This document shows, piece by piece, positions 1-64,000 of a stretch of DNA of 64,000 nucleotides. The DNA comes from Bacillus subtilis subsp. subtilis str. 168. Its GTDB lineage: Bacteria; Bacillota; Bacilli; Bacillales; Bacillaceae. The DNA is taken from assembly GCF_000009045.1 (NCBI RefSeq), contig NC_000964.3, positions 1,922,001 to 1,986,000 of the forward strand, in the 5' to 3' direction. The notes beneath the pieces were generated by a model. It was not told the DNA's origin, did not search any database, and saw only the letters and a program-made list of their open reading frames with translations. Position 1 is the stretch's first letter; the number at the start of each line of letters is the position of its first letter. The position numbers and the translations under genes were made by a program.

Positions 1-16
1 AAAAGGGGATGAAAAG

Positions 17-463
17 ATGGAACGTCACTACTATACGTACCTGATCAAAGAGGAATTTGCCAATCACTATTTCGGCCGGGAATCGGTTATGTTTGAGCTG
101 TTTCAAGACTATCATTGGACAAGCCTTGAAAAGCAGCAGTATGAAATGACAGAGAAACAGATTCAATATATTACACAACCAATCCCGATTTTACATATGC
201 ATCAGCGGTTAAAAATGAATTTAAACAAGACGGATTACAGGCAGCTGGATTATATTTATAGAATAGCTTTGCCGAAAGCAAAAGGCCACGCGACGTTTAT
301 GATGAAGGAGCACATGATAGAAATTGTGGCTTCGGGAGATTACGAGGCAGAAACGATATTCTTTGAAGTGTTAAGAAAAGTAAGCCCTTGCTTTTTAGCA
401 ATGGATTTCAATTCGAAGCGTTACGGATGGCTAAATCCGGTGAAAGAAAGAAATTTTGTCTAA
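17..463 (+). CDS. sirA: Sporulation inhibitor of replication SirA (YneE)
   Basis: 148-aa ORF MERHYYTYLIKEEFANHYFGRE with SD AAAGGGG upstream; recognised sequence and position before yneF. Confidence 0.93.
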   Translation: MERHYYTYLIKEEFANHYFGRESVMFELFQDYHWTSLEKQQYEMTEKQIQYITQPIPILHMHQRLKMNLNKTDYRQLDYIYRIALPKAKGHATFMMKEHMIEIVASGDYEAETIFFEVLRKVSPCFLAMDFNSKRYGWLNPVKERNFV

Positions 464-548
464 AACCGAAGAAAAAGAGATGTAAATGTTGTATAATAGC
501 TTTTGGTTTAGTACACTTTAAACTAGACAACATGAAGGAGGAAATAAA

Positions 549-767
549 ATGACTTTATGGGTTGGCATCCTAGTGGGCGTTGTTGCATTGCTCATAGGTG
601 TTGCACTCGGGTTTTTTATTGCTCGTAAATATATGATGAGCTACCTGAAAAAGAATCCGCCTATTAATGAACAAATGTTACGCATGATGATGATGCAAAT
701 GGGAATGAAACCTTCTCAAAAGAAAATCAATCAAATGATGAAAGCCATGAATAATCAAACGAAATAA
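549..767 (+). CDS. yneF: Small single-pass membrane protein YneF (UPF0154)
   Basis: 72 aa; N-terminal TM helix followed by [19 protein letters not shown]; SD AAGGAGG. Confidence 0.92.
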
Positions 768-807
768 TACGTAAAGATTATGATATAGAGAAACATGGTT
801 ATAAAAT

Positions 808-831
808 AAAAAACCCTTATACGGGTTTTTT
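808..831. terminator. Bidirectional intrinsic terminator between convergent yneF and ynzD
   Basis: AAAAAACCC-ttatac-GGGTTTTTT. Confidence 0.75.
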
Positions 832-840
832 ATTTTGCAA

Positions 841-1014
841 TCATTCATCACCCGCTACTGCTCGAAGGCGCTGCTTTTGATATTGTATGAGAAGATGGTC
901 AAGCTCCTGACTGAGCTCTATCGTAATATGAGATGTCATTCCGTTCGCCATGACAATTTGCAGCAGCTCTGCTCTTTTTTTTTCAATTTCTTTTAATAGA
1001 TGCTCTCTAATCAC
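841..1014 (-). CDS. ynzD: Spo0E-family aspartyl-phosphate phosphatase YnzD (57 aa, GTG start)
   Basis: IEKKRAELL...SQELDHLLIQY Spo0E-like motif; SD GAAAGGA precedes GTG at 1014, so the ORF-track start at 1032 is probably too long. Confidence 0.88.
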   Translation of the reverse strand: MIREHLLKEIEKKRAELLQIVMANGMTSHITIELSQELDHLLIQYQKQRLRAVAGDE

Positions 1015-1233
1015 AGGGATGTATCCTTTCATACATTAGATCTTCAAAGTGAATGTTTATATTATATCCATATTTATACTAATTTTCAAATGAGAAGGAG
1101 TATAATGTCTCAATGTCAAATTAAATTATATAAGTTTTTTCTGAAAATAGAAATCCTTCAAGTGAAAGTGTTAAAAAAATGAAATGATTTTGTCATAACT
1201 TGAAGGAATGTCAAATCATGAAGGGATGATGAC

Positions 1234-1941
1234 ATGGGAGACGTGAATTATTTTTTGACATTCGGAGCGGGGTTTTTATCCTTTATTTCGCCTTGCTGCC
1301 TGCCGCTTTACCCAGCTTTTTTGTCATATATTACAGGGGTCAGCATGGACGATGTAAAAACTGAAAAGCTGCTGCTGCAGAAAAGAAGCTTGTTTCATAC
1401 TTTGTGTTTTTTGCTTGGCTTTTCAGTCATTTTTATTGCTTTAGGCTATGGAACATCTTTTATTGGCAGCCTGTTTAGGGATTATCACGATGCGATTCGG
1501 CAAATTGGCGCGTTGCTTATTATTTTGTTCGGTTTCATTACACTCGGTGTGTTCCGGCCTGAGGCTATGATGAAAGAGCGGAGAATCCATTTTAAGCATA
1601 AACCAAGCGGGTTTTTAGGGTCGGTCTTAATCGGAATGGCATTTGCAGCTGGATGGACACCATGTACCGGTCCGATATTAGCTGCTGTTATCACACTTGC
1701 AGGCACCAATCCGGGCTCAGCGGTGCCATACATGATGTTATATGTACTCGGTTTTGCGGTACCGTTTCTTTTATTGTCTTTTTTTATCACAAAGCTGAAG
1801 TGGATAAGGAAGAACCAGCTTTTCATTATGAAAGCTGGTGGCGTTTTGATGATTGTGATTGGTGTGCTGTTATTCTTTAATTGGATGAGCCTGATCATTA
1901 TTTTGCTGTCAGATCTTTTTGGAGGCTTTACTGGTTTTTGA
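1234..1941 (+). CDS. ccdA: Cytochrome c biogenesis / thiol-disulfide transfer membrane protein CcdA
   Basis: 235 aa, multi-TM; [12 protein letters not shown] and [10 protein letters not shown] cysteine motifs of the CcdA/DsbD TM domain. Confidence 0.95.
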
Positions 1942-2029
1942 CGGTAAATTACTTTCGTACTACTACTAATCCTTTTGTTTTTGGTACAATAAGACTATTA
2001 TCTGTGGAAATCGATTGTTGGAGGGGAAT

Positions 2030-2392
2030 ATGACAAGAGTTTTAGTTGTAGACGACGCCAAGTTCATGAGAGTGAAAATCAGAGAGATCTTGGAAGAGGC
2101 AAATTACATAATCGCAGGCGAAGCGGCGGACGGTGAACAAGCAGCTGACCTGTATAAAAAACTGCGCCCGGACCTTGTGACAATGGATATTACAATGCCG
2201 GTGAAAAACGGCATAAAAGCGCTTCGTGATATCTTAACCTTTGATCCTAAAGCGAAGGTCATCATGTGCACCGCCATGCGCCAGCAAAGAATTGTAACGG
2301 AAGCAATTGAGCTGGGGGCAAAGGATTTTATTGTTAAGCCGTTTGAGGAAACAAAAGTGCTGGAAGCTGTAAGCCGCGTTATGGGACATTAA
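2030..2392 (+). CDS. yneI: Single-domain CheY-like response regulator YneI (CcdB), 120 aa
   Basis: VLVVDD, DLVTMDITMP (phosphoacceptor Asp) and DFIVKPF; SD GGAGG before ATG at 2030. Confidence 0.9.
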   Translation: MTRVLVVDDAKFMRVKIREILEEANYIIAGEAADGEQAADLYKKLRPDLVTMDITMPVKNGIKALRDILTFDPKAKVIMCTAMRQQRIVTEAIELGAKDFIVKPFEETKVLEAVSRVMGH

Positions 2393-2470
2393 AGTCATTT
2401 CTTTTCAAAATGGTTTTTTTTATTGTTTTGGAGTATAGTATATAGTATCAACACTCCGAGAAACAAAGGA

Positions 2471-2962
2471 ATGATAAGTATGATGATTATAGTTTCATCA
2501 ATTATTGCTGTGTTAATGGCTGTAGCTGTGATGGTGGTCAGAATAAAGTCCTCTGACAAGCCTGTTTCACCAAAAAAAATCATTCTTCCGCCGATTTTTA
2601 TGAGTACGGGAGCGTTAATGTTTTTATTTCCGGTATTTTGGGTAACTGGAGCAGAGTTTTTGGAAGCATTCACTTTAGGTGTGATTTTCTCTATTTTTCT
2701 AATCAAAACTTCTAAGTTCGAAATTAAAAATAATGAAATTTACATGAAACGCTCTAAAGCATTTGTTTTTATATTAGTCGGTCTTTTGGTGATCAGAATC
2801 GTGATGAAATCGATCTTGAGCACATCAATTGATTATGGTGCACTGAGCGGAATGTTTTGGATTCTGGCTTTCGGTATGATTGTGCCTTGGAGAATCGCCA
2901 TGTATTTATCATATCGAAAACTTCATAACGAGCTGCAGTCATCTAATATTCAAATGAATTAA
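2471..2962 (+). CDS. yneJ: Membrane protein YneJ (CcdC family)
   Basis: Hydrophobic 160-163 aa protein with KKIILPPIFMSTG; start at 2471 or 2480 (SD AAAGGA favours 2480). Confidence 0.85.
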   Translation: MISMMIIVSSIIAVLMAVAVMVVRIKSSDKPVSPKKIILPPIFMSTGALMFLFPVFWVTGAEFLEAFTLGVIFSIFLIKTSKFEIKNNEIYMKRSKAFVFILVGLLVIRIVMKSILSTSIDYGALSGMFWILAFGMIVPWRIAMYLSYRKLHNELQSSNIQMN

Positions 2963-2994
2963 AAAACCTTTCCTCTTGTCAGGAAAGGTTTTTT
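2961..2994. terminator. Bidirectional terminator yneJ/yneK
   Basis: AAAAAACCTTTCCT-cttgtc-AGGAAAGGTTTTTT perfect stem with tails on both sides. Confidence 0.9.
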
Positions 2995-3421
2995 ATTTGA
3001 GAAGGGTCTGATAAGGTTCCAAATCGATTTTTTTGTCCCGCAGATGCCTTTTTAAGAAGGTATGGTCTCTTTTAGGAGTTGCGAGAATATAGCCTTTGAT
3101 CATAAGTTGCTGATCAATCTTTGCTACCTTTTCTTTTAATGCAAGCTCACCGATTTTGCCTGCGATTTTAGCTTTTGCTGCATCTCTGAACAGCTCTGGC
3201 ACGGGCGCAGTCAATTCATCTAGAAACTGTTTGTTTTCATCGTTCCATAAATGTCTGCTGTTTTCAATATAGTAATCCTGCCAATCAAGCTCTGATCTGC
3301 CGTCCTCTTTTGGTAAACGCTTTAAAAACTTTCGAAACATGAAAAAACCGCCGATTGATAATAAGACTACCATCATGATTACCCAAAACAGAATAAACCA
3401 TAAAAACCATCCTTCCAGCAT
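2993..3421 (-). CDS. yneK: YneK, membrane-anchored protein of unknown function
   Basis: 142 aa; N-terminal TM segment, then VPELFRDAAKAKIAGKIGE; SD AAGGGGG. Confidence 0.85.
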   Translation of the reverse strand: MLEGWFLWFILFWVIMMVVLLSIGGFFMFRKFLKRLPKEDGRSELDWQDYYIENSRHLWNDENKQFLDELTAPVPELFRDAAKAKIAGKIGELALKEKVAKIDQQLMIKGYILATPKRDHTFLKRHLRDKKIDLEPYQTLLK

Positions 3422-3610
3422 CAATCATTCCCCCTTATTCTAACCATATTGTATACGAAGAGAGATTAGAAGAACACAGTAAAAAAAGAATAGAAAAAAG
3501 TGATAGACGTCTAGTCAAAAGAGATAGTAGATCATATTCTATTGTATAGTGAATCTGCTATTTGGCCATGGGAGAGTCACTAGAGGGTATTTGACGATAA
3601 ATGGACGGAA

Positions 3611-3650
3611 AAAAAGTCACTTTCATAATAGGGGATGAAAGTGACTTTTT
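3611..3650. terminator. Strong bidirectional terminator downstream of cotM
   Basis: 16-bp perfect stem AAAAAGTCACTTTCAT / ATGAAAGTGACTTTTT with an 8-nt loop. Confidence 0.9.
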
Positions 3651-3654
3651 ATGT

Positions 3655-4047
3655 TTAGCTGAGAGGAAATTGAAGAGAAAAAGAAGAGCCATCTTCTGTT
3701 TCTTTATTGACGGCGACTGTGAGTATTTGATTTTCGCATTCGACTTGAATGTTTTTGTCATTAAAATAAAAAGGAAGCATCATTTGTTTTTCAAAAGTCT
3801 GTCCTGACGATTTGACAGTTAAGATGAACTCGCATCCAGAAAGGGTAACTGTTACTTGTGTAGGCTGTAAAAAAGTCAGATCCGCTTCTATAATATACTG
3901 CTGACTTGTTTCATATAAATCAATAGGCAATGTTTCGTCGTACCAGGCGAAGGGGTCTTCAAAAAATTGCCGAAGCCATTCATCCATACTATCGAAATCA
4001 TTCGCATCGTTGCGTTTTGAATGGTTCATGGAAGCATTCCTCCACAT
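3655..4047 (-). CDS. cotM: Spore coat protein CotM (alpha-crystallin/Hsp20-like)
   Basis: 130 aa, GTG start with SD AAGG; IDLYET..YIIEADL Hsp20-like strand pattern. Confidence 0.9.
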   Translation of the reverse strand: MWRNASMNHSKRNDANDFDSMDEWLRQFFEDPFAWYDETLPIDLYETSQQYIIEADLTFLQPTQVTVTLSGCEFILTVKSSGQTFEKQMMLPFYFNDKNIQVECENQILTVAVNKETEDGSSFSLQFPLS

Positions 4048-4127
4048 ATCAACCTTGCTTTACATCATATGCGGTGGATTATAAATGGGTGAACGCATAA
4101 AAAAACAGACACTAAGGTCTGCTTTTC

Positions 4128-4274
4128 TTACATATCATGGCTTGAGTTGTGCTTTTGTCTTGTATGGTTTCGGTTTTTTACTTTTTTGCTTCCGCTTAGA
4201 GGCTCGGGTTGGCCGGGATTGTGTCCTTTAGGGGCGTTTTTATGCATATCTTTACTTGTATTCTTATTGGTCAT
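4128..4274 (-). CDS. sspP: Small acid-soluble spore protein SspP (48 aa; not in ORF track)
   Basis: Manual translation [48 protein letters not shown]; SD AAGGAGG. Confidence 0.93.
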
Positions 4275-4305
4275 AAAATGAGAACCTCCTTAAAAGAGTT
4301 CGGTG

Positions 4306-4452
4306 TTATTGATTGGTTTTTCTTTTTTTGTTATTTTGGCGTTCTGCTTCAGTCAGTACAAGCTGGTCGTTTTCAATATAGCCGGCGCCTTTGCCTTGGC
4401 TTTTTGCGTCATTCATTCCGTTAATGACGTGATTCGCTTTTCTTTTGACCAT
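4306..4452 (-). CDS. sspO: Small acid-soluble spore protein SspO (48 aa; not in ORF track)
   Basis: Manual translation [48 protein letters not shown]; SD GAGGTG. Confidence 0.93.
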
Positions 4453-4538
4453 CATTATCACCTCAATCATAATATGGCTTCTTTTATTGTGTTATATGAG
4501 AGAGCGTAAACAGTAAAAATTACCGGTACATTTTTCTC

Positions 4539-4605
4539 ATAAGTCGAACTTATTGTATTTAATAAAAACATTGATATTTACTTATGTATGATTTTGTTTT
4601 AATAT
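4539..4605 (+). promoter_or_regulatory. citB promoter with CcpC operator
   Basis: ATAA-gtcgaac-TTAT dyad at 4539-4553, half site TTAT at 4582-4585, TTTACT-17-TAATAT at 4577-4605; matches the known LysR-type CcpC architecture at citB. Confidence 0.8.
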
Positions 4606-4679
4606 GAAATTGTGAGAAAATTGTGATGGAATGTAATGTTCATCTGAGAATGATCTGATCTGAAGGGGGATTTTGGAGA

Positions 4680-7409
4680 ATGGCAAACGAGCAAAAAACT
4701 GCAGCAAAAGACGTTTTCCAAGCGAGAAAAACGTTTACTACAAATGGGAAAACATATCATTACTACTCTTTAAAAGCGTTAGAAGATTCAGGTATAGGAA
4801 AGGTTTCGAAGCTTCCTTATTCCATCAAAGTTCTTTTAGAATCAGTATTGCGTCAAGTTGACGGCTTCGTTATCAAAAAAGAACACGTGGAAAATTTGGC
4901 AAAATGGGGAACTGCCGAATTAAAGGATATCGACGTTCCGTTCAAACCGTCTCGTGTTATTTTACAAGACTTCACAGGGGTTCCGGCAGTAGTAGATCTG
5001 GCTTCACTGCGTAAAGCAATGGCAGCTGTCGGCGGAGATCCTGATAAAATCAACCCTGAAATTCCTGTTGATCTCGTTATCGATCACTCTGTACAGGTAG
5101 ATAAAGCGGGTACAGAAGATGCATTAGCAGTAAATATGGACTTGGAATTCGAAAGAAATGCAGAGCGCTACAAATTTTTAAGCTGGGCAAAGAAAGCGTT
5201 TAACAATTATCAGGCAGTACCGCCTGCAACAGGTATTGTGCACCAGGTCAACCTTGAGTTCTTGGCAAGTGTTGTCCATGCCATTGAAGAAGACGGCGAG
5301 CTTGTAACGTATCCTGATACGCTTGTCGGAACAGACTCACACACAACAATGATTAACGGTATCGGTGTTCTCGGCTGGGGTGTCGGTGGAATTGAAGCTG
5401 AAGCGGGAATGCTTGGACAGCCTTCTTACTTCCCAGTTCCAGAGGTAATCGGCGCGAAACTTGTCGGCAAGCTTCCAAACGGAACAACAGCTACTGACTT
5501 GGCGTTAAAAGTAACACAAGTGCTGCGTGAAAAAGGCGTTGTCGGTAAATTTGTTGAATTCTTCGGACCGGGAATTGCTGAACTGCCGCTTGCAGATCGC
5601 GCAACAATTGCGAATATGGCTCCGGAATACGGTGCTACATGCGGATTCTTCCCAGTAGATGAAGAAGCGCTTAACTACCTGCGCCTGACTGGCCGTGATC
5701 CTGAACATATTGATGTTGTTGAAGCATACTGCAGAAGCAATGGCTTGTTCTACACTCCAGATGCGGAAGACCCTCAATTTACTGATGTGGTTGAAATTGA
5801 CCTGTCTCAAATTGAAGCAAACTTATCGGGTCCAAAGCGTCCTCAGGATTTGATCCCGCTATCTGCTATGCAGGAAACGTTTAAAAAGCAATTAGTCAGC
5901 CCTGCAGGTAACCAAGGATTCGGTTTAAATGCTGAGGAAGAAAATAAAGAAATTAAGTTTAAACTCCTTAACGGCGAAGAAACAGTTATGAAAACGGGTG
6001 CGATCGCCATTGCTGCGATTACAAGCTGTACAAATACATCAAACCCATACGTGCTGATCGGCGCCGGACTGGTAGCGAAAAAAGCGGTTGAGTTAGGGCT
6101 TAAGGTGCCTAATTACGTGAAAACGTCACTTGCACCGGGTTCTAAAGTTGTTACAGGATATCTTGTGAATTCAGGCCTTCTTCCATACATGAAAGAGCTT
6201 GGCTTTAACCTCGTTGGGTACGGCTGTACAACATGTATCGGGAACTCAGGTCCGCTTTCACCGGAAATCGAAGAAGCGGTTGCGAAAAATGATCTTCTGA
6301 TTACGTCTGTCCTTTCCGGAAACCGTAACTTTGAAGGACGTATTCACCCGCTTGTTAAAGGCAACTATCTTGCTTCACCGCCGCTTGTTGTGGCATATGC
6401 GCTGGCTGGAACGGTAAACATTAACTTAAAAACCGATCCAATCGGTGTGGGCAAGGATGGTCAAAACGTATACTTTAATGATATTTGGCCGTCAATGGAC
6501 GAAATCAATGCACTTGTTAAGCAAACTGTTACGCCAGAGCTATTCCGCAAAGAGTATGAAACAGTATTTGATGACAACAAGCGCTGGAACGAAATTGAAA
6601 CAACAGATGAAGCTTTATATAAATGGGATAACGATTCAACTTACATCCAAAACCCACCATTCTTTGAAGAGATGTCTGTTGAGCCAGGCAAGGTTGAGCC
6701 ATTAAAAGGACTGCGTGTTGTCGGTAAATTCGGCGATTCAGTCACAACTGACCATATTTCTCCTGCGGGGGCAATCGGAAAAGATACGCCTGCCGGAAAG
6801 TATTTGCAAGAAAAAGGTGTTTCACCTCGTGACTTTAACTCCTACGGCTCCCGCCGTGGAAACCATGAAGTCATGATGAGAGGAACATTTGCCAACATTC
6901 GCATCAAAAACCAAATCGCACCGGGTACAGAAGGCGGATTTACGACGTACTGGCCGACTGGTGAAGTAACATCCATCTATGATGCATGCATGAAATACAA
7001 AGAAGATAAAACCGGTCTTGTCGTATTAGCAGGAAAAGACTATGGTATGGGATCTTCACGTGACTGGGCTGCAAAAGGAACAAACCTTCTCGGCATCAGA
7101 ACGGTCATTGCAGAGAGCTTCGAAAGAATTCACAGAAGCAATCTTGTATTCATGGGTGTGCTGCCGCTTCAGTTTAAACAAGGTGAAAATGCGGATACAC
7201 TCGGCTTAACGGGTAAAGAAGTCATCGAGGTAGATGTTGATGAAACAGTTCGTCCTCGTGACCTTGTGACTGTAAGAGCAATCAATGAAGACGGCAATGT
7301 AACAACTTTTGAAGCAGTCGTCCGCTTTGATAGTGAAGTTGAAATTGATTACTACCGCCATGGCGGCATCCTTCAAATGGTGCTTCGTGAAAAAATGAAG
7401 CAGTCCTGA
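4680..7409 (+). CDS. citB: Aconitate hydratase (AcnA/IRP type)
   Basis: 909 aa; [33 protein letters not shown] (Fe-S cysteines), [13 protein letters not shown]. Confidence 0.99.
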
Positions 7410-7420
7410 TGAATCAATAG

Positions 7421-7451
7421 GAAGAGAAGGCATTTCGCTTTCTCTTCTTTT
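7421..7451 (+). terminator. citB terminator
   Basis: GAAGAGAAGGC...GCTTTCTCTTC followed by a T-tract. Confidence 0.8.
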
Positions 7452-7480
7452 TATGACACAATGTGCTGCGGAGGTGGCAT

Positions 7481-7993
7481 ATGCTGAAAAAATGGCTCGC
7501 AGGGATCCTGCTTATCATGCTAGTCGGTTATACGGGATGGAATTTATATCAAACATACAGCAAAAAAGAAGTCGGAATTCAAGAGGGGCAACAAGCACCT
7601 GATTTTTCTTTGAAAACGCTATCAGGAGAGAAAAGCTCTTTACAGGATGCAAAAGGCAAAAAAGTGCTGCTCAATTTTTGGGCAACTTGGTGTAAGCCGT
7701 GCCGTCAGGAAATGCCTGCGATGGAAAAGCTGCAAAAAGAGTACGCCGACAAACTTGCGGTTGTTGCGGTAAATTTCACTTCAGCTGAGAAAAGTGAGAA
7801 ACAGGTCCGAGCGTTTGCTGATACTTATGACTTAACGTTCCCCATTCTGATTGATAAAAAAGGGATCAATGCTGACTATAACGTGATGTCATATCCAACG
7901 ACATATATCTTAGATGAAAAAGGTGTTATCCAAGACATACATGTTGGCACCATGACAAAAAAAGAAATGGAACAAAAACTGGATCTTGATTAG
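7481..7993 (+). CDS. yneN: Membrane-anchored thioredoxin-like (TlpA/ResA family) protein YneN, 170 aa
   Basis: N-terminal anchor; LLNFWATWCKPC CxxC motif; cis-Pro region YPTTY; SD GGAGGT before ATG 7481. Confidence 0.92.
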   Translation: MLKKWLAGILLIMLVGYTGWNLYQTYSKKEVGIQEGQQAPDFSLKTLSGEKSSLQDAKGKKVLLNFWATWCKPCRQEMPAMEKLQKEYADKLAVVAVNFTSAEKSEKQVRAFADTYDLTFPILIDKKGINADYNVMSYPTTYILDEKGVIQDIHVGTMTKKEMEQKLDLD

Positions 7994-8019
7994 ATTCAGT
8001 TTTTTTTATACTCAAATAT

Positions 8020-8049
8020 GCTTACAAGTTTTCAGAATTGGAAAAAATA
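8020..8049 (+). promoter_or_regulatory. Putative sigmaF (forespore) promoter of ynzL
   Basis: GCTTA-15 bp-GGAAAAAATA fits the sigmaF consensus GyWTA-15-GGnrAnAnTw. Confidence 0.6.
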
Positions 8050-8073
8050 AAAGAATATGCGGAGGTGAGAAGC

Positions 8074-8199
8074 GTGAAGAAGATGAGAAAACGTTCTTTT
8101 CATGAGCTCGTCATGGAAAACAAAAAAGAGCTGATGACCAATACAGAGTATTTAAATCAGCTTGAGGAAAAGCTTGAACAGCGATTTAAGCAAAAATAA
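8074..8199 (+). CDS. ynzL: Small basic protein, FbpB-like (41 aa, GTG start; not in ORF track)
   Basis: MKKMRKRSFHELVMENKKELMTNTEYLNQLEEKLEQRFKQK; SD GGAGGTG 6 nt upstream; SFxELVxENKxEL pattern recalled for the FbpB family. Confidence 0.8.
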   Translation: MKKMRKRSFHELVMENKKELMTNTEYLNQLEEKLEQRFKQK

Positions 8200-8263
8200 C
8201 CTTTAATTTGTATTCATGTTTACCCCTCCTTTTGAGAAACCTATCTGTTGAGGAGGGATAAAC

Positions 8264-8410
8264 ATGGGAAACAACAAGAAAAACGGTCAGCCTCAATATG
8301 CTCCAAGCCACTTGGGTACAAAGCCTGTAAAATATAAAGCCAATAAAGGGGAAAAAATGCATGATACTTCAGGACAGCGGCCGATTATCATGCAGACAAA
8401 AGGCGAGTAG
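8264..8410 (+). CDS. sspN: Small acid-soluble spore protein SspN (48 aa; not in ORF track)
   Basis: MGNNKKNGQPQYAPSHLGTKPVKYKANKGEKMHDTSGQRPIIMQTKGE; SD GAGGAGGG. Confidence 0.93.
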   Translation: MGNNKKNGQPQYAPSHLGTKPVKYKANKGEKMHDTSGQRPIIMQTKGE

Positions 8411-8446
8411 CGAAAATTCGAGTTTATTTCTAGGAGGTACATCCGA

Positions 8447-8698
8447 ATGACAAAGAACCAAAATCAATATCAGCAGCCTAATCCTGATGATCGTTCTGAC
8501 AATGTGGAAAAATTGCAGGATATGGTTCAAAATACAATTGAAAATATAGAAGAAGCAGAAGCATCAATGGAGTTTGCTTCAGGAGAAGATAAACAGCGTA
8601 TCAAAGAAAAAAATGCAAGGCGCGAACAGAGCATTGAAGCGTTTCGTAATGAAATACAGGACGAATCTGCAGCGAGACAAAACGGATACCGTTCTTAA
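8447..8698 (+). CDS. tlp: Small spore protein Tlp
   Basis: 83 aa; PDDRSDNVEKLQDMVQNT...KNARREQSIEAFRNEIQDE; SD GGAGG. Confidence 0.95.
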   Translation: MTKNQNQYQQPNPDDRSDNVEKLQDMVQNTIENIEEAEASMEFASGEDKQRIKEKNARREQSIEAFRNEIQDESAARQNGYRS

Positions 8699-8722
8699 AA
8701 AACCAGGGAAACCTGGTTTTTT
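8697..8722 (+). terminator. sspN-tlp terminator
   Basis: AAAAAACCAGG-gaaa-CCTGGTTTTTT. Confidence 0.88.
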
Positions 8723-8782
8723 TCTTTCTGATTTGATTATGGTAAAATGGGGCTAAATTGACGTTAAGGGAGCAGAGTAATC

Positions 8783-9199
8783 TTGCATGTATCAAAAAAA
8801 GAAATAGAAGTGCGTTATGCAGAAACAGATCAAATGGGGATTGTCTATCACGCAAATTATCTTGTGTGGATGGAGGTCGGCAGAACGGCCTTGATTAAGG
8901 ACTTAGGCTTTTTATATAGTGATATGGAAAAAAAAGGCGTTCTGTCCCCAGTCGTTGATATCAATATTTCCTATAAAAAGCCGCTTCATTACGGAGAAAC
9001 CGCGGTTGTACATACATGGATAGAGGACTATAACGGATTTAAAACCGTCTATGGTTACCACATTTATAATCCGGCCGGTGAGCTTTCCATCAAAGCCACC
9101 TCATCTCATATTTGTGTGGATAAAGAAAGCTTTAAGCCAATTCAATTCCGCAAAGCTTTTCCTGATTGGCACACAGCATATGAAAAGGCCAAAAAATAG
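8783..9199 (+). CDS. yneP: Acyl-CoA thioesterase (YbgC/4HBT family) YneP
   Basis: VRYAETDQMGIVYHANYLVWMEVGR signature; TTG start. Confidence 0.92.
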   Translation: MHVSKKEIEVRYAETDQMGIVYHANYLVWMEVGRTALIKDLGFLYSDMEKKGVLSPVVDINISYKKPLHYGETAVVHTWIEDYNGFKTVYGYHIYNPAGELSIKATSSHICVDKESFKPIQFRKAFPDWHTAYEKAKK

Positions 9200-9214
9200 G
9201 GAAGTGAACGGGAT

Positions 9215-9514
9215 ATGGCGTTTGGTGTGAAACGGGAGGAACTTAACCGGTGGAAACAAGCAGTGAAAAGAGGAGAAATCGCATTTTTAACACATTACTG
9301 GCTGGATGACCGATTTCCAGAAGCAAAGACCGTGACAAAAGCCGGCTGTGCAGACATTGATAAGCTGGTTCAGTGGGGAGCGGCGTACGGGTTAAAAAAA
9401 GAATGGATCCATAAGAAAAGTGAATTTCCCCACTTTGATCTGCTGGGGGAAACACAAAAATATATTTTGGAACAAGAAAACCTAACCGATCATCTTATAC
9501 GATTTCATTTGTAA
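9215..9514 (+). CDS. yneQ: Conserved protein YneQ
   Basis: 99 aa; LTHYWLDDRFP, FPHFDLLG; directly follows yneP. Confidence 0.85.
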   Translation: MAFGVKREELNRWKQAVKRGEIAFLTHYWLDDRFPEAKTVTKAGCADIDKLVQWGAAYGLKKEWIHKKSEFPHFDLLGETQKYILEQENLTDHLIRFHL

Positions 9515-9547
9515 AAAAAGAACGCACATGAAGTGCGTTCTTTTTTA
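9514..9547. terminator. Bidirectional terminator yneQ/yneR
   Basis: AAAAAAGAACGCAC-atgaa-GTGCGTTCTTTTTT. Confidence 0.9.
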
Positions 9548-9832
9548 TTGGTATTCAAAAACCGGTTCATCAGCGTCTTCTGAATAGCTGACGAGAAGGT
9601 CGTGGTTATCAAAGTACCATAAATCACTTTCTTCAATAAAGAAGGTAATGCCATCAGCTTCTGCAGTGACTCCAGCCTCTTGTGGGGCATCTTTCGCTAC
9701 ACCGAGAGAAAAACCCTTTTGAACGTTGCTGCAGCCTCCATAGCGGACGAAAAAGCGAACCTGGTCTCCGCTTTCCAAATCGAGTTCTTCTTTATACCAG
9801 TTCAATGCGTCTTCGTTAATTGTCATATTCAT
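9545..9832 (-). CDS. yneR: HesB/IscA-like protein YneR
   Basis: 95 aa; VRFFVRYGGCS..QKGFSLGV. Confidence 0.88.
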   Translation of the reverse strand: MNMTINEDALNWYKEELDLESGDQVRFFVRYGGCSNVQKGFSLGVAKDAPQEAGVTAEADGITFFIEESDLWYFDNHDLLVSYSEDADEPVFEYQ

Positions 9833-9919
9833 AACAGAACACCCCTTTGTTCTTCATTTGAATTTTCTCTATTATAAACGTATTAGGCTATTCTGTGTCA
9901 AAAGAGAAGTTTTTTAAGC

Positions 9920-10501
9920 TTATAACCATTTTACTTTAGGTTCTGTTTTATTGATAATTCGTTTAATGTTCGCTCGGTGTCTGTATATCACAAAAATAGT
10001 GAGCAGGGTAACGACAATCAATAAATACGTATCATGGACAAAGAAACTATATATAACAGTATAGATCCCTGTTAACATCGATGAGAGAGAAACAAATTTA
10101 GTCAAGTATAAAAAGATGAAGAATACCGCAACCATCGTGATAAATAACAGGGGTGCGTAAAATAGCAAAACGCCTCCTGATGTCGCCACGGCTTTACCGC
10201 CTTTAAATTTGGCGAAGATGGGAAACACGTGGCCTAAAACCGCAAAGACTCCTGCAAGAAGCGGGTGAATATCAACATGCATGAGAAAAGGCAATGCAGT
10301 TGCCAGTGTCCCTTTCAAAATATCTCCGGCTATGACGACCGAACCAGCTTTTACACCCAATGTACGGAATGCATTGGTAGCGCCTAAGTTGCCGCTTCCG
10401 TGCTCCCGAATATCAATTCCTTTGGCAAGCTTGCCCACAATTAAGCCAGATGGAATGCTGCCTATCAAGTAGGCCAAAATAATCAATAAAGCAATTAACA
10501 T
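9920..10501 (-). CDS. plsY: Glycerol-3-phosphate acyltransferase PlsY (YneS)
   Basis: [50 protein letters not shown] motifs. Confidence 0.98.
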
Positions 10502-10670
10502 CTACATTTCTCCTTTTTCAAATTCCCTTCTTTTTATTTTAACATGAGATGTCATGATCTGATGATAAGTTTTTTTGTAAAGTTTGCTTACAAATCAAAT
10601 CAAACATGCATCATATTTTGATTTCTCCTGTTTTGATCGTGTAAAATAAGTGAAAAAGGAGTGACACACG

Positions 10671-11078
10671 ATGCAAAACCCTTCTAAAGCGGAAATTAAA
10701 GAGATTCTTCAAAGAAGCAAACGTATAGCGGTAGTAGGGCTTTCAGACCGTCCGGATAGAACGTCACATATGGTTTCAAAAGCAATGCAGGACGCGGGTT
10801 ATGAAATTATCCCTGTGAACCCTACAATTGATGAGGCGCTAGGTGTCAAAGCCGTTTCATCTTTAAAAGAGATAGACGGTCCGATTGACATCGTAAATGT
10901 ATTCCGGCGCTCAGAACAGCTTCCTGGAGTGGCGGAAGAGTTTTTAGAGACAGATGCGCCAGTATTTTGGGCACAGCAAGGGCTAGTTAATGAGGAAGCA
11001 TACCAGATGCTAAAAGAAAAAGGCAGAACGGTTATCATGGATCTGTGCATAAAAGTGGCACACGCTGTAACAAAATAG
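10671..11078 (+). CDS. yneT: CoA-binding protein YneT
   Basis: IAVVGLSDRPDRTS, IPVNP, DIVNVFRRSE, FWAQQG. Confidence 0.93.
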   Translation: MQNPSKAEIKEILQRSKRIAVVGLSDRPDRTSHMVSKAMQDAGYEIIPVNPTIDEALGVKAVSSLKEIDGPIDIVNVFRRSEQLPGVAEEFLETDAPVFWAQQGLVNEEAYQMLKEKGRTVIMDLCIKVAHAVTK

Positions 11079-11225
11079 GTGCAGAACTGCAAAAATCCTT
11101 GTAAATTCAAGGATTTTTGCTTTTTAATTTTAAGATATTGTTTGCGTATTACGGTGAAACAGATACAATAAAGCTTGAACAGCTTTTTTTGAATACCTTG
11201 TCCAGCTGGGTTTCGGCCGTTCGAT

Positions 11226-11254
11226 TTGCGAAGGTCTGCTGCTTTATATATAAT
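11226..11254 (+). promoter_or_regulatory. sigmaA promoter P1 upstream of parE
   Basis: TTGCGA-17-TATAAT. Confidence 0.7.
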
Positions 11255-11257
11255 AAA

Positions 11258-11271
11258 CAAACATACGTTCT
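11258..11271. promoter_or_regulatory. LexA (DinR) SOS box overlapping the P1 start site of parEC
   Basis: CAAACATACGTTCT versus consensus CGAACRNRYGTTYC. Confidence 0.7.
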
Positions 11272-11330
11272 CATAGTGTAAAAACAGCACTAGCCGATGT
11301 TTTGAGAAGAACTGATTCGTTAGCTCTATG

Positions 11331-11358
11331 TTGCGATTGCAAACATATTGGTTATAAT
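11331..11358 (+). promoter_or_regulatory. Possible second sigmaA promoter P2 upstream of parE
   Basis: TTGCGA-16-TATAAT. Confidence 0.5.
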
Positions 11359-11476
11359 GAGGAGTCCAAGGCAGTACTGGCTCGAGGCGAGGTTTATAAA
11401 AAATATCTTATATACAAATGATGTGTAACACTGAAAAGAGAAAGACAATGTTAGTTTTTGAAAGGGGTTTGTACGT

Positions 11477-13444
11477 TTGGCTAGAAAACAGCAATTTGAT
11501 TACAACGAAGATGCCATACAGGTGCTCGAAGGCCTTGAGGCTGTCAGGAAAAGGCCGGGTATGTATATTGGCTCTACTGACGCGCGGGGTTTGCACCACT
11601 TGGTTTATGAAATTGTAGATAACTCTGTCGACGAGGTGCTTGCCGGCCATGGAGATCACATAATCGTCAAAATACATAAAGACAATAGTATTTCTGTACA
11701 GGATAGAGGCCGCGGCATGCCGACCGGAATGCATAAGCTCGGCAAACCAACCCCTGAAGTGATTTTAACGGTGCTTCATGCCGGAGGGAAATTCGGCCAA
11801 GGCGGCTATAAGACAAGCGGCGGGCTCCACGGAGTTGGTGCATCAGTCGTGAATGCTTTATCTGAATGGCTGACGGTTACCATTGAGCGGGACGGTTTTG
11901 TCTATCAGCAGCGATTTGAAAATGGAGGAAAACCGGTTACATCTCTCGAAAAGATCGGCAAAACAAAAAAGACGGGAACTCTTACACACTTTAAGCCAGA
12001 TCCAACGATGTTCAGCACAACCACTTATAATTTTGAAACGCTCTCTGAGCGCTTAAGAGAGTCTGCGTTTTTGTTAAAAGGACTGAAAATTGAGCTGATT
12101 GATGAACGCAATGACCAGCGTGAGGTCTTTTATTATGAAAACGGCATAGAAGCGTTTGTTGCTTACTTAAATGAAGAAAAAGACGTCTTGTCTGAAGTGG
12201 TCTCGTTTGAGGGTGAGCATCATTCTATAGAAGTGGACTTTGCGTTCCAGTTTAACGATGGTTATTCTGAAAATATTTTGTCGTTTGTCAACAATGTCAG
12301 AACAAAAGACGGCGGGACGCATGAGTCAGGTGCAAAAACTGCGATGACGCGTGCTTTTAATGAATATGCGCGAAAAGTGGCTTTGCTGAAAGAAAAGGAT
12401 AAGAACCTTGAAGGCACCGATATAAGGGAAGGGCTTTCAGCCATTATTTCTGTCCGCATTCCTGAGGAGCTTCTTCAATTTGAGGGACAAACAAAAGGAA
12501 AGCTCGGTACCAGTGAAGCAAGATCAGCGGTGGATGCGATTGTTTCAGAGCAGCTTGCTTACTTTTTAGAGGAAAATCGGGACACCGCAACGCTTCTTGT
12601 CAAAAAAGCAATCAAGGCGAGCCAGGCGCGCGAAGCGGCACGCAAAGCCCGTGAAGAAGCAAGAAGCGGCAAAAAACGAAAAAAATCAGAAGCGACTTTA
12701 AGCGGAAAGCTGACGCCTGCGGGTTCAAGAAACCCGGCAAAAAATGAATTGTATCTCGTTGAGGGAGATTCAGCAGGCGGGTCAGCCAAGCAGGGACGAG
12801 ACCGCAGATTCCAGGCGGTTCTGCCTTTACGCGGTAAAGTCATTAATACAGAAAAAGCTAAGCTTGCTGATATCTTTAAAAATGAAGAGATCAATACGAT
12901 CATTCATGCGATCGGCGGGGGAGTCGGGGCAGATTTCTCAATCGATGACATCAACTACGACAAAATCATCATTATGACCGATGCCGATACTGACGGCGCC
13001 CATATTCAAGTGCTGCTTCTTACCTTTTTCTATCGCTATATGAAACCGCTCATTGAGCATGGCAAGGTGTTCATTGCGCTGCCACCTTTATATAAGGTCA
13101 GTAAAGGAAGCGGGAAAAAGGAAATCATTGAATATGCATGGTCTGATGAAGAGATGGGGGATGTCCTGAAAAAAGTCGGCAAAGGCTATACCATTCAACG
13201 ATATAAGGGTCTTGGAGAGATGAACGCAGACCAGCTGTGGGAAACGACGATGAATCCGGAGTCCCGCACACTTGTTAGGGTCAAAATTGACGATGCGGCA
13301 CGTGTAGAGAGACGTGTGACGACGTTAATGGGAGACAAAGTAGAGCCGCGCAGAAAGTGGATTGAGAAAAACGTCGCTTTCGGCTTAGATGAAGAAAGCA
13401 ATATTTTAGAAAATGAAAACTTATCGGTCGCTGAGGAGGTTTAA
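11477..13444 (+). CDS. parE: DNA topoisomerase IV subunit B
   Basis: 655 aa, TTG start; GLEAVRKRPGMYIGS, LVEGDSAGGS, LPLRGK, MTDADTDG, RYKGLGEM. Confidence 0.99.
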   Translation: MARKQQFDYNEDAIQVLEGLEAVRKRPGMYIGSTDARGLHHLVYEIVDNSVDEVLAGHGDHIIVKIHKDNSISVQDRGRGMPTGMHKLGKPTPEVILTVLHAGGKFGQGGYKTSGGLHGVGASVVNALSEWLTVTIERDGFVYQQRFENGGKPVTSLEKIGKTKKTGTLTHFKPDPTMFSTTTYNFETLSERLRESAFLLKGLKIELIDERNDQREVFYYENGIEAFVAYLNEEKDVLSEVVSFEGEHHSIEVDFAFQFNDGYSENILSFVNNVRTKDGGTHESGAKTAMTRAFNEYARKVALLKEKDKNLEGTDIREGLSAIISVRIPEELLQFEGQTKGKLGTSEARSAVDAIVSEQLAYFLEENRDTATLLVKKAIKASQAREAARKAREEARSGKKRKKSEATLSGKLTPAGSRNPAKNELYLVEGDSAGGSAKQGRDRRFQAVLPLRGKVINTEKAKLADIFKNEEINTIIHAIGGGVGADFSIDDINYDKIIIMTDADTDGAHIQVLLLTFFYRYMKPLIEHGKVFIALPPLYKVSKGSGKKEIIEYAWSDEEMGDVLKKVGKGYTIQRYKGLGEMNADQLWETTMNPESRTLVRVKIDDAARVERRVTTLMGDKVEPRRKWIEKNVAFGLDEESNILENENLSVAEEV

Positions 13445-13447
13445 TGA

Positions 13448-15868
13448 TTGTCACAGCCAGAATTATTTCATGATTTACCATTAGAAGAGGTGATCGGCGA
13501 CCGTTTTGGACGCTACAGTAAATATATTATTCAAGACAGGGCGCTGCCCGATGCGAGAGACGGATTAAAGCCGGTACAGCGCAGAATTCTGTATGCAATG
13601 CATACAGATGGAAACACGTTTGATAAAAACTTCAGAAAAGCGGCCAAAACGGTCGGTAACGTCATCGGTAACTATCATCCGCACGGTGACAGCTCGGTTT
13701 ATGAAGCAATGGTGCGGATGAGCCAGGATTGGAAAGTTCGTAATGTGTTAATCGAAATGCATGGAAACAATGGAAGCATCGACGGAGATCCCCCGGCAGC
13801 CATGCGTTATACAGAGGCACGATTATCTCCGATAGCATCTGAGCTTCTTCGGGATATTGACAAAAACACGGTTGAATTTGTGCCGAACTTCGATGATACA
13901 AGCAAGGAGCCTGTCGTACTCCCGGCGATGTTTCCTAACCTATTGGTCAACGGATCTACCGGGATTTCAGCAGGATACGCGACCGACATTCCCCCTCATC
14001 ATCTGGGAGAAGTCATTGATGCTGTCATTAAGCGTATTCAAATGCCTTCTTGCTCTGTTGACGAACTCATGGAAGTTATTAAAGGGCCTGATTTTCCGAC
14101 AGGCGGTATTATTCAGGGCGTTGACGGGATAAGAAAAGCTTACGAAACCGGAAAAGGAAAAATCATTATCCGCGGAAAGGCTGAAATTGAAACAATCAGA
14201 GGCGGACGAGAACAAATTGTCATTACTGAAATTCCATTTGAAGTAAATAAAGCAAACCTTGTAAAAAAAATGGACGAGTTCCGTATTGATAAAAAGGTTG
14301 AAGGCATCTCAGAGGTTCGTGATGAAACGGATCGAACAGGGCTGAGAGTGGTCATTGAACTGAAAAAAGAAGCTGATGCCAAAGGCATTTTGAATTTCTT
14401 ATATAAAAATACTGATTTGCAGATCACATATAACTTCAATATGGTGGCTATCCATAACCGCCGTCCGATGCTGATGAGCCTGCCGTCTATTTTGGATGCA
14501 TATATCGGACACCAAAAGGAAGTTGTCACAAACCGGTCCGTTTACGAGCTTCAAAAAGCAAAAGACAGACATCATATCGTAGAAGGGCTCATGAAAGCTT
14601 TGTCTATTTTGGATGAAGTGATTGCAACAATCCGTTCTTCTAGCGATAAACGTGACGCTAAAAACAATTTGATCGCGAAATATGAATTTACAGAGCCTCA
14701 GGCTGAAGCCATCGTGTCATTGCAGCTATATCGTTTAACCAATACCGATATCACAGCGCTTAAGGAAGAGGCAGAAGAGCTCGGTAAAAAAATTGAAGAG
14801 CTCGAATCTATTCTGAGCAATGATAAAAAACTGCTAAAAGTGATTACAAACAGCTTAAAAGCACTGAAAAAGAAATATGCAGATACGAGACGCTCCGTGA
14901 TTGAAGAAAAAATTGAAGAAATTAAAATCAATCTCGAAGTCATGGTTGCATCTGAGGATGTATATGTAACCGTTACGAAGGATGGTTACCTAAAACGGAC
15001 GAGCCAGCGCTCATTTGCCGCTTCCAACGGTCAGGACTTCGGAATGAAAGATACGGACAGGATGCTGCATCAGTTTGAAATGAATACGACAGACGTGCTG
15101 CTGCTCTTTACGAACAAAGGAAGCTACATCTATTGTCCTGTTCACCAGCTGCCTGATATCAGATGGAAGGACATGGGCCAGCATTTTTCAAATCTAATCA
15201 CTATTGACCGTGATGAAACGATTGTAAAGGCTATACCGATAAAAGAATTTGATCCGTCGGCATATCTTCTATTCTTTACGAAAAACGGTATGGTGAAAAA
15301 GACAGAGCTCACTCATTATAAAGCACAGCGTTATTCTAAGGCACTTGTAGCCTTAAATCTGAAGGGTGAAGATGAACTGATTGATGTACATGTAACAAAT
15401 GGGGAAAGCCAGATCTTTATGGCCACTCACTTAGGGTATGGTCTATGGTTTGGAGAAGACGAAGTGAATGTAGTTGGCGCGCGTGCGGCAGGTGTCAAAG
15501 GGATTAACTTAAAAGAGGATGACTTTGTTGTCTCCGGTGAGATTCTTCAGCAATCTGATTCAATTGTCTTGTTCACACAGCGGGGAGCGGTTAAACGCAT
15601 GAGTCTTTCTGAGTTCGAGAAGACATCCCGTGCAAAACGCGGTGTCGTAATGCTAAGGGAACTGAAAAAGAATCCTCACCGTGTTGTAGCACTGTTCGCT
15701 TGCGGTCTTGAACAGCGACTAATGGCAGAAACAGAAAAAGGCGACAGAAAAGAACTGCAGACAAAAGAGTTGCGGACAAACGACAGATACAGCAATGGCT
15801 CTTTCTTTTTTGATGAAGAGGAATCAGGCAAGGTTACAGCTGTTTGGCGCCTTCATACAGAACAATAA
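13448..15868 (+). CDS. parC: DNA topoisomerase IV subunit A
   Basis: 806 aa, TTG start with SD GAGGAGG; [24 protein letters not shown] (catalytic Tyr), beta-pinwheel CTD. Confidence 0.99.
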
Positions 15869-15869
15869 T

Positions 15870-15901
15870 AAAAAACCCGCTCATACTATATGAGCGGGTT
15901 T
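15870..15901. terminator. Bidirectional terminator parC / ynfC-sORF
   Basis: 13-bp stem AAACCCGCTCATA-cta-TATGAGCGGGTTT. Confidence 0.9.
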
Positions 15902-15914
15902 CGTTTGTTTTTTA

Positions 15915-16040
15915 TCAGCTTTCATGGTTGGTGAATAGATCTGTTACAGCATGAATGACTTCAATCCCCTGCCATACAAATAAATTCAGCGCTGTGAAAG
16001 AAAATAAGCCTAAAATCACCATTCTTAAGATAAACAACAT
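15915..16040 (-). CDS. Small hydrophobic membrane protein, 41 aa (not in ORF track)
   Basis: MLFILRMVILGLFSFTALNLFVWQGIEVIHAVTDLFTNHES; strong SD GAGGAGG 9 nt upstream; starts 25 nt after the ynfC stop; followed by the shared terminator. Confidence 0.72.
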   Translation of the reverse strand: MLFILRMVILGLFSFTALNLFVWQGIEVIHAVTDLFTNHES

Positions 16041-16065
16041 GTTTAACAGCCTCCTCATATTTTCG

Positions 16066-16419
16066 TTACATAATCGGGTGATGTTGAACATGAAGTTTGC
16101 CGAAATAAGACGATTGATAAAATTTGGCCAGTATAAAGCTTTTTTTCCGCTGACGTCTGCGGGAGTATCCCGTACTTTTGCTTTCAGCGGTCAGCAGCAG
16201 AACAGCCATTGCCCATAAAGCGGTCAGCGTAAATGCCCCTGTGATGGATTTCTTCTCATCATCAGCATTTTGGCCGGCTTTCATCTCATGCATTTCCTGC
16301 TGGTCGGCTACGGCTTTATAATGATGGCCGATATCAAAGGCGTGGGGAATTGAGAACAAATGAAAACTGGCAATCGCCAAGAATAAGATGGATGCTTTCA
16401 ATATCGTTACTTTTTTCAA
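16066..16419 (-). CDS. ynfC: YnfC, two-TM membrane protein of unknown function (117 aa, TTG start)
   Basis: SD AAAGGAGG before TTG at 16419; the promoter lies downstream of the ORF-track ATG (16476), which supports the shorter start. Confidence 0.8.
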   Translation of the reverse strand: MKKVTILKASILFLAIASFHLFSIPHAFDIGHHYKAVADQQEMHEMKAGQNADDEKKSITGAFTLTALWAMAVLLLTAESKSTGYSRRRQRKKSFILAKFYQSSYFGKLHVQHHPIM

Positions 16420-16459
16420 ATGATCTCCCCCTCCTTTAATATTACTGAATATTTTTATA

Positions 16460-16488
16460 ATAATACCCCAATCCATCCTAAAAGTAAA
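16460..16488 (-). promoter_or_regulatory. sigmaA promoter for ynfC-sORF
   Basis: TTTACT-17-TATTAT on the minus strand. Confidence 0.6.
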
Positions 16489-16824
16489 CCTGATTTATTA
16501 AATTTAAAAATAAATTTAACTTTGTTAAGTATATATCTTTTTGCTTATTTTTGAAAGAGAAAACTTCTTTTATTAGCGTATGTATACCCGGTTTATGGTG
16601 TGAATAAAAACATATTTTAAATGATATGTTGTTTAGGATTTATTACTTTATTTATGTGTAAATCAAAGAGAAAGGCAAGAGAATGGGAAGAAATGATTAC
16701 ATTGTTAATAGGGTACTCTTTTTTTAAAGCCAGTTTGCAAGGAATGTTTTTATTCGTAGGAAAATAATAGAGAAGGGGTCGACAGAGTAACATCTGGCTA
16801 TGACAATATTCTTCTCGAAAAAAC

Positions 16825-16852
16825 TTCCTAATTCGTCATATTGTGATATAAT
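16825..16852 (+). promoter_or_regulatory. sigmaA promoter of alsT
   Basis: TTCCTA-16-TATAAT with extended TGn motif (TG at 16844-16845). Confidence 0.7.
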
Positions 16853-16863
16853 AAAACTCGTTA

Positions 16864-16880
16864 TGTTAAAAAATCTAACA
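16864..16880. promoter_or_regulatory. TnrA/GlnR box just downstream of the alsT start site (repressive position)
   Basis: TGTTA-aaaaatc-TAACA is a perfect TGTNA-N7-TNACA. Confidence 0.85.
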
Positions 16881-16924
16881 TCAAAATCGAATTCGTATTG
16901 AATTGATGAAAACGGGAGGTAAAT

Positions 16925-18322
16925 ATGGAGTCTTTTTTCAATAGTTTGATTAATATTCCAAGTGATTTCATCTGGAAATACCTATTTTATATTTTAATAG
17001 GGCTTGGATTATTTTTTACCATACGTTTTGGTTTTATCCAATTCCGTTATTTTATTGAAATGTTCAGAATAGTAGGGGAGAAGCCGGAAGGAAATAAAGG
17101 TGTTTCATCTATGCAGGCATTCTTTATTTCGGCCGCATCCCGAGTCGGCACAGGGAATTTGACTGGTGTAGCCTTAGCAATTGCGACAGGCGGACCAGGC
17201 GCTGTATTTTGGATGTGGGTAGTGGCTGCAGTAGGCATGGCTTCAAGCTTTGTCGAAAGTACATTAGCACAGCTTTATAAGGTAAGAGACGGGGAGGATT
17301 TCCGCGGAGGGCCGGCCTACTATATTCAAAAGGGTCTTGGTGCCAGATGGCTTGGCATCGTTTTTGCAATCTTAATTACCGTCTCATTCGGCTTGATTTT
17401 TAACGCTGTTCAAACAAATACAATTGCTGGAGCATTGGATGGCGCATTCCATGTAAATAAAATAGTTGTAGCCATAGTTCTGGCGGTTTTAACTGCGTTT
17501 ATCATTTTCGGCGGTTTAAAACGTGTTGTCGCTGTTTCACAGCTAATTGTGCCGGTTATGGCAGGCATTTATATTCTTATCGCTTTATTTGTTGTCATCA
17601 CGAATATTACGGCTTTCCCTGGCGTTATCGCTACAATTGTTAAAAATGCTTTAGGTTTTGAACAAGTCGTCGGCGGCGGAATAGGCGGCATCATCGTTAT
17701 CGGTGCGCAACGCGGACTTTTTTCAAACGAAGCAGGAATGGGGAGCGCACCAAACGCGGCTGCGACGGCTCATGTATCCCATCCGGCAAAGCAAGGCTTT
17801 ATTCAAACATTAGGCGTATTTTTCGATACATTTATCATATGTACGTCCACAGCATTTATTATTTTGCTGTACAGTGTAACGCCAAAAGGCGACGGCATCC
17901 AAGTCACACAGGCTGCTCTTAACCATCACATTGGAGGCTGGGCGCCGACTTTCATCGCAGTCGCAATGTTCTTGTTTGCATTCAGTTCAGTTGTCGGCAA
18001 CTATTATTATGGCGAGACAAACATTGAATTTATTAAAACAAGCAAAACATGGCTGAACATTTACCGTATCGCTGTTATTGCTATGGTTGTGTATGGATCT
18101 TTATCAGGCTTCCAAATCGTTTGGGATATGGCGGACCTCTTTATGGGTATCATGGCGCTGATCAACTTAATTGTGATTGCGCTGCTGTCAAACGTTGCTT
18201 ACAAAGTGTATAAAGATTACGCGAAACAGCGTAAGCAAGGACTTGATCCTGTGTTTAAAGCGAAAAACATCCCAGGGCTGAAAAACGCTGAAACATGGGA
18301 AGATGAGAAACAAGAAGCATAA
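16925..18322 (+). CDS. alsT: Amino acid:cation symporter (AGCS family) AlsT
   Basis: 465 aa; ASRVGTGNLTGVA, GGPGAVFWMW, RGGPAYY, RGLFSNEAGMGSAP. Confidence 0.97.
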   Translation: MESFFNSLINIPSDFIWKYLFYILIGLGLFFTIRFGFIQFRYFIEMFRIVGEKPEGNKGVSSMQAFFISAASRVGTGNLTGVALAIATGGPGAVFWMWVVAAVGMASSFVESTLAQLYKVRDGEDFRGGPAYYIQKGLGARWLGIVFAILITVSFGLIFNAVQTNTIAGALDGAFHVNKIVVAIVLAVLTAFIIFGGLKRVVAVSQLIVPVMAGIYILIALFVVITNITAFPGVIATIVKNALGFEQVVGGGIGGIIVIGAQRGLFSNEAGMGSAPNAAATAHVSHPAKQGFIQTLGVFFDTFIICTSTAFIILLYSVTPKGDGIQVTQAALNHHIGGWAPTFIAVAMFLFAFSSVVGNYYYGETNIEFIKTSKTWLNIYRIAVIAMVVYGSLSGFQIVWDMADLFMGIMALINLIVIALLSNVAYKVYKDYAKQRKQGLDPVFKAKNIPGLKNAETWEDEKQEA

Positions 18323-18336
18323 TATAAATATAAAAC

Positions 18337-18370
18337 AAAGCTGCATTCAATAGTTGAATGCAGCTTTTTC
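18337..18370 (+). terminator. alsT terminator
   Basis: 14-bp stem AAAGCTGCATTCAA-tag-TTGAATGCAGCTTT plus T-tract. Confidence 0.92.
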
Positions 18371-18536
18371 ATTATTGGAAATAAATTTAATTTTTCGACT
18401 CGAATGAAAAATGACGTGTAAAGTCCCAATTCAGTCCAGTTTTCTTTGTTCTATATGTGTCATGTGTGTCTTATTCATTGGAGGTAGAGCAAATTGACAG
18501 GCTTTTAAACCTCCCCAAAACAAGAAATTAGGTTGA

Positions 18537-18565
18537 TAGACAATCATGAGAAAGATTTTTACAAT
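18537..18565 (+). promoter_or_regulatory. sigmaA promoter of eglS
   Basis: TAGACA-17-TACAAT. Confidence 0.72.
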
Positions 18566-18624
18566 GAGTTCGTGCTCATAAGAAGTGTAGAGCCAAAATG
18601 ATGCGAAGGAGGAAAAGATCAGAT

Positions 18625-20124
18625 ATGAAACGGTCAATCTCTATTTTTATTACGTGTTTATTGATTACGTTATTGACAATGGGCGGCATGATAGCTTCGC
18701 CGGCATCAGCAGCAGGGACAAAAACGCCAGTAGCCAAGAATGGCCAGCTTAGCATAAAAGGTACACAGCTCGTTAACCGAGACGGTAAAGCGGTACAGCT
18801 GAAGGGGATCAGTTCACACGGATTGCAATGGTATGGAGAATATGTCAATAAAGACAGCTTAAAATGGCTGAGAGATGATTGGGGTATCACCGTTTTCCGT
18901 GCAGCGATGTATACGGCAGATGGCGGTTATATTGACAACCCGTCCGTGAAAAATAAAGTAAAAGAAGCGGTTGAAGCGGCAAAAGAGCTTGGGATATATG
19001 TCATCATTGACTGGCATATCTTAAATGACGGTAATCCAAACCAAAATAAAGAGAAGGCAAAAGAATTCTTCAAGGAAATGTCAAGCCTTTACGGAAACAC
19101 GCCAAACGTCATTTATGAAATTGCAAACGAACCAAACGGTGATGTGAACTGGAAGCGTGATATTAAACCATATGCGGAAGAAGTGATTTCAGTTATCCGC
19201 AAAAATGATCCAGACAACATCATCATTGTCGGAACCGGTACATGGAGCCAGGATGTGAATGATGCTGCCGATGACCAGCTAAAAGATGCAAACGTTATGT
19301 ACGCACTTCATTTTTATGCCGGCACACACGGCCAATTTTTACGGGATAAAGCAAACTATGCACTCAGCAAAGGAGCACCTATTTTTGTGACAGAGTGGGG
19401 AACAAGCGACGCGTCTGGCAATGGCGGTGTATTCCTTGATCAATCGAGGGAATGGCTGAAATATCTCGACAGCAAGACCATTAGCTGGGTGAACTGGAAT
19501 CTTTCTGATAAGCAGGAATCATCCTCAGCTTTAAAGCCGGGGGCATCTAAAACAGGCGGCTGGCGGTTGTCAGATTTATCTGCTTCAGGAACATTCGTTA
19601 GAGAAAACATTCTCGGCACCAAAGATTCGACGAAGGACATTCCTGAAACGCCATCAAAAGATAAACCCACACAGGAAAATGGTATTTCTGTACAGTACAG
19701 AGCAGGGGATGGGAGTATGAACAGCAACCAAATCCGTCCGCAGCTTCAAATAAAAAATAACGGCAATACCACGGTTGATTTAAAAGATGTCACTGCCCGT
19801 TACTGGTATAAAGCGAAAAACAAAGGCCAAAACTTTGACTGTGACTACGCGCAGATTGGATGCGGCAATGTGACACACAAGTTTGTGACGTTGCATAAAC
19901 CAAAGCAAGGTGCAGATACCTATCTGGAACTTGGATTTAAAAACGGAACGTTGGCACCGGGAGCAAGCACAGGGAATATTCAGCTCCGTCTTCACAATGA
20001 TGACTGGAGCAATTATGCACAAAGCGGCGATTATTCCTTTTTCAAATCAAATACGTTTAAAACAACGAAAAAAATCACATTATATGATCAAGGAAAACTG
20101 ATTTGGGGAACAGAACCAAATTAG
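18625..20124 (+). CDS. eglS: Endo-1,4-beta-glucanase (GH5 + CBM3) EglS/BglC, 499 aa
   Basis: Signal peptide MKRSISIF; GH5 IYEIANEP and FVTEWG catalytic glutamates; C-terminal CBM3; SD AAGGAGG before ATG 18625. Confidence 0.98.
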
Positions 20125-20139
20125 TTAAGCTTTTTTTTG

Positions 20140-20167
20140 GCGGACATCAGTAACGATGTCCGTTTTT
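20140..20167 (+). terminator. eglS terminator
   Basis: CGGACATC-agtaac-GATGTCCG-TTTTT. Confidence 0.8.
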
Positions 20168-20191
20168 ATCATCTAATAGGAGGTTTGCGTT

Positions 20192-20455
20192 GTGGATGAA
20201 ATACTGAAACAGTATATGGTGCTGTATAAAAAAATGAGTAATATGATAAATGGTCCCGACTATCCAGGTAAGGAAAAAGACATCCAGCATCAAAAAGATC
20301 AGATCGAAGTTTACGAAAAACAGCTGCAGCAAGGATTTTCTACAGATTATGACTATGATGTGTTTGCTGATTCTGTTATCAAATGCGCATATGGCGATAT
20401 GACGCTGGAAGATTTAGAAGCCGTTTATTATGGATTGACAACACCATTTTTTTGA
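20192..20455 (+). CDS. ynfE: YnfE, small acidic protein of unknown function
   Basis: 87 aa, GTG start, SD AGGAGG. Confidence 0.82.
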
Positions 20456-20479
20456 TTTGTCATTCAGCAGTAAAATTTC

Positions 20480-20581
<102 letters not shown>

Positions 20582-20643
20582 AGAATAAAGCTTTGCTGTT
20601 TTTATGTACATCCTTTCTTCTTCCTGTAATTCAGCAACAAAAT

Positions 20644-20673
20644 AAAAAAGCGATTTCCCAATCGGAAAATCGC
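20644..20673 (-). terminator. xynD-xynC terminator
   Basis: GCGATTT..AAAATCGC stem followed on the minus strand by TTTTTTATTTT. Confidence 0.75.
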
Positions 20674-20713
20674 CAATTCAGACACTCTATTATTTATGTG
20701 TGTCTTTGTGCTC

Positions 20714-21982
20714 TTAACGATTTACAACAAATGTTGTCACGCTTTGAGCTGGAAGATGAGCCCAAAAATGATTGCCTGATACAGTGAGATTCGTTCCAGG
20801 TTGTAGATTGCTGCTGCTGCTCGTGATCCATCTAGATACGTTTGAAGCAGATCCATTCTGCAAAACAAAGTTTTGGTTGACTCCTGTGTTGCTTTTATTG
20901 ATGGCAACAATAACGACCTTGTTGTCACCTTTATAGGCTGACACGTAAACGTTCGCATTAGGGTTTTTCGTTGCATCAATCCTTACATAGCCGGGACGCA
21001 CAAACTTTGAGAAATGAGCCATATTGTAGCCGCGTTTGCTGATCGTACCATCTTCTTTCATAGGTCCATATGATCTTCGGATGTACCACCATACATAAGC
21101 TTGAAAGTCCCCCTCTACCATCGCATTGTGAATATGCTGTGAAACATCCAATGCCTCAGGCCATCGATCCGCCGAGTTGGTATCACTGTTTGGATAGTAT
21201 ACTTCCGTCATCCAAAGGTCCTTCCCCGCTCCTTTTTGTTTGAAAAGAGGATAAGGGAATTGGCTGACCTGGGTGCCGTACAGGTGAGTTCCGAGAATAT
21301 CCATATTGGCAAGAGCCTGCGGATCGTTCAAGATCGGGTCCGACAAATTCTTCAAGTATTGAAATGACTCAGGCGCAATGACGCGGGCATTGATCGAGCC
21401 GGCGTTTTCTCTCATAAAGCGAAGTATTTCTTGCGGCGTCCACCACGTCCACTCGTGAGCGTAATCAGGCTCGTTTTGGACCGAAATCGCGTAAAGATTC
21501 ACACCATTATTCTTCATGAAGGTAACAAAATCGTTAAGATGCTGCGCGTATGCTGCGTACTTGTTGTATTTCAGCCGTTTAGCCGATGTGTCACCATTCC
21601 GATTAAAGGTCTCAACCATATCACTTGGAGGATTCCAAGGAGAAGCAAAAACGATTGCTCCGTGTTTGACCGCACTCTTTGCAGTCTCCACCTCTTTATA
21701 CCAATTATTTCGATTTTCATCTACATGAATTCTTAAGATTGAAAATCCTAACTGGTTCTGTCCATTGCCAAAAGCAGTTTCTCTTTGAGCTGCTGTAAGA
21801 TCCCCAGCCCAAGCCGGATGATTCATCCCTCCAAAACCGCGAATCACTTGTTTCTCTGCAGATACATTAACTGTTACATCACTTGCTGCCAAAACTTCAG
21901 TAGCGCCTGGCCCTAACATGACTGACAGCATAGTGAAACATACTAATAGTACACAAATTGTTTTTTTTATGCGTGGAATCAT
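20714..21982 (-). CDS. xynC: Glucuronoxylanase XynC (GH30_8)
   Basis: 422 aa, signal peptide; AISVQNEPDY and KDLWMTEV catalytic motifs. Confidence 0.97.
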   Translation of the reverse strand: MIPRIKKTICVLLVCFTMLSVMLGPGATEVLAASDVTVNVSAEKQVIRGFGGMNHPAWAGDLTAAQRETAFGNGQNQLGFSILRIHVDENRNNWYKEVETAKSAVKHGAIVFASPWNPPSDMVETFNRNGDTSAKRLKYNKYAAYAQHLNDFVTFMKNNGVNLYAISVQNEPDYAHEWTWWTPQEILRFMRENAGSINARVIAPESFQYLKNLSDPILNDPQALANMDILGTHLYGTQVSQFPYPLFKQKGAGKDLWMTEVYYPNSDTNSADRWPEALDVSQHIHNAMVEGDFQAYVWWYIRRSYGPMKEDGTISKRGYNMAHFSKFVRPGYVRIDATKNPNANVYVSAYKGDNKVVIVAINKSNTGVNQNFVLQNGSASNVSRWITSSSSNLQPGTNLTVSGNHFWAHLPAQSVTTFVVNR

Positions 21983-22112
21983 TTATTCCTCTCCTTCGTC
22001 ATGTGTCTTTTACGGTATTAAAAAATCTGCATGGCATATCCATAATGGCGGGCTGTTCCGGTGCTGGCCCGTACTTCACCCGCCTCGTTTTTAAGCGGTC
22101 CCATTACGAGTA

Positions 22113-23654
22113 CTATCTTTGCGTAAACTGCCAGTAATCAAAATTAAACAAGTTTCCTGTACCTGTTCCGGTAAATACAAAGAATACTTTGTGCACACCG
22201 GTTGCCCCGCTTACCGCAGTTTCTATTTCCCTCCACGTTTGCGCTCCGCCTGTTGAAGGCACATTCAGAGTTCCAACAAGCTTACCGTCTGCACTGTCGA
22301 GGCGCACTTCTATTTTCCCGCCTAAAGTGGATGCTACATTTGCTTTAAATGACCTGGCACCGCCCGCTCCGAAGTCTGCATTTCCTACAGCAATCCAGTC
22401 TCCATTTTGAATGCTTGTTACATGCTGATTATTTACTGGCCCGCCGGGTGCTGTGGACTTCTCTGTCAAAATGCGTCCATTCCAAGCAAACGTTTCAGCT
22501 TCTACCCGGTTATATGGGTTTAAATTGGAAATTTGTGTTACACCTGCATAATTTGCCGCTACCTCTTGAATAGATCCATCTGCATTATGCACCAGCTTAT
22601 TAATATGGGGAGAGCGGTATCCTTTGCCGGCCCCGAACAGAGCGGAACTGACAGTTTGCGCATGGTACACCACATACCACTCGTTTTTAAAATTGAAAAC
22701 AGCATGATGGTTGTTTCCGCCACCTCCGAAAAATGCACCCGGATTTTTCAGGAAGTGCCCTCTATATGTAAAGGGACCCATGGGACTTGAACTGGTCATG
22801 TAGCCGATCTCACCCGGGGGTTTATCGGCCGGGTGCGTGCCGCCGAAATTGATGCAATAGGAGTAATAATATGTTCCGTTATACTTGTGCAATCCCGAAT
22901 CTTCAAACATGAAAGGCGCATCAATTGTAGATGCACTTCCAACAACACTCGTCATATCAGGCCCCAATTTTATGACTCTAGCCGTTTTAGGATTGGCCCA
23001 TTGTCCCTGCGTTGGATTTGAAACGCCAGGAACGCCTCCGCCGGCATACAGGTAACCGGTTCCGTCGTCATCTACAAATACTGCCGGATCAAAAAGCCAT
23101 ACAACACCAGACATTCCTGGCGTACTTGGCGTTACGAGCGGTTTTCCGATTGGGTCGGTCCATGGACCAATCGGGCTGTCTGCGGTGAGAACCCCGATAC
23201 CTCCGCCGCTGTTTGCGAAATAAAGGAAGAATTTATCCTTGCCATTAATTTTTTTAACTGCGATTGACGGTGCCCATGACGCACCTGCCCATTTTGCAAT
23301 TCCACGGCCTCCATTAGCTCCATTGGCACCTGCTACCGGAATGGCTCCGTGGTCTGTCCAGTTCACCATATCCGCTGAAGATATGACGAATACTCTATTC
23401 AAATTGGCAAATGAATTATCTTTAATTGTTCCGTTGCTATTATATTCATAGTCATCACTTGACATATAGATGTAGACTCTTCCGTTATAGGTCAGCGCAA
23501 CCGGATCCGCTCCCAAATGATGGTCGATAAGCGGATTTGAATTCCCTATATGTTTTGCAATTGTAGTACTAGTGGCAGCATACGCAGACTTCCCAGATAA
23601 GCAGCTCAATAATAAAACTAGAATCCATAAACATACGCTACACTTTTTCCTCAT
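22113..23654 (-). CDS. xynD: Arabinoxylan arabinofuranohydrolase XynD (GH43 + CBM6)
   Basis: ADPVAL, SWAPS, LFDPAVFVDDDG, MFED; C-terminal CBM6 (RVEAET, NFDYWQF); start ATG 23654 or GTG 23657. Confidence 0.97.
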   Translation of the reverse strand: MRKKCSVCLWILVLLLSCLSGKSAYAATSTTIAKHIGNSNPLIDHHLGADPVALTYNGRVYIYMSSDDYEYNSNGTIKDNSFANLNRVFVISSADMVNWTDHGAIPVAGANGANGGRGIAKWAGASWAPSIAVKKINGKDKFFLYFANSGGGIGVLTADSPIGPWTDPIGKPLVTPSTPGMSGVVWLFDPAVFVDDDGTGYLYAGGGVPGVSNPTQGQWANPKTARVIKLGPDMTSVVGSASTIDAPFMFEDSGLHKYNGTYYYSYCINFGGTHPADKPPGEIGYMTSSSPMGPFTYRGHFLKNPGAFFGGGGNNHHAVFNFKNEWYVVYHAQTVSSALFGAGKGYRSPHINKLVHNADGSIQEVAANYAGVTQISNLNPYNRVEAETFAWNGRILTEKSTAPGGPVNNQHVTSIQNGDWIAVGNADFGAGGARSFKANVASTLGGKIEVRLDSADGKLVGTLNVPSTGGAQTWREIETAVSGATGVHKVFFVFTGTGTGNLFNFDYWQFTQR

Positions 23655-23741
23655 CACTTCACATCCTCCTTTTTCCTTAAAATGGGGGATTTTCTTTTGG
23701 AATTTGATAACAACAGGTCACGAAGATTGCACGCATAAAGT

Positions 23742-23910
23742 AGCCGGAAGCTGTTTAGCAATGTTCCCAGTTGTTCTGAAAGCTCATCTTCATGTGTCTC
23801 CATTCTCTCTTTTCTTCGAGGAGATCGCACCACTCCTTCAAAATTGTTCAAAAAAACTTCCCCATTCCTAGCGACCATTGTCCAGAAAATAAAAAGACAG
23901 GATTGTTCAT
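23742..23910 (-). pseudogene. Eroded remnant of an iturin-family malonyl-CoA transacylase gene (ituD/fenF/bmyD type)
   Basis: MNNPVFLFSGQWSLGMGKFF* (23910-23848) resembles the recalled N-terminus MNNLAFLFPGQGSQFVGMGK; KERMETHEDELSEQ (from 23812) and AKQLPA (23759-23742) resemble the recalled C-terminus KERMERHENELSEQELEH...CEAKQLPAW. Confidence 0.75.
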
Positions 23911-23973
23911 GGCCTCCCACTAATCACATTGAACGGAGATTACATCATTATCCAAGATATCCCTTTATCTAAC

Positions 23974-24002
23974 ATCCTACATCATTAAAAAAATTGTGTA
24001 TA
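23974..24002 (-). promoter_or_regulatory. Putative relic lipopeptide-operon promoter now pointing at xynD-xynC
   Basis: TATACA-17-TAGGAT on the minus strand, the hexamer pair I recall for the itu/bmy promoter. Confidence 0.55.
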
Positions 24003-24177
24003 GAAACTTTTGGAGGAGTTAGTGTTCGATTCTACAAAGGAACTGGATACATTTATTCATTGATAAGATGGGGCTAACACTCCGTTTATATTTGTATGTT
24101 TTCAGACACAAAAAACAGCCGTTCAATGCGGCTGTTTTTTTCAAGAGTATAAGACTATTGAGCGGTATACCCGCTTT

Positions 24178-24209
24178 TTCATGTTTTGTTCATATTTTAT
24201 TAATTGTTT
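24178..24209 (+). promoter_or_regulatory. Tandem 11-bp-phased direct repeats, OmpR-family response regulator site (YclJ-type) upstream of yngA
   Basis: TTCATGTTTT-g-TTCATATTTT-a-TTAATTGTTT; overlaps the -35 of TTGTTT-16-TATAGT (24204-24231). Confidence 0.65.
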
Positions 24210-24290
24210 ATTCAACACTGTCCGCTATAGTAATCCATATCAACAAATATGACTGCCACTCGCATCTTTTATGAAGGGAGGTTCGTTACG

Positions 24291-24695
24291 CTGAAAGAAA
24301 AAATAAAGACATTAGGCCGTTTTTGCACCGTAGGCGTCGGCAATACGCTGATAGATTTTGGTGTCTTCTTTCTTCTTACCGCTTGTCATGTCTCTTATCT
24401 GCCGGCGCAGATCTGCTCCTATACTGCAGGTATCGTCAACAGCTATGTGTGGAACCGGAATTGGACGTTTTGTGTGAAACGTAAGGCTGACGGGAAAGAG
24501 ATCGTGCGTTTTCTCATGATTAATATTGCCGCGTCAGGGATCACCTTTTTGCTGCTTTATTTGTTTCAAAATTGCGGCTGCTCGCTTTTGGTGAGTAAGC
24601 TCGCCGCCACTATCGGCGGAATGATGATGAATTTTATCGGAAACCGAATCTGGGTATTTGGAGATTCGCTGAAAAACATACAGGATCAGGAGTGA
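24291..24695 (+). CDS. yngA: GtrA-family undecaprenyl-phosphate-sugar flippase YngA
   Basis: RFCTVGVGNTLIDF...SYVWNRNWTF GtrA pattern; ATG at 24249 has no SD, whereas SD AAGGGAGG sits 9 nt before in-frame CTG 24291 (start uncertain). Confidence 0.85.
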   Translation: MKEKIKTLGRFCTVGVGNTLIDFGVFFLLTACHVSYLPAQICSYTAGIVNSYVWNRNWTFCVKRKADGKEIVRFLMINIAASGITFLLLYLFQNCGCSLLVSKLAATIGGMMMNFIGNRIWVFGDSLKNIQDQE

Positions 24696-24701
24696 AGATG
24701 A

Positions 24702-25595
24702 ATGAGAAAAAAAGTGAGAAAAGCGGTTATACCCGCAGCGGGTTTAGGAACGAGATTTCTGCCGGCGACAAAGGCGCAGCCTAAAGAAATGCTTCCAATC
24801 GTCGACAAACCAGCAATCCAATATATTGTAGAAGAGGCCGCAGAGTCAGGAATTGAAGATATACTGATTATTACAGGGAGAAACAAACGCTCGATTGAAG
24901 ATCATTTTGATCGGTCGGCGGAATTGGAATTCAATCTCCGGGAAAAAGGCAAGACGGAGACACTTAAGGAAATGCAGCAGATTGCCGATTTGGCCAACAT
25001 TCATTACATCCGCCAGAAAGAACCGCTCGGATTAGGCCATGCGGTGCTGTGTGCGGAGCATTTTATCGGAGATGAGCCTTTTGCTGTTCTCTTAGGTGAT
25101 GATATTATGGTGTCTGAAACACCGGCTCTTCGGCAATTAATGGATGTATATGACGTTTATGGCACAGAGGTTGTCGGTGTACAGTCAGTTCTCCCTGAGG
25201 ATGTCAGCAAATATGGTATTATAAATACATCAGGGTCTCAAGGGCATGTATATGAAGTGAACGATTTAGTGGAAAAGCCTTCTCCTGAAGAAGCACCTTC
25301 GGAAATCGCAGTAATGGGACGTTATGTGCTGAATTCTTCGATCTTCTCCGTTTTGAAGACAATTGGCAGAGGCGCGGGCAACGAAATTCAGCTGACAGAT
25401 GCGCTTCGTGAGGTTTGCCGTAAGGAGCCGATCCATGCCCGGCTGCTGGAAGGAAATCGATATGACATTGGCGATAAGCTGGGCTGTTTTAAAGCGAGCA
25501 CCGAAATCGGCTTAATGCGTCCCGAAATGAGATCTCAGCTTTTGGCCTATTTAGAAGATGTGATCAAACGGGAAACGAAAGAAATGCTGCGGTAA
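24702..25595 (+). CDS. yngB: UTP-glucose-1-phosphate uridylyltransferase (GalU/GtaB paralog) YngB
   Basis: KAVIPAAGLGTRFLPATKAQPKEMLP, QKEPLGLGHAV, VEKP. Confidence 0.97.
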   Translation: MRKKVRKAVIPAAGLGTRFLPATKAQPKEMLPIVDKPAIQYIVEEAAESGIEDILIITGRNKRSIEDHFDRSAELEFNLREKGKTETLKEMQQIADLANIHYIRQKEPLGLGHAVLCAEHFIGDEPFAVLLGDDIMVSETPALRQLMDVYDVYGTEVVGVQSVLPEDVSKYGIINTSGSQGHVYEVNDLVEKPSPEEAPSEIAVMGRYVLNSSIFSVLKTIGRGAGNEIQLTDALREVCRKEPIHARLLEGNRYDIGDKLGCFKASTEIGLMRPEMRSQLLAYLEDVIKRETKEMLR

Positions 25596-25601
25596 AAAAA
25601 T

Positions 25602-25628
25602 TGTAACCATCTTGCTCGTCAATCAGTC
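25602..25628 (+). promoter_or_regulatory. Possible ECF (sigmaM-type) promoter internal to the operon, before yngC
   Basis: TGTAAC-17-AGTC versus TGAAAC-16/17-CGTC. Confidence 0.45.
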
Positions 25629-25667
25629 ATATAATAGTGAAAAAGATTAGGACAGGTTGTGAAGAAT

Positions 25668-26264
25668 GTGGGCAGTTTGATAAGCGAAATTTTAACATGG
25701 CTGACGAACATGGGATATGCGGGTATTGCGATTGGGTTAATGATTGAAATCATTCCGAGTGAGATTGTATTAGCTTATGGCGGCTATATGGTATCGGAGG
25801 GCACGATTGGATTTATTGGCGCAATTATTGCGGGTGTTATCGGGGGCACCATTGCCCAGATCTTTATTTACTGGATCGGTCGCTATGGCGGCAGGCCATT
25901 TCTGGACAAATACGGGAAGTATTTATTGATTAAAAAGCATCATATCGATATGTCGGAAAACTGGTTTCAGAAATACGGCGCCGGAGTTGTCTTCTCGGCT
26001 CGTTTTATACCGGTTGTCAGACATGCCATATCCATTCCGGCAGGTATTGCCAGAATGCCTTTTCTCAAATTTGTGGTACTGACTGTGCTTGCTATCATTC
26101 CATGGTCTATCCTGTTTGTTTATTTAGGCATACAGCTAGGAAGCCAGTGGGATGATGTTGAGAATATAGCAGGCACTTATACAACACCGATTATGATATT
26201 GGCTGTTGTCGTGATAGCCCTTTATTTTGTGATTAAGAAACGTACAGCCATATTTAAACGATAG
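25668..26264 (+). CDS. yngC: DedA-family membrane protein YngC (UptA, undecaprenyl-phosphate translocase)
   Basis: IIPSEIVLAYGG, YWIGRYGGR, ARFIPVVRHAISIPAG DedA motifs; GTG start at 25668 or 25659. Confidence 0.93.
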   Translation: MGSLISEILTWLTNMGYAGIAIGLMIEIIPSEIVLAYGGYMVSEGTIGFIGAIIAGVIGGTIAQIFIYWIGRYGGRPFLDKYGKYLLIKKHHIDMSENWFQKYGAGVVFSARFIPVVRHAISIPAGIARMPFLKFVVLTVLAIIPWSILFVYLGIQLGSQWDDVENIAGTYTTPIMILAVVVIALYFVIKKRTAIFKR

Positions 26265-26271
26265 CTAGCGG

Positions 26272-26314
26272 ATATGCATAGGGGTGACTGACGCTCCCCT
26301 ATGCATATTTTTTT
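26272..26314. terminator. Bidirectional terminator yngC/nrnB
   Basis: 13-bp stem ATATGCATAGGGG / CCCCTATGCATAT. Confidence 0.88.
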
Positions 26315-27512
26315 ACTTGCGATGTTGATTTGCCAGCTTCAGATTCTCCGCTAAAAATGCGACAAACACTTCATCCCGCACGAGCGATGCGGCATAATTT
26401 CTCTTAATAAACCATTCTGCCTCTTCAAACGCTGCGAATGTTTCGTCTTGGGTTTCTCCGTTAATTTGAATATTCCATTCGTTGTCTAAAGGGAAAAGAA
26501 AAAATCTCATTTGTGCGCGATTTTCATATAATGATCCATTCGCAGATCCCTTTAGATTATAGATGTTACGGAAGGCATCCGGCCGTACAGGATCAATACG
26601 GAAAGCTTCAGCTACAAACAACTCGTATACTTCATCGGTTATTGAACAGCCGGACGCTTTTGCATGCCCTCCGCCGCCATATCGGCCGGCGATTTCTGAC
26701 ACATCGATGTAATCATGAATGGTGCGGAGACTGACTCGTTTTGACCCCATGCTCAAAATCGCAATGTAATCGAGGTGCGGGTTATCTTTCCCTAGCCTGT
26801 TCCCCAGCTCTGAATGGTACGATTCAGCGTGAACGATGCCTACACAGTGTTCGTGAACAAAGGTTTGTACCATTTCCCTTTTCTTTCTGCGGAGGTAGCG
26901 CTCGATTTTTTCGTCTTCTAAATCAAGCAGTTTTTCTTCAAAATCATCGAAGAAAAATTCGTCATGCGTGGAAAGGCGCTGGATCATTTTTGCTTCAAAT
27001 TCATCGATTGACAGCAAAAAGAAAAGATCATTAAGCCGCTTCGCCTGTTTTTGATCGTACCGCTCCCACTCCCATGTATCGTATTGGCGGACGAGCTCTG
27101 TGAATTGATCTAAGGCGTTTGTCGGTTTCATGAAGCCATTTTCAATGAGATAGCCATATAAAAGCGATGTCGCGGATGTGAGCCTTCCATCATCGTATTC
27201 CACCTGGACAAATCCCCATTCATGCTCATTCAAATGAAGGGCTGTTTTATGATGGTCAATGAGCTTCACTTTGCCCCCTGCATGAACATACTCATTCAAT
27301 CTCTCTTCGTTTTCTTCATTGACGGCGAGATCGGTGATGAATAACGCGTCCTGTCTGTTGCTCTCCTTCGCTTTTTCTAAAAAGTACTGCACCTGTGCGT
27401 TTAAGCCGTTGACAGAGTTATACCGGATCTCTACGTCTTTTCCGAACGCCAATTTTGCTACGATTCCGCATCCTACTCCGTCCAAGTCGTTATGTGAATA
27501 TAAATGATACAT
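26313..27512 (-). CDS. nrnB: DHH-family oligoribonuclease (nanoRNase) NrnB (YngD)
   Basis: HNDLDG, ITDL, IDHHKT, GGGGHAKASG (DHHA1). Confidence 0.95.
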   Translation of the reverse strand: MYHLYSHNDLDGVGCGIVAKLAFGKDVEIRYNSVNGLNAQVQYFLEKAKESNRQDALFITDLAVNEENEERLNEYVHAGGKVKLIDHHKTALHLNEHEWGFVQVEYDDGRLTSATSLLYGYLIENGFMKPTNALDQFTELVRQYDTWEWERYDQKQAKRLNDLFFLLSIDEFEAKMIQRLSTHDEFFFDDFEEKLLDLEDEKIERYLRRKKREMVQTFVHEHCVGIVHAESYHSELGNRLGKDNPHLDYIAILSMGSKRVSLRTIHDYIDVSEIAGRYGGGGHAKASGCSITDEVYELFVAEAFRIDPVRPDAFRNIYNLKGSANGSLYENRAQMRFFLFPLDNEWNIQINGETQDETFAAFEEAEWFIKRNYAASLVRDEVFVAFLAENLKLANQHRK

Positions 27513-27640
27513 AATGTAGGCCCCTTTTTATGATAAACTGACAATTGCCGCTAGAGGTGCGGCAGCCTTTATTTACTATTCTAAAAAACCAAGCGTTTTA
27601 TGCAATGGTAATTAGTTGACATAATGTTGTTATTGTAAAT

Positions 27641-27669
27641 ATATAAAGGAGCGCTTTTTTTGCGCTCCT
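27641..27669 (-). terminator. Terminator of the yngJ-E operon
   Basis: AGGAGCGC-7-GCGCTCCT stem with an A/T-rich tail. Confidence 0.7.
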
Positions 27670-27681
27670 AAGTTCTTGCTT

Positions 27682-29217
27682 TTACACCGGATAAACCGGA
27701 TGCTTTCGATTGGTAAATGTCATTTCCTTTGTCATGTATGCCTTGAGCCGTTTGGCCAGCTCATCACGCAGCGAATTGGCTGGGATAACAGCATCAATGA
27801 TCATTTCTGAAGCCAGACGGTAGATATTGATGTCCTCTTTGTATTCCTCCCGTTTGCTGCTGATAAATGCGGCTCTCTCTTCTTCTGGCAGCTCGGCGAT
27901 TTTTTTAGCGTAGACAGCGTTTACAGCGGCCTCAGGGCCCATGACGGCGATTTGGGCGGTTGGGAGCGCTAGACAGCAATCCGGTTCAAATGCCGGCCCT
28001 GCCATTGCATACAACCCCGCCCCGTAAGCTTTTCGGACAATGACAGAGAGTTTTGGAACAGTTGCCTCCGACATCGCAGAAATCATTTTCGCTCCGTGTC
28101 TGATAATCCCAGCCTGTTCTACTTTTGTGCCAATCATAAAACCGGGGATATCGGCTAAGAACAGCAATGGGATATGAAAAGCGTCACATAAGGTAATAAA
28201 CTTAGCCGCTTTGTCTGCTGAATCGTGGAATAAGACGCCTCCTTTTACCTTCGGCTGGTTTGCAACAATGCCGACAGGCTGTCCGTGGATTCGTGCGAGG
28301 CCCGTCAATAATTCCGGTGCAAATAAGGCTTTGATCTCAAAAAATGAGTCTTCATCTATGACCCGCTCAATGAGCTCATGCATATCAAAAGGTGCGTTTT
28401 GATTTTGCGGAATGACGTCGGCAAGCGGAGTTTCGAAGTGTTTTGGCGGGCGTTTCTCATGAATGGGCGCTTTTTCTTGAAAATTTGCCGGAAAGTAAGA
28501 CAAATAAGCCCGCACCAGCTGTATGGCTTCTTCTTCAGTTTCTGCAAGAATATCTCCGCAGCCGGAGATTGAGCAATGCATACGGGCGCCACCCATTTCT
28601 TCGAGAGACACTTTTTCTCCAATAACCATTTCCGCCATCCTTGGCGAACCTAAATACATGGAGGCGTTACCGTCTACCATAACGACGATATCACAGAAGG
28701 CCGGAATATAAGCGCCTCCTGCCGCAGATGGTCCGAAAAGCAGACAGATTTGCGGAATGCGTCCCGATAATTTGACTTGATTGTAAAAAATTCTTCCTGC
28801 ACCGCGTCTCCCTGGAAAGACATTGATTTGGTCGGTAATTCGGGCGCCTGCCGAATCGACTAAATAAATGAGCGGACAGTTTAATTTTTCGGCGATTTCT
28901 TGAATTCTGATGATTTTTTCAACTGTTTTTGCTCCCCATGACCCCGCTTTCACTGTTGAATCATTCGCCATGACGCAAACGGTTTGGCCGCCGATTTTGC
29001 CGATAGCGGTTACAACTCCGTCAGCGGGAAGCCCGTCTGACATACATTCCGCAAAAAAAGCGTCTTCTAGCTCAATGTCATCGTCAAAGAGAAGGGAAAG
29101 CCGCTCTCTGACAAAGAGCTTGCCTTTTTCCCGATTGCTTTGATGATACTTTTCCGCTCCGCCTTTTCGAATCCGTTCAGCCCGTTCTGTTCGTTCCTTT
29201 TCATAATCCATCAGCAT
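27682..29217 (-). CDS. yngE: Methylcrotonyl-CoA carboxylase-type carboxyltransferase subunit YngE, 511 aa
   Basis: YLVDSAGARI, GPSAAGGAY, FLADIPGFMIG, RKAYGAG; SD AAGGGAGG before ATG 29217. Confidence 0.95.
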   Translation of the reverse strand: MLMDYEKERTERAERIRKGGAEKYHQSNREKGKLFVRERLSLLFDDDIELEDAFFAECMSDGLPADGVVTAIGKIGGQTVCVMANDSTVKAGSWGAKTVEKIIRIQEIAEKLNCPLIYLVDSAGARITDQINVFPGRRGAGRIFYNQVKLSGRIPQICLLFGPSAAGGAYIPAFCDIVVMVDGNASMYLGSPRMAEMVIGEKVSLEEMGGARMHCSISGCGDILAETEEEAIQLVRAYLSYFPANFQEKAPIHEKRPPKHFETPLADVIPQNQNAPFDMHELIERVIDEDSFFEIKALFAPELLTGLARIHGQPVGIVANQPKVKGGVLFHDSADKAAKFITLCDAFHIPLLFLADIPGFMIGTKVEQAGIIRHGAKMISAMSEATVPKLSVIVRKAYGAGLYAMAGPAFEPDCCLALPTAQIAVMGPEAAVNAVYAKKIAELPEEERAAFISSKREEYKEDINIYRLASEMIIDAVIPANSLRDELAKRLKAYMTKEMTFTNRKHPVYPV

Positions 29218-29227
29218 TGCCTCCCTT

Positions 29228-30010
29228 TTATATTCCCTTGTATACGGCCCGTCTTTTTTCTTGAAAGGCCTGAAGCCCTTCTCTCCTGTCTTTTGTCGGG
29301 ATGGTTTGTTCATACGCTTTTTGTTCAATCGCAAGGCCTGTAGCAAGATCTGTCTCCAATCCTTTATTGATTGCAAATTTAGCCTGACGGACAGCGATCG
29401 GTCCGTTGGCAGAAATGGCTGCGGCCAGTTCCTCTGCTTTTGGCATAAGGTCACAAGGAGCCGTGACATGCTCTACAAGGCCGATTTCTTTTGCTTCGTG
29501 TGCGGTCACGCGTCTGCCTGTATAAATGAATTCTTTTGCTTTTCCTCTGCCAATCAGCCGGGGCAGCCTTTGGGTCCCTCCAGCGCCCGGGATAATAGCT
29601 AACCCTGTTTCCGGAAGTCCCAGCACAGCTGCTTCAGTTGCGATTCGAAGGTCGCATGCCAATGCCAATTCTAGTCCGCCGCCTAATGCGCTTCCATTTA
29701 TCGCAGCTATGACCGGCTGCGGCAAGGCATCAAGTAAAGCCGCCGTTCTTTGAATGAGAGATACACTTTCCAGAACCTGATCTTCTTTCAGTTTTATCCG
29801 TTCCTTCAGGTCTGCCCCTGCACAAAACGCTTTTTCACCGGTGCCTGTGAGGATGACGCAACGGATGTTTGAGTTAAATTCAATTTCCTGGATAATCATT
29901 TGCAGGTTTCTAAGCATTTCCGCTGAAAGAGCATTTGCTGCCTGAGGCCTGTTTAAGGTGATCAACGCCATATGTTCATTTTTAACAGTAAAAAGAATAG
30001 AATCTCCCAT
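29228..30010 (-). CDS. yngF: Enoyl-CoA hydratase/methylglutaconyl-CoA hydratase YngF, 260 aa
   Basis: FCAGADLKE, ALGGGLELALACD, LPETGLAIIPGAGGTQRL; SD GGGAGG before ATG 30010. Confidence 0.95.
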   Translation of the reverse strand: MGDSILFTVKNEHMALITLNRPQAANALSAEMLRNLQMIIQEIEFNSNIRCVILTGTGEKAFCAGADLKERIKLKEDQVLESVSLIQRTAALLDALPQPVIAAINGSALGGGLELALACDLRIATEAAVLGLPETGLAIIPGAGGTQRLPRLIGRGKAKEFIYTGRRVTAHEAKEIGLVEHVTAPCDLMPKAEELAAAISANGPIAVRQAKFAINKGLETDLATGLAIEQKAYEQTIPTKDRREGLQAFQEKRRAVYKGI

Positions 30011-30030
30011 TGTATGCGTCCTCCCTTTTA

Positions 30031-30930
30031 TCAAGATGATTTAAACACCTGTAAATTTCTGCTCGGCAGCGGTTTGCCCATTTTTTCTTCAATCCATTTG
30101 GCCGCAGATAGCAGTTTTTCTAGCTTTACATTTGTTTTGATATCCATCTGTTCAAGCATGTACACGATATCCTCAGTTGCGGCGTTTCCTGATGAACCTG
30201 GCGCATATGGGCATCCCCCAAGCCCGCCTGCCGAGCCGTCGAACACCGTGATGCCCATTTGGAGTGCTGTGACCATGTTGGCCAGAGCGGTTCCTCTCGT
30301 ATCATGAAAATGCAGGGCAATTTGATTAGCCGGGAATCGTGCCAAAAGAGCTTCAAGTACAGTTTCCACTTGGGCGGGATTAGCTGCTCCAATCGTATCT
30401 CCAAGCGACAGTTCAGAAATCCCAAATTCAAATAGAGCTTCTGAAAGGCGAATGACTTGTTCAATGGGGACATCTTTTTCGTACGGACAGCCGAAAACAG
30501 TCGAGAGGTAGGCTCTTGTTGTGAGGTTTGCTTTTTGTGCGTCGTTGTTTACTTGTTTGAGTATATGGAGGGATTCAGAAGTGGATTTATTGATGTTTTT
30601 TCTGTTGTGCGTCTCGCTGGCGGACATAAAAACGCAAGCCTCGTTAATGCCTCCTTCAAGTGCATTCTCCAGTCCTCTTTGATTCGGGACAAGTGCCGCG
30701 TACGTTACCCCTTTTTCTCGGTCGATGCCTTTTGCTACATCGATAGCATCTCGAAGCGCCGGAATCCATTTCGGGTGAACGAAGGATGTGATTTCAATAT
30801 ACGACAGCCCTGTCCGGGAAAGCTGGTTGATCCAGGTTATTTTATCCTCTGTTGCGATCCAAACGGGCTCGTTTTGTAAGCCATCACGCGGGCCGACTTC
30901 TTTGATTGTCACTTTTTTAGGATATGGCAT
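30031..30930 (-). CDS. yngG: Hydroxymethylglutaryl-CoA lyase YngG
   Basis: EVGPRDGLQNE, LHFHDTRG, GLGGCPYAPG. Confidence 0.97.
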   Translation of the reverse strand: MPYPKKVTIKEVGPRDGLQNEPVWIATEDKITWINQLSRTGLSYIEITSFVHPKWIPALRDAIDVAKGIDREKGVTYAALVPNQRGLENALEGGINEACVFMSASETHNRKNINKSTSESLHILKQVNNDAQKANLTTRAYLSTVFGCPYEKDVPIEQVIRLSEALFEFGISELSLGDTIGAANPAQVETVLEALLARFPANQIALHFHDTRGTALANMVTALQMGITVFDGSAGGLGGCPYAPGSSGNAATEDIVYMLEQMDIKTNVKLEKLLSAAKWIEEKMGKPLPSRNLQVFKSS

Positions 30931-30944
30931 GGTCTTCCTCCAAA

Positions 30945-31166
30945 TTATTGAGTGGAATTGCTCAGTTCGAGCAGTACGTCTCCTTCATTTACAAAGTCGC
31001 CTTCCTTTTTTTTGACTTCTTTTACGATTCCGCTTCTATCTGCAACGATCGGGATTTCCATTTTCATCGATTCCAAAATGGCTACCTCCTGGCCCTTTTC
31101 GATTTGGTCGCCGGCTTTGACGTGGACTTTCCACAGGTTTCCTGCCATTTGTATGCTAACCGTCAT
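30945..31166 (-). CDS. yngHB: Biotin carboxyl carrier protein YngHB
   Basis: 73 aa; LESMKMEIP biotinylation motif. Confidence 0.96.
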   Translation of the reverse strand: MTVSIQMAGNLWKVHVKAGDQIEKGQEVAILESMKMEIPIVADRSGIVKEVKKKEGDFVNEGDVLLELSNSTQ

Positions 31167-31180
31167 GACAACTGCCTCCT

Positions 31181-32515
31181 TTATAGGTGCTGTTTCAAAA
31201 AGTCAGTCGTGACATCCCCTTCTTTAAATGCCTTTGTTGCCGCAGCCTGTATGAGGAGCGGAAGGTTTGTTTTGATTCCCTCTACACGATAGTCGCGAAG
31301 CGCTGTCTCTAGTTTTTCAATTGCTTCTGTTCTGGTTTGGCCTTTGACAATCATCTTAGCGATCATCGGGTCATAAAAAGGGGTAACGGTGCTGTCTTTT
31401 GCTACCGCACATTCGTGTCTGACTCCTTTTTGGTCAGGAAGTGAAAACGCAGTGATCGTACCTGGTGACGGGAAGAAGGTCTTGGGATCTTCCGCGTATA
31501 TTCGAACCTCTATCGCATGCCCGTTCCGTTGGATGTCTTTTTGGGAGAATGTGAGTGTATGGCCCGCAGCAATCCGCAGCTGCTGCTCAACTAAGTCCAG
31601 GCCTGTTATTTCTTCAGTCACGGGGTGTTCAACTTGCAGTCTCGTATTCATTTCGAGGAAATAAAAATTTTGTTTCTGGTCAACTATAAATTCGATGGTG
31701 CCTGCGTTCGTATAGCCGATTGCCTTCGCTGCTTTTACCGCTGTTTGACCGATCTTCATTCTTAGTTCATCGTCTACAAATGGAGACGGTGCTTCTTCAA
31801 TGACTTTTTGGTGGCGCCTCTGAACAGAGCAATCACGTTCAAACAGATGTACTGTATGGCCGTGTTGATCGGCCAAAAGCTGAACCTCGATGTGGCGCGC
31901 ATGTTCAATAACTTTTTCTATATACATAGACCCGTCACCGAAAAAATCTGCTGCGCGCTTTTTGTTTCCCTCGTACGCTTTTTTTAATGCTTCTTCATTT
32001 TCAACACGCTGCATTCCGATGCCGCCTCCGCCCGCTGAAGCTTTCAGCATGACAGGATAGCCGATTTGACTTGCGGTGCGGCAGGCTGCCTCTATATCTC
32101 CGAGGGATTCAGAAACGCCCGGCACCACAGGGACACCTGCAGCCTCCATTGCTTTTCGCGCTTCAATTTTGCTGCCCATCTTTGCGATGATATCAGGGGA
32201 AGGTCCGATAAACACGATGTTTTCTTGCTTGCAGCGTTCAGCGAACCGGCTGTTTTCTGATAACAATCCATATCCCGGGTGGATCGCGTCGGCTTTTGCT
32301 TTTTTCGCCGTCTTTATGATTCTCTCTATATTTAAATAACTTTCACTGACTCTCGATTCCCCGATCAAATATGCCTCTGTAGCGGCTTTTGTATGGGGCG
32401 CGTCCTTGTCTGCTTCTGAATAAACAGCGACCGTTTTAATGCCGAGACGGCTGCATGTTCGGATAATTCTCATTGCAATTTCACCGCGGTTGGCGATCAG
32501 TACTTTTGTAAACAT
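31181..32515 (-). CDS. yngHA: Biotin carboxylase YngHA
   Basis: KVLIANRGEIA, HPGYGLLSEN, KASAGGGGIGM, ERDCSVQRRHQK, EMNTRLQVEHP. Confidence 0.97.
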   Translation of the reverse strand: MFTKVLIANRGEIAMRIIRTCSRLGIKTVAVYSEADKDAPHTKAATEAYLIGESRVSESYLNIERIIKTAKKAKADAIHPGYGLLSENSRFAERCKQENIVFIGPSPDIIAKMGSKIEARKAMEAAGVPVVPGVSESLGDIEAACRTASQIGYPVMLKASAGGGGIGMQRVENEEALKKAYEGNKKRAADFFGDGSMYIEKVIEHARHIEVQLLADQHGHTVHLFERDCSVQRRHQKVIEEAPSPFVDDELRMKIGQTAVKAAKAIGYTNAGTIEFIVDQKQNFYFLEMNTRLQVEHPVTEEITGLDLVEQQLRIAAGHTLTFSQKDIQRNGHAIEVRIYAEDPKTFFPSPGTITAFSLPDQKGVRHECAVAKDSTVTPFYDPMIAKMIVKGQTRTEAIEKLETALRDYRVEGIKTNLPLLIQAAATKAFKEGDVTTDFLKQHL

Positions 32516-32524
32516 GATTTCACC

Positions 32525-34174
32525 TCATTGACTTGATGATAAGTTGAACATTTCAATCGTTTTTTCTCGCAGTTTATATTTTTGAATTTTGCCTGAGGCC
32601 GTCATCGGATAGTCATCCGTAAAAATAACATAACGCGGAATTTTGTGGCGGGCGATTTTCCCTTTGCAATAGGCTTTAAGCTCATCAGGTGAAACGCTTT
32701 TACCGTCTTTCAGTTTAATCCAGGCTGCAGCTTCCTCCCCGAATTTGGCGTCAGGCACACCAACCACCTGTACATCTAAAACAGCGGGATGCTGGTATAA
32801 AAATTCTTCAATTTCCCGCGGATAAATGTTCTCGCCGCCTCTGATGAGCATATCTTTTAATCTTCCGGTGATGCGGCAGTACCCGTCTTCATCCATGACA
32901 GCAAGATCTCCGGTAAACAGCCATCCGTCATGATTGATTGCTTTTCTGGTCGCATCTTTGTCTTTATAATAGCCTTTCATGACGTGATAGCCACGGGTGC
33001 ACAGTTCTCCCTGCATGCCTCTTTGAACTTCTTGACATGTCCCGGGTTCTACAATTTTCACCTCAGTATGTGGCAGGGCACGGCCGGTTGTTTCGACTCT
33101 TCTTATGAAGGAATCATTTGCTCTCGTTTGTGTAATGACTGGCGAGGCTTCGGTTTGTCCATAGGCGATCGTAATGTCTTTCATGCCCATCCTTTCAATC
33201 ACAGCTTTCATCACTTCACTTGGACAGGGAGAGCCGGCCATGATTCCTGTTCGGAGCGTCGATAGATCATATGCATCAAAATCCGGATGATGCAGCTCGG
33301 CGATAAACATGGTAGGCACACCATGGAGCACTGTGCATTTCTCTTTTTCTACCGTTTTAAGGACGGTAACGGGATCAAATTCTTGCACGGGTATCATGGC
33401 TGCCCCGACGGATACACATGCCAAAACCCCAAGGACGCATCCAAAGCAGTGAAAAAACGGAACAGGGATGCACATGCGGTCTTGAGAGGTTAAAGCCATA
33501 CATTCAGCGATATTAGCAGCGTTATTGATGACATTGAAATGGGTCAGCATCACGCCTTTTGGAAACCCTGTCGTTCCTGATGTGTATTGCATATTAATCA
33601 CATTGTCTTTATCCAGGCTGTTCATTCTCTCTTCAAGCTCAGCATCTGTCACTGTTTTCGCCAATATCTCTGTATCGTCCCAATGATACATGCCAGACAA
33701 TCGTTTATTGCCAATATAGATCAGCGTTTTTAAAAAGGGATAGCGTTCAGATTTCAGTTGGCCGGGCTTTGCTTCTTGCAGTTCTGGAATTAAACTGTTC
33801 ACGATGTCTGGATAAGAAGTGCCCCTGTATGAATCCATGATAATAAGCGCCGCGGCATCCGATTGCTTTAACAAGTAATCAAGCTCATGTGCTTGATAAT
33901 TGGTATTGACGGTCACGAGCACGGCTCCGATCTTCGCAGTTGCGAACTGGACGGCAAGCCATTCAGAGATATTAGAAGCCCATATGGCGACGTGGTCTCC
34001 TTTTCCAATCCCCATCCGCATGAGACCTTTAGCGGTTTGACGGCACAGACTGTCAAATTGAGCGTACGTATAGCGGATATTTCGGTCTGGATACACAACA
34101 GCATCTCGATCGGGATACGCATCAGCTGTTTGTTCCAGCAGCCTGCCGATTGTGGAATGGATGAGTTCAGCCAT
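32525..34174 (-). CDS. yngI: Acyl-CoA synthetase (AMP-binding) YngI
   Basis: QYTSGTTGFPKG, YGQTEASP, FTGDLA, GRLKDMLIRGGENIYP. Confidence 0.96.
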   Translation of the reverse strand: MAELIHSTIGRLLEQTADAYPDRDAVVYPDRNIRYTYAQFDSLCRQTAKGLMRMGIGKGDHVAIWASNISEWLAVQFATAKIGAVLVTVNTNYQAHELDYLLKQSDAAALIIMDSYRGTSYPDIVNSLIPELQEAKPGQLKSERYPFLKTLIYIGNKRLSGMYHWDDTEILAKTVTDAELEERMNSLDKDNVINMQYTSGTTGFPKGVMLTHFNVINNAANIAECMALTSQDRMCIPVPFFHCFGCVLGVLACVSVGAAMIPVQEFDPVTVLKTVEKEKCTVLHGVPTMFIAELHHPDFDAYDLSTLRTGIMAGSPCPSEVMKAVIERMGMKDITIAYGQTEASPVITQTRANDSFIRRVETTGRALPHTEVKIVEPGTCQEVQRGMQGELCTRGYHVMKGYYKDKDATRKAINHDGWLFTGDLAVMDEDGYCRITGRLKDMLIRGGENIYPREIEEFLYQHPAVLDVQVVGVPDAKFGEEAAAWIKLKDGKSVSPDELKAYCKGKIARHKIPRYVIFTDDYPMTASGKIQKYKLREKTIEMFNLSSSQ

Positions 34175-34200
34175 TCATTGTTCCTCCTTTCTTAATGATA

Positions 34201-34214
34201 GGAAAGCGTTTACA
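34201..34214. promoter_or_regulatory. cre (CcpA) site between yngJ and yngI
   Basis: TGTAAACGCTTTCC on the minus strand, 13/14 match to TGWNANCGNTNWCA. Confidence 0.7.
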
Positions 34215-34217
34215 TTT

Positions 34218-35360
34218 TTATTTTAAAAGCTGTCTGGCGATCACGAGACGCTGAATTTCAGATGTGCCTTCACCGATTTCCATTAATTTTGCGTCCCGCA
34301 GCATCCGTTCCACCCCATACTCTTTCATATAGCCTGAACCTCCATGGATTTGAATGGCTTGATTGCAAGCTCTTGTCGCCATTTCAGATGCGAATAGCTT
34401 GGCGTACGCCGCTTCTTTGGTGAACGGGCGGTTATGATCTTTCAGCCAGGCGGCTTTTAACACCATTTGCCGTGCCAGATCAATTTCCATCGCCATGTCA
34501 GCAAGCTTAAATTGAATCGCTTGAAAGGAAGAAATCGGCTGTCCAAACTGCTTTCGCTCTTTCGCATATGCCAATGATGCGTCAAGGGCCGCTTGGGCAA
34601 TGCCGACTGCAAGAGCAGCGATGGAGATTCGACCACCATCCAGCGTATATAGAAACTGTTTAAACCCTTTTGTTGGATCGCCAAGTAAGTTGGCCGCAGG
34701 CACTCTTACATCTTCAAGCAAGATTTCCGCTGTATTCGAACCGCGGACGCCCATTTTATCGTACGGGCTCGTAATCGTAAGTCCTGGTGTGTCAGTTGGC
34801 ACGATTAATGCGGAGATGATGTTTTTTCCGTCTTTGTTTTTGCCTGTTACGGCGGTTACAATAACTGTGCGTGCGTAGCTTGCATTAGTGATCCAGCACT
34901 TTTCGCCGTTGATTACATACTCGTCACCATTTGAAATCGCTTTTGTTTGAGTGCCTCCTGCATCTGAGCCGGCATTTGGCTCCGTCAGGCCGAATGATCC
35001 GAGTGCTGTGCCTGAAGCCAGCGGCGTCAAATGCGTCTGTTTTTGCTCTTCTGTTCCGAAGTAGTAAAGAGGGCTTGCGCCTAGCGAGACCGCTGCAGCA
35101 TAGCTTAATCCAGTACTGCCGCAGGCTTTGCCGACTTCTTCAACCGCTAAGGCATATGAAATCGTATCACCGCCAGATCCGCCGTATTCTTCTGGAAATG
35201 GAATACCCATCAGACCGAGTTCACCCATTTTTTTAAATGTTTGCATCGGGAACTCGCCTGTTTGATCTACATGTTCAGCGTGAGGAGCAATTTCTTTTTT
35301 CGCAAAATCTTTTACCATTTCACGCACCATTTGTTGTTCTTTTGTCAGCTCAAAATTCAC
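34218..35360 (-). CDS. yngJ: Acyl-CoA dehydrogenase (isovaleryl-CoA type) YngJ, 380 aa, GTG start
   Basis: LTEPNAGSDA, NGEKCWITN, GRISIAALAVG, IHGGSGY, EIGEGTSEIQR; SD AAGGAGG before GTG 35360. Confidence 0.96.
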   Translation of the reverse strand: MNFELTKEQQMVREMVKDFAKKEIAPHAEHVDQTGEFPMQTFKKMGELGLMGIPFPEEYGGSGGDTISYALAVEEVGKACGSTGLSYAAAVSLGASPLYYFGTEEQKQTHLTPLASGTALGSFGLTEPNAGSDAGGTQTKAISNGDEYVINGEKCWITNASYARTVIVTAVTGKNKDGKNIISALIVPTDTPGLTITSPYDKMGVRGSNTAEILLEDVRVPAANLLGDPTKGFKQFLYTLDGGRISIAALAVGIAQAALDASLAYAKERKQFGQPISSFQAIQFKLADMAMEIDLARQMVLKAAWLKDHNRPFTKEAAYAKLFASEMATRACNQAIQIHGGSGYMKEYGVERMLRDAKLMEIGEGTSEIQRLVIARQLLK

Positions 35361-35450
35361 ATCGTTTCCTCCTTCACATCTTTGTAACATCCTATTAGGC
35401 GAGTTCTATAATCATTCCCTGACAAGAAAAGTCTGAAAATTAAAACTGAA

Positions 35451-35774
35451 TCATTTTTTATGTGATAATATCAGCGGGATGAGCAAATACATGCAGTAGG
35501 CGCATACCATCCATATCGTAAACGCAATAACTTGGCCCTTTGATAAAGCCGGGAAGATGAGGGGAAGATTCCAAAGGGAAATCGTATCCATCAATAAACC
35601 GACCGCTGATCCCCATATACCTAGCTTGATCACCGCGAACTGTGATTGATCGAGTTTTTGATAGAGAAAGAACACAAGGCATAAAACAAGAGCAGTGCCC
35701 GCTCCCAAGAGAAGAAAGTTCGGCAAAAAGGCTTCTTCAGCCGGATCAGTCAACACAGCATCTCCGAACAGCAC
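35451..35774 (-). CDS. ynzE: YnzE membrane protein, probably 5'-truncated (frame open without a start codon to 35858)
   Basis: Hydrophobic three-TM region; no SD before GTG 35774; upstream in-frame sequence continues as FSFLVWLGATLFF. Confidence 0.65.
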   Translation of the reverse strand: MLFGDAVLTDPAEEAFLPNFLLLGAGTALVLCLVFFLYQKLDQSQFAVIKLGIWGSAVGLLMDTISLWNLPLIFPALSKGQVIAFTIWMVCAYCMYLLIPLILSHKK

Positions 35775-35919
35775 AAAAAATAATGTGGCACCTAACCAGA
35801 CTAGAAATGAAAACGTAAAACACGTCCTGTACGTGTTTCTCTTCGATTTTATTTTTATTTAGTACTAGTTTCTCAGATTCCAATAATGGTAAATGTCCAA
35901 ACACCGCCTCCATATTCAT
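35746..35919 (-). pseudogene. 5' fragment of a RimJ/RimL-type GNAT acetyltransferase, running out of frame into ynzE (57 codons)
   Basis: MNMEAVFGHLPLLESEKLVLNKNKIEEKHVQDVF resembles the FPxLETxRLxLRxIxxxDxxxxF N-terminus of RimJ-like GNATs; SD AAAGGTGA. Confidence 0.6.
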
Positions 35920-35988
35920 GTGAATCTCACCTTTGTTTTTTAAAAAATTCAGCGGTTTACCATCGTTTCCTGTCCCAAAATCACTTTT

Positions 35989-36017
35989 TAAAAAAAGACG
36001 ACTTAGAAAGCCGTCCT
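35989..36017 (-). terminator. yngK terminator
   Basis: GGACGGC-tttctaa-GTCGTCT followed by TTTTTT on the minus strand. Confidence 0.8.
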
Positions 36018-36026
36018 TCTCATTTC

Positions 36027-37559
36027 TTATTTTGTTGTTCGTTTGGAAGCTTTGCTTTCGTTATGAAGCCGGTCTGCTGAAGTGACATAATACGTATATT
36101 TCTTGTTGGGATCTGCCGTGTTATCTAAGAAGGTTTGCTGCTCATGTGTTTTTCTTTGCGTTGCCAGCAATGTTCTCTGCTTTTTCCCTTCGGCTCTGTA
36201 TATCGCATAATAGGCTGTTTCTTTCGTTTTTTGATTTGATGGGTGATCTTTAATCTGCAGAAGATTGCCGTTTTTGTCTTCGGTGACTTTCGTAAGCTTC
36301 GGTTTTTTTGGGGCGGTATTGTCAAGCCAAGGCATTTGCGGAACCAGTGCCGGCTTGCTGTAAAGATCGGTGCTGAGACTGTCTTTGATGCCAAGCGGAT
36401 TTTTGTTGAGGTCCTTGAGGCTGAAATGCATGCTTCCTTTCACCAGTTCAAGCTGGCGGTTCAAAGTGATTTGCCGCACATATTCCTCAGGATCGGACCA
36501 AGGCGGATCAAAATTGTTATTGATTTTATATGCTGCCTGGCCAATATATAAGTGAACAGGCCTATTTTTGACTTCATTGCTCCACCAATCAGCCAGCACG
36601 TCGTAAGCCGCTGCGTTAAAGCCGATACTCCAATAAATTTGCGGAGCAATATAATCGATGTCGCCTTCTTGGATCCAATGCCTTGTGTCTGCATATAGAT
36701 CGTCATAATTTCTGACGCCTGCTTTTGTATTCGATCCGGTCGGGTCATCTGCGGCGTTTCTCCATACTCCAAAGGGACTGATGCCGAATTTGACATACGG
36801 TTTTGCAGCTTTAATTGTTTGGTTGATTTGTTTGACAAGCTGGTTCACATTGTCCCGCCGCCAGTCATCGATATTAGAAAAAGCGTCTTTTCCGTATTGT
36901 TCGTACTGTGCTTGATCAGGAAATTCCTGTCCCGCTATTTTATAAGGGTAAAAATAATCATCCATATGAACAGCATCGATATCATAATGTTTTACGACTT
37001 CTTCAATGCCTTTGACGATAAAATCTCTCGCTTCTGGAATGCCTGGATGATAATACAGCTGGTTTCCATAGGCGGCAACCCAATCTGGATGTTTTCTTGC
37101 CGGGTGATCCTCAGACAATTTATTAAGATCTGTATGATTCATTGTAATACGGTAAGGATTAAACCACGCGTGAAATTCCAAATTTCGTTTATGGGTTTCT
37201 TCAATCATAAATGCAAGAGGATCATAGCCGGGGTCCTTCCCTTGGACACCGGTTAAGTATTCCGACCAAGGCCCGTAAGCTGACGGATAAAAGGCATCAG
37301 CCGTCGGTTTAATCTGAACGATAACGGCATTCATTCCCATTTTTTGCACATCGTCCAGCAGTTTGATATACTCCTGTTTTTGCTCTTTCACAGATAACCC
37401 TTTTTTGGACGGCCAATCAATATTTAATACGGAAGCAATCCATACGGCTCTCAGCTCCCTGTCAGACTGCGCATTGGCCATAAACGGAACGGAAATGACA
37501 AACGTTCCGATGATCAAGCTGACAAGGAAACGGACAATCGACTTTTGGCAAACCTTCAT
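36027..37559 (-). CDS. yngK: Secreted glycoside hydrolase-like family 10 (GHL10) protein YngK with a C-terminal FnIII-like domain
   Basis: Signal peptide; ELRAVWIASVLNIDWPS, AWFNPYR, DAVHMDDYFYPY, YIAPQIYW. Confidence 0.92.
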   Translation of the reverse strand: MKVCQKSIVRFLVSLIIGTFVISVPFMANAQSDRELRAVWIASVLNIDWPSKKGLSVKEQKQEYIKLLDDVQKMGMNAVIVQIKPTADAFYPSAYGPWSEYLTGVQGKDPGYDPLAFMIEETHKRNLEFHAWFNPYRITMNHTDLNKLSEDHPARKHPDWVAAYGNQLYYHPGIPEARDFIVKGIEEVVKHYDIDAVHMDDYFYPYKIAGQEFPDQAQYEQYGKDAFSNIDDWRRDNVNQLVKQINQTIKAAKPYVKFGISPFGVWRNAADDPTGSNTKAGVRNYDDLYADTRHWIQEGDIDYIAPQIYWSIGFNAAAYDVLADWWSNEVKNRPVHLYIGQAAYKINNNFDPPWSDPEEYVRQITLNRQLELVKGSMHFSLKDLNKNPLGIKDSLSTDLYSKPALVPQMPWLDNTAPKKPKLTKVTEDKNGNLLQIKDHPSNQKTKETAYYAIYRAEGKKQRTLLATQRKTHEQQTFLDNTADPNKKYTYYVTSADRLHNESKASKRTTK

Positions 37560-37694
37560 TCTGTTTCTTCTCCCCCATTACATCACTTTCACTATTCGCT
37601 ATTACGGTATTCCCGGGCTATAAAAGGGTGATTAACAGAATGTCTATCTCACTAAATAAACGAAAAAAGTCCTAAAGCATGTTGTGAACCGCTT

Positions 37695-38087
37695 TTAGGA
37701 CTTTTTATCATTCATCATGGTTTGCAGACTTTTTAACACATCAATAAGTTTTACGCCGACACCGACAGCCGTTTCAAGGATCGCTTGTGCTCCGGCAATG
37801 GCTAAAATAAAGATCAGCGGTATTGCAATACGAGGCAAAAAAAGATAGCCAAGTCCGATCAAGATGGCACACCAAACACCGGCACACCAGTAGCAATTGA
37901 GCATGTATCCAAAGTTAGAAGCCGGCACGCTTTTTTCATCTACATGCCCGTTTTGATCAACAATCCTTTTCTTTTTCATAAAAGGTTTTCGGATAAATTC
38001 TGTGATTTTGTCAAATACAATCAAATGTGTCAGCCTGTAACTGGCTAGAATCAGCATGATAAAAGTTAGAAAAGAAAGACGGTCCAT
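37695..38087 (-). CDS. yngL: Membrane protein YngL (DUF1360-like)
   Basis: YRLTHLIVFDKITEFIR, LNCYWCAGVW; SD GGAGG. Confidence 0.88.
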   Translation of the reverse strand: MDRLSFLTFIMLILASYRLTHLIVFDKITEFIRKPFMKKKRIVDQNGHVDEKSVPASNFGYMLNCYWCAGVWCAILIGLGYLFLPRIAIPLIFILAIAGAQAILETAVGVGVKLIDVLKSLQTMMNDKKS

Positions 38088-38152
38088 TGAGAAGCCTCCA
38101 AGAAAAAGGATGATGTTATCATTCCCAAGTGTCCCTTATCCATTCTTGATAC

Positions 38153-38188
38153 AAAAAGAAAGACGGACAGAGAATGGCCTCTGTCCGC
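38153..38188 (-). terminator. pps operon terminator
   Basis: CGGACAGAG-6-CTCTGTCCG stem followed by TCTTTCTTTTT on the minus strand. Confidence 0.85.
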
Positions 38189-38197
38189 TAATCCGCT

Positions 38198-41100
38198 TTA
38201 TCGTTTGTGCAGTATTACTTGATTTGAAGTGATCTTTTCTAAAATGTCGAGGATGATGTCGGCATTCTTTTCAGCATATGTTCCTTCCAGCATGTCTTTA
38301 TGAGCGCCAAAACCCGTGTACTCACTATAGTTTCCGCAGGCGCCTTCCCATTTCGTTAAGCCTGTATGCCCGCTGGTTTCGGGGTGGATTCCAGCTTCGA
38401 TGAAATGAATGCTTGCTTTGATGTGGCCTTCATTCAGCAATTGTGCCCAATATTCCTGATAGTTTCTTTTTTTCTTCATCACCTTTTCTCTGACTGCTTC
38501 AGGCAGATATGCTGCAGATTCGTCATTACCGGTATCGATAGGCAAAGGCTGTTCTTTTAGATAAGCGTCCACGATAATGAAGTCGCTGACTTCTAATCCT
38601 TTGCGCTCCATAGCCTGTGCCACTTCAAAAGCCAGGTTTCCGCCTGCAGAGTAGCCTAATAAAACGTATGGGCCCTCAGGCTGTATGTCCGTCATGCAAT
38701 TAACATATTGTTCAATGCGGGTGTCTTGTTCAATAAAGTGAAACCCGTATACGGCTGCCTTCTCATTCAGCAATAAAGCAAGGTCTTTAAAATAAATGCC
38801 AAATCCCGATATCGGCGGGAAGCAGAAAAGATTTTGCGCGCCGTGCTGGTTCAGTTTGATCACATGCTGTTCATTTGCTGCTGTCAGCTGTTTAGAATAA
38901 AGTTTTTCGGCAAGCTGAGCGATTGTCGGATGTTCGAACAAGAAATCAATCGGTATGTCAATGTTCTGCTGATGTTTTAGTGTATGTATGACTTGCAGTG
39001 CTCTTAGTGAATGTCCGCCAATAGCAAAGAAGTCATCATCAATACTGATTGTGTTAACACCGAGGACTTGCTTCCAAATGTTCGCCAATTCTTCTTCAAC
39101 CAAGTTTCTTGGCAATATGATGTTCTGTCGTTTGGCAGGCTTATTTTCTGGAATAGGCAGCGCGCTGCGGTCTATTTTTCCGTTTCCGGTAAGCGGCATC
39201 CGCTCCACACGCACCCAGTGCTGCGGGATCATATAGTCTGGAAGCACACGCGCCAAATCGGCGCGAAAATCCGTATCTGTTTTTTTGTGATCACCGACGT
39301 AATGAGTGTACAGCTGCGCCTCTCCATCTTTTTCTCTCAATGTCACTGCTGCTTCTTGAACGCCTTCCATTTCTAACAGGCGCGCTTCTATTTCGGCAGG
39401 CTCAATTCGTTTTCCGCGGATTTTCATTTGCCTGTCAATTCTGCTGATGTATTCTAAGTTTCCATCAGGCAGCCAGCGCGCCAAATCACCAGTACGGTAT
39501 ATTCTTTCTCCAGGCAAGAAAGGATGAGGAGAAAACACAGCATTTGTCAGATCTACTCTGTTCAAATAGCCTTTAGCGACTCCATCACCGCCAACACAAA
39601 GCTCGCCGGGAACGCCTATTGGCAAAAGACGTCCTTTTGTATCTAAGATGTAAGCGGTGCTATTACTGATTGGTTTTCCAATCGGAATCGGCCCCGCATA
39701 GTCTCTCTTCATTTCAAAAAAGGTTGAAAAAGTCGTGTTTTCCGTTGGCCCGTAAATATTATGAAGCGCGAGATCTGGACAGGCGTGTCTGACGGCATTC
39801 ATCAGGGCAGGAGAGAGTGCTTCTCCTCCGACATATAACGTATGGAGTCCGCGAAACATGTCAGCTCGTACCTGTGCCAGCTGATTAAAAAGAGCTGTCG
39901 TTAAAAATAGCACTGTAATGTCATTTTCAAGCAAATACGCTCCAAACCGATCAGGTGTCAGCATTGTCGATTTATCAATGATATGAAGGCTTGCGCCATT
40001 TAAAAGTGCCCCGAACATTTCAAAGGTGACGGCGTCAAAGCTGATAGATCCAGTCATAATAAACCGGTCATCACCGGACGCAGACGTGTAATTGCTGTTT
40101 CTGACAAGGGACACGACATTGCGATTCGTGATCATGACCCCTTTCGGCCGGCCTGTTGATCCTGAGGTATACATGATGTACGCAAGATCATCCGGGCTGG
40201 AGCTGATATTAATAGGGATATCGTTCTCTTCCATCAATCCCTGCGCATCTGAAATGATACATGTTCCTGAGAACGCAGCGTTTTGCTCCAATCCCTTTTG
40301 AACAATCAGCATTTTTGCCTGCGTTTCCTCAAGCATAAAGCTGACTCGTTCAGGCGGAAGCTCCGCATCAAGCGGGAGGTATGCTCCCCCTGCTTTTAAT
40401 ACGGCAAGCACACTGATCATGAATTCGGGAGAATGTGCAGCCAATATTCCGGCTGTCTCGTTTTTCCGAAATCCCTTTTGAATTAACTCTCTGGCGAGCG
40501 CATTAGAGCGTTTATCAAGCTCTTTATACGAAATAGACATATTGCCATACACAAGTGCGGTATGGTCTGGCGTCTTTTCTGCTTGTTCGCGAAATAAATC
40601 GATAATTGTATGATTCTTTGGATACTCCGTTTTTGTATTGTTGAACTGTGTGACAATCTGCTCTTTTTCTGTTGCATCAAGAAAAGAAAAATCAGCAATT
40701 GGCATATGAGGGTGCTGTGCAGCTGTGCTAAGCGCTTGCGTAAATTGCCTCTTGATACAGCTGATCCAGGCAGCATCGTAAACGAATGCATTATAGCTGA
40801 ACTTGATGACAAGCTCTTCGCCAGGAGCAACGACAAGATTAAAGTTATATCCTGATTGCTCGGATACTTGAACTTGATCGATTTGCAGCGGTGAATCGGT
40901 TTGATCAGCGGAATCGGCGATTTTCTGCTGTAACGGATAGTTTTCAAAGACGATAATGTGATCAATCAGTTCCTGTTTTAATGCGGTGTTTGCCTGAATA
41001 TCAAATAAAGGCTGGCAGGTAAACGGCTCAGCTTCCAGCATTTCTTTCTGGCAGCGTATGAGCAGCTCGTGAAACGTTTCGTCTTGGTGTGTTTTAATTC

Positions 41101-42016
41101 GAATCGGTATGGTATTGATAAACAACCCTATCATTTGCTCCACGCCTGGGATTTCTGACGGTCTTCCTGATACAACTGCGCCAAACACAACGTCGTCTGT
41201 GCGGTTATATTGCTGCAGCATCACACCCCAGACTGCCTGAATAAGGGTAGCGAGCGTGACGCCGTGTTGTTTGGCAGTCTCTTTCAGCTTGTCTGTCAGT
41301 GGTTTATTTAATGAAAATATCAAATCTTCACGGTGATAACTTTCTTTTGTTTCTTTATCAGACACACGAGGCAGAGGTGATGGAGCGCTGTAGTTTTTTA
41401 AATAGGTATCCCAGTAGGCCGCTGCTTTTTCTTTGTCTCGGTTTGTCAGCCATGAAATATAGGTGCTGTACGGACGGACAGGGTCTAATGAAAGCGGTTT
41501 TCCTGCATGAATCGATTGATAAATTTGCATAAATTCCTGCATAACGATACCTAGGCACCATCCGTCCATTAAAATGTGATGGTGACTCCAGATACAGACA
41601 TGCTCATCTTTAGCTGTTTTGAATAGAGAAATCCGCATCAGCATGTCTTTTTGCAGATCAAAGCCTTTTTGCTTGTCCTTCTCTTTAAAGCGTTCAATAT
41701 ACTCATTCTGGTCGTTTGTCGGCAGATGAGAAATGTCTTCGCTGTTCAAATGGAATTCACGTTCTGTCATCACGACTTGCCGAGGTCCCGACAAATGCGG
41801 GACGTGCGGCAAAAACACGGTTCTGAAAATATCATGGCGGTCGATAATGGCTTGAATGCTGCGCTGGAACCAGTCATAGCTGAGGCTTCCTTTAATGGTG
41901 AAGAGCGACTGCTCAACATACGCCCCCTCCTCTTTACGGAGGAAGGAATGAAACAGCATCCCTTCCTGCATATGACTCAGAGGATAAATGTTCTTGATTT
42001 TTTTAATGGTATTCAT
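38198..42016 (-). CDS. ppsE: Plipastatin synthetase E: C-A(Ile)-T-TE
   Basis: [38 protein letters not shown]; start ATG 42016 (SD AAAGGTG) or GTG 42037. Confidence 0.97.
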
Positions 42017-42044
42017 AGTGTCTGCACCTTTCTTCACGGATTCA

Positions 42045-45000
42045 TTAGTGAAAACTGAGCATATCAGCGATCTCTTGCAGGGCGTCCTCGGTCAGTTCTT
42101 GATCATCAAAATCACTGATCGTCTTTTCTGTTTCGCTTTTGTTCTGGCAGTGTTCGATCAGCTGTAATAAAAATTGACGGCATGTTTCGCTAAGCTGTTC
42201 GATGGTTTTGCGCTGAAAGCGGGCATTGTCATAAGTCATATTGACAGTCAATTTTCCTTCTGCAGCGATTGCGCTGATATCCAGCGACTGTTCACGGTTC
42301 CATGTTGTGCTGATATCACCTCCGGCACCCAGCGGAGAGAATGAGAAGGCGTCCTCCTCAGGTACTTCAGCTGTGCGGCCGCTTTCAAATTGACCAAGAT
42401 AATTAAAGCTGATTTCTGGTGCACCTGTGAAATTGATGTCTTTTTTGCCAGGCGGAGTCAAATATTTGATGACACCGTAGCCGAATCCTTTGTCAGGTAC
42501 ACGTCTCAGTGTATCTTTTGTTGTTTTTAGCACATGAACCATGCTTTCTTCCGAATCTGGCAAGTCTGCGTTCAGTTTAATCAATAACGGATAAATGGCG
42601 GTAAACCATCCAATCGTCCGGCTCACATCTATTCCTTTTAATACATCCTCTCGCCCGTGGCCCTCTAATGATAGTTTGAAGGCGGATTGATTGGTCCAAT
42701 GGCGCAGCGCAAGAATGACAGAAGCGAGCAGCATGTCCTGCGTATCAGTGTTATATGCGCTGTTGGCGTCTTTTAAGAGTGCTGCTGTCTCTTTATCGTT
42801 TAAGGTAAACGAAATTGTGGACCGTTGTCCCTCGTGTGCTCTAGTTCCATCGATTTGATCAAAAGGCAATGCCTCTGTTTGATACTCTTCGGCTTCGCGC
42901 CAATACTTGAGCTGTTTCATTAGCTGCTGGCTTTCAGCGTAGTCAGAGAGCTTTTTCGCATACGCTTTAAACGAGCTTGTTTTAGGCGGCAGTTTGATAT
43001 CCTCCCCGCCAGCAGCTTGGCGATACCCTAAAGCCAAATCTTCAAGCAGAACCCGCCATGAGATGCCGTCAACGACGAGGTGATGAGCAGATAAAAATAA
43101 GAAATCACCGTCAATTGTGTGGAAAAGACCGGCTTGCAGCAGCGGACCATTCTTCAAATCCATTTTCTGCTGAATATCAAGTACATGGCGCTTGATAAGA
43201 GGTTCATACGGTCTATTTCCATCAGTGCCGTCCGGAGCTGACAAATCAATCATCTGAAGGCCGTACAACGCGTCGTCCGAATGACTGAGCGGCCGATTAT
43301 ATTGATCCCACTTTCCTTGTTCATTCTGTGTAAACACCATTCGCAGCGCATCATGATGACACGTTATTGCTTTTAACGTTTTTCGCAGTGCGTCTTCTTG
43401 TACAGAGGTGCTTCGATGCAGCATTACGGACTGATTAAAATGGTGTTTTTCTTTTATATCTTGAGAAAGAAACCATTTTTGAACAGGCGACCATTGTACG
43501 TCTCCCTCAACCGCAGCTTGGCTGGAACTTGTATCTGAATCACGGATATAAGCTGCCAATTCTTGAATGGTCGGATGGCTAAACAAATCTTTCACTGCCA
43601 TTTGCTTGCCTATCCGGTGAAGCCGCGCAGATACCTGTAACGCTTTGATTGAATCTCCGCCAAGTTCAAAGAACGAATCAGCTGTTCCGATCTTTTCTGC
43701 CCCCAGTACTTCTTTCCATATATCTGCCAGTATTTGTTCCATTTTGCTGGATGGCGGGAGGAATGGACGTTCACCTTCGTGGTTGTATACAGGTTTTGGA
43801 AGTGCTCCGCGATCCAGCTTGCCGTTTGGTGACAATGGAAGTGAGTCCAGTTTTTCAATAAACGCAGGGTGCATAAACACCGGCAGCTTGTTTTGTAATT
43901 CTGAGCGTACAGCATTTGTGCTCAACCCTGGTTTTGTCACCACATAAGCGCTTAATTCGGTTTGTCCTGACGCTGTTACATGAGCAACTACTGCGGCGTC
44001 TTTTACACCCTTTATACACCGGATGACCGATTCAATTTCTTTCGTTTCTACACGGTATCCTCTGATTTTGACTTGATCATCGATTCTTCCGAGATATTCG
44101 AGTGTACCGTCGGCCATCCATCTGGCGGCGTCTCCTGTTCGGTACATTCGTGCTTCGGGTTTAAATGGATTCTGCGTGAATGCTCTCTCTGTCAGTTCTG
44201 GAAGATTAACGTACCCTCTTGCAAGCCCTGTTCCTGCTATACAAAGCTCTCCCGCAACACCGATTGGCTGAAGCTGATGATTGCTATTTAAAATCAGCAC
44301 TTGAGTTCCGTCAATCGGCTGGCCGATGCTTACGTATGCCTGCTTTTCCATATGTCTCATGACGGTAGTCGCCACGCTGTTTTCTGTCGGTCCATATTCG
44401 TTGGCGAGTTCGGTATGCGGACATATAGCTAAGCTGCGGGCGATCAATTCGCGGTCAGCCGCTTCTCCCGCCAGTGTGACGACTCTAAGCGTCTTTACAT
44501 CTTCCGGCTGCACTACGTCCAAAAGCGCTCGATATAAAACAGGCACAATAATCATATGTGTAATCCGTTGACGAGACAGCTGATGCTTAATGGCCAGAAT
44601 ATCCTTCGCTTCCTCTTCATGAAGCAAAACGGCTTTTGCACCTGACAAAAGCGGTGTAAACATACTAGTTATAAAGCCGTCAAATGAGAAAGAAAAGAGC
44701 TGCAGAATGGTATCTGTCTCGTTGAATGCATAAGCGTTTCGCCGCCACTGAAGAGTGTTAGCAATCCCTTTATGCTCGACCATTACCCCTTTTGGACGGC
44801 CCGTCGTTCCTGAAGTATAAATGATATAAGCCAAATGATGGGCAGACGACATTTGCGGCAGCGGCGATTTGTCGTCTTCCTCTACGCTTTCTATCGTCAA
44901 GATCTCTCCTTCAAAGTCAGCAAGTACTCCCAGATCCGCTTCATTTATTGTCATCAGCAGTTTCGTTCCGCTGTCGCTGAGGATATAGCGTTTCCGTTCT

Positions 45001-48000
45001 TTCGGGTATTCAGGATCAATGGGAACGTAACAGCCTCCGGCTTTCCACACACCAAGTATGGATGCTATCATACTGAACGAACGATGCATCATGATGCCTA
45101 CTGGTGTGTCCGGCTTAACACCTCGGCTGCGCAATGCACGTGCGATTCCATTGGACCACTCGTCAAGCTCCTGATAAGTGAGTGTTTTGTCTCCGCTGAC
45201 AAGTGCAGAAGCTTTTGGTGTTCGTGCAGCTTGCTGCTCAAACAATTGACTGATTGTTTGAACTCCGTATTGATTCGCTTGCCCGGTGTTAAACTCATTA
45301 AGCAGCTGGTGCCGCTCTTCTTGGGTCAGGATGTCGATATGGTTGAGTGTCACCTTCGGGTTTTTGCCGATGATGCTAAGTACATTTGTTAAATGCGATG
45401 CCCAGCGTTCAATGGTGGTTTTCTCGAACAATGCGGTTGAATATTCAAAAAGGAAATGAATGTTTCCGTCGCCCTCAGATGCCTGTAGTGTCAAATCGAA
45501 TTTAGAAACGAGATGAGAAACTTGTGCCGGCTTCATTTGCAAATCATGAAGATGCAATGGCTCGTAATCATTATTTTGAACAACTAACATCGCATCAAAC
45601 ACTGGGTTCCGGCTCATATCTCGTGTCAATTCAAGCTTATCGACAAGCTCTTCGAACGGGTAATTCTGGTGCTCAAAGGCTTCCAATGCTGTCTCACGCA
45701 CTTCCTGCAAATACTGTACGAATGGCTTCCCGCCCTCCGGGCGCGTCCGAAGCGCCAGCGTGTTCACAAACATGCCGAGTATCGGCTCAAGATCCTTGTG
45801 CGGCCGGCCGGCGATTGGCGAGCCGACGATGATATCTTCCTGTCCGCTTAAGCGTGACAAGAACGCGGTGTAAGCCGCAAGGAGCACCATGTACAGTGTG
45901 CTTCCGTTTTCTCGTGCCAGCTTGTGAAGGCCTGATGCAACCTCTGGTTCCAGCGTAAATGAGACCTTGTCACCCGCGAAGCTTCGCACCGGCGGGCGGG
46001 CATGATCAGCGGGGAGATCCAGCACAGGCAGCTCGCCCTCGAGCTGCTTCAGCCAGTACGCCTCCTGCATTTTGTACGCGTCTCCTGTTTTGAATCCTTC
46101 TTGCCATACGGCATAATCTTTATATTGAATGCGCAGCGCCGGAAGCTTCCGATTATTGTACAGCTCGCCGAATTCTTGAATCAGAATGTTGACGGAAACA
46201 CCGTCTGAAATGATGTGATGCATATCAACCAGCAATAGGTGCCGCTCATCTGATACCTTTACGATTTGGGCACGGAACAGCGGCGCTTGGCTGAGATCAA
46301 ACGGTTTGATAAATGCGGCTGCGGCCTCCTGTTCGGTTCGTGCGCCGAGAACTGTAGTCTGTAACGTAAACGGCACCTCGTCATGGATGCGCTGCACCGG
46401 ATCGCCTCCTTCGTCCTGTTCGAAGGAGGTTCGAAGCGACTCGTGGCGCTTGATCAGCTCTTGGAAAGCTCTGTCCATCCTTTCAGGGTTGAGCTTCCCT
46501 TCGAGCTCTAACACAGCCGGCATATTGTAGCCTGTCCCTCCGTCCTCCAGCTGCTGAAGGACATAAATCCGCTTTTGGGCAGAGGAAACCGGATAGGTTT
46601 CCTGTTTTTCAGCGGGCTTAATCGCTTCATATGGACTGTCCGTTCCTTCACGGATAACGGTAGCCAGTCCTTCTACCGTCGGATGGGCAAACACATCTTT
46701 TAGCGGCACCTGTACATCGAATTCTTTGGTGATCCGTGAGACAAGCGCCGTTGCTTTTAAGGAATGTCCCCCGCGGTCAAAAAAGTTGTCGTGAATCCCG
46801 ACAGGGCCATTTTTCAGCACGTCCTCCCACAGCTGAGAAAGCTTCATCTCAGTCACGTTTCTCGGCGCTGTGTAGGTCTCCGCATCTGCCGCTCCGCCAG
46901 GAGCTGGCAGGGCGTTTCGGTCGAGCTTTCCGCTTGGCGTAACCGGCCACTGTTCCATCTCTATCATATAGGCTGGGACCATGTAGCCCGGCAACAGTCT
47001 CTCAAGCTGCGCTCGGACTTCGTTTCTTTGGAGCCCTTCTACATAAGCGCATAATTCCGGCTCCCCGCTGTCTGTCCGTACGGTAACGGCCGCCTCTCTT
47101 ACACCTTCTATACTTCTTAGTGCCGCTTCAATTTCTCCCGGCTCAATCCGGTAGCCGCGGATTTTCACCTGATCATCCGTGCGCCCGAGGAATTCAACAT
47201 TCCCGTCAGGGAGCCAGCGCGCCACATCCCCGGTTTTGTACATGCGTTCACCCGGGTAAAACGGGTCTTCAAGAAAACGCTCCTCCGTTAATGCCGGCCG
47301 ATTCAAATAACCTCTGGCAACACCCGCTCCGGCTATGTACAGTTCGCCGATACATCCAACAGGCAGCATCCGCTGATTCTGATTCAGGAGATATAATCTG
47401 ACATGATGAACAGGTTTTCCAATTGGGATCCGTTCAAGTTTTTCATGCGGCGGACAATCAAAGAATGCAGCTTCTACGGTTGCTTCCGTTGGCCCATAGG
47501 AATTGGTTATTGAAACATTTGGAAGCAACTCGTAAAATCGGGAGACAAGATGGGTCCCCAGCTGTTCTCCCCCAGAAAACACTCGCTTGAGTCTGTTTGT
47601 CTTAATCGGTACAGAGCGATATTTTATATGTTCTAAAAATGCATGGAGCATTGAAGGCACAAAATGCATAGCTGTGATCTTTTGTTCTTCTATGGCCTTC
47701 GCGATCACTTCAGGTTCTTTTTCGCCTCCCTGAGGAAGCAGATAAACAGAAGCTCCGGCATAAGGCCACCAAAACAGCTCCCATATTGAAGCATCGAATG
47801 AATATGATGTTTTGTGCATAATCATATCTGAATGCTTTAGCTGATAGCGGGACTGTAGGGAATTCAAAAAATTCACCGCTGATCGATGTTCAATTTCAAC
47901 ACCCTTAGGCATCCCGGTAGAGCCGGATGTATAGATGACATAGGCTAAAGATTGCGGGAGAACATCCACATTCGGATTGGACAAACGATGTGCCAGTCCG

Positions 48001-51000
48001 CTATTTGTCTGATTGAGATAGACAATCTCTCCTGTAAATTCCGGAACATGAAGGCCGGCAGACTGAAGCAGGAGAATGTTTGTACCGCTGTCCTCCAGCA
48101 GAAAGCTGATTCGTTCTTCCGGATAATCCGGGTCGATGGGCAGATAAGCGCCGCCAGCTTTAAGAATGCCATAAATGCCAAGCAGCATTTCAGGTGAACG
48201 CTTTCCTATAATGGCAACAGTCGTTTCGGGTTTTACCCCCCGTCCGATCAGCTCCCAGGCGATACGGTTAGCCTGTTCGTTCAATTCTTTATAGGTCATC
48301 ACTCCATCTTCGAAGATAACGGCCGCCTGATCAGGCGTTTTTTCTGCCTGCTGTTCGAGTGCATAGTGGAGCGTTTGATTCATTGAATAGCCCGTCTCCT
48401 CAAACAGATGGCATGATTCAATGAAATCTCGCTCTTCTTCTTTTGTTAAGATTGGAATATTGTCCAATTCTGTTTCAGGACTGGCAGCTGTATGTTCCAC
48501 AAGCGTGGTGAAAAGGCTGGCCCACCTTTGGATGGTTTCTTTCTCAAACAAAGCTGTACTGTATTCAAACTGACAGAAAAGCTCGGAATCATGCTCTGTA
48601 ACGTATAGGGAAATATCAAATTTTGATATTGGGTGCTCCAAGTCGTTCCACTGAAGCTGTACATCATTCATTTTTAGCTTTTGCTGTTCCATATTCTGAA
48701 GGACTAGCGTTGTGTCAAACAAAGGATTCCGGCTCATTTCCCGCTGCACACCGAGTTTGTCCACAAGCTCTTCAAACGGGTAATCCTGATGCTCATACGC
48801 TTCTAGTGCCGTCTGTCTGACTTCTTTCAGAAATTCCTCAAATGTCTTATTACCCGCCGGGCGTGTGCGGAGAGCCAATGTATTGACGAACATCCCAAGA
48901 ACAGCTTCAAGGTCGGCATGGGGCCGTCCGGCGATAGGTGAACCAATCACGATATCATCCTGACCGCTTAACCGAGACAAAAAGGCTGAATACAAAGCGA
49001 GAAGCGTCATATAAAGCGTGCTTCTGTTTTTATGGGCGAGCCGCTTTATGCGGGCCGTGATCTCTTTGTCCAATTGAAAGGTTACTTTTCCGCCTATGAA
49101 TTGCCGTTCTGCCGGACGTCGTTTATCTGTTGGAAGCTCCAGTATAGGAAGGTCCCCGCTAAACTGCTGCTGCCAGTAAGTCTCCTGCTTTTGGTACGAG
49201 TCTCCCTTTTTAAATTTCTGCTGCCATACGGCGTAATCTTTATATTGGATCCGCAATGGCTTAAGCTGCCGGTTTGCATAAAGATCGGTAAATTCTCGGA
49301 TTAGGAGCTGAACGGATACGCCATCTGAAATGATATGGTGCATATCCACCAGCAATACATGCTTCTCGTTTGACACTTCTATAAGGCCTGCTCTAAATAA
49401 TGGCGCCTGGCTGAGATCAAAGGGACGGACAAATCCCTCGATAGTGGTCTCTTTACTTAACGTAAACGGCACTTCGGTGTGGATACGCTGAACCGGCTCG
49501 TCATCAGCTCCGGATACAAAGGAAGTTCGAAGCGGCTCATGCCGGCTGATCAGTTCTTTACATACAGCAGACAGTTTGGCGACATCCAGTGCACCTTCCA
49601 GTTCTAAGACCGCAGGCATGTTATAGGCGACACCCTCATCAAGCTGTTGAAGCACATAGATTCGTTTTTGGGCCGAAGATACAGGATATGTATCCCTTTT
49701 TTCTGCTGGTTCAATTGCTGCATACAGATTTTGTTCTGCCTCTCGAATAATTAAAGCTAATCCTTCAACAGTCGGATGAGCAAAGATGTCCTTAAGTGAA
49801 ACTTGCACATGGAATTCCTTTGCGATCCGTGACATAAGCACTGTTGCTTTTAACGAGTGACCGCCATTGTCAAAAAAGTTGTCTTGGATGCCTATATGCC
49901 CATTCTTTAGCACATCTTCAAATAGTTGCGAAAGCTTTGCCTCTAACAGATTTCGAGGGGCAGTATATGGGTTTCCGCTGATTGAAGCATCTGGCTCCGG
50001 AAGTGCTGCGCGATCTACTTTTCCGTTTGGGGTAAGAGGTATGCTGTCAACCCATATCCATTTCGCCGGAATCATGTATTCTGGGAGCTCACTAGCCATA
50101 TAACTGCGTAAATCTATTGTGTTCAGCTTTTGTACACTGCAATAGTAAGCGCATAATTCATGTTCACCGTTTTGATCTTGCCAGATGAGAATGGCAGCCT
50201 CACTAATGTCCGGATGATTCATTAGCGTGACTTCGATTTCTTGCGGCTCAATTCGATAACCTCTGATTTTCACTTGATTGTCTGCCCGTCCGATATATTC
50301 GATGTTGCCGTCTTCAAGCCGTCTGGCCAAATCACCTGTCCGGTACATGATCACATCAGGCTTGAATGGATCGGATGAAAATTTGTCGCTTGTCAGTTTA
50401 TCGTGATTGACATATCCTCTGGCAACACTTGCGCCGGAAATATAGAGTTCGCCTGGTACGCCGCATGGCTGAAGCTGTTTTTGATGATTCAAAATATATA
50501 GATCAGTACAGCCTATCGGTTTACCGATTGGCGGAAGCTCAGGAATAGGGTCTCCAGGATGAATGGTATACGTAGATACCACATGAGTTTCTGAAGGTCC
50601 GTAATGATTGTGCAGGTGTATGCCGCGTTTACGCAACACATCTTGGAAAAGGTCTGAAATCATTAATTGTTCCCCGGCTGCGATCAGGTGTTTGACGCCA
50701 TCAGGAAACGAGTTCGCAAGTTCTCGCTCGCTGAAAATCATTTTGATAAAAGCAGTTGGGAGAAACACAATATTCGTCTGATGCTTGTTTATAAATGCAA
50801 ACAGCTGAGGCACATCTCTTTTTATGGCTTCTGGCACGATGTGGAGTGTGCCGCCTTTCAGAAGCGCAGAAAATATTTCTTGATAGCAGACGTCGAAGGA
50901 AGGCGTCGCAAATTGCAGAACATCTGCTTCAAAGTCAATGCCGGAGTGAGTATATTCGAACTTCAGCAAGTTAGCCATGTTTCGATGCTCAAATTGAACA

Positions 51001-52856
51001 CCCTTTGGTTTACCTGTTGTGCCTGATGTATAAATCATATACAGCAGATCGTCAGCATTGTTGACTGACTTTATGTTACTGCCGTCTACTTTGCTTTCGA
51101 TATCTTCTGGATGAGTGATAATGTAATTGTCTTCTAACGATGAGGGAAGATGCGCTTGTGAAACAACATGCGAACAGCCGCAATCATGCAGAATATAACG
51201 GATTCTGTCAGCAGGGTAATGCGGATCAACCGGAACAATGGCGCCGCCTGCTTTCAAGATACCAAGAACACCTGTGATAAACGCCGCTGAGCGTTCCATC
51301 ATAATCGCAACGGGTTCCTGTCTCACAACGCCTTTCATTCGTAAATGCCGTGCCAATCTGTTAGCCGCTTTATTCAGTTCTCTGTATGTTAATGAGCAGG
51401 CTTGATCAATTACAGCATGAGCATCTGGTGTCTTTTCCGCTTGCTTTTCAAACATGGCATGGATGGTTTCGTAAACTGGTGTTTGATCTGTGATTTCTCC
51501 AATCAGCTGCCGCTTTTCAGTATCTGTCGTGATATCGATTTCTTCAGGTGGAAGATTCGGATTATTTAAGATTTGTGATACAGCATTCAGAAGATGCTCT
51601 TTGACAGAGAGCACAAAAGACCGATCGTGCTGCTCCGCATCATAGTTCATTTTGATATGAATTTCTTCCCCTGGCGCCACCATAAGATAAAAGCTGTAGT
51701 TGGTTTCATCTGCGACAGTGAAATTATGAATCTGAAAAAGATCAGAAGCATGTTCCTGTTTGTTCAGCATTTGAATCTCTTGCTGCACCGGATAGTTTTC
51801 AAATACGAGAATATGATCAATCAGCCCTTGCTTAACAGCTGAGCGGGATTGAATCTCATATAAAGGGTGGTAGCTGTACGCTTCAGCGGCAAGACGGTCT
51901 TTTTGCATATCTTTTATAAGTTGAAGAAAAGGCGTTTTTGCCCCCTGCACCCGAACCGGCATCGTATTAATGAAAAGACCTACCATATGTTCAATGCCTT
52001 CGATTTCTGCGGGTCTTCCTGAAATGACAGAACCGAATACGGCGTCATCGTTATTATTATATTTTTGCAGCAGAATGCCCCAAATGGTATGAAAAATCGT
52101 ACTGAGTGTCACTTCTTCTCTAGCAGCAAGCTCTGAAAGCCTGCTGCTTTCTTCCTTAGAGAATGAAAATGTAACGTGTTCCTGCCTGCTTTTTCCCTTT
52201 GTTTTTTTCTGCTTCGGGAGCACGGTTTGCTGTTCGTGGCCGGAAAGATAATGATCCCAATAAGAAACCGCCTGCTCTTTGTCTTGCTCCATCAGCCATT
52301 TGATATACTTTCCGTATGGCTGGACCGGCTCCAATGTTATTGGGGATGCATTTACATAAGATGCGTAAATATGCAGAAACTCCTTTAGCACAATGCTGAG
52401 GCACCAACCGTCCATCATGATATGATGAAAGGTCCAAATGCAAGAGTACTGGCTCTCTCCTGTTTGAATCAGAGCGATGCGCATGAGCACATCCTTTTGC
52501 AAATGAAACCCCCGGTCCCGGTCCTTTTCTTTCCATTGCTCGATAAACTGTGATTGCTCCGCCTCGTTTAAATGAGTAATGTCTTCTTCCAGTACGATGA
52601 CATTTCGTTCTCTCAGAACAACCTGCTGGGGGGAGGAAACATTTTGGCTGATAAAAATCGTTCTGAAAATATCATGTCTTTCTACAAGAGCGTTGATGCT
52701 GTTTTGAAAAAACTGCGGGTTGACTTTTCCTTCTATTGTAAAAGAAGCTTGCTCAACATACGCCTGTGAATCTTTTTGCAGGAGGGAATGGAAAAGCATC
52801 CCTTCCTGCATGTAAGACAGCGGATAAATATCCTGAATTGAATTCGCTTTTGTCAT
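42045..52856 (-). CDS. ppsD: Plipastatin synthetase D, 3603 aa: C-A(Pro)-T-C-A(Gln)-T-C-A(Tyr)-T-E
   Basis: Three A domains (FDVCYQE, FDASIWE, FDGFITS), T domains GGHSL/GGHSL/GGDSI, E domain [11 protein letters not shown]-terminal COM; SD AGGAG before ATG 52856. Confidence 0.97.
45612..47348. repeat. About 1.74-kb near-identical direct repeat, copy in ppsD (A8 C-terminal part, T8, most of C9)
   Basis: Aligns to 56394-58130 at a constant offset of 10782 bp with scattered substitutions. Confidence 0.95.
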
Positions 52857-52880
52857 GTTCATGTCTCCTGTCACGATTTT

Positions 52881-55800
52881 CTACAATTCTTCCACCAAGC
52901 TGGATATGCTGTCCAAGTCCTCTGCCGTTAATGATTGACTGCTGAAATCGCTCAGTGTCTTTTCTGCTTTCTGTTGACCGGCGCAGTGTTTCATAATGTC
53001 CAGCAAAAAGTGTTCAATCCTGTTAATAAGCTGTTCCATTGTGTTTCTGTGAAAGCGGGCTGGCGGATAACTAAGATTGAAATGGAGCTTTTTGTCTGCT
53101 GCCATTGCACTCATCTCGATGATTTGCTCGCGCTTCCATGTATGAGTGATATCCTTTCCGCTACCAAGGCTTGATGGGCGGAAGGTGTCCTGTCTTTCGA
53201 TGTCGTTGAACTGGCCCAAATAGTTAAAGCTGATTTCAGGTGTTTTTGAAAACGTAATGCTTTTATTTTCAGGGTGTGTAAGGTATTTCAGCATACCGTA
53301 ACCTACCCCTTTGTTTGGTATCCGGCCCAGTGTATCTTTAACGGTTTTTACTGAGGTTCCGAGCTCATCCCTATGATTTTCAAAGCTTATGAGGGCCGGG
53401 TACATGGATGTAAACCAGCCGACCGTCCTGCTTATATCTAACTCTGGCAGAATGTGTTCTCTCCCGTGTCCTTCCATAGCGATACGGAGCTTGCTTCCTC
53501 CTGTCCATTCACAAATCGCCAAGGATGCTGCGGTTAACAGAATATCTTGTGTATCTGTGCCATAGGCGTGATTGACGTTTTGCAGCAAGACGGCGGTGTC
53601 TGCTTCAGTCAGTGAAAAGCTTAATGAGTCCCTTTTGCTGAAGTCGATGTTCACATGATGCGGTATTTCATAGGGCAGTTCTGCGGCTTGCTGTTCTTCT
53701 ACACTTCGCCAATACGCCTCTTCGCGAATCAGCTTACTGCTTTGGGCATATTCCTGTATGCGTCTTGCGTATTCCTGGTAGGAATCCGTTTTAGGCGGAA
53801 GCTGGATCGTCTGGCCTGCAGCAGCTTGTTGATATCCGGCTGACAAATCCTCCAGCAAAATCCGCCATGAGACACCATCAACGACAAGGTGATGGATCGC
53901 AAGGAACAAGTAATCTCCGGTCAGTGTTTTAAACAAAGCGGCGTGCAACAATGGTCCTTCCTGCAAATTGATGCTTTGCTGAAGATCGGCAACTTCTTGT
54001 TTGATTTTCGTCTCCCAGCCGCTTTCTGACTGTGAAAGATCAGAGATTCTTAAGCTGTATAGCTGTGACTCATGAATGCCTTGGTTGATTTGAATCCATC
54101 GCCTGTCATCGTTGCGATAAACCATCCGAAGCGCATCATGATGCTCCGCCAGTTTTTTCAAGGCTGGTCTAAGGGCGTTTTCAGACAAACGTCCAGAATG
54201 GAATAGCATGACAGACTGATTGAAATGGTGTCTTTCTTCAATATCTTGTGAAAAAAACCATTGCTGAACAGGCGTCCAAGGAACGTCACCCTGAATGGGT
54301 CCTTGCTCTATGATTCTCTCTGACTTACGGATAAATGGTGATAAGTCCTTTATCTTTGGATGACGGAATAAATCACTTACCTGCAAGCTTAGTCCATAGC
54401 GCCCAAGGCGTGCAGAAACTTGAAGGGCTTTGATTGAATCTCCGCCCAATTCAAAAAACGAATCCTCTATTCCGATCCTCTGGATGCCTAGAACCTCCTG
54501 CCAGATCAATGCCAGCTGCTCTTCAAGTTCGTTGCGTGGCGGGATGTATGTTTGTTTAGATGCGACATCTGGTTCAGGCAGTGCTTTCCGGTTCAATTTG
54601 CCGTTTGATGTGAGCGGAAGAGTCTCCATTTCAATGATATACGCCGGGATCATATAGTTTGGCAGCGAACGCGCGAGAAGAGAACGCACTTGTTCAGCAT
54701 TCGTGCCTGCTTTTACGCTGATATAGCCAAACAGCTCTTTGCTCCCGGTCTGGGCTGTACGTGCTAACACTGCGGCTTCTTTGACCCCGTCTATTTGACG
54801 AAGTGCTGTTTCGATTTCACCCAGCTCCACCCGATAGCCTCTGACTTTTACTTGATCATCAATACGGCCAACGTACTCAATTGTGCCATCGGAAAGCCAG
54901 CGCGCCAGATCACCTGTGCGATACAGTCGATCGCCAGGTGCAAATGGATGTGGGACAAATTTCTCTTTCGTTAAATCAGGACGGCCCAAATATCCTCTGG
55001 CGACGCCATCTCCGCCGACACAAAGTTCACCGACAGCTCCGACCGGCTGCAGCACTCCCCATTGATTTAAGATAAAAGCGGTGGAATTACCAACCGGCCG
55101 CCCGATCGGAATGGAAAGTTCATATGTTTTTTGAATGTGAAGGCATGTCGAAAAAGTTGTATTTTCGGTAGGGCCATATCCATTCCATATAGATACTTCA
55201 GGGCAGACATTTCTGATTCGATTGACGTGGCTCGGCGACAAAGCTTCTCCGCCAATAATCAAATGTTTCAGCTGTGAAAATGTTTGTTCATTTTGCTCTG
55301 TCAAATGATTGAATAGAGAAGATGTCAGCCAAATCGTTGTGATTCCTTGATGTTCTATGTACCTCTTAAGCTGATGGGAATCGAGAAATGTTTGTTGATC
55401 GGACAGATGCAAAGCGGCACCATTTAGCAGCGGTCCGAAAATTTCAAATGACCCAACGTCGAAACCGATTGATGATGTCATCAGAAGGCGGTCTTCAGGT
55501 GTAAATGTAATATAATTGCTGTTTTTAACAAGACGAATTACACTTCGCTGCTCAATCATGACACCCTTTGGTTTACCGGTTGATCCAGAGGTATAAATGA
55601 TATATGCAAGTGAATGGGGCCCTGCTGAAGATTCAACGTTCTTCGCCTCTCCTTGCTTTTGAATATCTTCGATTATGATTTGTTCACATTCAATGCCTAA
55701 TAGCCGTTTTTCTGTTTTTTCAGATTGAAGGAGTAATGCTGCCCTGCTGTCAGACAGCATATAAGCTATGCGTTCAACAGGCAGATTAGAATCGATAGGC

Positions 55801-58800
55801 AGATAGGCTCCCCCGGCTTTTAGAATGCCCAGCATTCCTGCAATGAGTTCTGGTGTTCTGCCTGTCAACAAGGCTACAACACTATCAGGCCCTACGCCCT
55901 TTATCTGTAGAACTGAGGCAATTTGATTTGCCCAGCTGTTCAGGTCCTCGTAAGTGAATACTTGGGTGTCGCTGACAATTGCTACAGCATTAGGTGTTTG
56001 TTCTGCCTGCATTTCAAAGAGTCTGCTGATGGTTTCATTTCTTGGATAATCTATTTTTGTACGATTGAGCTCGTGGATAAGGTAATGGGCCTCATCCTCA
56101 TTCAGGATATTTATTGTTCCGAGAGCGGCTTTGTTGTCTTTGATGATGGAGAGTAACATATTGTTGAAGTATTGAAGCCACTTTTCTATCGTTTTTTTCT
56201 TATATAAGTCAGTACTAAACTCCATTTGGAACGTCAGCAAACCGCGGGGCTGTTCCTGGGCATATAGGGTTAAATCAAATTTGGACGTTTGATGCCCATT
56301 GTTTGCTGCAGGTTTGAGACAAAGTTCATCCAGCTCCAACGATTCCTGATCCATATTTTGAAGAACAAACATTACGTCAAACAGCGGATTTCTGCTCATA
56401 TCTCGTGTCAATTCAAGCTTATCAACAAGCTCTTCGAACGGGTAATCTTGGTGCTCAAAGGCTTCCATTGCTGTCTCGCGCACTTCCTGCAAGTACTGTA
56501 CAAACGGCTTCCCGCCCTCCGGGCGCGTCCGAAGCGCCAGCGTGTTCACAAACATGCCGAGTATCGGCTCAAGATCCTTGTGCGGCCGGCCGGCAATTGG
56601 CGAGCCGACGATGATATCTTCCTGTCCGCTTAAGCGTGACAAGAACGCGGTGTAAGCTGCAAGGAGCACCATGTACAGTGTGCTTCCGTTTTCTCGTGCC
56701 AGCTTGTAAAGGCCTGATGTAACCTCTTGATCCAGCGTAAATGAGACCTTGTCACCCGCGAAGCTTCGCATCGGCGGGCGGGCATGATCAGCCGGAAGAT
56801 CCAGCACAGGCAGCTCGCCCTCGAGCTGCTTCAGCCAGTACGCCCCCTGCGTTTTGTACGCGTCTCCTGTTTTGAATCCTTCTTGCCATACGGCATAATC
56901 TTTATATTGAATGCGCAGTGCCGGAAGCTTCCGATTATTGTACAGTTCGCCGAATTCCCGAATCAGAATGTTGACGGAAACACCGTCTGAAATGATGTGA
57001 TGCATATCAACCAGCAACAGGTGCCGCTCATCTGATACCTTTACGATTTGGGCACGGAACAGCGGCGCTTGGCTGAGATCAAACGGTTTGATAAATGCGG
57101 CTGCGGCCTCCTCTTCGGTTCGTGCGCCGAGAACTGTAGTCTGTAACGTAAACGGCACCTCGTCATGGATGCGCTGCACCGGGTCGCCTCCTGCGTCCTG
57201 TTCGAAGGCGGTCCGAAGCGACTCGTGGCGCTTGATCAGCTCTTTGAAAGCTCTGTCCATCCTTTCAAGGTTGAGCTTCCCTTCGAGCTCTAACACAGCC
57301 GGCATATTGTAGCCTGTCCCTCCGTCCTCCAGCTGCTGAAGGACATAAATCCGCTTTTGGGCAGAGGAAACCGGATAGGTTTCCTGTTTTTCAGCGGGCT
57401 TAATCGCTTCATATGGACTGTCCGTTCCTTCACGGATAACGGTAGCCAGTCCTTCTACCGTCGGATGGGCAAACACATCTTTTAGCGGCACCTGTACATC
57501 GAATTCTTTGGCGATCCGTGAGACAAGCGCCGTTGCTTTTAAGGAATGTCCCCCGCGGTCAAAAAAGTTGTCGTGAATCCCGACAGGGCCATTTTTCAGC
57601 ACGTCCTCCCACAGCTGAGAAAGCTTCATCTCAGTCACGTTTCTCGGCGCCGTGTAGGTCTCCGCATCTGCCGCTCCGCCAGGAGCTGGCAGGGCGTTTC
57701 GGTCGAGCTTTCCGCTTGGTGTAACCGGCCACTGTTCCATTTCTATCATATAGGCTGGGACCATGTAGCCCGGCAACAGTCTCTGAAGCTGTGCACGCAC
57801 TTCGTTTCTTTGGAGCCCTTCTACATAAGCGCATAATTCCGGCTCGCCGCTGTCTGTCCGTACGGTAACGGCCGCCTCCCTTACGCCTTCTATGCTTCTT
57901 AGTGCCGCTTCAATCTCTCCCGGCTCAATCCGGTAGCCGCGGATTTTCACCTGATCATCCGTGCGCCCGAGGAATTCAACATTCCCGTCAGGGAGCCAGC
58001 GCGCCACATCCCCGGTTTTGTACATGCGTTCCCCCAGGTAAAACGGGTCTTCAAGAAAACGCTCCTCCGTTAATGCCGGCCGATTCAAATAACCTCTGGC
58101 AACACCCGCTCCGGCAATGTATAGTTCGCCGGCGACACCGGAAGGCTGTACGGCTAAATGCGGATCTAAAACATACAAACGCGCACCAGGTACGGGCTTC
58201 CCAATCGGAATCCGCAAACGGTCTCTGTCCCGTTCTGGATCTAACACGTAAAATGCCGCGTCTACCGTGGCTTCTGTCGGCCCGTAGCCATGGATTAATG
58301 ATACCTGCGGCAATACAGAAGCAAAACGGGCTGCCGTACGCGGCGCAAGCGGTTCACCTCCGGCGAATACACGCTTTAGGCTTGTCCTGTCACTCAGCCT
58401 TTCGATTTCCGCTTGATCGAGAAAGCTGTTCAGCATAGCCGGAATAAAATGAGCCGTTGTCACGTTTTCCTGATGAATGGCTTGTACGATCAATGCGGAG
58501 TCTTTTTCCCAGCCGGGCGGAAGCAGATACGCCGAAGCACCGGAAAGAGCCCACCAAAACAGCTGCCACACAGACGCATCAAAGGAAAAAGAGGTTTTCA
58601 CCATGACAATGTCATCTTCCGAAAGCCGAAACTGGTGCTGCATGCCGGTCAGAAAGGAAACAGCCTGGCGGTGCTCAACGGCCACTCCTTTCGGCTGCCC
58701 GGTAGAGCCCGATGTATAGATGACATAGGCGAGAGATCCGTCGCTAACAGAAGCAGACACATGACGTTTTACTTCTTCACACTCAAGAGATGTCATGTCC

Positions 58801-60548
58801 ACTTCAAGCGTTTCGCCAGAAAAGTTTGGTGCGGAGCATCCCGGCTGTGTCAGCAAGAGCGATGCCCCGCTGTCTTTCAGCATGTAGCTCAGCCGCTCCT
58901 TTGGATACGCAGGATCAAGCGGCAAATACGCCCCTCCGGCCTTCAATACAGCAAGGACAGCGATCAGCATGTCAGGTGAGCGTTCAGACAGGACACCGAC
59001 GATACTTTCGTTTGTGACGCCGCGTGCCGCAAGGTGCGCAGCCAGCCGGCTGGCGTACATATCAAGCTCAGCGTATGTCAGCGAACCGCCTGAAAAGCGA
59101 ATGGCCAGCCGCTCCGGTGTGACTGCCGCCTGTCGTTCAAACAGCCCATGCAGGGTTGGGGCTTCAGGTGAAACAGATACTGTCCTGTTATTTTGAGAAA
59201 CGATTTTCCGTGTTTTGTCCTCATCTAGCAACGTCATCTTTGACACAGGAAGAGATGGATCAGAGATGACGTCAGAGACCATGTGCAGCAAATAATCTTT
59301 TATTTCGGACATCATGCTTGGTTGATAAGCGCTGGTCTGAAAATGAATCCGAACGTACAAGGTACGGCCTGGGATCACTTTGACACTGCAACTATAATTG
59401 GTCACCTCTTCCATCTCAAAATCTTTGACGGAGAAATCAAATGACCCCGCTTGATTCAGCTCTTCGATCTCTTGCTGGGTAGGTGTATTTTCAAAGACGA
59501 TAATATGATCGATCAACTCTTGCTTTAGAGCACTCTGCGCCTGAATATCATACAAGGGAAAGTAACTATAGGCTTCTGCCTCATTCATGTCCTTTTGCAT
59601 TCTCCTGACTAGGTCAGAAAAAGACAGAGAATCACTTTGGGCTCGAATAGGAATGGTATTGATAAAAAGCCCGACCATGTTTTCCACATCTTTTAGCTCA
59701 GAAGGTCTGCCTGATATAACTGAACCGAACACAGCATCGCTGCTGCGATTGACCTTTTGAAGCATAATCCCCCATAAAGCTTGGAAAACAGTGTTTAGTG
59801 TCGCACCAGAAGCTGCTGCGATTTTCTGTAATTCGGCGGTTTCTTTTTCGGGAATGGCAAACGTGATCTGCTGTAGTGTCCCATTCGGAATTTGATCTGT
59901 TCTTTTCGGCAGGGGTGTAGATTTTTCGAAATGCTGAAGCCTCTTTTTCCAGTACTCAGCTGCTTCTTCACGATCTTGCTGCATCAGCCATTTAATATAC
60001 GTCCCGTACGGCTGTACGGGAGGCAAATCAGGAAGCTGGCCTTTACCCAGCGCTTGATAAATATGGAGAAAGTCTTTAATGACGATGCCTAAACACCAGC
60101 CATCCATTAAAATATGATGGTGGCTCCAGATACAGACATAATGATCAGGCGCCCATTTTAAAATAGATATTCTCATCAGTACATCCGTTTGGAGATCAAA
60201 GCCTTTGGATTTGTCCTGCTCTTTGAATGCCTCGGTACAATGTTCTTTATCCCTTTCATTGAGATGGGAAATATCTTCAATATGAATAGGGCAATGACGT
60301 TGCTTGAGCACGACTTGACGAGGTTTGGCTACATTTTTATAGATGAATGCTGTTCGAAAGATATCGTACCTGTCAAAAACAGCATCCATACTTTTTTGGA
60401 AACGCTCCAAGTCAAGCTGTCCATGGATCGTAAAAGAAGCCTGTTCAAAATAAGCTCTCGACTGTTCATCATACAGTGAGTGAAAAAGCATCCCTTCCTG
60501 CATAAATGACAAAGGGTATATATCCTGTATTTCAGGTTGCTGCGGCAT
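52881..60548 (-). CDS. ppsC: Plipastatin synthetase C, 2555 aa: C-A(Glu)-T-C-A(Ala/Val)-T-E
   Basis: [14 protein letters not shown] start after SD GAGAGGAG; FDASVWQ and FDVGSFE A domains; GGHSL, GGDSI; E domain HHLVVDGVSW. Confidence 0.97.
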   Translation of the reverse strand: MPQQPEIQDIYPLSFMQEGMLFHSLYDEQSRAYFEQASFTIHGQLDLERFQKSMDAVFDRYDIFRTAFIYKNVAKPRQVVLKQRHCPIHIEDISHLNERDKEHCTEAFKEQDKSKGFDLQTDVLMRISILKWAPDHYVCIWSHHHILMDGWCLGIVIKDFLHIYQALGKGQLPDLPPVQPYGTYIKWLMQQDREEAAEYWKKRLQHFEKSTPLPKRTDQIPNGTLQQITFAIPEKETAELQKIAAASGATLNTVFQALWGIMLQKVNRSSDAVFGSVISGRPSELKDVENMVGLFINTIPIRAQSDSLSFSDLVRRMQKDMNEAEAYSYFPLYDIQAQSALKQELIDHIIVFENTPTQQEIEELNQAGSFDFSVKDFEMEEVTNYSCSVKVIPGRTLYVRIHFQTSAYQPSMMSEIKDYLLHMVSDVISDPSLPVSKMTLLDEDKTRKIVSQNNRTVSVSPEAPTLHGLFERQAAVTPERLAIRFSGGSLTYAELDMYASRLAAHLAARGVTNESIVGVLSERSPDMLIAVLAVLKAGGAYLPLDPAYPKERLSYMLKDSGASLLLTQPGCSAPNFSGETLEVDMTSLECEEVKRHVSASVSDGSLAYVIYTSGSTGQPKGVAVEHRQAVSFLTGMQHQFRLSEDDIVMVKTSFSFDASVWQLFWWALSGASAYLLPPGWEKDSALIVQAIHQENVTTAHFIPAMLNSFLDQAEIERLSDRTSLKRVFAGGEPLAPRTAARFASVLPQVSLIHGYGPTEATVDAAFYVLDPERDRDRLRIPIGKPVPGARLYVLDPHLAVQPSGVAGELYIAGAGVARGYLNRPALTEERFLEDPFYLGERMYKTGDVARWLPDGNVEFLGRTDDQVKIRGYRIEPGEIEAALRSIEGVREAAVTVRTDSGEPELCAYVEGLQRNEVRAQLQRLLPGYMVPAYMIEMEQWPVTPSGKLDRNALPAPGGAADAETYTAPRNVTEMKLSQLWEDVLKNGPVGIHDNFFDRGGHSLKATALVSRIAKEFDVQVPLKDVFAHPTVEGLATVIREGTDSPYEAIKPAEKQETYPVSSAQKRIYVLQQLEDGGTGYNMPAVLELEGKLNLERMDRAFKELIKRHESLRTAFEQDAGGDPVQRIHDEVPFTLQTTVLGARTEEEAAAAFIKPFDLSQAPLFRAQIVKVSDERHLLLVDMHHIISDGVSVNILIREFGELYNNRKLPALRIQYKDYAVWQEGFKTGDAYKTQGAYWLKQLEGELPVLDLPADHARPPMRSFAGDKVSFTLDQEVTSGLYKLARENGSTLYMVLLAAYTAFLSRLSGQEDIIVGSPIAGRPHKDLEPILGMFVNTLALRTRPEGGKPFVQYLQEVRETAMEAFEHQDYPFEELVDKLELTRDMSRNPLFDVMFVLQNMDQESLELDELCLKPAANNGHQTSKFDLTLYAQEQPRGLLTFQMEFSTDLYKKKTIEKWLQYFNNMLLSIIKDNKAALGTINILNEDEAHYLIHELNRTKIDYPRNETISRLFEMQAEQTPNAVAIVSDTQVFTYEDLNSWANQIASVLQIKGVGPDSVVALLTGRTPELIAGMLGILKAGGAYLPIDSNLPVERIAYMLSDSRAALLLQSEKTEKRLLGIECEQIIIEDIQKQGEAKNVESSAGPHSLAYIIYTSGSTGKPKGVMIEQRSVIRLVKNSNYITFTPEDRLLMTSSIGFDVGSFEIFGPLLNGAALHLSDQQTFLDSHQLKRYIEHQGITTIWLTSSLFNHLTEQNEQTFSQLKHLIIGGEALSPSHVNRIRNVCPEVSIWNGYGPTENTTFSTCLHIQKTYELSIPIGRPVGNSTAFILNQWGVLQPVGAVGELCVGGDGVARGYLGRPDLTKEKFVPHPFAPGDRLYRTGDLARWLSDGTIEYVGRIDDQVKVRGYRVELGEIETALRQIDGVKEAAVLARTAQTGSKELFGYISVKAGTNAEQVRSLLARSLPNYMIPAYIIEMETLPLTSNGKLNRKALPEPDVASKQTYIPPRNELEEQLALIWQEVLGIQRIGIEDSFFELGGDSIKALQVSARLGRYGLSLQVSDLFRHPKIKDLSPFIRKSERIIEQGPIQGDVPWTPVQQWFFSQDIEERHHFNQSVMLFHSGRLSENALRPALKKLAEHHDALRMVYRNDDRRWIQINQGIHESQLYSLRISDLSQSESGWETKIKQEVADLQQSINLQEGPLLHAALFKTLTGDYLFLAIHHLVVDGVSWRILLEDLSAGYQQAAAGQTIQLPPKTDSYQEYARRIQEYAQSSKLIREEAYWRSVEEQQAAELPYEIPHHVNIDFSKRDSLSFSLTEADTAVLLQNVNHAYGTDTQDILLTAASLAICEWTGGSKLRIAMEGHGREHILPELDISRTVGWFTSMYPALISFENHRDELGTSVKTVKDTLGRIPNKGVGYGMLKYLTHPENKSITFSKTPEISFNYLGQFNDIERQDTFRPSSLGSGKDITHTWKREQIIEMSAMAADKKLHFNLSYPPARFHRNTMEQLINRIEHFLLDIMKHCAGQQKAEKTLSDFSSQSLTAEDLDSISSLVEEL
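56394..58130. repeat. About 1.74-kb near-identical direct repeat, copy in ppsC (A5 C-terminal part, T5, most of C6)
   Basis: Partner of 45612-47348; identical long stretches such as [30 protein letters not shown] and [18 protein letters not shown]. Confidence 0.95.
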
Positions 60549-60564
60549 CAGTGAATCTCCTCTC

Positions 60565-63500
60565 CTATAGTTTGTTGACGGCTCCCATGATCTCACTCAA
60601 TTCATCAAGCGTTAAGTCTTCATCAGTGAAATCAGATGCGCTCCACTCTTGGTTTTCTTTGCCGGTACAATGCTCAATGATGTTTTCCAGAGTCTGTTTA
60701 AAATGCCTGGAAAATGTTTGGATTGTTTTTTCCTCAAATTGAAACCTGTTATAGATGATGTGCATGTTCAGGCACCCCGAAGAAACGGCGCCGCTGATAT
60801 CCAGTGCATAAGGACGCTCCCAGTTCGGGCTGATCTCATTTCCTGGCTTGATGTCAGACACCTCAAAGGCATTTGATTGAATATCCTGATCAAACTGGCC
60901 TAAATAATTAAAGCTGATTTCTGGGCTGTTTTTCTGAGAGCCCCATCTTTTGCTGATATATTTCAGCACGCCGTAGCCCGCGCCTTTATGCGGTATACGG
61001 TGCAGCATATCTTTTGTCTGTTTAATAAGGTGGCCCAGCCGCTCTTCTTTGTCCTTATGATCGGAATCTCTCATATCAAGCCACACAGGATAAATGGAGG
61101 TGAACCAGCCAACAGTTCTGCTAATATCGATGTCCTCAAGATATGATTCCCTTCCATGGCCCTCCATGCTGATTTTAAATTGGTTATTTCCCGTCCATTT
61201 CTGCAAAGCAAGACCTAAAGCTGTCAGAAGGATATCATTCATCTCCGTGCTGTAAGCTTTATGTGCAGCCGTTAATAGTAATTCTGTGTGATGGCGAGAT
61301 AGCTCAAAATCAATCACTTCTGTATCTTTGAATGTGTTAGATGCTGCGTCATTGTCTTTTGGAATAGGCTGGATGTGACGGTTCTCGCACTCATCCCAGT
61401 ACGCTGCTTCGCGCTGCACCTGGCGGCTTATAGAGTAGTCAGCTATTCTTTGTGAATACGTTAAATATGAATCTGTTTTTTGCGGCAGTTTAATAGATTC
61501 TCCTGAGACTGCCTGTTTGTAAGCTGTTGAAAAATCCTCAAACAAAATGCGCCAAGAAACCGCATCAACAACTAAGTGATGAATCGTTAGAAATAAATGG
61601 TCACCATTCTCGGTTCTAAACAATCCAGCGTGAAGTAAGGGGCCGGTTTCCAAACGAATATGTTCTTGCATCCGGCTGGCTGCTTCCTCAATCGTGTTCC
61701 GGGCTTCTGTTAGGCTATCCTTTACATCAAACAGTTCAAGTGCATATAGCTCCTCATCTGAAAGATCTATCCCTCTGTTTATCTGCACTTGCCTGCCATC
61801 TTCATGCCGGCATACGATTCTCAGTGCATCATGATGAGTCACAAGGCTTTTTAGTACTTTTCTAAGCGCAGCCTCATCAAATCGTTCAGCCCGGTAGATC
61901 ATAACGGATTGGTTAAAATGATGGCTTTCCAGAGATTGCGAGAAAAACCACTGCTGGATAGGTGTCCAAGTAATCTCGCCTTCGACCGGGCCTTGGTCAA
62001 TGGCGCGTACGTCTTTTCGAACCCGGGCGGACAGTTCACCAAGAGTCTGATGTTCAAACATCTCACGTACTGTCGTTTCAAATCCGCGCTGCTTCAGTCT
62101 GGCACAAACCTGCAGCGCTTTAATAGAGTCTCCGCCAAGCTTAAAGAAATTGGCGCTTACACCCAGCTCATCTACATTAAGAAGCTCTTCCCAAATTTCA
62201 GCCATCACCGTTTCAATCTCATTTCTAGGACTGATATCATCAGCTGTATAAGCTTGTTTTTCAGGCTCTGGCAGGGCTTTCTGATCGAGCTTTCCATTAA
62301 CAGTCACCGGGATGCTGTCAATTTGTATCATACGGGCAGGCAGCATAAAGTCAGGCAAGGCGTTTTTTAGGTAAGTTCGGATGTCTGATATATTCGCAGC
62401 CTGTTGATCTTTTATCACCATATATGCATATATAGCTGTTTGCCCTTGCTCGTCTGCTCTGGTAATGACAGCCGCCTCTTTAATCATTGGATACTGAAGA
62501 AGTGCCGCTTGGATTTCGCCTAACTCAATACGGTGCCCTCTGACTTTCACCTGCTCATCAATGCGGCCTAAGTATTCCAGCTCGCCATTTGACAGGCGCT
62601 TAGCAAGATCTCCTGTTCGGTATAATCTGTCTCCCGGAAGATAAGGATTGGATACAAAACGGTCAGCGGTCAGCTCATCTCTGTTGAGATATCCCCGTGC
62701 CACACCTTCGCCGCCTATATACAGCTCCCCTGGAACTCCGGTCGGCTGCAGGTTCATATGGGCATCCATCACATGAGCCTGCAGAGTAGAAAGAGGCCGG
62801 CCGATATTGCTTTTATTTTTTGCAATGTCTGCTGCGGACAATTTTTTGAATGTTACATGGACCGTTGTTTCTGTAATACCGTACATATTAATCAAATCAG
62901 TATGAGGATATTTTTCATTCCAGCTTTGAAGCAATCCGGGCTGTAAGGCTTCGCCGCCAAAAATCACATAGCGGATGTTTAAATGATCTGTATGATTTTG
63001 GTCTTCAAGCATCAAGCCGTAAAAAGCAGTCGGGGTCTGATTGAGTACAGTGACGCGCTCTTTTTTTAACAATAATCGGAATGCTTGGGGGTCACGGGCT
63101 GTTTCTTTAGAGACCACGACTAATGTACTTCCGTTCAATAACGCACCGAACATCTCCCATACAGAGAAATCAAAGCAATAAGAATGAAATAACGTCCAGA
63201 CGTCTTCATGGTTAAATTCAAAAGGCAGGTTTTGATGCTTCAAGAGACTGATCACATTGCGGTGCTCGACAATGACTCCCTTTGGCTGACCAGTCGTTCC
63301 AGATGTGTATATCACGTATGCGGGCTGATCCGTTACTATTTCTTCAATGTTTACATCAGCCGGAATTGAGTTGTTTTCACATTCATCGATATACAAAATA
63401 TGCCCGGTGTAGTCTGCAGGTTTGTTTAGACCGCGCTCTGTCAGCAGCAGTTTTGCTCCGCTGTCATTGAGCATAAAGCTAATACGCTCCTTGGGATATT

Positions 63501-63999
63501 CAGGATCAATCGGCAAATAGGCCCCGCCAGCTTTTAAAATCGATAAAACGCCAATGATCATATCAGGTGACCGATCGAGCATCAGACCGACGATATCGCC
63601 AGTTCTGACCCCTTGTTTGATCAGCATAGCAGCTGCCCGCTCGGCTTTTTCATTCAGGTCTCGATACGTAAGCTGAGAATGGCCGCACACCACTGCGATA
63701 TGCTCCGGATACTGAGCTACTTGCTTTTCAAATAAGCTTACTATGTTTTCATTTCTCGGATAAGCTGCATACTGCCCCATTTTTTCAAGGAGTAACCTAC
63801 GCTCTGCAGCAGGAAGCAATTGCATGTTCGAAATTCTCATCTCAGTATCCGCCGTTACCCCTTTTACCAATTCAATAAAATAGGATGCCCACTGCGTAAT
63901 GGTTTCTTCTTCAAAAAGAGCAGTGCTGTATTCAAAACGGCAGCGTATTCCACTCAGATGCTCCTCAGCATGTAATGTTAAATCGAATTTAGATATATC
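60565..63999 (-). CDS. ppsB: Plipastatin synthetase B, 3' part only (end of C4, then A(Thr)-T-E); continues beyond the window
   Basis: Frame is open to the window edge (DISKFDLTLHAEE); FDFSVWE and INMYGITETTVH Thr-type A domain; GGDSI; HHLVVDAVSW; COM ending MGAVNKL. Confidence 0.96.
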   Translation of the reverse strand, partial: DISKFDLTLHAEEHLSGIRCRFEYSTALFEEETITQWASYFIELVKGVTADTEMRISNMQLLPAAERRLLLEKMGQYAAYPRNENIVSLFEKQVAQYPEHIAVVCGHSQLTYRDLNEKAERAAAMLIKQGVRTGDIVGLMLDRSPDMIIGVLSILKAGGAYLPIDPEYPKERISFMLNDSGAKLLLTERGLNKPADYTGHILYIDECENNSIPADVNIEEIVTDQPAYVIYTSGTTGQPKGVIVEHRNVISLLKHQNLPFEFNHEDVWTLFHSYCFDFSVWEMFGALLNGSTLVVVSKETARDPQAFRLLLKKERVTVLNQTPTAFYGLMLEDQNHTDHLNIRYVIFGGEALQPGLLQSWNEKYPHTDLINMYGITETTVHVTFKKLSAADIAKNKSNIGRPLSTLQAHVMDAHMNLQPTGVPGELYIGGEGVARGYLNRDELTADRFVSNPYLPGDRLYRTGDLAKRLSNGELEYLGRIDEQVKVRGHRIELGEIQAALLQYPMIKEAAVITRADEQGQTAIYAYMVIKDQQAANISDIRTYLKNALPDFMLPARMIQIDSIPVTVNGKLDQKALPEPEKQAYTADDISPRNEIETVMAEIWEELLNVDELGVSANFFKLGGDSIKALQVCARLKQRGFETTVREMFEHQTLGELSARVRKDVRAIDQGPVEGEITWTPIQQWFFSQSLESHHFNQSVMIYRAERFDEAALRKVLKSLVTHHDALRIVCRHEDGRQVQINRGIDLSDEELYALELFDVKDSLTEARNTIEEAASRMQEHIRLETGPLLHAGLFRTENGDHLFLTIHHLVVDAVSWRILFEDFSTAYKQAVSGESIKLPQKTDSYLTYSQRIADYSISRQVQREAAYWDECENRHIQPIPKDNDAASNTFKDTEVIDFELSRHHTELLLTAAHKAYSTEMNDILLTALGLALQKWTGNNQFKISMEGHGRESYLEDIDISRTVGWFTSIYPVWLDMRDSDHKDKEERLGHLIKQTKDMLHRIPHKGAGYGVLKYISKRWGSQKNSPEISFNYLGQFDQDIQSNAFEVSDIKPGNEISPNWERPYALDISGAVSSGCLNMHIIYNRFQFEEKTIQTFSRHFKQTLENIIEHCTGKENQEWSASDFTDEDLTLDELSEIMGAVNKL

Positions 64000-64000
64000 A

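Follow-up and report, generated by a model that had tools for sequence, protein, structure and literature searches.

A conserved pair of small membrane proteins, YnfC and a 41-residue peptide, in Bacillus subtilis, with an RNA hairpin over the second start site

Introduction

Bacillus subtilis is the Gram-positive model organism, yet ynfC and the short open reading frame that follows it have no assigned function, no family and no publication of their own. What do these two genes encode, do they belong together, and how might the synthesis of one product depend on the other? We addressed these questions in a window of 64,000 nt from the chromosome of B. subtilis subsp. subtilis str. 168 (NC_000964.3, positions 1,922,001 to 1,986,000); all coordinates given here count from the first letter of that window. 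An initial annotation, made from the letters alone, had described the locus as a two-gene membrane module. Our comparative analysis finds that the ynfC/peptide pair is real and uncharacterised, with neither a function nor a family assigned to it, and it brings to light a conserved RNA hairpin in which the 3' end of ynfC pairs with the start site of the small gene.

Results

Two genes between a conserved promoter and a shared terminator

The features of the locus are collected in Table 1. The sigma-A-like promoter in front of ynfC lies where the initial annotation had placed it, and in our alignment both hexamers are kept in 16 of 16 sequences of the B. subtilis group, with variable sequence in the spacer. 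The promoter scan taken alone is not above chance (6 sites against 5.0 expected); in front of the distant homologues, too, one can see -35 and extended -10 elements of a similar kind. The remaining elements of the proposed layout, namely the gap of 25 nt between the two genes, the small gene's GAGGAGG Shine-Dalgarno (SD) sequence, the small open reading frame and a terminator shared with parC, were likewise recovered at their claimed positions. The terminator palindrome also ends the convergent parC gene on the plus strand (15873-15901, a mirror-image terminator). It is conserved in the subtilis group, equivalent hairpins stand 3' of the small gene in distant loci, and Rfam searched at a permissive threshold gave only sub-threshold matches, which fall on it. 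On the minus strand no promoter-like or terminator-like site separates ynfC from the small gene in the scan, which from 16460 to 15902 showed only a weak 5-bp stem inside ynfC (16380-16367). This supports a single transcription unit that carries ynfC and the 41-codon gene from the promoter to the terminator.

Table 1. Features of the ynfC locus, in window coordinates
Feature	Position	Strand	Details
sigma-A-like promoter	16460..16488	-	-35 TTTACT (16488-16483), 17-nt spacer, -10 TATTAT (16465-16460)
ynfC Shine-Dalgarno region (AAAGGAGGGGGAG)	16425..16437	-	read from sequence; G-rich block conserved in alignment
ynfC	16066..16419	-	TTG start, 117 codons plus stop (16068-16066)
A7 run in the RKK codons of ynfC	16140..16146	-	loss of one A joins YnfC 1-93 in frame to the peptide (167 aa)
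imperfect RNA hairpin	16023..16110	-	5' arm is ynfC codons 104-113; folding and covariance model
small-gene SD GAGGAGG	16050..16056	-	9 nt 5' of AUG; read from sequence
41-codon gene (MLFILRMVILGLFSFTALNLFVWQGIEVIHAVTDLFTNHES)	15915..16040	-	ATG 16040, stop 15917-15915
intrinsic terminator of the ynfC operon	15872..15902	-	scan; 14-bp stem, 6 GC pairs, T-run

Comparison between species also fixed the two start codons. We took TTG 16419 as the start of ynfC because the ATG at 16476, from which a protein of 136 aa would start, precedes the -10 box and lacks conservation (a stop codon follows in other species). The TTG is conserved, with ATG in two species, and is preceded by AAAGGAGGGGG. For the small gene, ATG 16040 was chosen because a longer frame of 58 aa, which would open at ATG 16091, is interrupted in other species by indels of 1 nt. 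Its GAGGAGG is invariant in 16 subtilis-group sequences, and every distant locus carries an SD of the GGAGG type.

The pair is conserved as a unit

Linked conservation, a check proposed with the initial annotation, was borne out in every related locus that we recovered. Each of the 39 related loci fetched has the small gene after a YnfC homologue, in the same order and at a distance of 18-47 nt, and the set includes relatives with only ~35-45% YnfC identity. The pair is present in 15/15 species of the subtilis group, in 4/4 distant YnfC representatives from an exhaustive HMM search, in all loci obtained by peptide-seeded retrieval (B. licheniformis, B. capparidis and metagenomic relatives) and in 14/14 metagenome loci, two lineages among them at 44-57% peptide identity. 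The same HMM search, run over 1.84 billion representatives, returned only ~8 true representatives of the YnfC family. Across lineages the locus is syntenic next to parC and/or alsT, also in species at 70-82% ParC identity. Judged by this distribution, the operon is limited to a narrow set of Bacillus lineages and appears to be vertically inherited.

The 41-codon gene is constrained as a protein

The coding status of the small gene was assessed from its substitutions, and the dN/dS comparison suggested in the initial annotation came out in favour of a coding gene. Values range from 0.00 to 0.15 overall and from 0.02 to 0.05 where dS is 1.1-2.0, beside 0.13-0.15 for ynfC, whose range is 0.04-0.18. 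The peptide is 90-100% identical across 15 species whose YnfC is 72-97% identical, and across the compared lineages it keeps 53-73% identity where YnfC falls to 34-45%. In an alignment of eight sequences, R6, I9, F13, S14, T16, L20, Q24, G25, I26, E27, H30 and F36 are invariant; QGIE keeps this status once the alignment is widened to more distant relatives, and H30 loses it. Identities and dN/dS together place the pair far outside what chance would give. By its pattern of substitution, then, the 41-codon gene is protein-coding and under purifying selection. An untranslated frame, with the conserved stretch acting as a 3' UTR RNA element of ynfC, would be in keeping with the searchable literature, in which we found no proteomic or Ribo-seq evidence for the peptide, but this explanation is extremely unlikely given that substitutions are overwhelmingly synonymous at dS > 1, that a length of 38-41 codons is kept, that SD and AUG are invariant, and that the amino-acid motif persists at 44% identity despite nucleotide divergence.

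The initial annotation had called the peptide hidden, which does not hold: many Bacillus genomes already list it, as a hypothetical protein of 41 aa. Gene calls for exactly this sequence exist on at least 1000 public contigs, and relatives carry the label 'hypothetical protein' in RefSeq and GenBank (e.g. RBAM_017920). Literature searches with ynfC, the peptide sequence, locus tags and surveys of small open reading frames in B. subtilis returned no description of it.

Both products look like small membrane proteins

Hydropathy and charge agree with the earlier view that YnfC and the peptide are both small membrane proteins. For YnfC they predict a cytoplasmic N terminus, a first transmembrane segment (TM1) at about residues 9-28, an outer loop at 29-59 that is acidic and His-rich (net charge -3), a second segment (TM2) at about 60-78, and a cytoplasmic tail. 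TM1 contains the conserved residues S18, H20, S23 and H26. TM2 is poorly conserved and is followed by a basic RRRQRKK stretch, and the tail bears the family motif F-x-L-A-x-F-Y-Q-S-S-Y-F. Among 15 aligned homologues, S18, H20, S23, H32, K35, K93, A98, Y101, S103, Y105 and V111 are invariant, and conservation of the FYQSxY tail, also put forward earlier for checking, is confirmed in the same alignment, in which FYQSSYF is a hallmark of the family. An N-terminal MKK, a transmembrane segment with S-x-H-x-x-S, the acidic His loop, TM2 and F-Y-(Q/H)-S-S-Y-(F/L) mark the family, and the protein encoded in the window, its reference member, fits all of them. The peptide has R6 in front of a single transmembrane segment (about residues 7-23) and an acidic, His-containing tail, with a net charge of -3.

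Neither protein has a significant match in Pfam, NCBIfam, PHROGs, PADLOC or the PDB sequences. Membership of YnfC in Pfam DUF6264 was considered and set aside, the match being partial and scoring 13.9 bits (E = 0.063) against a gathering threshold of 31 bits. AlphaFold2, given the 15-sequence alignment, modelled YnfC with only low-confidence helices at residues 2-23 and 41-112 (pLDDT 66, pTM 0.27). According to published microarray data, the ynfC probe reports expression, with induction by benzoate of 1.9 log2 (roughly 3.7-fold) and induction by salicylate as well (PMC2788229), and a reporter cassette in place of ynfC caused no growth defect in LB (PMC6547408).

A natural fusion of the two proteins occurs in public sequences. 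Deletion of one A from the A7 run of the window sequence yields exactly the public protein P0025, which is listed under the name 'ynfC' for B. subtilis PY79 and for BEST strains. Programmed frameshifting at this site was rejected, as several species break up the run with synonymous AAG codons and, where the spacer measures 24 nt, the +1 frame does not meet that of the peptide. With the A7 run unconserved, the fusion more plausibly reflects a strain polymorphism or a sequencing error, and the existence of strains with frameshifted ynfC alleles indicates that the module is dispensable under laboratory conditions.

A conserved hairpin covers the start site of the small gene

The initial annotation had reported no strong hairpin occluding the SD. 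On this point our analysis differs: the 3' end of ynfC and the small gene's start codon, together with some of its SD, form the two sides of a conserved hairpin. The 3' arm of the hairpin takes in some of the SD, the spacer, the start codon and small-gene codons 2-6, the ynfC stop codon sits in the apical part, and the CAUGUU at 16092-16087 pairs with the AACAUG at 16043-16038, start codon included. In B. subtilis the minimum free energy (MFE) is -17.7 kcal/mol with a marginal z = -1.69 (10 of 200 shuffles fold as well). The same architecture recurs in six other lineages with z = -2.1 to -4.15; listed by lineage, the scores are -1.7 (window), -4.15, -3.88, -4.0, -3.7, -3.4, -2.4, -2.1 and -0.9 (L016), and further loci lie between -1.5 and -3.2. 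The AUG is paired with ynfC codons in the MFE structure of nearly every lineage, with pairing probabilities of 0.74-1.0. The exception is L017, in which the U of the AUG has a probability of 0.03 and its A and G have 0.97-0.98.

A plain MAFFT alignment of all lineages gave no predicted pairs with RNAalifold, because the pairing register differs between clades, and an alignment by covariance model was used instead. The model was built on the subtilis group, where its 24 consensus pairs are 98.5% paired, and was then tested on 10 distant loci. In all 10 it places the hairpin at the homologous site, with 89% of cells paired compared with 40-58% when slid. Among these loci 12 of the 24 pairs are changed on both sides, as against 6.9 +/- 1.4 in shuffled controls (0 of 500 shuffles reach 12), and the covariation score is 0.356 versus 0.128, counts that lean towards structure because the alignment was fitted to the model. 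Individual changes follow the same pattern. One synonymous compensatory change, TCT/AGA to TCG/CGA, spans both reading frames, and YnfC position 110, which is H, R or F (CAU/CGU/UUU), shifts in step with its pairing partner (AUG/ACG/AAA). Synonymous variation in ynfC is lowest at the arm codons 104-113 (0.3 versus 0.96 elsewhere), and in peptide codons 2-6 it is 0.4 versus 1.15 elsewhere. Occlusion of the start site is also reached by other means: B. capparidis uses different sequences (UCAUCAUUUGUU/AACAAAAUGAUGA), and the two most distant lineages have a different partner, long pyrimidine/purine tracts spanning the ynfC 3' end in L036 and an anti-SD just after the ynfC stop in L038.

Synonymous recoding of the ynfC arm served as a further control. 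In B. subtilis 63% of the recodings equal the native sequence in folding, so that codon choice by itself gives no sign of selection for pairing in that species; the same holds for L016, and other lineages show only weak trends. The pairing rests mostly on codon positions 1 and 2, that is, on the amino-acid sequence. It could be argued that the two genes are co-transcribed and independently translated, with a hairpin that is a by-product of AT-richness, CAU/AUG complementarity and protein constraints and regulates nothing. In favour of such an arrangement are the marginal score in B. subtilis, the recoded arms, whose frequency of pairing with the AUG is close to that of the native arm, and a strong SD that is only partly paired in B. 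subtilis. Against it, occlusion of the start site recurs in every lineage by different sequences and registers (B. capparidis, L036 and L038 among them), double-sided changes exceed both shuffled and slid controls, and both arms vary unusually little at their synonymous sites. We regard a hairpin devoid of function as unlikely, if still deserving real weight.

Discussion

Translational coupling as the preferred explanation

We propose, with a probability of about 0.6, that YnfC and the peptide are two small membrane proteins co-made in a set ratio by translational coupling and assembling as a complex. In free mRNA the hairpin would conceal the start codon and some of the SD. A ribosome on the last ~14 codons of ynfC, terminating at the apical stop codon, would melt the 5' arm and expose the site, so that the peptide would be made only where YnfC is made: from messages being translated for YnfC, with one membrane-bound polysome supplying both products in a fixed proportion. 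The strong SD could permit some independent initiation. The two products may join in a small hetero-oligomeric complex of the membrane. The positive-inside rule would place both the YnfC loop with its acidic and His residues (H26, H32, D39, E42) and the QGIExxH tail of the peptide on the outer side, where they could provide a common cation- or proton-binding surface; the natural fusion fits such a topology, joining a cytoplasmic C terminus of YnfC to a cytoplasmic N terminus of the peptide. The constraint on the peptide (dN/dS ~0.03, among the stronger in the neighbourhood) suggests that it has a specific molecular job.

Some traits of the peptide could call to mind a toxin. Type I toxins are short, hydrophobic peptides with a single transmembrane segment; their tail is charged and their ribosome-binding site occluded. 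The 41-aa peptide shares all of these features, and one might picture a membrane-damaging peptide kept low by its structured start, with YnfC as modulator or immunity partner. We hold this to be very unlikely. A consensus scan, which could miss one, found no promoter-like site on the plus strand in 15872-16435; the locus is vertical and syntenic between alsT and parC instead of mobile or prophage-borne; PADLOC and PHROG gave no match; and very strong purifying selection with clade-wide conservation contrasts with the patchy distribution of type I toxins.

A further possibility builds on the analogy with MifM-yidC2 drawn in the initial annotation. YnfC would then serve, in part at the least, as a regulatory nascent chain: its FxLAxFYQSSYF motif would stall the ribosome a few codons before the stop, hold the hairpin open and induce the peptide, until insertion of TM2, or folding of the outer loop or ligand binding to it, pulled on the chain and freed the ribosome. 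The architecture of ynfC, now including a hairpin, matches a published scheme for monitoring substrates, in which the N terminus targets the membrane, a C-terminal segment is conserved and a stem-loop lies over the downstream start (PMC10987492). The tail motif is conserved as a protein sequence, its codons differing synonymously, and ends 5-14 codons before the stop, the distance from TM2 to the motif is free of indels even though the TM2 sequence varies freely, and by a geometric estimate a P-site near F106 would let the ribosome reach the CAUGUU that pairs with the AUG. On the other hand, the gene downstream of ynfC encodes a 41-aa peptide without a family match, not SecA, SecDF or YidC; YnfC has no sequence similarity to known arrest-peptide families (no significant Pfam or NCBIfam match); and the invariant polar residues S18, H20, S23, H32 and K35 in TM1 and the loop suggest a working protein in place of a disposable leader. 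Thus the hairpin makes the architecture in the MifM analogy more plausible, but the downstream gene is no part of the Sec/YidC machinery, and ordinary coupling accounts for the hairpin without arrest at least equally well. That YnfC is a force- or ligand-sensitive arrest peptide, sensing its own insertion or the state of its loop (pH or metal) and thereby controlling the peptide, strikes us as improbable. Should it be true, the monitoring-substrate principle would reach beyond Sec/YidC genes to a small-protein effector; should it be false, the locus would represent ordinary translational coupling of two subunits of a small membrane complex. The hairpin offers a clean natural case of an RNA structure made under two coding constraints that overlap, with synonymous compensatory changes that span both reading frames.

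Comparison with known systems

The wiring of the pair, a start-site hairpin with coupling, is of a familiar kind. Coupling through a hairpin over the downstream start site is established for the phage MS2 coat and replicase genes and for the E. coli infC-rpmI-rplT operon. As in those cases, the upstream frame of the ynfC pair forms, through its 3' part, base pairs with the downstream SD and AUG across a short gap, and conserved pairing of this sort, the mark of coupled pairs governed by occlusion of the initiation site, is what we observe. Here, unlike in MS2 and infC-rpmI-rplT, the partners are two tiny membrane proteins, and dependence on upstream translation is a prediction. With MifM-yidC2, SecM-secA and VemP-secDF2 the locus shares an N-terminal membrane segment, a conserved C-terminal stretch and a stem-loop at the start site (PMC10987492, PMC6037786). 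It differs from MifM, SecM and VemP in that ynfC precedes a gene for a 41-aa peptide, has no sequence similarity to them and conserves polar residues in TM1 and the loop, with arrest itself hypothetical. The peptide has no detectable homology to any named small protein. Small single-pass membrane proteins of bacteria that serve as subunits or regulators of larger partners are the subject of reviews (PMC10730256, PMC12648545). The peptide resembles them in its length of ~40 aa, its one transmembrane helix, its short charged tail and its having been missed by cut-offs on frame length, and stands apart from them in that its fixed partner is a two-TM protein of 117 aa, in place of a transporter, kinase or oxidase.

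Organization of the ynfC locus

The region is the B. subtilis ynfC locus, flanked by parE-parC on one side and by alsT, then an endoglucanase, on the other. By itself, the promoter scan was not above chance (6 sites versus 5.0 expected); across 16 B. subtilis-group sequences, the -35 and -10 hexamers are invariant and the intervening spacer is variable. The conserved ynfC start is a TTG (ATG in two species). The 136-aa version of YnfC in the ORF list and some database entries begins at a non-conserved ATG located 5' of the predicted -10 box; in related species, a stop codon comes after this ATG. Downstream, a 58-aa reading of the small ORF is broken by 1-nt spacer indels in other species, and we therefore take the 41-codon reading with its invariant Shine-Dalgarno sequence (SD) as the gene.

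Features of the ynfC locus and their positions in the window
Feature	Position	Strand	Remarks
Sigma-A-like promoter TTTACT-17-TATTAT	16488-16460	minus	scan; hexamers conserved
G-rich SD of ynfC	between promoter and ynfC	minus	
ynfC	start TTG 16419	minus	117 aa
Spacer between ynfC and peptide, 25 nt	SD 16056-16050	minus	SD GAGGAGG
41-codon ORF	ATG 16040, stop 15917-15915	minus	
Terminator	15902-15872	minus	14-bp GC-rich hairpin and T-run; mirror image terminates convergent parC
Hairpin	16110-16023	minus	
Hairpin 5' arm		minus	ynfC codons 104-113
Hairpin apical part		minus	contains ynfC stop codon
Hairpin 3' arm		minus	part of SD, spacer, AUG, peptide codons 2-6
Covarying hairpin segments	16082-16092 and 16038-16048		
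A7 run in ynfC	16146-16140	minus	
Block 5' of -35	16489-16540	minus	
Block just 3' of -10	16457-16444	minus	
ynfC-alsT intergenic region	about 16490-16925		divergent
Terminator-like stem and T-rich tail	16158-16174	plus	antisense within ynfC
Rejected start, 136-aa YnfC	ATG 16476	minus	
Rejected start, 58-aa small ORF	ATG 16091	minus	

Two blocks flank the promoter: GATATATACTTAAC followed by the AT-rich palindrome AAATTTA-TTTT-TAAATTT, conserved throughout the subtilis group, and ATAAAAATATTCAG, conserved as well. Neither is conserved in distant lineages; they may serve as an UP element, as an operator for some regulator, or as both. The divergent ynfC-alsT intergenic region is unusually long (~430 nt). 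In vitro, DnaA is reported to bind weakly and without saturation to a region "upstream of ynfC and alsT" (PMC4447404). The terminator-like stem within ynfC is probably a chance match.

Conservation and linkage of the two genes

Its pattern of conservation indicates that the small ORF is a gene. Across 15 B. subtilis-group species, the peptide retains 90–100% identity versus 72–97% for YnfC. Against the most distant members (dS 1.1–2.0), dN/dS is 0.02–0.05 for the small gene and 0.13–0.15 for ynfC, values that argue for coding and leave a non-coding ORF unlikely. The initial annotation had called the peptide hidden, which holds only for its own ORF track: gene calls with the exact 41-aa sequence exist on at least 1000 public contigs, and databases list 41-aa relatives as "hypothetical protein" (e.g., RBAM_017920) in the amyloliquefaciens, atrophaeus, inaquosorum, halotolerans, pumilus/safensis/altitudinis, licheniformis, and capparidis groups. 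Protein-family and literature searches returned no name, family, or publication for it.

The family is narrow: a YnfC profile search against 1.84 billion representative proteins returned just a few relatives. All four distant representatives (35–45% identity) have a 40–41-codon gene 18–47 nt downstream. Conversely, every locus found via the peptide (B. licheniformis, B. capparidis, a pumilus-like Bacillus, and 14 metagenome contigs, including two lineages at only 44–57% peptide identity) has the end of a YnfC-like ORF 24–43 nt upstream. The genes are adjacent in all loci recovered from either query, with no unlinked copy of either among them. The gene pair proposed from the sequence is thus real, strictly linked, and uncharacterised. 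In genomes with a 70–82% identical ParC, the usual place of the module is between alsT and parC or beside one of them. This syntenic position points to vertical inheritance and gives no hint of a functional link to topoisomerase IV. In two B. licheniformis loci (L020 and L023), alsT lies between the ynfC homologue and a second 114-aa ORF (positions 499-843), which is as long as that homologue and has no Pfam match.

YnfC starts with MKK and a first transmembrane segment (TM1, residues ~9–28) in which S18, H20, and S23 are invariant and H26 nearly so. An acidic, His-containing loop follows (net charge -3; H32, K35, D39, and E42 conserved), then a poorly conserved TM2, the basic RRRQRKK stretch, and the tail motif F-x-L-A-x-F-Y-Q-S-S-Y-F, where conservation within the family is highest. 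In the peptide, R6 precedes a single TM, which is followed by the invariant Q-G-I-E and a tail that is acidic (net charge -3). A type-I-toxin-like role for the peptide is unlikely. By the positive-inside rule, the predicted topologies are N-in/C-in for YnfC and N-in/C-out for the peptide, which would therefore place the His/carboxylate segments of both on the outer membrane face. The AlphaFold2 model of YnfC is of low confidence (pLDDT 66).

An array probe reported ynfC as expressed, with +1.9 log2 under benzoate, and the gene is listed as salicylate-induced (PMC2788229). Its replacement by a gfp-ermC cassette left growth in LB unchanged (PMC6547408), and some B. subtilis strains carry frameshifted alleles. 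Loss of one A from the A7 run fuses YnfC(1-93) in frame, via a linker, to the peptide; with one A of the run removed, the window sequence encodes exactly the 167-aa protein deposited as "ynfC" of PY79 and BEST strains (P0025; 25 contigs). Further strains have frameshifted ynfC alleles of other kinds (P0008, P0009, P0015, and P0018). Such alleles may be either real polymorphisms or homopolymer sequencing errors. Given the unchanged growth and these alleles, the module is dispensable in the laboratory, and its role is probably conditional.

A hairpin over the peptide start

The initial annotation had reported no strong SD-occluding hairpin, which proved wrong. The segment that starts 45 nt before the end of ynfC and runs to codon 6 of the peptide folds into one long imperfect hairpin covering the AUG and part of the SD, in which CAUGUU (His110-Val111) pairs with AACAUG, including the peptide AUG. 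In B. subtilis it is modest (-17.7 kcal/mol; z = -1.69 versus shuffled sequences). Every other lineage shares the architecture, with z of -4.15 in atrophaeus, -3.88 in velezensis, -4.0 in licheniformis, -3.7/-3.4/-2.4 in the capparidis clade, -2.1 in the pumilus-like locus, -0.9 in the related locus L016, and -1.5 to -3.2 in further loci. The pairing sequences differ by clade: in the capparidis clade, UCAUCAUUUGUU pairs with AACAAAAUGAUGA and the whole SD with AUCUGCCAG. In the two most distant lineages, the SD is masked by long tracts of pyrimidines and purines (L036), or an anti-SD directly follows the ynfC stop (L038).

Within the subtilis group, 24 consensus pairs are 98.5% paired, mostly without any variation, and one clean compensatory change is synonymous in both ORFs (ynfC Ser TCT to TCG, peptide Arg AGA to CGA). 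A covariance model built from this group and searched against other lineages placed the element at the homologous position in ten loci (E-values 8.5e-15 to 6e-3). On the resulting alignment, which the model biases towards structure, 89% of cells pair versus 40–58% with the partner slid, 12 of 24 pairs change on both sides (6.9 +/- 1.4 when shuffled; 0 of 500 shuffles reach 12), and the covariation score is 0.356 versus 0.128. Our separate count on nine lineage representatives was similar. Synonymous variation in ynfC is lowest in the arm codons (0.3 versus 0.96 variants per codon) and is also low in peptide codons 2–6 (0.4 versus 1.15).

Residue 110 of YnfC is H, R, or F (CAU/CGU/UUU) and covaries with its pairing partner (AUG/ACG/AAA), so that RNA structure apparently dictates a protein residue. 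The RNA thus seems to shape the extreme C-terminus; in FYQSSYF, by contrast, it is the amino-acid sequence that is conserved, and the codons differ synonymously. Most of the pairing falls on codon positions 1–2. No codon-level selection was evident in the B. subtilis 5' arm, where 63% of synonymous recodings fold as well as the native sequence, and RNAalifold predicted no structure on a naive all-lineage alignment. In view of these two results and the model bias, we treat the hairpin as well supported family-wide and only moderately stable in the window genome.

Proposed translational coupling and comparison with known systems

From these features of sequence and structure, which are what was observed, we infer translational coupling as the simplest reading. 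Without translation, the peptide initiation site would be masked on the mRNA; ribosomes reading the end of ynfC and terminating inside the hairpin would open it. The peptide would then be made alongside YnfC on the same membrane-bound polysome in a set ratio, as expected if the two were subunits of one complex.

The initial annotation had suggested, as one option, a MifM-like sensor, in which the YnfC nascent chain controls the peptide. The architecture lends this some support: as in the monitoring-substrate scheme (PMC10987492), YnfC has a TM near its N-terminus and a conserved C-terminal motif (which ends 5–14 codons before the stop, with TM2-to-motif spacing free of indels), and a stem-loop covers the downstream start. 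However, the downstream gene encodes a 41-aa peptide and not a Sec or YidC component, a defining feature of the class; YnfC lacks sequence similarity to known arrest peptides, and its invariant polar residues, found in both TM1 and the loop, speak for a functional protein and against a leader. On balance, arrest-based control seems improbable. Under translational coupling, the wiring is of an already known kind, coupling by occlusion of the initiation site, and the novelty lies in the narrow family and its two small membrane proteins.

Follow-up and report, generated by a model that had tools for sequence, protein, structure and literature searches.

A relic iturin-family promoter ahead of xynD-xynC in Bacillus subtilis 168 and its possible capture through gene loss

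Introduction

The closest described relatives of the element considered here are the lipopeptide promoters Pitu (iturin A), Pbmy (bacillomycin D) and Pmyc (mycosubtilin), with which it has in common an orthologous sequence and an equal distance to the start codon of an ituD/bmyD/fenF-type gene. Transcription from the mapped iturin-family promoter is reported to start about 57-58 nt upstream of the ATG, and the orthologous promoters of this family need activators. The published start is stated as confirmed, without further detail (PMC4634765). Regulation reported for bmy and itu comprises a single sigma-A promoter, DegU, which binds both promoters, and DegQ; the mycosubtilin operon is repressed by AbrB (PMC3039948; PMC10632791).

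We have analysed the region upstream of xynD in a 64,000-nt window of the Bacillus subtilis 168 chromosome (the whole stretch, from whose first letter all coordinates are counted). Like Pitu, Pbmy and Pmyc, the relic described here has TATACA, TAnnnT and 79 nt of conserved upstream sequence; unlike them, it precedes glycoside hydrolase genes rather than a synthetase operon, has a spacer of 17 rather than 18 nt, has lost an internal TATAAT, and carries a terminator in place of the DNA beyond about -114. The arrangement also resembles the classical trp-lac read-through fusions, in that a deletion took genes together with their terminator and left a co-directional promoter, a leader of gene debris and an intact gene. 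Unlike those fusions, this one is natural, ancient, present in several species and overlaid by nested later deletions (leaders of 127-326 nt), and its promoter bears signs of selection, while the read-through itself is something we infer. Finally, xynD and xynC are listed as repressed within the AbrB regulon, which takes in exoenzyme and antibiotic genes of the transition state, and so are ppsA, ppsB and ppsE, at a distance of a few kb inside the window; what differs here is that the probable AbrB-controlled region of xynD and xynC would come from a deleted antibiotic operon rather than having evolved for the hydrolase genes.

Results

The promoter and its orthologues

The initial annotation had assigned a hexamer pair upstream of xynD to the itu/bmy promoter and placed it 64 bp ahead of a relic ATG. 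The pair is intact on the minus strand, with a -35-like TATACA at 24002-23997, a 17-nt spacer (23996-23980) and a -10-like TAGGAT at 23979-23974, both hexamers being assigned from the sequence and from alignment with orthologous loci. The relic ATG, at 23910, does lie 64 nt beyond the T that closes TAGGAT, and the xynD ATG at 23654 lies 320 nt from the -10. Its assignment to an iturin-family promoter is supported by nine congeneric genomes that carry an intact iturin-family operon of ~37 kb: the promoter block aligns base for base with the DNA directly upstream of the start of their ituD/bmyD-type malonyl-CoA transacylase genes, and in the source genome the relic ATG and ~45 ituD codons follow it. 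As a sigma-A promoter the site is weak, matching the consensus at eight of 12 positions (four of six in each hexamer) with no TG extension, though its 17-nt spacer falls within the 16-18 nt of such promoters and the -10 keeps the A of position 2 and the T of position 6; it is therefore absent from the list of a consensus promoter scanner with a cut-off of 9 of 12. Equally good sites, by a rough sigma-A weight matrix, occur about once per 230 nt of the window, while the exact TATACA-17-TAGGAT string occurs once in the 64 kb, against 0.01 expected. The pair stands above chance because of its homology to intact loci and not because of the quality of its hexamers.

TATACA is invariant in 13 aligned loci and in the second operon copy of genome G035. 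Within lineage 1, by which we mean the source genome and four sister species with a common ancient deletion, the -35 is altered in two of the five species, to TATGCA in G068 and TATACG in G065. The -10 varies between copies (TAGGAT, TACGAT, TAGAAT, TATGGT), but all those seen agree at positions 1, 2 and 6. Spacer length is 18 nt except in the five lineage-1 genomes, which have 17 nt. A perfect TATAAT within the spacer is invariant across the intact operons and reads TTTAAT in the source genome; it is an alternative -10, and if it were the true one the relic promoter would be crippled. From the hexamers as aligned, the transcription start would be predicted at 23966..23970 on the minus strand, 4-8 nt downstream of the -10.

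Conservation continues upstream of the promoter, from -36 to about -114 (24003..24081, minus strand), in a block recognised by its identity to relatives and conserved in all intact operons. At about -80 this block contains TAAATGTA, which resembles the DegU consensus GNCATTTA read in reverse (PMC2245950). Homology to the intact loci stops at 24081, the DNA beyond has been replaced, and some 560 nt that lay upstream in the ancestor are missing, perhaps including the two DegU sites reported 'upstream of the bmy promoter'. A strong bidirectional terminator hairpin at 24105..24140 (-15.7 kcal/mol, z = -4.3) insulates the relic promoter from upstream. Its counterpart in the intact genome G025 comes after a 47-codon ORF (L005 735-878), and on that comparison the hairpin is the relic terminator of this small upstream ORF, itself deleted in the source genome.

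The leader

Downstream of the promoter, and likewise on the minus strand, the relic ituD 5'UTR (23911..23973) retains a Shine-Dalgarno sequence, GGGAGG (23918-23913). Alignment with intact ituD identifies the segment that follows (23848..23910) as the start of that gene, now a 20-codon ORF, MNNPVFLFSGQWSLGMGKFF, and then a stop; the GQGSQ motif of the relic ituD has been destroyed by a 6-nt deletion. Further ituD debris, recognised by comparison with the intact 400-codon ituD of G025, occupies 23743..23847 and consists of codons about 25-45 (to roughly 23815), the junction of a ~1-kb internal deletion, and ~70 nt of the ituD 3' end (HEDELSEQ...AKQLPA). At 23739..23743, as placed by alignment with intact loci, a deletion of ~36 kb has joined that 3' end to the xynD upstream region; it took out ituA, ituB and ituC along with the terminator behind ituC and a further 60-70 nt or so. 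The remainder (23655..23738) is a native xynD-proximal block, partly common to relic-less genomes, with its own Shine-Dalgarno sequence, AGGAGG, at 23670-23665. Leader length ranges from 127 to 413 nt across seven relic-bearing genomes, all of which keep the promoter; G004, unlike these, has lost it.

A structured leader RNA was considered and rejected, since the leader has no Rfam match and its folds do not surpass those of shuffled sequence (z = +1.27 for the whole leader and -0.68 for a hairpin sequestering the Shine-Dalgarno sequence). An 88-codon ORF (23920-23654) that overlaps the xynD start in TGATG was treated as chance; it has no Shine-Dalgarno sequence and is not conserved, having been removed by deletions in G010, G065 and G028.

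The transcription unit

The initial annotation saw no terminator over the ~320 nt between promoter and xynD, and this holds: a consensus scan, a relaxed hairpin-plus-U scan and folding were all negative, and terminator-like structure is absent from the leaders of the source genome and of six other relic-bearing genomes. The sole U-run in the leader (U7, 23855-23849) comes after a hairpin no stabler than shuffled sequence (z = 0.11) and present in the source genome only, and a weak terminator at about 23855 was rejected on both counts. In intact genomes ituC is immediately followed by a strong terminator, which is deleted in the source genome. The relic promoter is co-directional with xynD, with nothing terminator-like in between.

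Next on the minus strand come xynD (22113..23654), with GH43 and CBM6 domains (Pfam E-values 9.8e-32 and 1.3e-40), a spacer (21983..22112) that contains a GC-rich hairpin with no U-tail and for whose minus strand the consensus scan lists no promoter-like site, and xynC (20714..21982), which is GH30-like, with weak Pfam GH30 matches and a gene order that fits the eglS-xynC-xynD-yngABC locus. Going downstream from the relic promoter, the first clear terminator encountered is the intrinsic one after xynC (20649..20674, minus strand; an 11-bp stem followed by a T-run, -15.4 kcal/mol). In each of four RNA runs from three studies, one or two assembled contigs of 14-43 kb cover positions 20500-25500 of the window; these may include DNA and are uninformative on starts, strand and level.

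Regulation by AbrB and DegU

Many exoenzyme genes are repressed by AbrB, so an AbrB link is not specific. For both xynD and xynC experimentally supported repression by AbrB is on record in a SubtiWiki-derived gold standard, and the abrB links were kept in the network inferred there, with coefficients of -0.369 for xynD and -0.232 for xynC (PMC4670728). Of the AbrB/DegU-type control of an antibiotic operon that had been suggested for these genes, the AbrB part is supported, xynD and xynC being listed as repressed as the mycosubtilin operon is; the DegU part is weakened, homology to the intact promoters ending at about -114. DegQ levels are low in this laboratory strain, and activation would be weaker still for that reason.

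Sequence constraint after loss of the operon

Constraint was compared over G000, G068, G010 and G065, four species with common ancient gene-killing deletions. Seventeen of the 106 columns of the promoter and its 79 upstream nt are variable (16%), as against 30 of 61 in the relic 5'UTR (49%; Fisher p = 1e-5) and 54 of 155 four-fold sites of xynD (35%; p = 0.001). Pairwise, the upstream block is 92-95% identical to G068, G010, G065 and G028, while xynD four-fold sites are 77-91% identical; for yngA/yngB the neutral-site identity is 0.79-0.87, compared with 0.92-0.95 for the promoter block. This slower change argues that function has been retained, and the alignments indicate purifying selection on the promoter block in species that have long been without the operon, with the relic 5'UTR evolving at or above the neutral rate. 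The block is a single copy in the genome, and gene conversion therefore cannot explain its conservation.

The first 53 aligned columns of the relic ORF are also unexpectedly conserved, with seven variable. Constraint on both the promoter block and these ~53 nt, with the 5'UTR between them free to vary, would fit a function other than transcription of xynD, in which the block is a platform for AbrB or another regulator acting on a downstream start, or the source of a short leader RNA or 20-codon peptide only. The purine-rich Shine-Dalgarno-like run and ATG kept in four species, and the listing of xynD and xynC as AbrB-repressed, point the same way. We nevertheless consider such a function improbable: the remnant ORF has three non-synonymous and two synonymous changes, and thus no sign of selection on a peptide, its 3' end is different in every species, and in G028 the whole ORF is deleted, while a short RNA would have neither a terminator to end it nor, as noted above, an Rfam match or a fold better than shuffled.

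Search for a native xynD promoter

Some 45-80 nt ahead of xynD lies a block also present in genomes in which the relic is never seen, and a promoter or operator close to the gene may therefore still be in use. The relic promoter could then be silent or negligible, with xynD (and xynC) transcribed from a promoter of its own within about 90 nt of the start codon and the conservation of the relic block due to another cause or to a sampling effect. We rate this as rather unlikely, but several of the features described above would suit it, namely the weak hexamers, the loss of the activator region beyond -114, the changed -35 in G068 and G065, and the destruction in the source genome of a TATAAT that is invariant in intact operons. 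So would the presence of the proximal block, with its palindrome ATGAC-N5-GTCAT, in G004 and G021, which must transcribe xynD without the relic promoter. However, no convincing sigma-A site was found in this block in any genome: across 16 genomes no consistent site was seen by eye or with the rough sigma-A matrix, and on the minus strand from 24150 to 23640 the same matrix gave no site better than the relic pair. The block also changes at the neutral rate in lineage 1 above the Shine-Dalgarno sequence (17 of 40 columns variable), and G035, where xynD is intact, lacks part of it; nor would a silent promoter explain why conservation of the relic block exceeds that of neutral sites two- to three-fold. 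A shift of constraint away from the xynD-proximal block is in the expected direction and not significant (10/28 variable against 89/166 neutral sites in non-relic genomes, 17/40 against 54/155 in lineage 1).

One proximal candidate, ATGACC-N16-TAAAAG, was dropped; its -10 has no key T, and in G013 and G002, where the upstream region is duplicated, copy 2 lacks it. No transcription start for xynD was found in the full-text literature on xynD and its regulators, nor an entry for the gene in the searched text of Irnov 2010, Rychel 2020, Chumsakul 2011 or BSGatlas.

Discussion

Homology to the iturin-family promoter, the anatomy of the leader, the loss of the operon terminator and the constraint on the promoter block are features of the locus as observed; a transcription start at the relic promoter, and its reach to xynD, are what we infer. 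Orthology, terminator loss, leaders open to read-through, constraint, the lack of a competing site, the single copy and the AbrB record lead us to propose that the relic promoter supplies the transcription of xynD-xynC, a proposal drawn from comparison of genomes and held with slightly less than even confidence. An iturin-family operon of the ituD-ituABC type once lay between yngA and xynD, and an ancient deletion common to the source genome and four sister species removed ~36 kb, the operon terminator and 60-70 nt of native xynD upstream sequence, leaving the lipopeptide promoter co-directional with xynD. Sigma-A RNA polymerase would start near 23966-23970, read through the ~310-nt leader of gene debris, including a translatable 20-codon remnant, and run into xynD and probably xynC, ending at 20674-20649. 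The xylan-debranching and xylan-cleaving enzymes would in this way have come under transition-state control with AbrB repression, DegU activation being possible but weakened. Somewhat doubtful, though worth entertaining, is the adoption of the promoter for xynD-xynC, by which selection would have held it in at least five Bacillus species while neutral sites diverged by 10-25%, the spacer shortening from 18 to 17 nt and the native promoter being deleted or left to decay. On that view, degradation of plant-cell-wall xylan in the model strain would follow the regulatory logic of an antifungal antibiotic operon.

If the proposal is true, the locus offers a clean natural case of regulatory rewiring via gene loss in the best-studied Gram-positive model, and would explain where the AbrB control on record for xynD and xynC came from. 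If it is false, what is left is a well-preserved fossil, and it would still have to be explained why a promoter block and the opening 50 nt of a dead gene are conserved. There is a practical bearing on use of the xynD region and on the reading of tiling-array and RNA-seq signal in the xynD-yngA gap. The relic-bearing genomes themselves provide natural alleles for comparison, with leaders from 127 to 413 nt long and the promoter-less G004.

Homology of the relic promoter to intact lipopeptide operons

The promoter-like pair in front of xynD is on the minus strand and comprises a -35-like TATACA (24002-23997), a 17-nt spacer and a -10-like TAGGAT (23979-23974); re-reading the sequence bears out the initial annotation, which had placed TATACA-17-TAGGAT at 24002-23974, 64 nt before the relic ATG (23910) and about 320 nt before the xynD ATG (23654). 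A Shine-Dalgarno-like GGGAGG (23918-23913) precedes the relic ATG. TAGGAT is probably the mapped -10, the start then lying about 58 nt ahead of the ATG, which would be 23968 here. The exact pair occurs once in the 64-kb window against 0.01 expected. It matches the sigma-A consensus at 8 of 12 positions, is absent from a consensus promoter scanner's listing for the window, and is equalled under a rough weight matrix about once per 230 nt there, so that the hexamers alone are no evidence; the evidence is homology.

Searching the genus across all of its 49 species genomes, we found the intact arrangement in nine (G025, G016, G022, G014, G013, G020, G002, G011 and G005), where about 37 kb separate the promoter block from the xynD-proximal block, an intact 400-codon ituD-type gene follows the promoter and the end of an ituC-type gene lies just short of xynD. 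Every intact promoter copy has TATACA, an 18-nt spacer and then TAGGAT, TACGAT or TAGAAT (TATGGT in a second operon copy in G035), with -10 positions 1, 2 and 6 constant in all copies compared. The hexamer block is thus homologous to the promoters of nine intact iturin-family operons, as its assignment to the itu/bmy type had implied.

The window retains the promoter with the adjoining 79 upstream nt (as far as 24081), the ituD 5'UTR and about 45 decayed ituD codons, in which the GQGSQ motif has been lost to a 6-nt deletion and the reading frame now stops after codon 20. An internal ituD deletion of about 1 kb has its junction near 23815, and some 70 nt from the 3' end of ituD come after it; the operon deletion proposed earlier is located by alignment with the intact loci at 23739-23743, where a loss of about 36 kb joins the relic to the xynD upstream region. 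Upstream of 24081 the ancestral sequence has lost about 560 nt, so the promoter block abuts a strong bidirectional terminator (24105-24140; -15.7 kcal/mol, z = -4.3). Ahead of this terminator stand the final few codons of a 47-codon ORF, terminator and codons together occupying 24105-24176; the ORF, present in intact genomes (735-878 in the G025 locus L005) and deleted in the window, leaves a second small fossil beside the first. A further ORF of 88 codons, starting with GTG (23654-23920, minus), spans the whole relic, and its terminal TGATG overlaps the start codon of xynD; it lacks a Shine-Dalgarno sequence, is not conserved in sister genomes and is probably due to chance.

Repeated loss of the operon

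Five genomes, the window's own (G000), G068, G010, G065 and G028, form lineage 1. All five have the 17-nt spacer and the first four have in common 6-nt and approximately 20-nt deletions in the ituD 5' end, so ituD was already dead in the common ancestor; additional deletions, nested and located at short repeats, set the genomes apart, and in G028 the 5'UTR is fused directly to the xynD upstream block. The G028 xynD (L004) has a stop at codon 301, a frameshift or assembly error. The relic of G035 and G026 is of a different build, with the middle part of ituD kept and an 18-nt spacer. Besides this relic, G035 has on another contig (L032, C18:654800-657200) a second iturin-family operon that has diverged and is apparently intact, with the promoter TATACA ... 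TATAAT ... TATGGT.

An independent deletion in G004 (L028, C1:1994800-1997000) had the reverse outcome: almost the whole operon, promoter included, has been lost, and the last ituC codons and the ituC terminator remain in front of xynD. Promoter retention is therefore common, not universal. In G025 (L021/L035) the lipopeptide operon is intact and xynD is reduced to its 5' end; the next 1.7 kb downstream contain nothing that matches the mature enzyme.

The leader and the genes behind it

In intact genomes a strong terminator lies directly 3' of the ituC stop codon, about 130 nt from xynD (about 300 nt in genomes with a duplicated xynD 5' end); the window lacks both this terminator and the 60-70 nt following it. 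The earlier statement that no terminator intervenes between promoter and xynD agrees with a consensus scan, a hairpin scan and folding of 23967-23654, none of which gave a terminator-like structure. The hairpin preceding the leader's sole U-run is no better than shuffled sequence, nor is the fold of the whole leader, and no Rfam family matched it. All seven relic-bearing genomes have the promoter, with leaders of 127-413 nt, and terminator-like structures were found in none of these leaders.

The first clear terminator in the scan downstream of the relic promoter is at 20674-20649 (minus), beyond xynD (GH43+CBM6; 22113-23654, minus) and xynC (GH30-like; 20714-21982, minus). Their spacer (21983-22112, minus) carries a GC-rich hairpin, GGCGGG...CCCGCC, that lacks a U-tail; beyond it a small hairpin stands ahead of a U6 run. 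No promoter-like site on the minus strand of this spacer appeared in the scan, and xynC and xynD are probably co-transcribed. In the window, which covers positions 1,922,001-1,986,000 of its contig, Pfam also identifies a GH5 cellulase (18598-20124, plus) and the divergent yngA (GtrA-like), yngB (nucleotidyl transferase) and yngC (DedA-type membrane protein). The anatomy of the locus is exactly what capture of xynD by the relic promoter requires. Deletions that fuse a gene to a foreign promoter are well known; the literature searched gave no account of the xynD case and its persistence across species.

Conservation of the promoter block

Variable columns were counted among G000, G068, G010 and G065; all site classes come from these four genomes, so relatedness acts equally on each. 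The promoter with its 79 upstream nt (24081-23974) varies at 17 of 106 columns (16%), as against 30 of 61 (49%) in the relic 5'UTR (Fisher p = 1e-5) and 54 of 155 (35%) at xynD four-fold degenerate sites (p = 0.001); the xynD-proximal block above the Shine-Dalgarno sequence varies at 17 of 40 (42%). Pairwise identity to the window is 0.92-0.95 for the promoter block, and identity at four-fold sites is 0.77-0.91 in xynD and 0.79-0.87 in yngA/yngB. Gene conversion does not explain this conservation, since the block is single-copy in the window's genome (one contig of 4,215,606 bp) and no second copy was found in sister genomes. In the close pair G035/G026, counted by eye in the alignment, about 4 of 132 columns differ upstream of the start and about 11 of 62 in the 5'UTR. 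Dead DNA is not expected to be so conserved, and on this comparative evidence the promoter block very probably still has some function.

With this result capture is no longer a guess but a reasonable hypothesis: the relic promoter could quite possibly, at a little under even chances, supply a material part of xynD(-xynC) transcription. Retention of the block for another role, as a regulator platform or for a leader RNA or peptide, seems improbable. The first 53 or so aligned nt of the dead ituD ORF (23853-23910, minus) are conserved to the same degree as the promoter (7 of 53 variable); the changes there, three non-synonymous and two synonymous, follow no codon pattern.

Recorded regulation

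The SubtiWiki-derived gold standard in Arrieta-Ortiz et al. 2015 names at least AbrB as a repressor of both xynD and xynC, and both links are retained in the network inferred from two expression compendia (PMC4670728). A review describes the mycosubtilin operon as AbrB-repressed and bmy as having a single sigma-A promoter aided by DegQ, DegU and ComA, with two upstream DegU-bound sites (PMC3039948); the itu promoter is bound by DegU in vitro (PMC10632791). The DegU consensus is GNCATTTA (PMC2245950), and the retained block has at about -80 a near match in reverse orientation, TAAATGTA. AbrB/DegU-type control, as first suggested, thus fits what is recorded, but the fit is not specific, many exoenzyme genes being AbrB-repressed.

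A possible native xynD signal

Against capture we count the weak hexamers, the activator dependence of the orthologous promoters, the replacement of DNA beyond -114, and the altered -35 in G068 (TATGCA) and G065 (TATACG). Every intact operon has, moreover, an invariant perfect TATAAT inside the spacer, 5 nt upstream of TAGGAT (e.g. L005 1597-1602), possibly serving as a second -10 or a regulator site; it is mutated throughout lineage 1 to TTTAAT or worse (TTTAAT at 23985-23990 in the window), and if it were the real -10 the relic promoter would be crippled. A silent relic promoter, with xynD transcribed from a proximal start, is rather unlikely in our estimate, and a small share of probability is assigned to none of the three readings. 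Genomes without the relic promoter (G004, G021) share the block that lies about 45-80 nt upstream of xynD, so some native xynD signal may survive; no promoter was found in this block. It contains a palindrome, ATGAC-N5-GTCAT, matched perfectly in G022 and G013, with a single mismatch in G005 and in G021, and degenerate in the window (GTGAC ctgtt GTTAT, about 60 nt upstream of xynD; 23709-23725, minus); it may be the operator of some regulator. RNA from four runs, as assembled contigs, spans the 5-kb region in one or two long contigs per run, which may include DNA.

The xynD of G021 (L029/L040, C12) has a four-fold-site identity to the window of 0.89, as close as a sister species, with no relic at all and a different sequence upstream of the proximal block. 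Five genomes (G016, G022, G013, G002 and G004; L022, L023, L024, L025 and L028) have a tandem duplication of about 165 nt upstream of xynD, spanning its upstream block and signal-peptide codons, of which the window has a single copy; the first copy has degenerated and, in G016 and G022, no longer has its start codon.

Follow-up and report, generated by a model that had tools for sequence, protein, structure and literature searches.

Genes and features of the yngA-xynD spacer

The window, the whole 64,000-nucleotide stretch of the Bacillus subtilis chromosome that we analyzed, carries eglS, xynC, xynD, yngA, yngB, yngC and nrnB in that order together with further genes, and has plipastatin synthetase open reading frames about 14 kb further along (38198-63870). 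The spacer between yngA and xynD is 591 bp long and contains, upstream of xynD and on the xynD strand, fragments of a gene of the ituD/bmyD (bamD)/fenF family. These are the first genes of the operons for iturin A, bacillomycin D and mycosubtilin. The features of the interval are listed in Table 1.

Table 1. Features between xynD and yngA in window coordinates; ituD positions are nucleotides of the intact gene, and L-numbers are the comparison loci named in the text.
Feature	Coordinates	Strand	Correspondence and remarks
xynD (GH43 + CBM6 arabinoxylan arabinofuranohydrolase)	22113..23657	-	PF04616, PF03422; right flank
88-aa mechanical ORF	23654..23920	-	Relic pieces run together with the xynD leader; not a gene
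xynD own upstream region	23658..23730	-	In every relative, with or without the operon
Large-deletion junction (putative)	23731..23741	-	ituD nt 1177 to ~88 bp past the ituC stop; 11 unassignable bases
ituD nt 1159-1176 remnant (AKQLPA)	23742..23759	-	Follows a 29-bp deletion
ituD nt ~1075-1129 remnant (KERMETHEDELSEQ..EH)	23760..23812	-	DNA match to L086; start placed at ~1069-1075
Internal ituD deletion junction	23813..23818	-	~nt 125-1068, ~945 bp gone including the GHSLG active-site region
ituD nt 1-124 remnant	23819..23910	-	Deletions of 6, 1, 21 and ~4 bp; frameshift; TGA at codon 21
ituD upstream region with itu/bmy promoter block and ribosome-binding site	23911..24081	-	L086 9826-10000
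Junction/filler	24082..24097	-	Replaces ~347 bp of the yxjF-ituD spacer
yxjF last 20 nt and intrinsic terminator	24098..24174	-	L084 11442-11520, 88.6% over 79 bp
Junction J1	24174..24175		Adjacent bases are L084 1183 and 11442; 10,258 bp of the B. velezensis arrangement absent
yngA upstream spacer common to all relatives	24175..24248		yngA-bioW spacer in B. velezensis
yngA (GtrA-family membrane protein)	24249..24695	+	PF04138; left flank of the scar

Comparison loci came from two kinds of search. Loci anchored on xynD, with 10-kb flanks that reach ituC and not ituD, include B. mojavensis ATCC 51516 (L001), a record titled B. atrophaeus NRS 213 (L003), B. halotolerans ATCC 25096 (L004) and B. 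velezensis (L005); B. subtilis and several sister species are absent from the xynD-anchored matches listed. The bmyD/ituD locus of B. velezensis (L084) was reached by walking from YngA via ScoB, and an intact BmyD/ItuD protein then served as the query for relatives and their loci. These comprise B. vallismortis (L086, the main intact reference, with ituD at 10001-11203), B. tequilensis (L088), cabrialesii-like genomes (L093/L094), B. inaquosorum (L095) and a record labelled B. subtilis (L085) whose flanks are only ~91% identical to the window. Around ituD, yngB and nrnB, the B. inaquosorum assembly (GCA_019104205.1) is called as many short fragments, which points to errors in the assembly more than to genuine pseudogenes.

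Fragments of ituD upstream of xynD

Three minus-strand pieces resembling ItuD had been predicted at 23742-23910 from the sequence, and all are present there, in three different frames. MNNPVFLFSGQWSLGMGKFF, followed by a stop, reads from an ATG at 23910 to a TGA at 23850-23848 (codon 21); FEGVV and GAIS lie in two frames within 23819-23840; KERMETHEDELSEQ and AKQLPA lie at 23771-23812 and 23742-23759. DNA alignment with L086 places the pieces in strict collinear order along the intact gene. Window 24081-23839 matches L086 9826-10079 (205/255 identities, E = 2e-59), covering 175 bp of upstream sequence and ituD nt 1-79, and it is followed by nt 108-124 (23835-23819, 16/17), nt 1075-1116 (23812-23771, 39/42, E = 4e-12) and nt 1159-1176 (23759-23742, 18/18). 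Both ends of ituD are thus represented, and the E-values of the promoter and pieces together are 2e-59, 4e-12, 2e-3 and 0.29. Taken alone, the 169 bp of 23742-23910 yield a best collinear chain against ituD of 184.5 bits, about 8 standard deviations above 300 shuffled sequences (mean 57.9, sd 15.6, maximum 102.3).

The start piece and a degenerate FEG..AIS had been described as separate elements. Both are there, but by eye the 5′ remnant is one essentially contiguous piece, nt 1-124, interrupted by four deletions. The 6-bp deletion takes out Gln-Phe, the 1-bp deletion shifts the frame and brings in the TGA at codon 21, and the 21-bp deletion is flanked by two TTTG repeats. Where intact proteins have MNNLAFLFPGQGSQFVGMGK, the remnant encodes MNNPVFLFSGQWSLGMGKFF and a stop, and the N-terminal FPGQGSQ motif has degenerated to FSGQWS with the two-codon deletion behind it.

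In the 3′ remnant, KERMETHEDELSEQ stands against KERMERHEDELSEQ of the intact protein P0069, and CTGGGAACATT at 23770-23760 derives from GAACTCGAACATT; the B. subtilis strain at locus L091 still has GAACAAGAACTGGGAACATT and, by retaining AAG, keeps the nt 1075-1129 piece contiguous. The nt 1159-1176 piece is identical at 18/18 positions to L084, L085, L086 and L093. The identity of the 3′ piece is 93% to B. vallismortis and the cabrialesii-like genes, 86% to B. velezensis and 79-81% to fenF. Overall, similarity to the relic falls in the order vallismortis/cabrialesii-like, tequilensis, velezensis, fenF, and the fenF genes of B. spizizenii and B. atrophaeus, which lie at other loci, are its most distant relatives.

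In all, the relic is homologous to nt 1-124, ~1069-1129 and 1159-1176 of ituD plus ~170 bp of promoter region, and about 200 of 1203 coding nucleotides survive (124 nt of the 5′ end and ~80 nt of the 3′ end). Unlike intact ituD/bmyD/fenF, it has a broken frame and has lost the core of the gene and the three synthetase genes. Intact relatives have 399-400 aa, whereas the relic, with its stop at codon 21 and its three frames, has no uninterrupted ORF of ~400 aa. Intact ItuD of L086 carries Acyl_transf_1 (PF00698, 123.5 bits, residues 6-287), and GHSLGE is visible in the intact gene; this domain and the GHSLG active-site serine are missing from the relic, which is predicted to encode no transacylase and to make no lipopeptide.

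The 88-aa ORF that overlaps the relic is, as had been suspected, chimeric: its frame differs from that of ituD in the 5′ piece, coincides with it in the nt 1075-1116 piece, and then continues into the xynD leader. It has no match to a Pfam family, gene calling passes over it in the three B. subtilis loci displayed (representing 24 contigs), and it is broken differently in L091. A 410-aa X-padded read-through of the pieces, searched against 5.8 billion proteins, gave 17 candidates, none with E <= 10, because under the design of this search the query shares too few exact 5-mers with intact proteins.

Extent of the scar and its junctions

The original prediction confined the relic to ~170 bp. The pieces are real, but the alignments indicate that the relic fills the whole spacer at 23731-24174, including the ituD promoter and a scar of yxjF and the bio genes. 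Upstream of the ituD start, a block from TTCTATACACA to TATAATCATGCTAGGATGTTAGATAAAGGGATAT is conserved in all intact operons and in all relics and is their best-kept stretch. In the window it reads TTTAAT for TATAAT and has lost one C before TAGGAT. L086 9479-9825 has no counterpart in the window.

Beyond the filler lies the end of yxjF, whose stop codon is at L084 11461, with a terminator hairpin at 24110-24140 (-15.7 kcal/mol, z = -3.9 by folding). This clear minus-strand hairpin (12 bp with A-U pairs counted, then a run of T) was missed by a terminator scan of 23600-24300 and confirmed by the folding. On the other side of J1, window 24258-24176 matches L084 1101-1183 (92.8% over 83 bp). 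In B. velezensis the gap at J1 (L084 1184-11441) holds bioWAFDBI, yxjC, scoA, scoB and most of yxjF. An Rfam search returned only a chance match to the rimP leader, at 21.9 bits below the threshold (gathering score 47).

On the xynD side, the synthetase genes ituA, ituB and ituC are absent, and only 11 bp separate ituD nt 1176 from DNA that follows ituC in other genomes. Homology to this post-ituC DNA resumes at window 23730, equivalent to L005 9932 and L004 9927. In these loci the ituC-type ORFs end at 9830 (L005) and 9828 (L004), so that resumption falls ~88-100 bp past the stop, beyond the ituC terminator. A large deletion here would have taken the end of ituD, ituA, ituB, ituC and the ituC terminator, ~36 kb in all. 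Both this size and the exact right junction are pieced together from loci of different strains, the size from ituA of 3982 aa, ituC of 2619 aa and an ituB that we take to be about 5360 aa long. The breakpoints of the two large junctions are placed only to ~5-10 bp, and with comparators 10-20% diverged microhomology is not reliably readable. Together with the biotin/ketone-body block, the iturin operon would bring the DNA once held at this locus and since deleted to ~46 kb.

Intact operons at the same locus

The itu/bmy operon had been expected directly upstream of xynD in the same orientation, and this arrangement is found in B. velezensis (L005) and B. halotolerans (L004), where ituC-type ORFs of 2619 and 2597 aa, co-oriented with xynD, end ~150-320 bp before it. 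At the other end, ituD follows yxjF in B. velezensis L084, and ituD-ituA lies beside yngA in L085, L086, L088, L093 and L095. The relic occupies the same position, between yngA (or yxjF) and xynD, and has the same orientation, so that the flanking synteny of the iturin-family locus is found on both sides in the window. Steinke et al. 2021 (PMC8546965) used yxjF and xynD as borders of the iturin cluster. In L004 a ~170-bp tandem duplication (9927-10405) comprises the xynD upstream region and first codons, which moves the xynD start to 10154 from ~10001.

In the subtilis-clade genomes that keep the operon (L085, L086, L088, L093/L094, L095), ituD is ~890 bp from yngA, its divergent neighbor. Within these ~890 bp are remnants of the start of bioW and of the end of yxjF, all with endpoints nested within L084 1612 and 11315, which fits one old bio-yxj deletion in the clade ancestor followed by erosion. 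On this gene order, the B. velezensis arrangement, with the bio operon and yxjC-scoAB-yxjF between yngA and bmyD, looks like the older one. In B. subtilis 168 the bio and yxj genes are presumably at other loci.

The mycosubtilin-type operon lies away from this locus. Strain W23 had been proposed as a comparator at xynD, but in its species, B. spizizenii, the myc/fenF operon lies after dacC and the comparison does not apply; in B. atrophaeus (L099, L100) a complete fenF/myc operon also lies at a different locus. This placement away from xynD agrees with Dunlap et al. 2019 (PMC6693446).

Other scar alleles and strain variation

Scars of a different make-up are found in other species. In B. mojavensis (L001) yngA adjoins xynD, and the promoter is preserved up to the ATG, followed by ituD nt ~469-689 (92-93% identical to subtilis-clade genes); this allele also keeps ~165 nt of bioW and ~30 bp more post-ituC DNA than the window. 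The B. atrophaeus NRS 213 record (L003) has ituD nt 1-28 and ~496-629 between yngA and xynD, a relic of subtilis-clade type within a ~4-kb tract (8893-13082). The window shares no ituD junction with L001 or L003, so at least some of the decay was independent. B. mojavensis, which lacks the operon, and B. halotolerans, which keeps it, are probably sister species.

Within B. subtilis, for which a survey of strains had originally been suggested, the loci compared show the scar to be polymorphic. Two assemblies (L090, L092) are 100% identical to the window over 6.4 kb. L091 (98.1% overall identity) shares its large junctions with the window, from which it differs by indels of 9, 3 and 1 bp and by having CGA, not TGA, at codon 21. 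The scar is therefore older than the split of these strains and is under no coding constraint, and by its sequence it appears to be drifting neutrally. The collection indexes the exact YngA sequence of the window in 2612 blocks; in the three loci displayed, representing 24 contigs, the layout is that of the window and no gene is called in the spacer. Among the loci compared, the B. subtilis scar was met only in B. subtilis genomes.

Divergence of the flanking genes

Four-fold-site divergence between the window and B. mojavensis forms a valley centered on the scar, within window 20714-24695: eglS 0.48, xynC 0.31, xynD 0.16, yngA 0.155, yngB 0.26, yngC 0.30, and 0.45-0.54 for nrnB, yngE, yngG and yngH. 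Against L003 the values run 0.29, 0.15, 0.19 and then 0.49-0.66, with xynD and yngA at 0.15-0.19; by nucleotide identity, the L003 tract from within yngA to xynC is 88-93% identical to the window and neighboring genes 75-81%. For xynD of B. halotolerans, which lies beside an intact operon, the divergence is 0.167. The relic differs from intact ituD by ~10-15% substitutions, of the same order as the flank values of 0.15-0.19.

Low divergence at yngA and xynD points to exchange of this tract between species by recombination, and on these values the tract would have a common ancestor much younger than that of its surroundings. The naturally competent lifestyle of these Bacillus species fits such exchange.

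In a record titled B. glycinifermentans GO-13 (L002), only xynD-xynC is homologous (5883-8951, 90.6% nucleotide identity), and the upstream genes are unrelated. The left edge of this shared block is the ~75-bp upstream region that xynD possesses on its own. Homology starts at window 23731, ~10 bp inside the apparent start of the post-ituC match of the window. The block looks like a cassette transferred horizontally into a licheniformis-clade genome.

Origin of the scar

We consider it very probable that 23731-24174 is a non-functional deletion scar of a locus with the order yngA / (bioWAFDBI, yxjC, scoA, scoB, yxjF) / ituD-ituA-ituB-ituC / xynD. The ordered pieces from both ends of ituD, with their frameshift, stop and core gap, are explained only by deletion from an intact gene. 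Homology, the sequence of the pieces, the positions of the junctions, synteny and strain polymorphism are observed directly. From them we infer that the direction of change was loss, and not gain, that the events took place in the order below, and that the loss befell B. subtilis ancestors and not a donor.

In this history, an old deletion would have removed the ~10-kb bio-yxj block from the whole subtilis clade, its edges having since eroded. The lineage leading to the B. subtilis allele may later have undergone a single large deletion, from ituD nt 1176 to ~88 bp after ituC, with the loss of ~36 kb of NRPS/PKS genes and the ituC terminator. Further deletions would have taken the ituD core (~945 bp, active site included) and ~347 bp of upstream spacer, and small slippage-type deletions of 29, 21, 6, 4, 3 and 1 bp would have followed. 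The itu promoter and ribosome-binding site, 124 nt of the ituD 5′ end and ~80 nt of the 3′ end would be the survivors. The operon-bearing yngA-itu-xynD tract may have spread by homologous recombination and later been deleted in several recipients.

That the lineage once carried the operon, as the original prediction held, is likely on homology and synteny; it stops short of proof, as the divergence valley is also what import of an already deleted allele could leave. On that account B. subtilis never had the operon and received the scar by transformation and homologous recombination. It would accommodate the drop in divergence from B. mojavensis from 0.45-0.54 to 0.16 at xynD and yngA, the similar drop for L003, the contrast in L003 between the tract and its neighbors, and the block of xynD-xynC alone in L002. 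We nevertheless regard import as rather unlikely. The xynD of B. halotolerans, beside an intact operon, is equally close, and a tract bearing the operon could just as well have been the one exchanged; the relic alleles of the three species differ internally, which argues against the spread of a single scar allele to all three; and the restriction of the B. subtilis scar to B. subtilis genomes among the loci compared also speaks against it.

It is less plausible still that the spacer is a functional element, with the retained itu promoter and ribosome-binding site transcribing through the scar into xynD-xynC or a small peptide being made. It is true that no part of the relic alleles is conserved better than the promoter block, that the ituC terminator, which would insulate xynD, has been lost, and that the scan finds no terminator-like site on the minus strand between the promoter and xynD. 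Against this, a consensus scan of 23600-24300 finds no sigma-70-type promoter, the window has a mutated TATAAT box and lacks one base ahead of TAGGAT, xynD keeps its own ~75-bp upstream region in every genome including L002, and the ORFs differ between B. subtilis strains.

We see very little room for the view that the sequence upstream of xynD is ancestral and served as the target into which the itu operon was inserted by horizontal transfer. The tract clearly moves between species, and Dunlap et al. 2019 (PMC6693446) describe a phylogeny of the iturin cluster that is incongruent with the core genome and a proposal that the cluster was introduced several times. Insertion, however, leaves unexplained the ordered 5′ and 3′ coding fragments with a frameshift, a stop and microhomology-flanked gaps. 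A 400-aa Acyl_transf_1 gene cannot arise around such crumbs by insertion, and other species keep other internal ituD crumbs.

Chance resemblance of short peptides, for which one could cite pieces of only 6-20 aa and a phmmer search of the very short 20-aa N-terminal query that found no match among PDB sequences, is ruled out by the DNA E-value of 2e-59, a chain ~8 standard deviations above shuffles and synteny on both sides.

We tentatively raise a broader possibility: that yngA-[itu]-xynD is a presence/absence cassette which naturally competent Bacillus species exchange via its flanking genes by homologous recombination, with gain of the 37-kb operon and its loss (through decay into a scar allele or replacement by one) crossing species and the divergence valley as its footprint, and that the retained DegU-type itu promoter may in addition feed xynD-xynC.

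Relation to known lipopeptide clusters

Part of this picture has precedent. In 2001 Tsuge, Akiyama and Shoda reportedly found that DNA bordering the itu operon corresponds to that beside xynD in strain 168, where the itu promoter has also been conserved upstream of this gene; they are said to have read this conservation as a sign of horizontal transfer. The promoter homology at xynD was thus probably already known. What the present analysis adds, as far as can be told, is the set of coding crumbs with the map of their junctions, the scar of the bio genes and yxjF, the differing scar alleles of other species, and the valley in divergence. Searches of the accessible literature returned no description of the relic and nothing on the regulation of xynD.

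A pseudogene scar of a lost biosynthetic cluster is of an ordinary kind. Other decayed clusters of the B. subtilis complex include the sfp frameshift of strain 168, a clade-wide ppsE frameshift and incomplete plipastatin/fengycin clusters, and the scar resembles the lineage-specific, clade-conserved inactivation of lipopeptides described by Steinke et al. 2021 (PMC8546965). Those cases are point frameshifts or partial clusters still recognized by genome mining; in contrast, ~99% of the itu cluster is gone here and the remnant is neither annotated nor called as a gene.

The main antifungals made by Bacillus strains sold for biocontrol are the iturin-type lipopeptides, whose patchy distribution still lacks an explanation; multiple introductions and birth-and-death were left open as causes by Dunlap et al. 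2019 (PMC6693446). The scars of B. subtilis, B. mojavensis and the B. atrophaeus record are direct sequence evidence for cluster loss, and the divergence valley at the flanks is evidence for exchange of the iturin tract, which together make the question answerable by a pan-genome survey of one 600-bp spacer. The scar also offers an integration site that is natural and evidently tolerated and that retains remnants of a native promoter.

Elsewhere in the window, eglS (18598-20124) differs from B. velezensis L005 by only 0.14 at four-fold sites (92% nucleotide identity), compared with 0.32-0.33 for the adjacent xynC and xynD, which suggests a separate exchange with B. velezensis.
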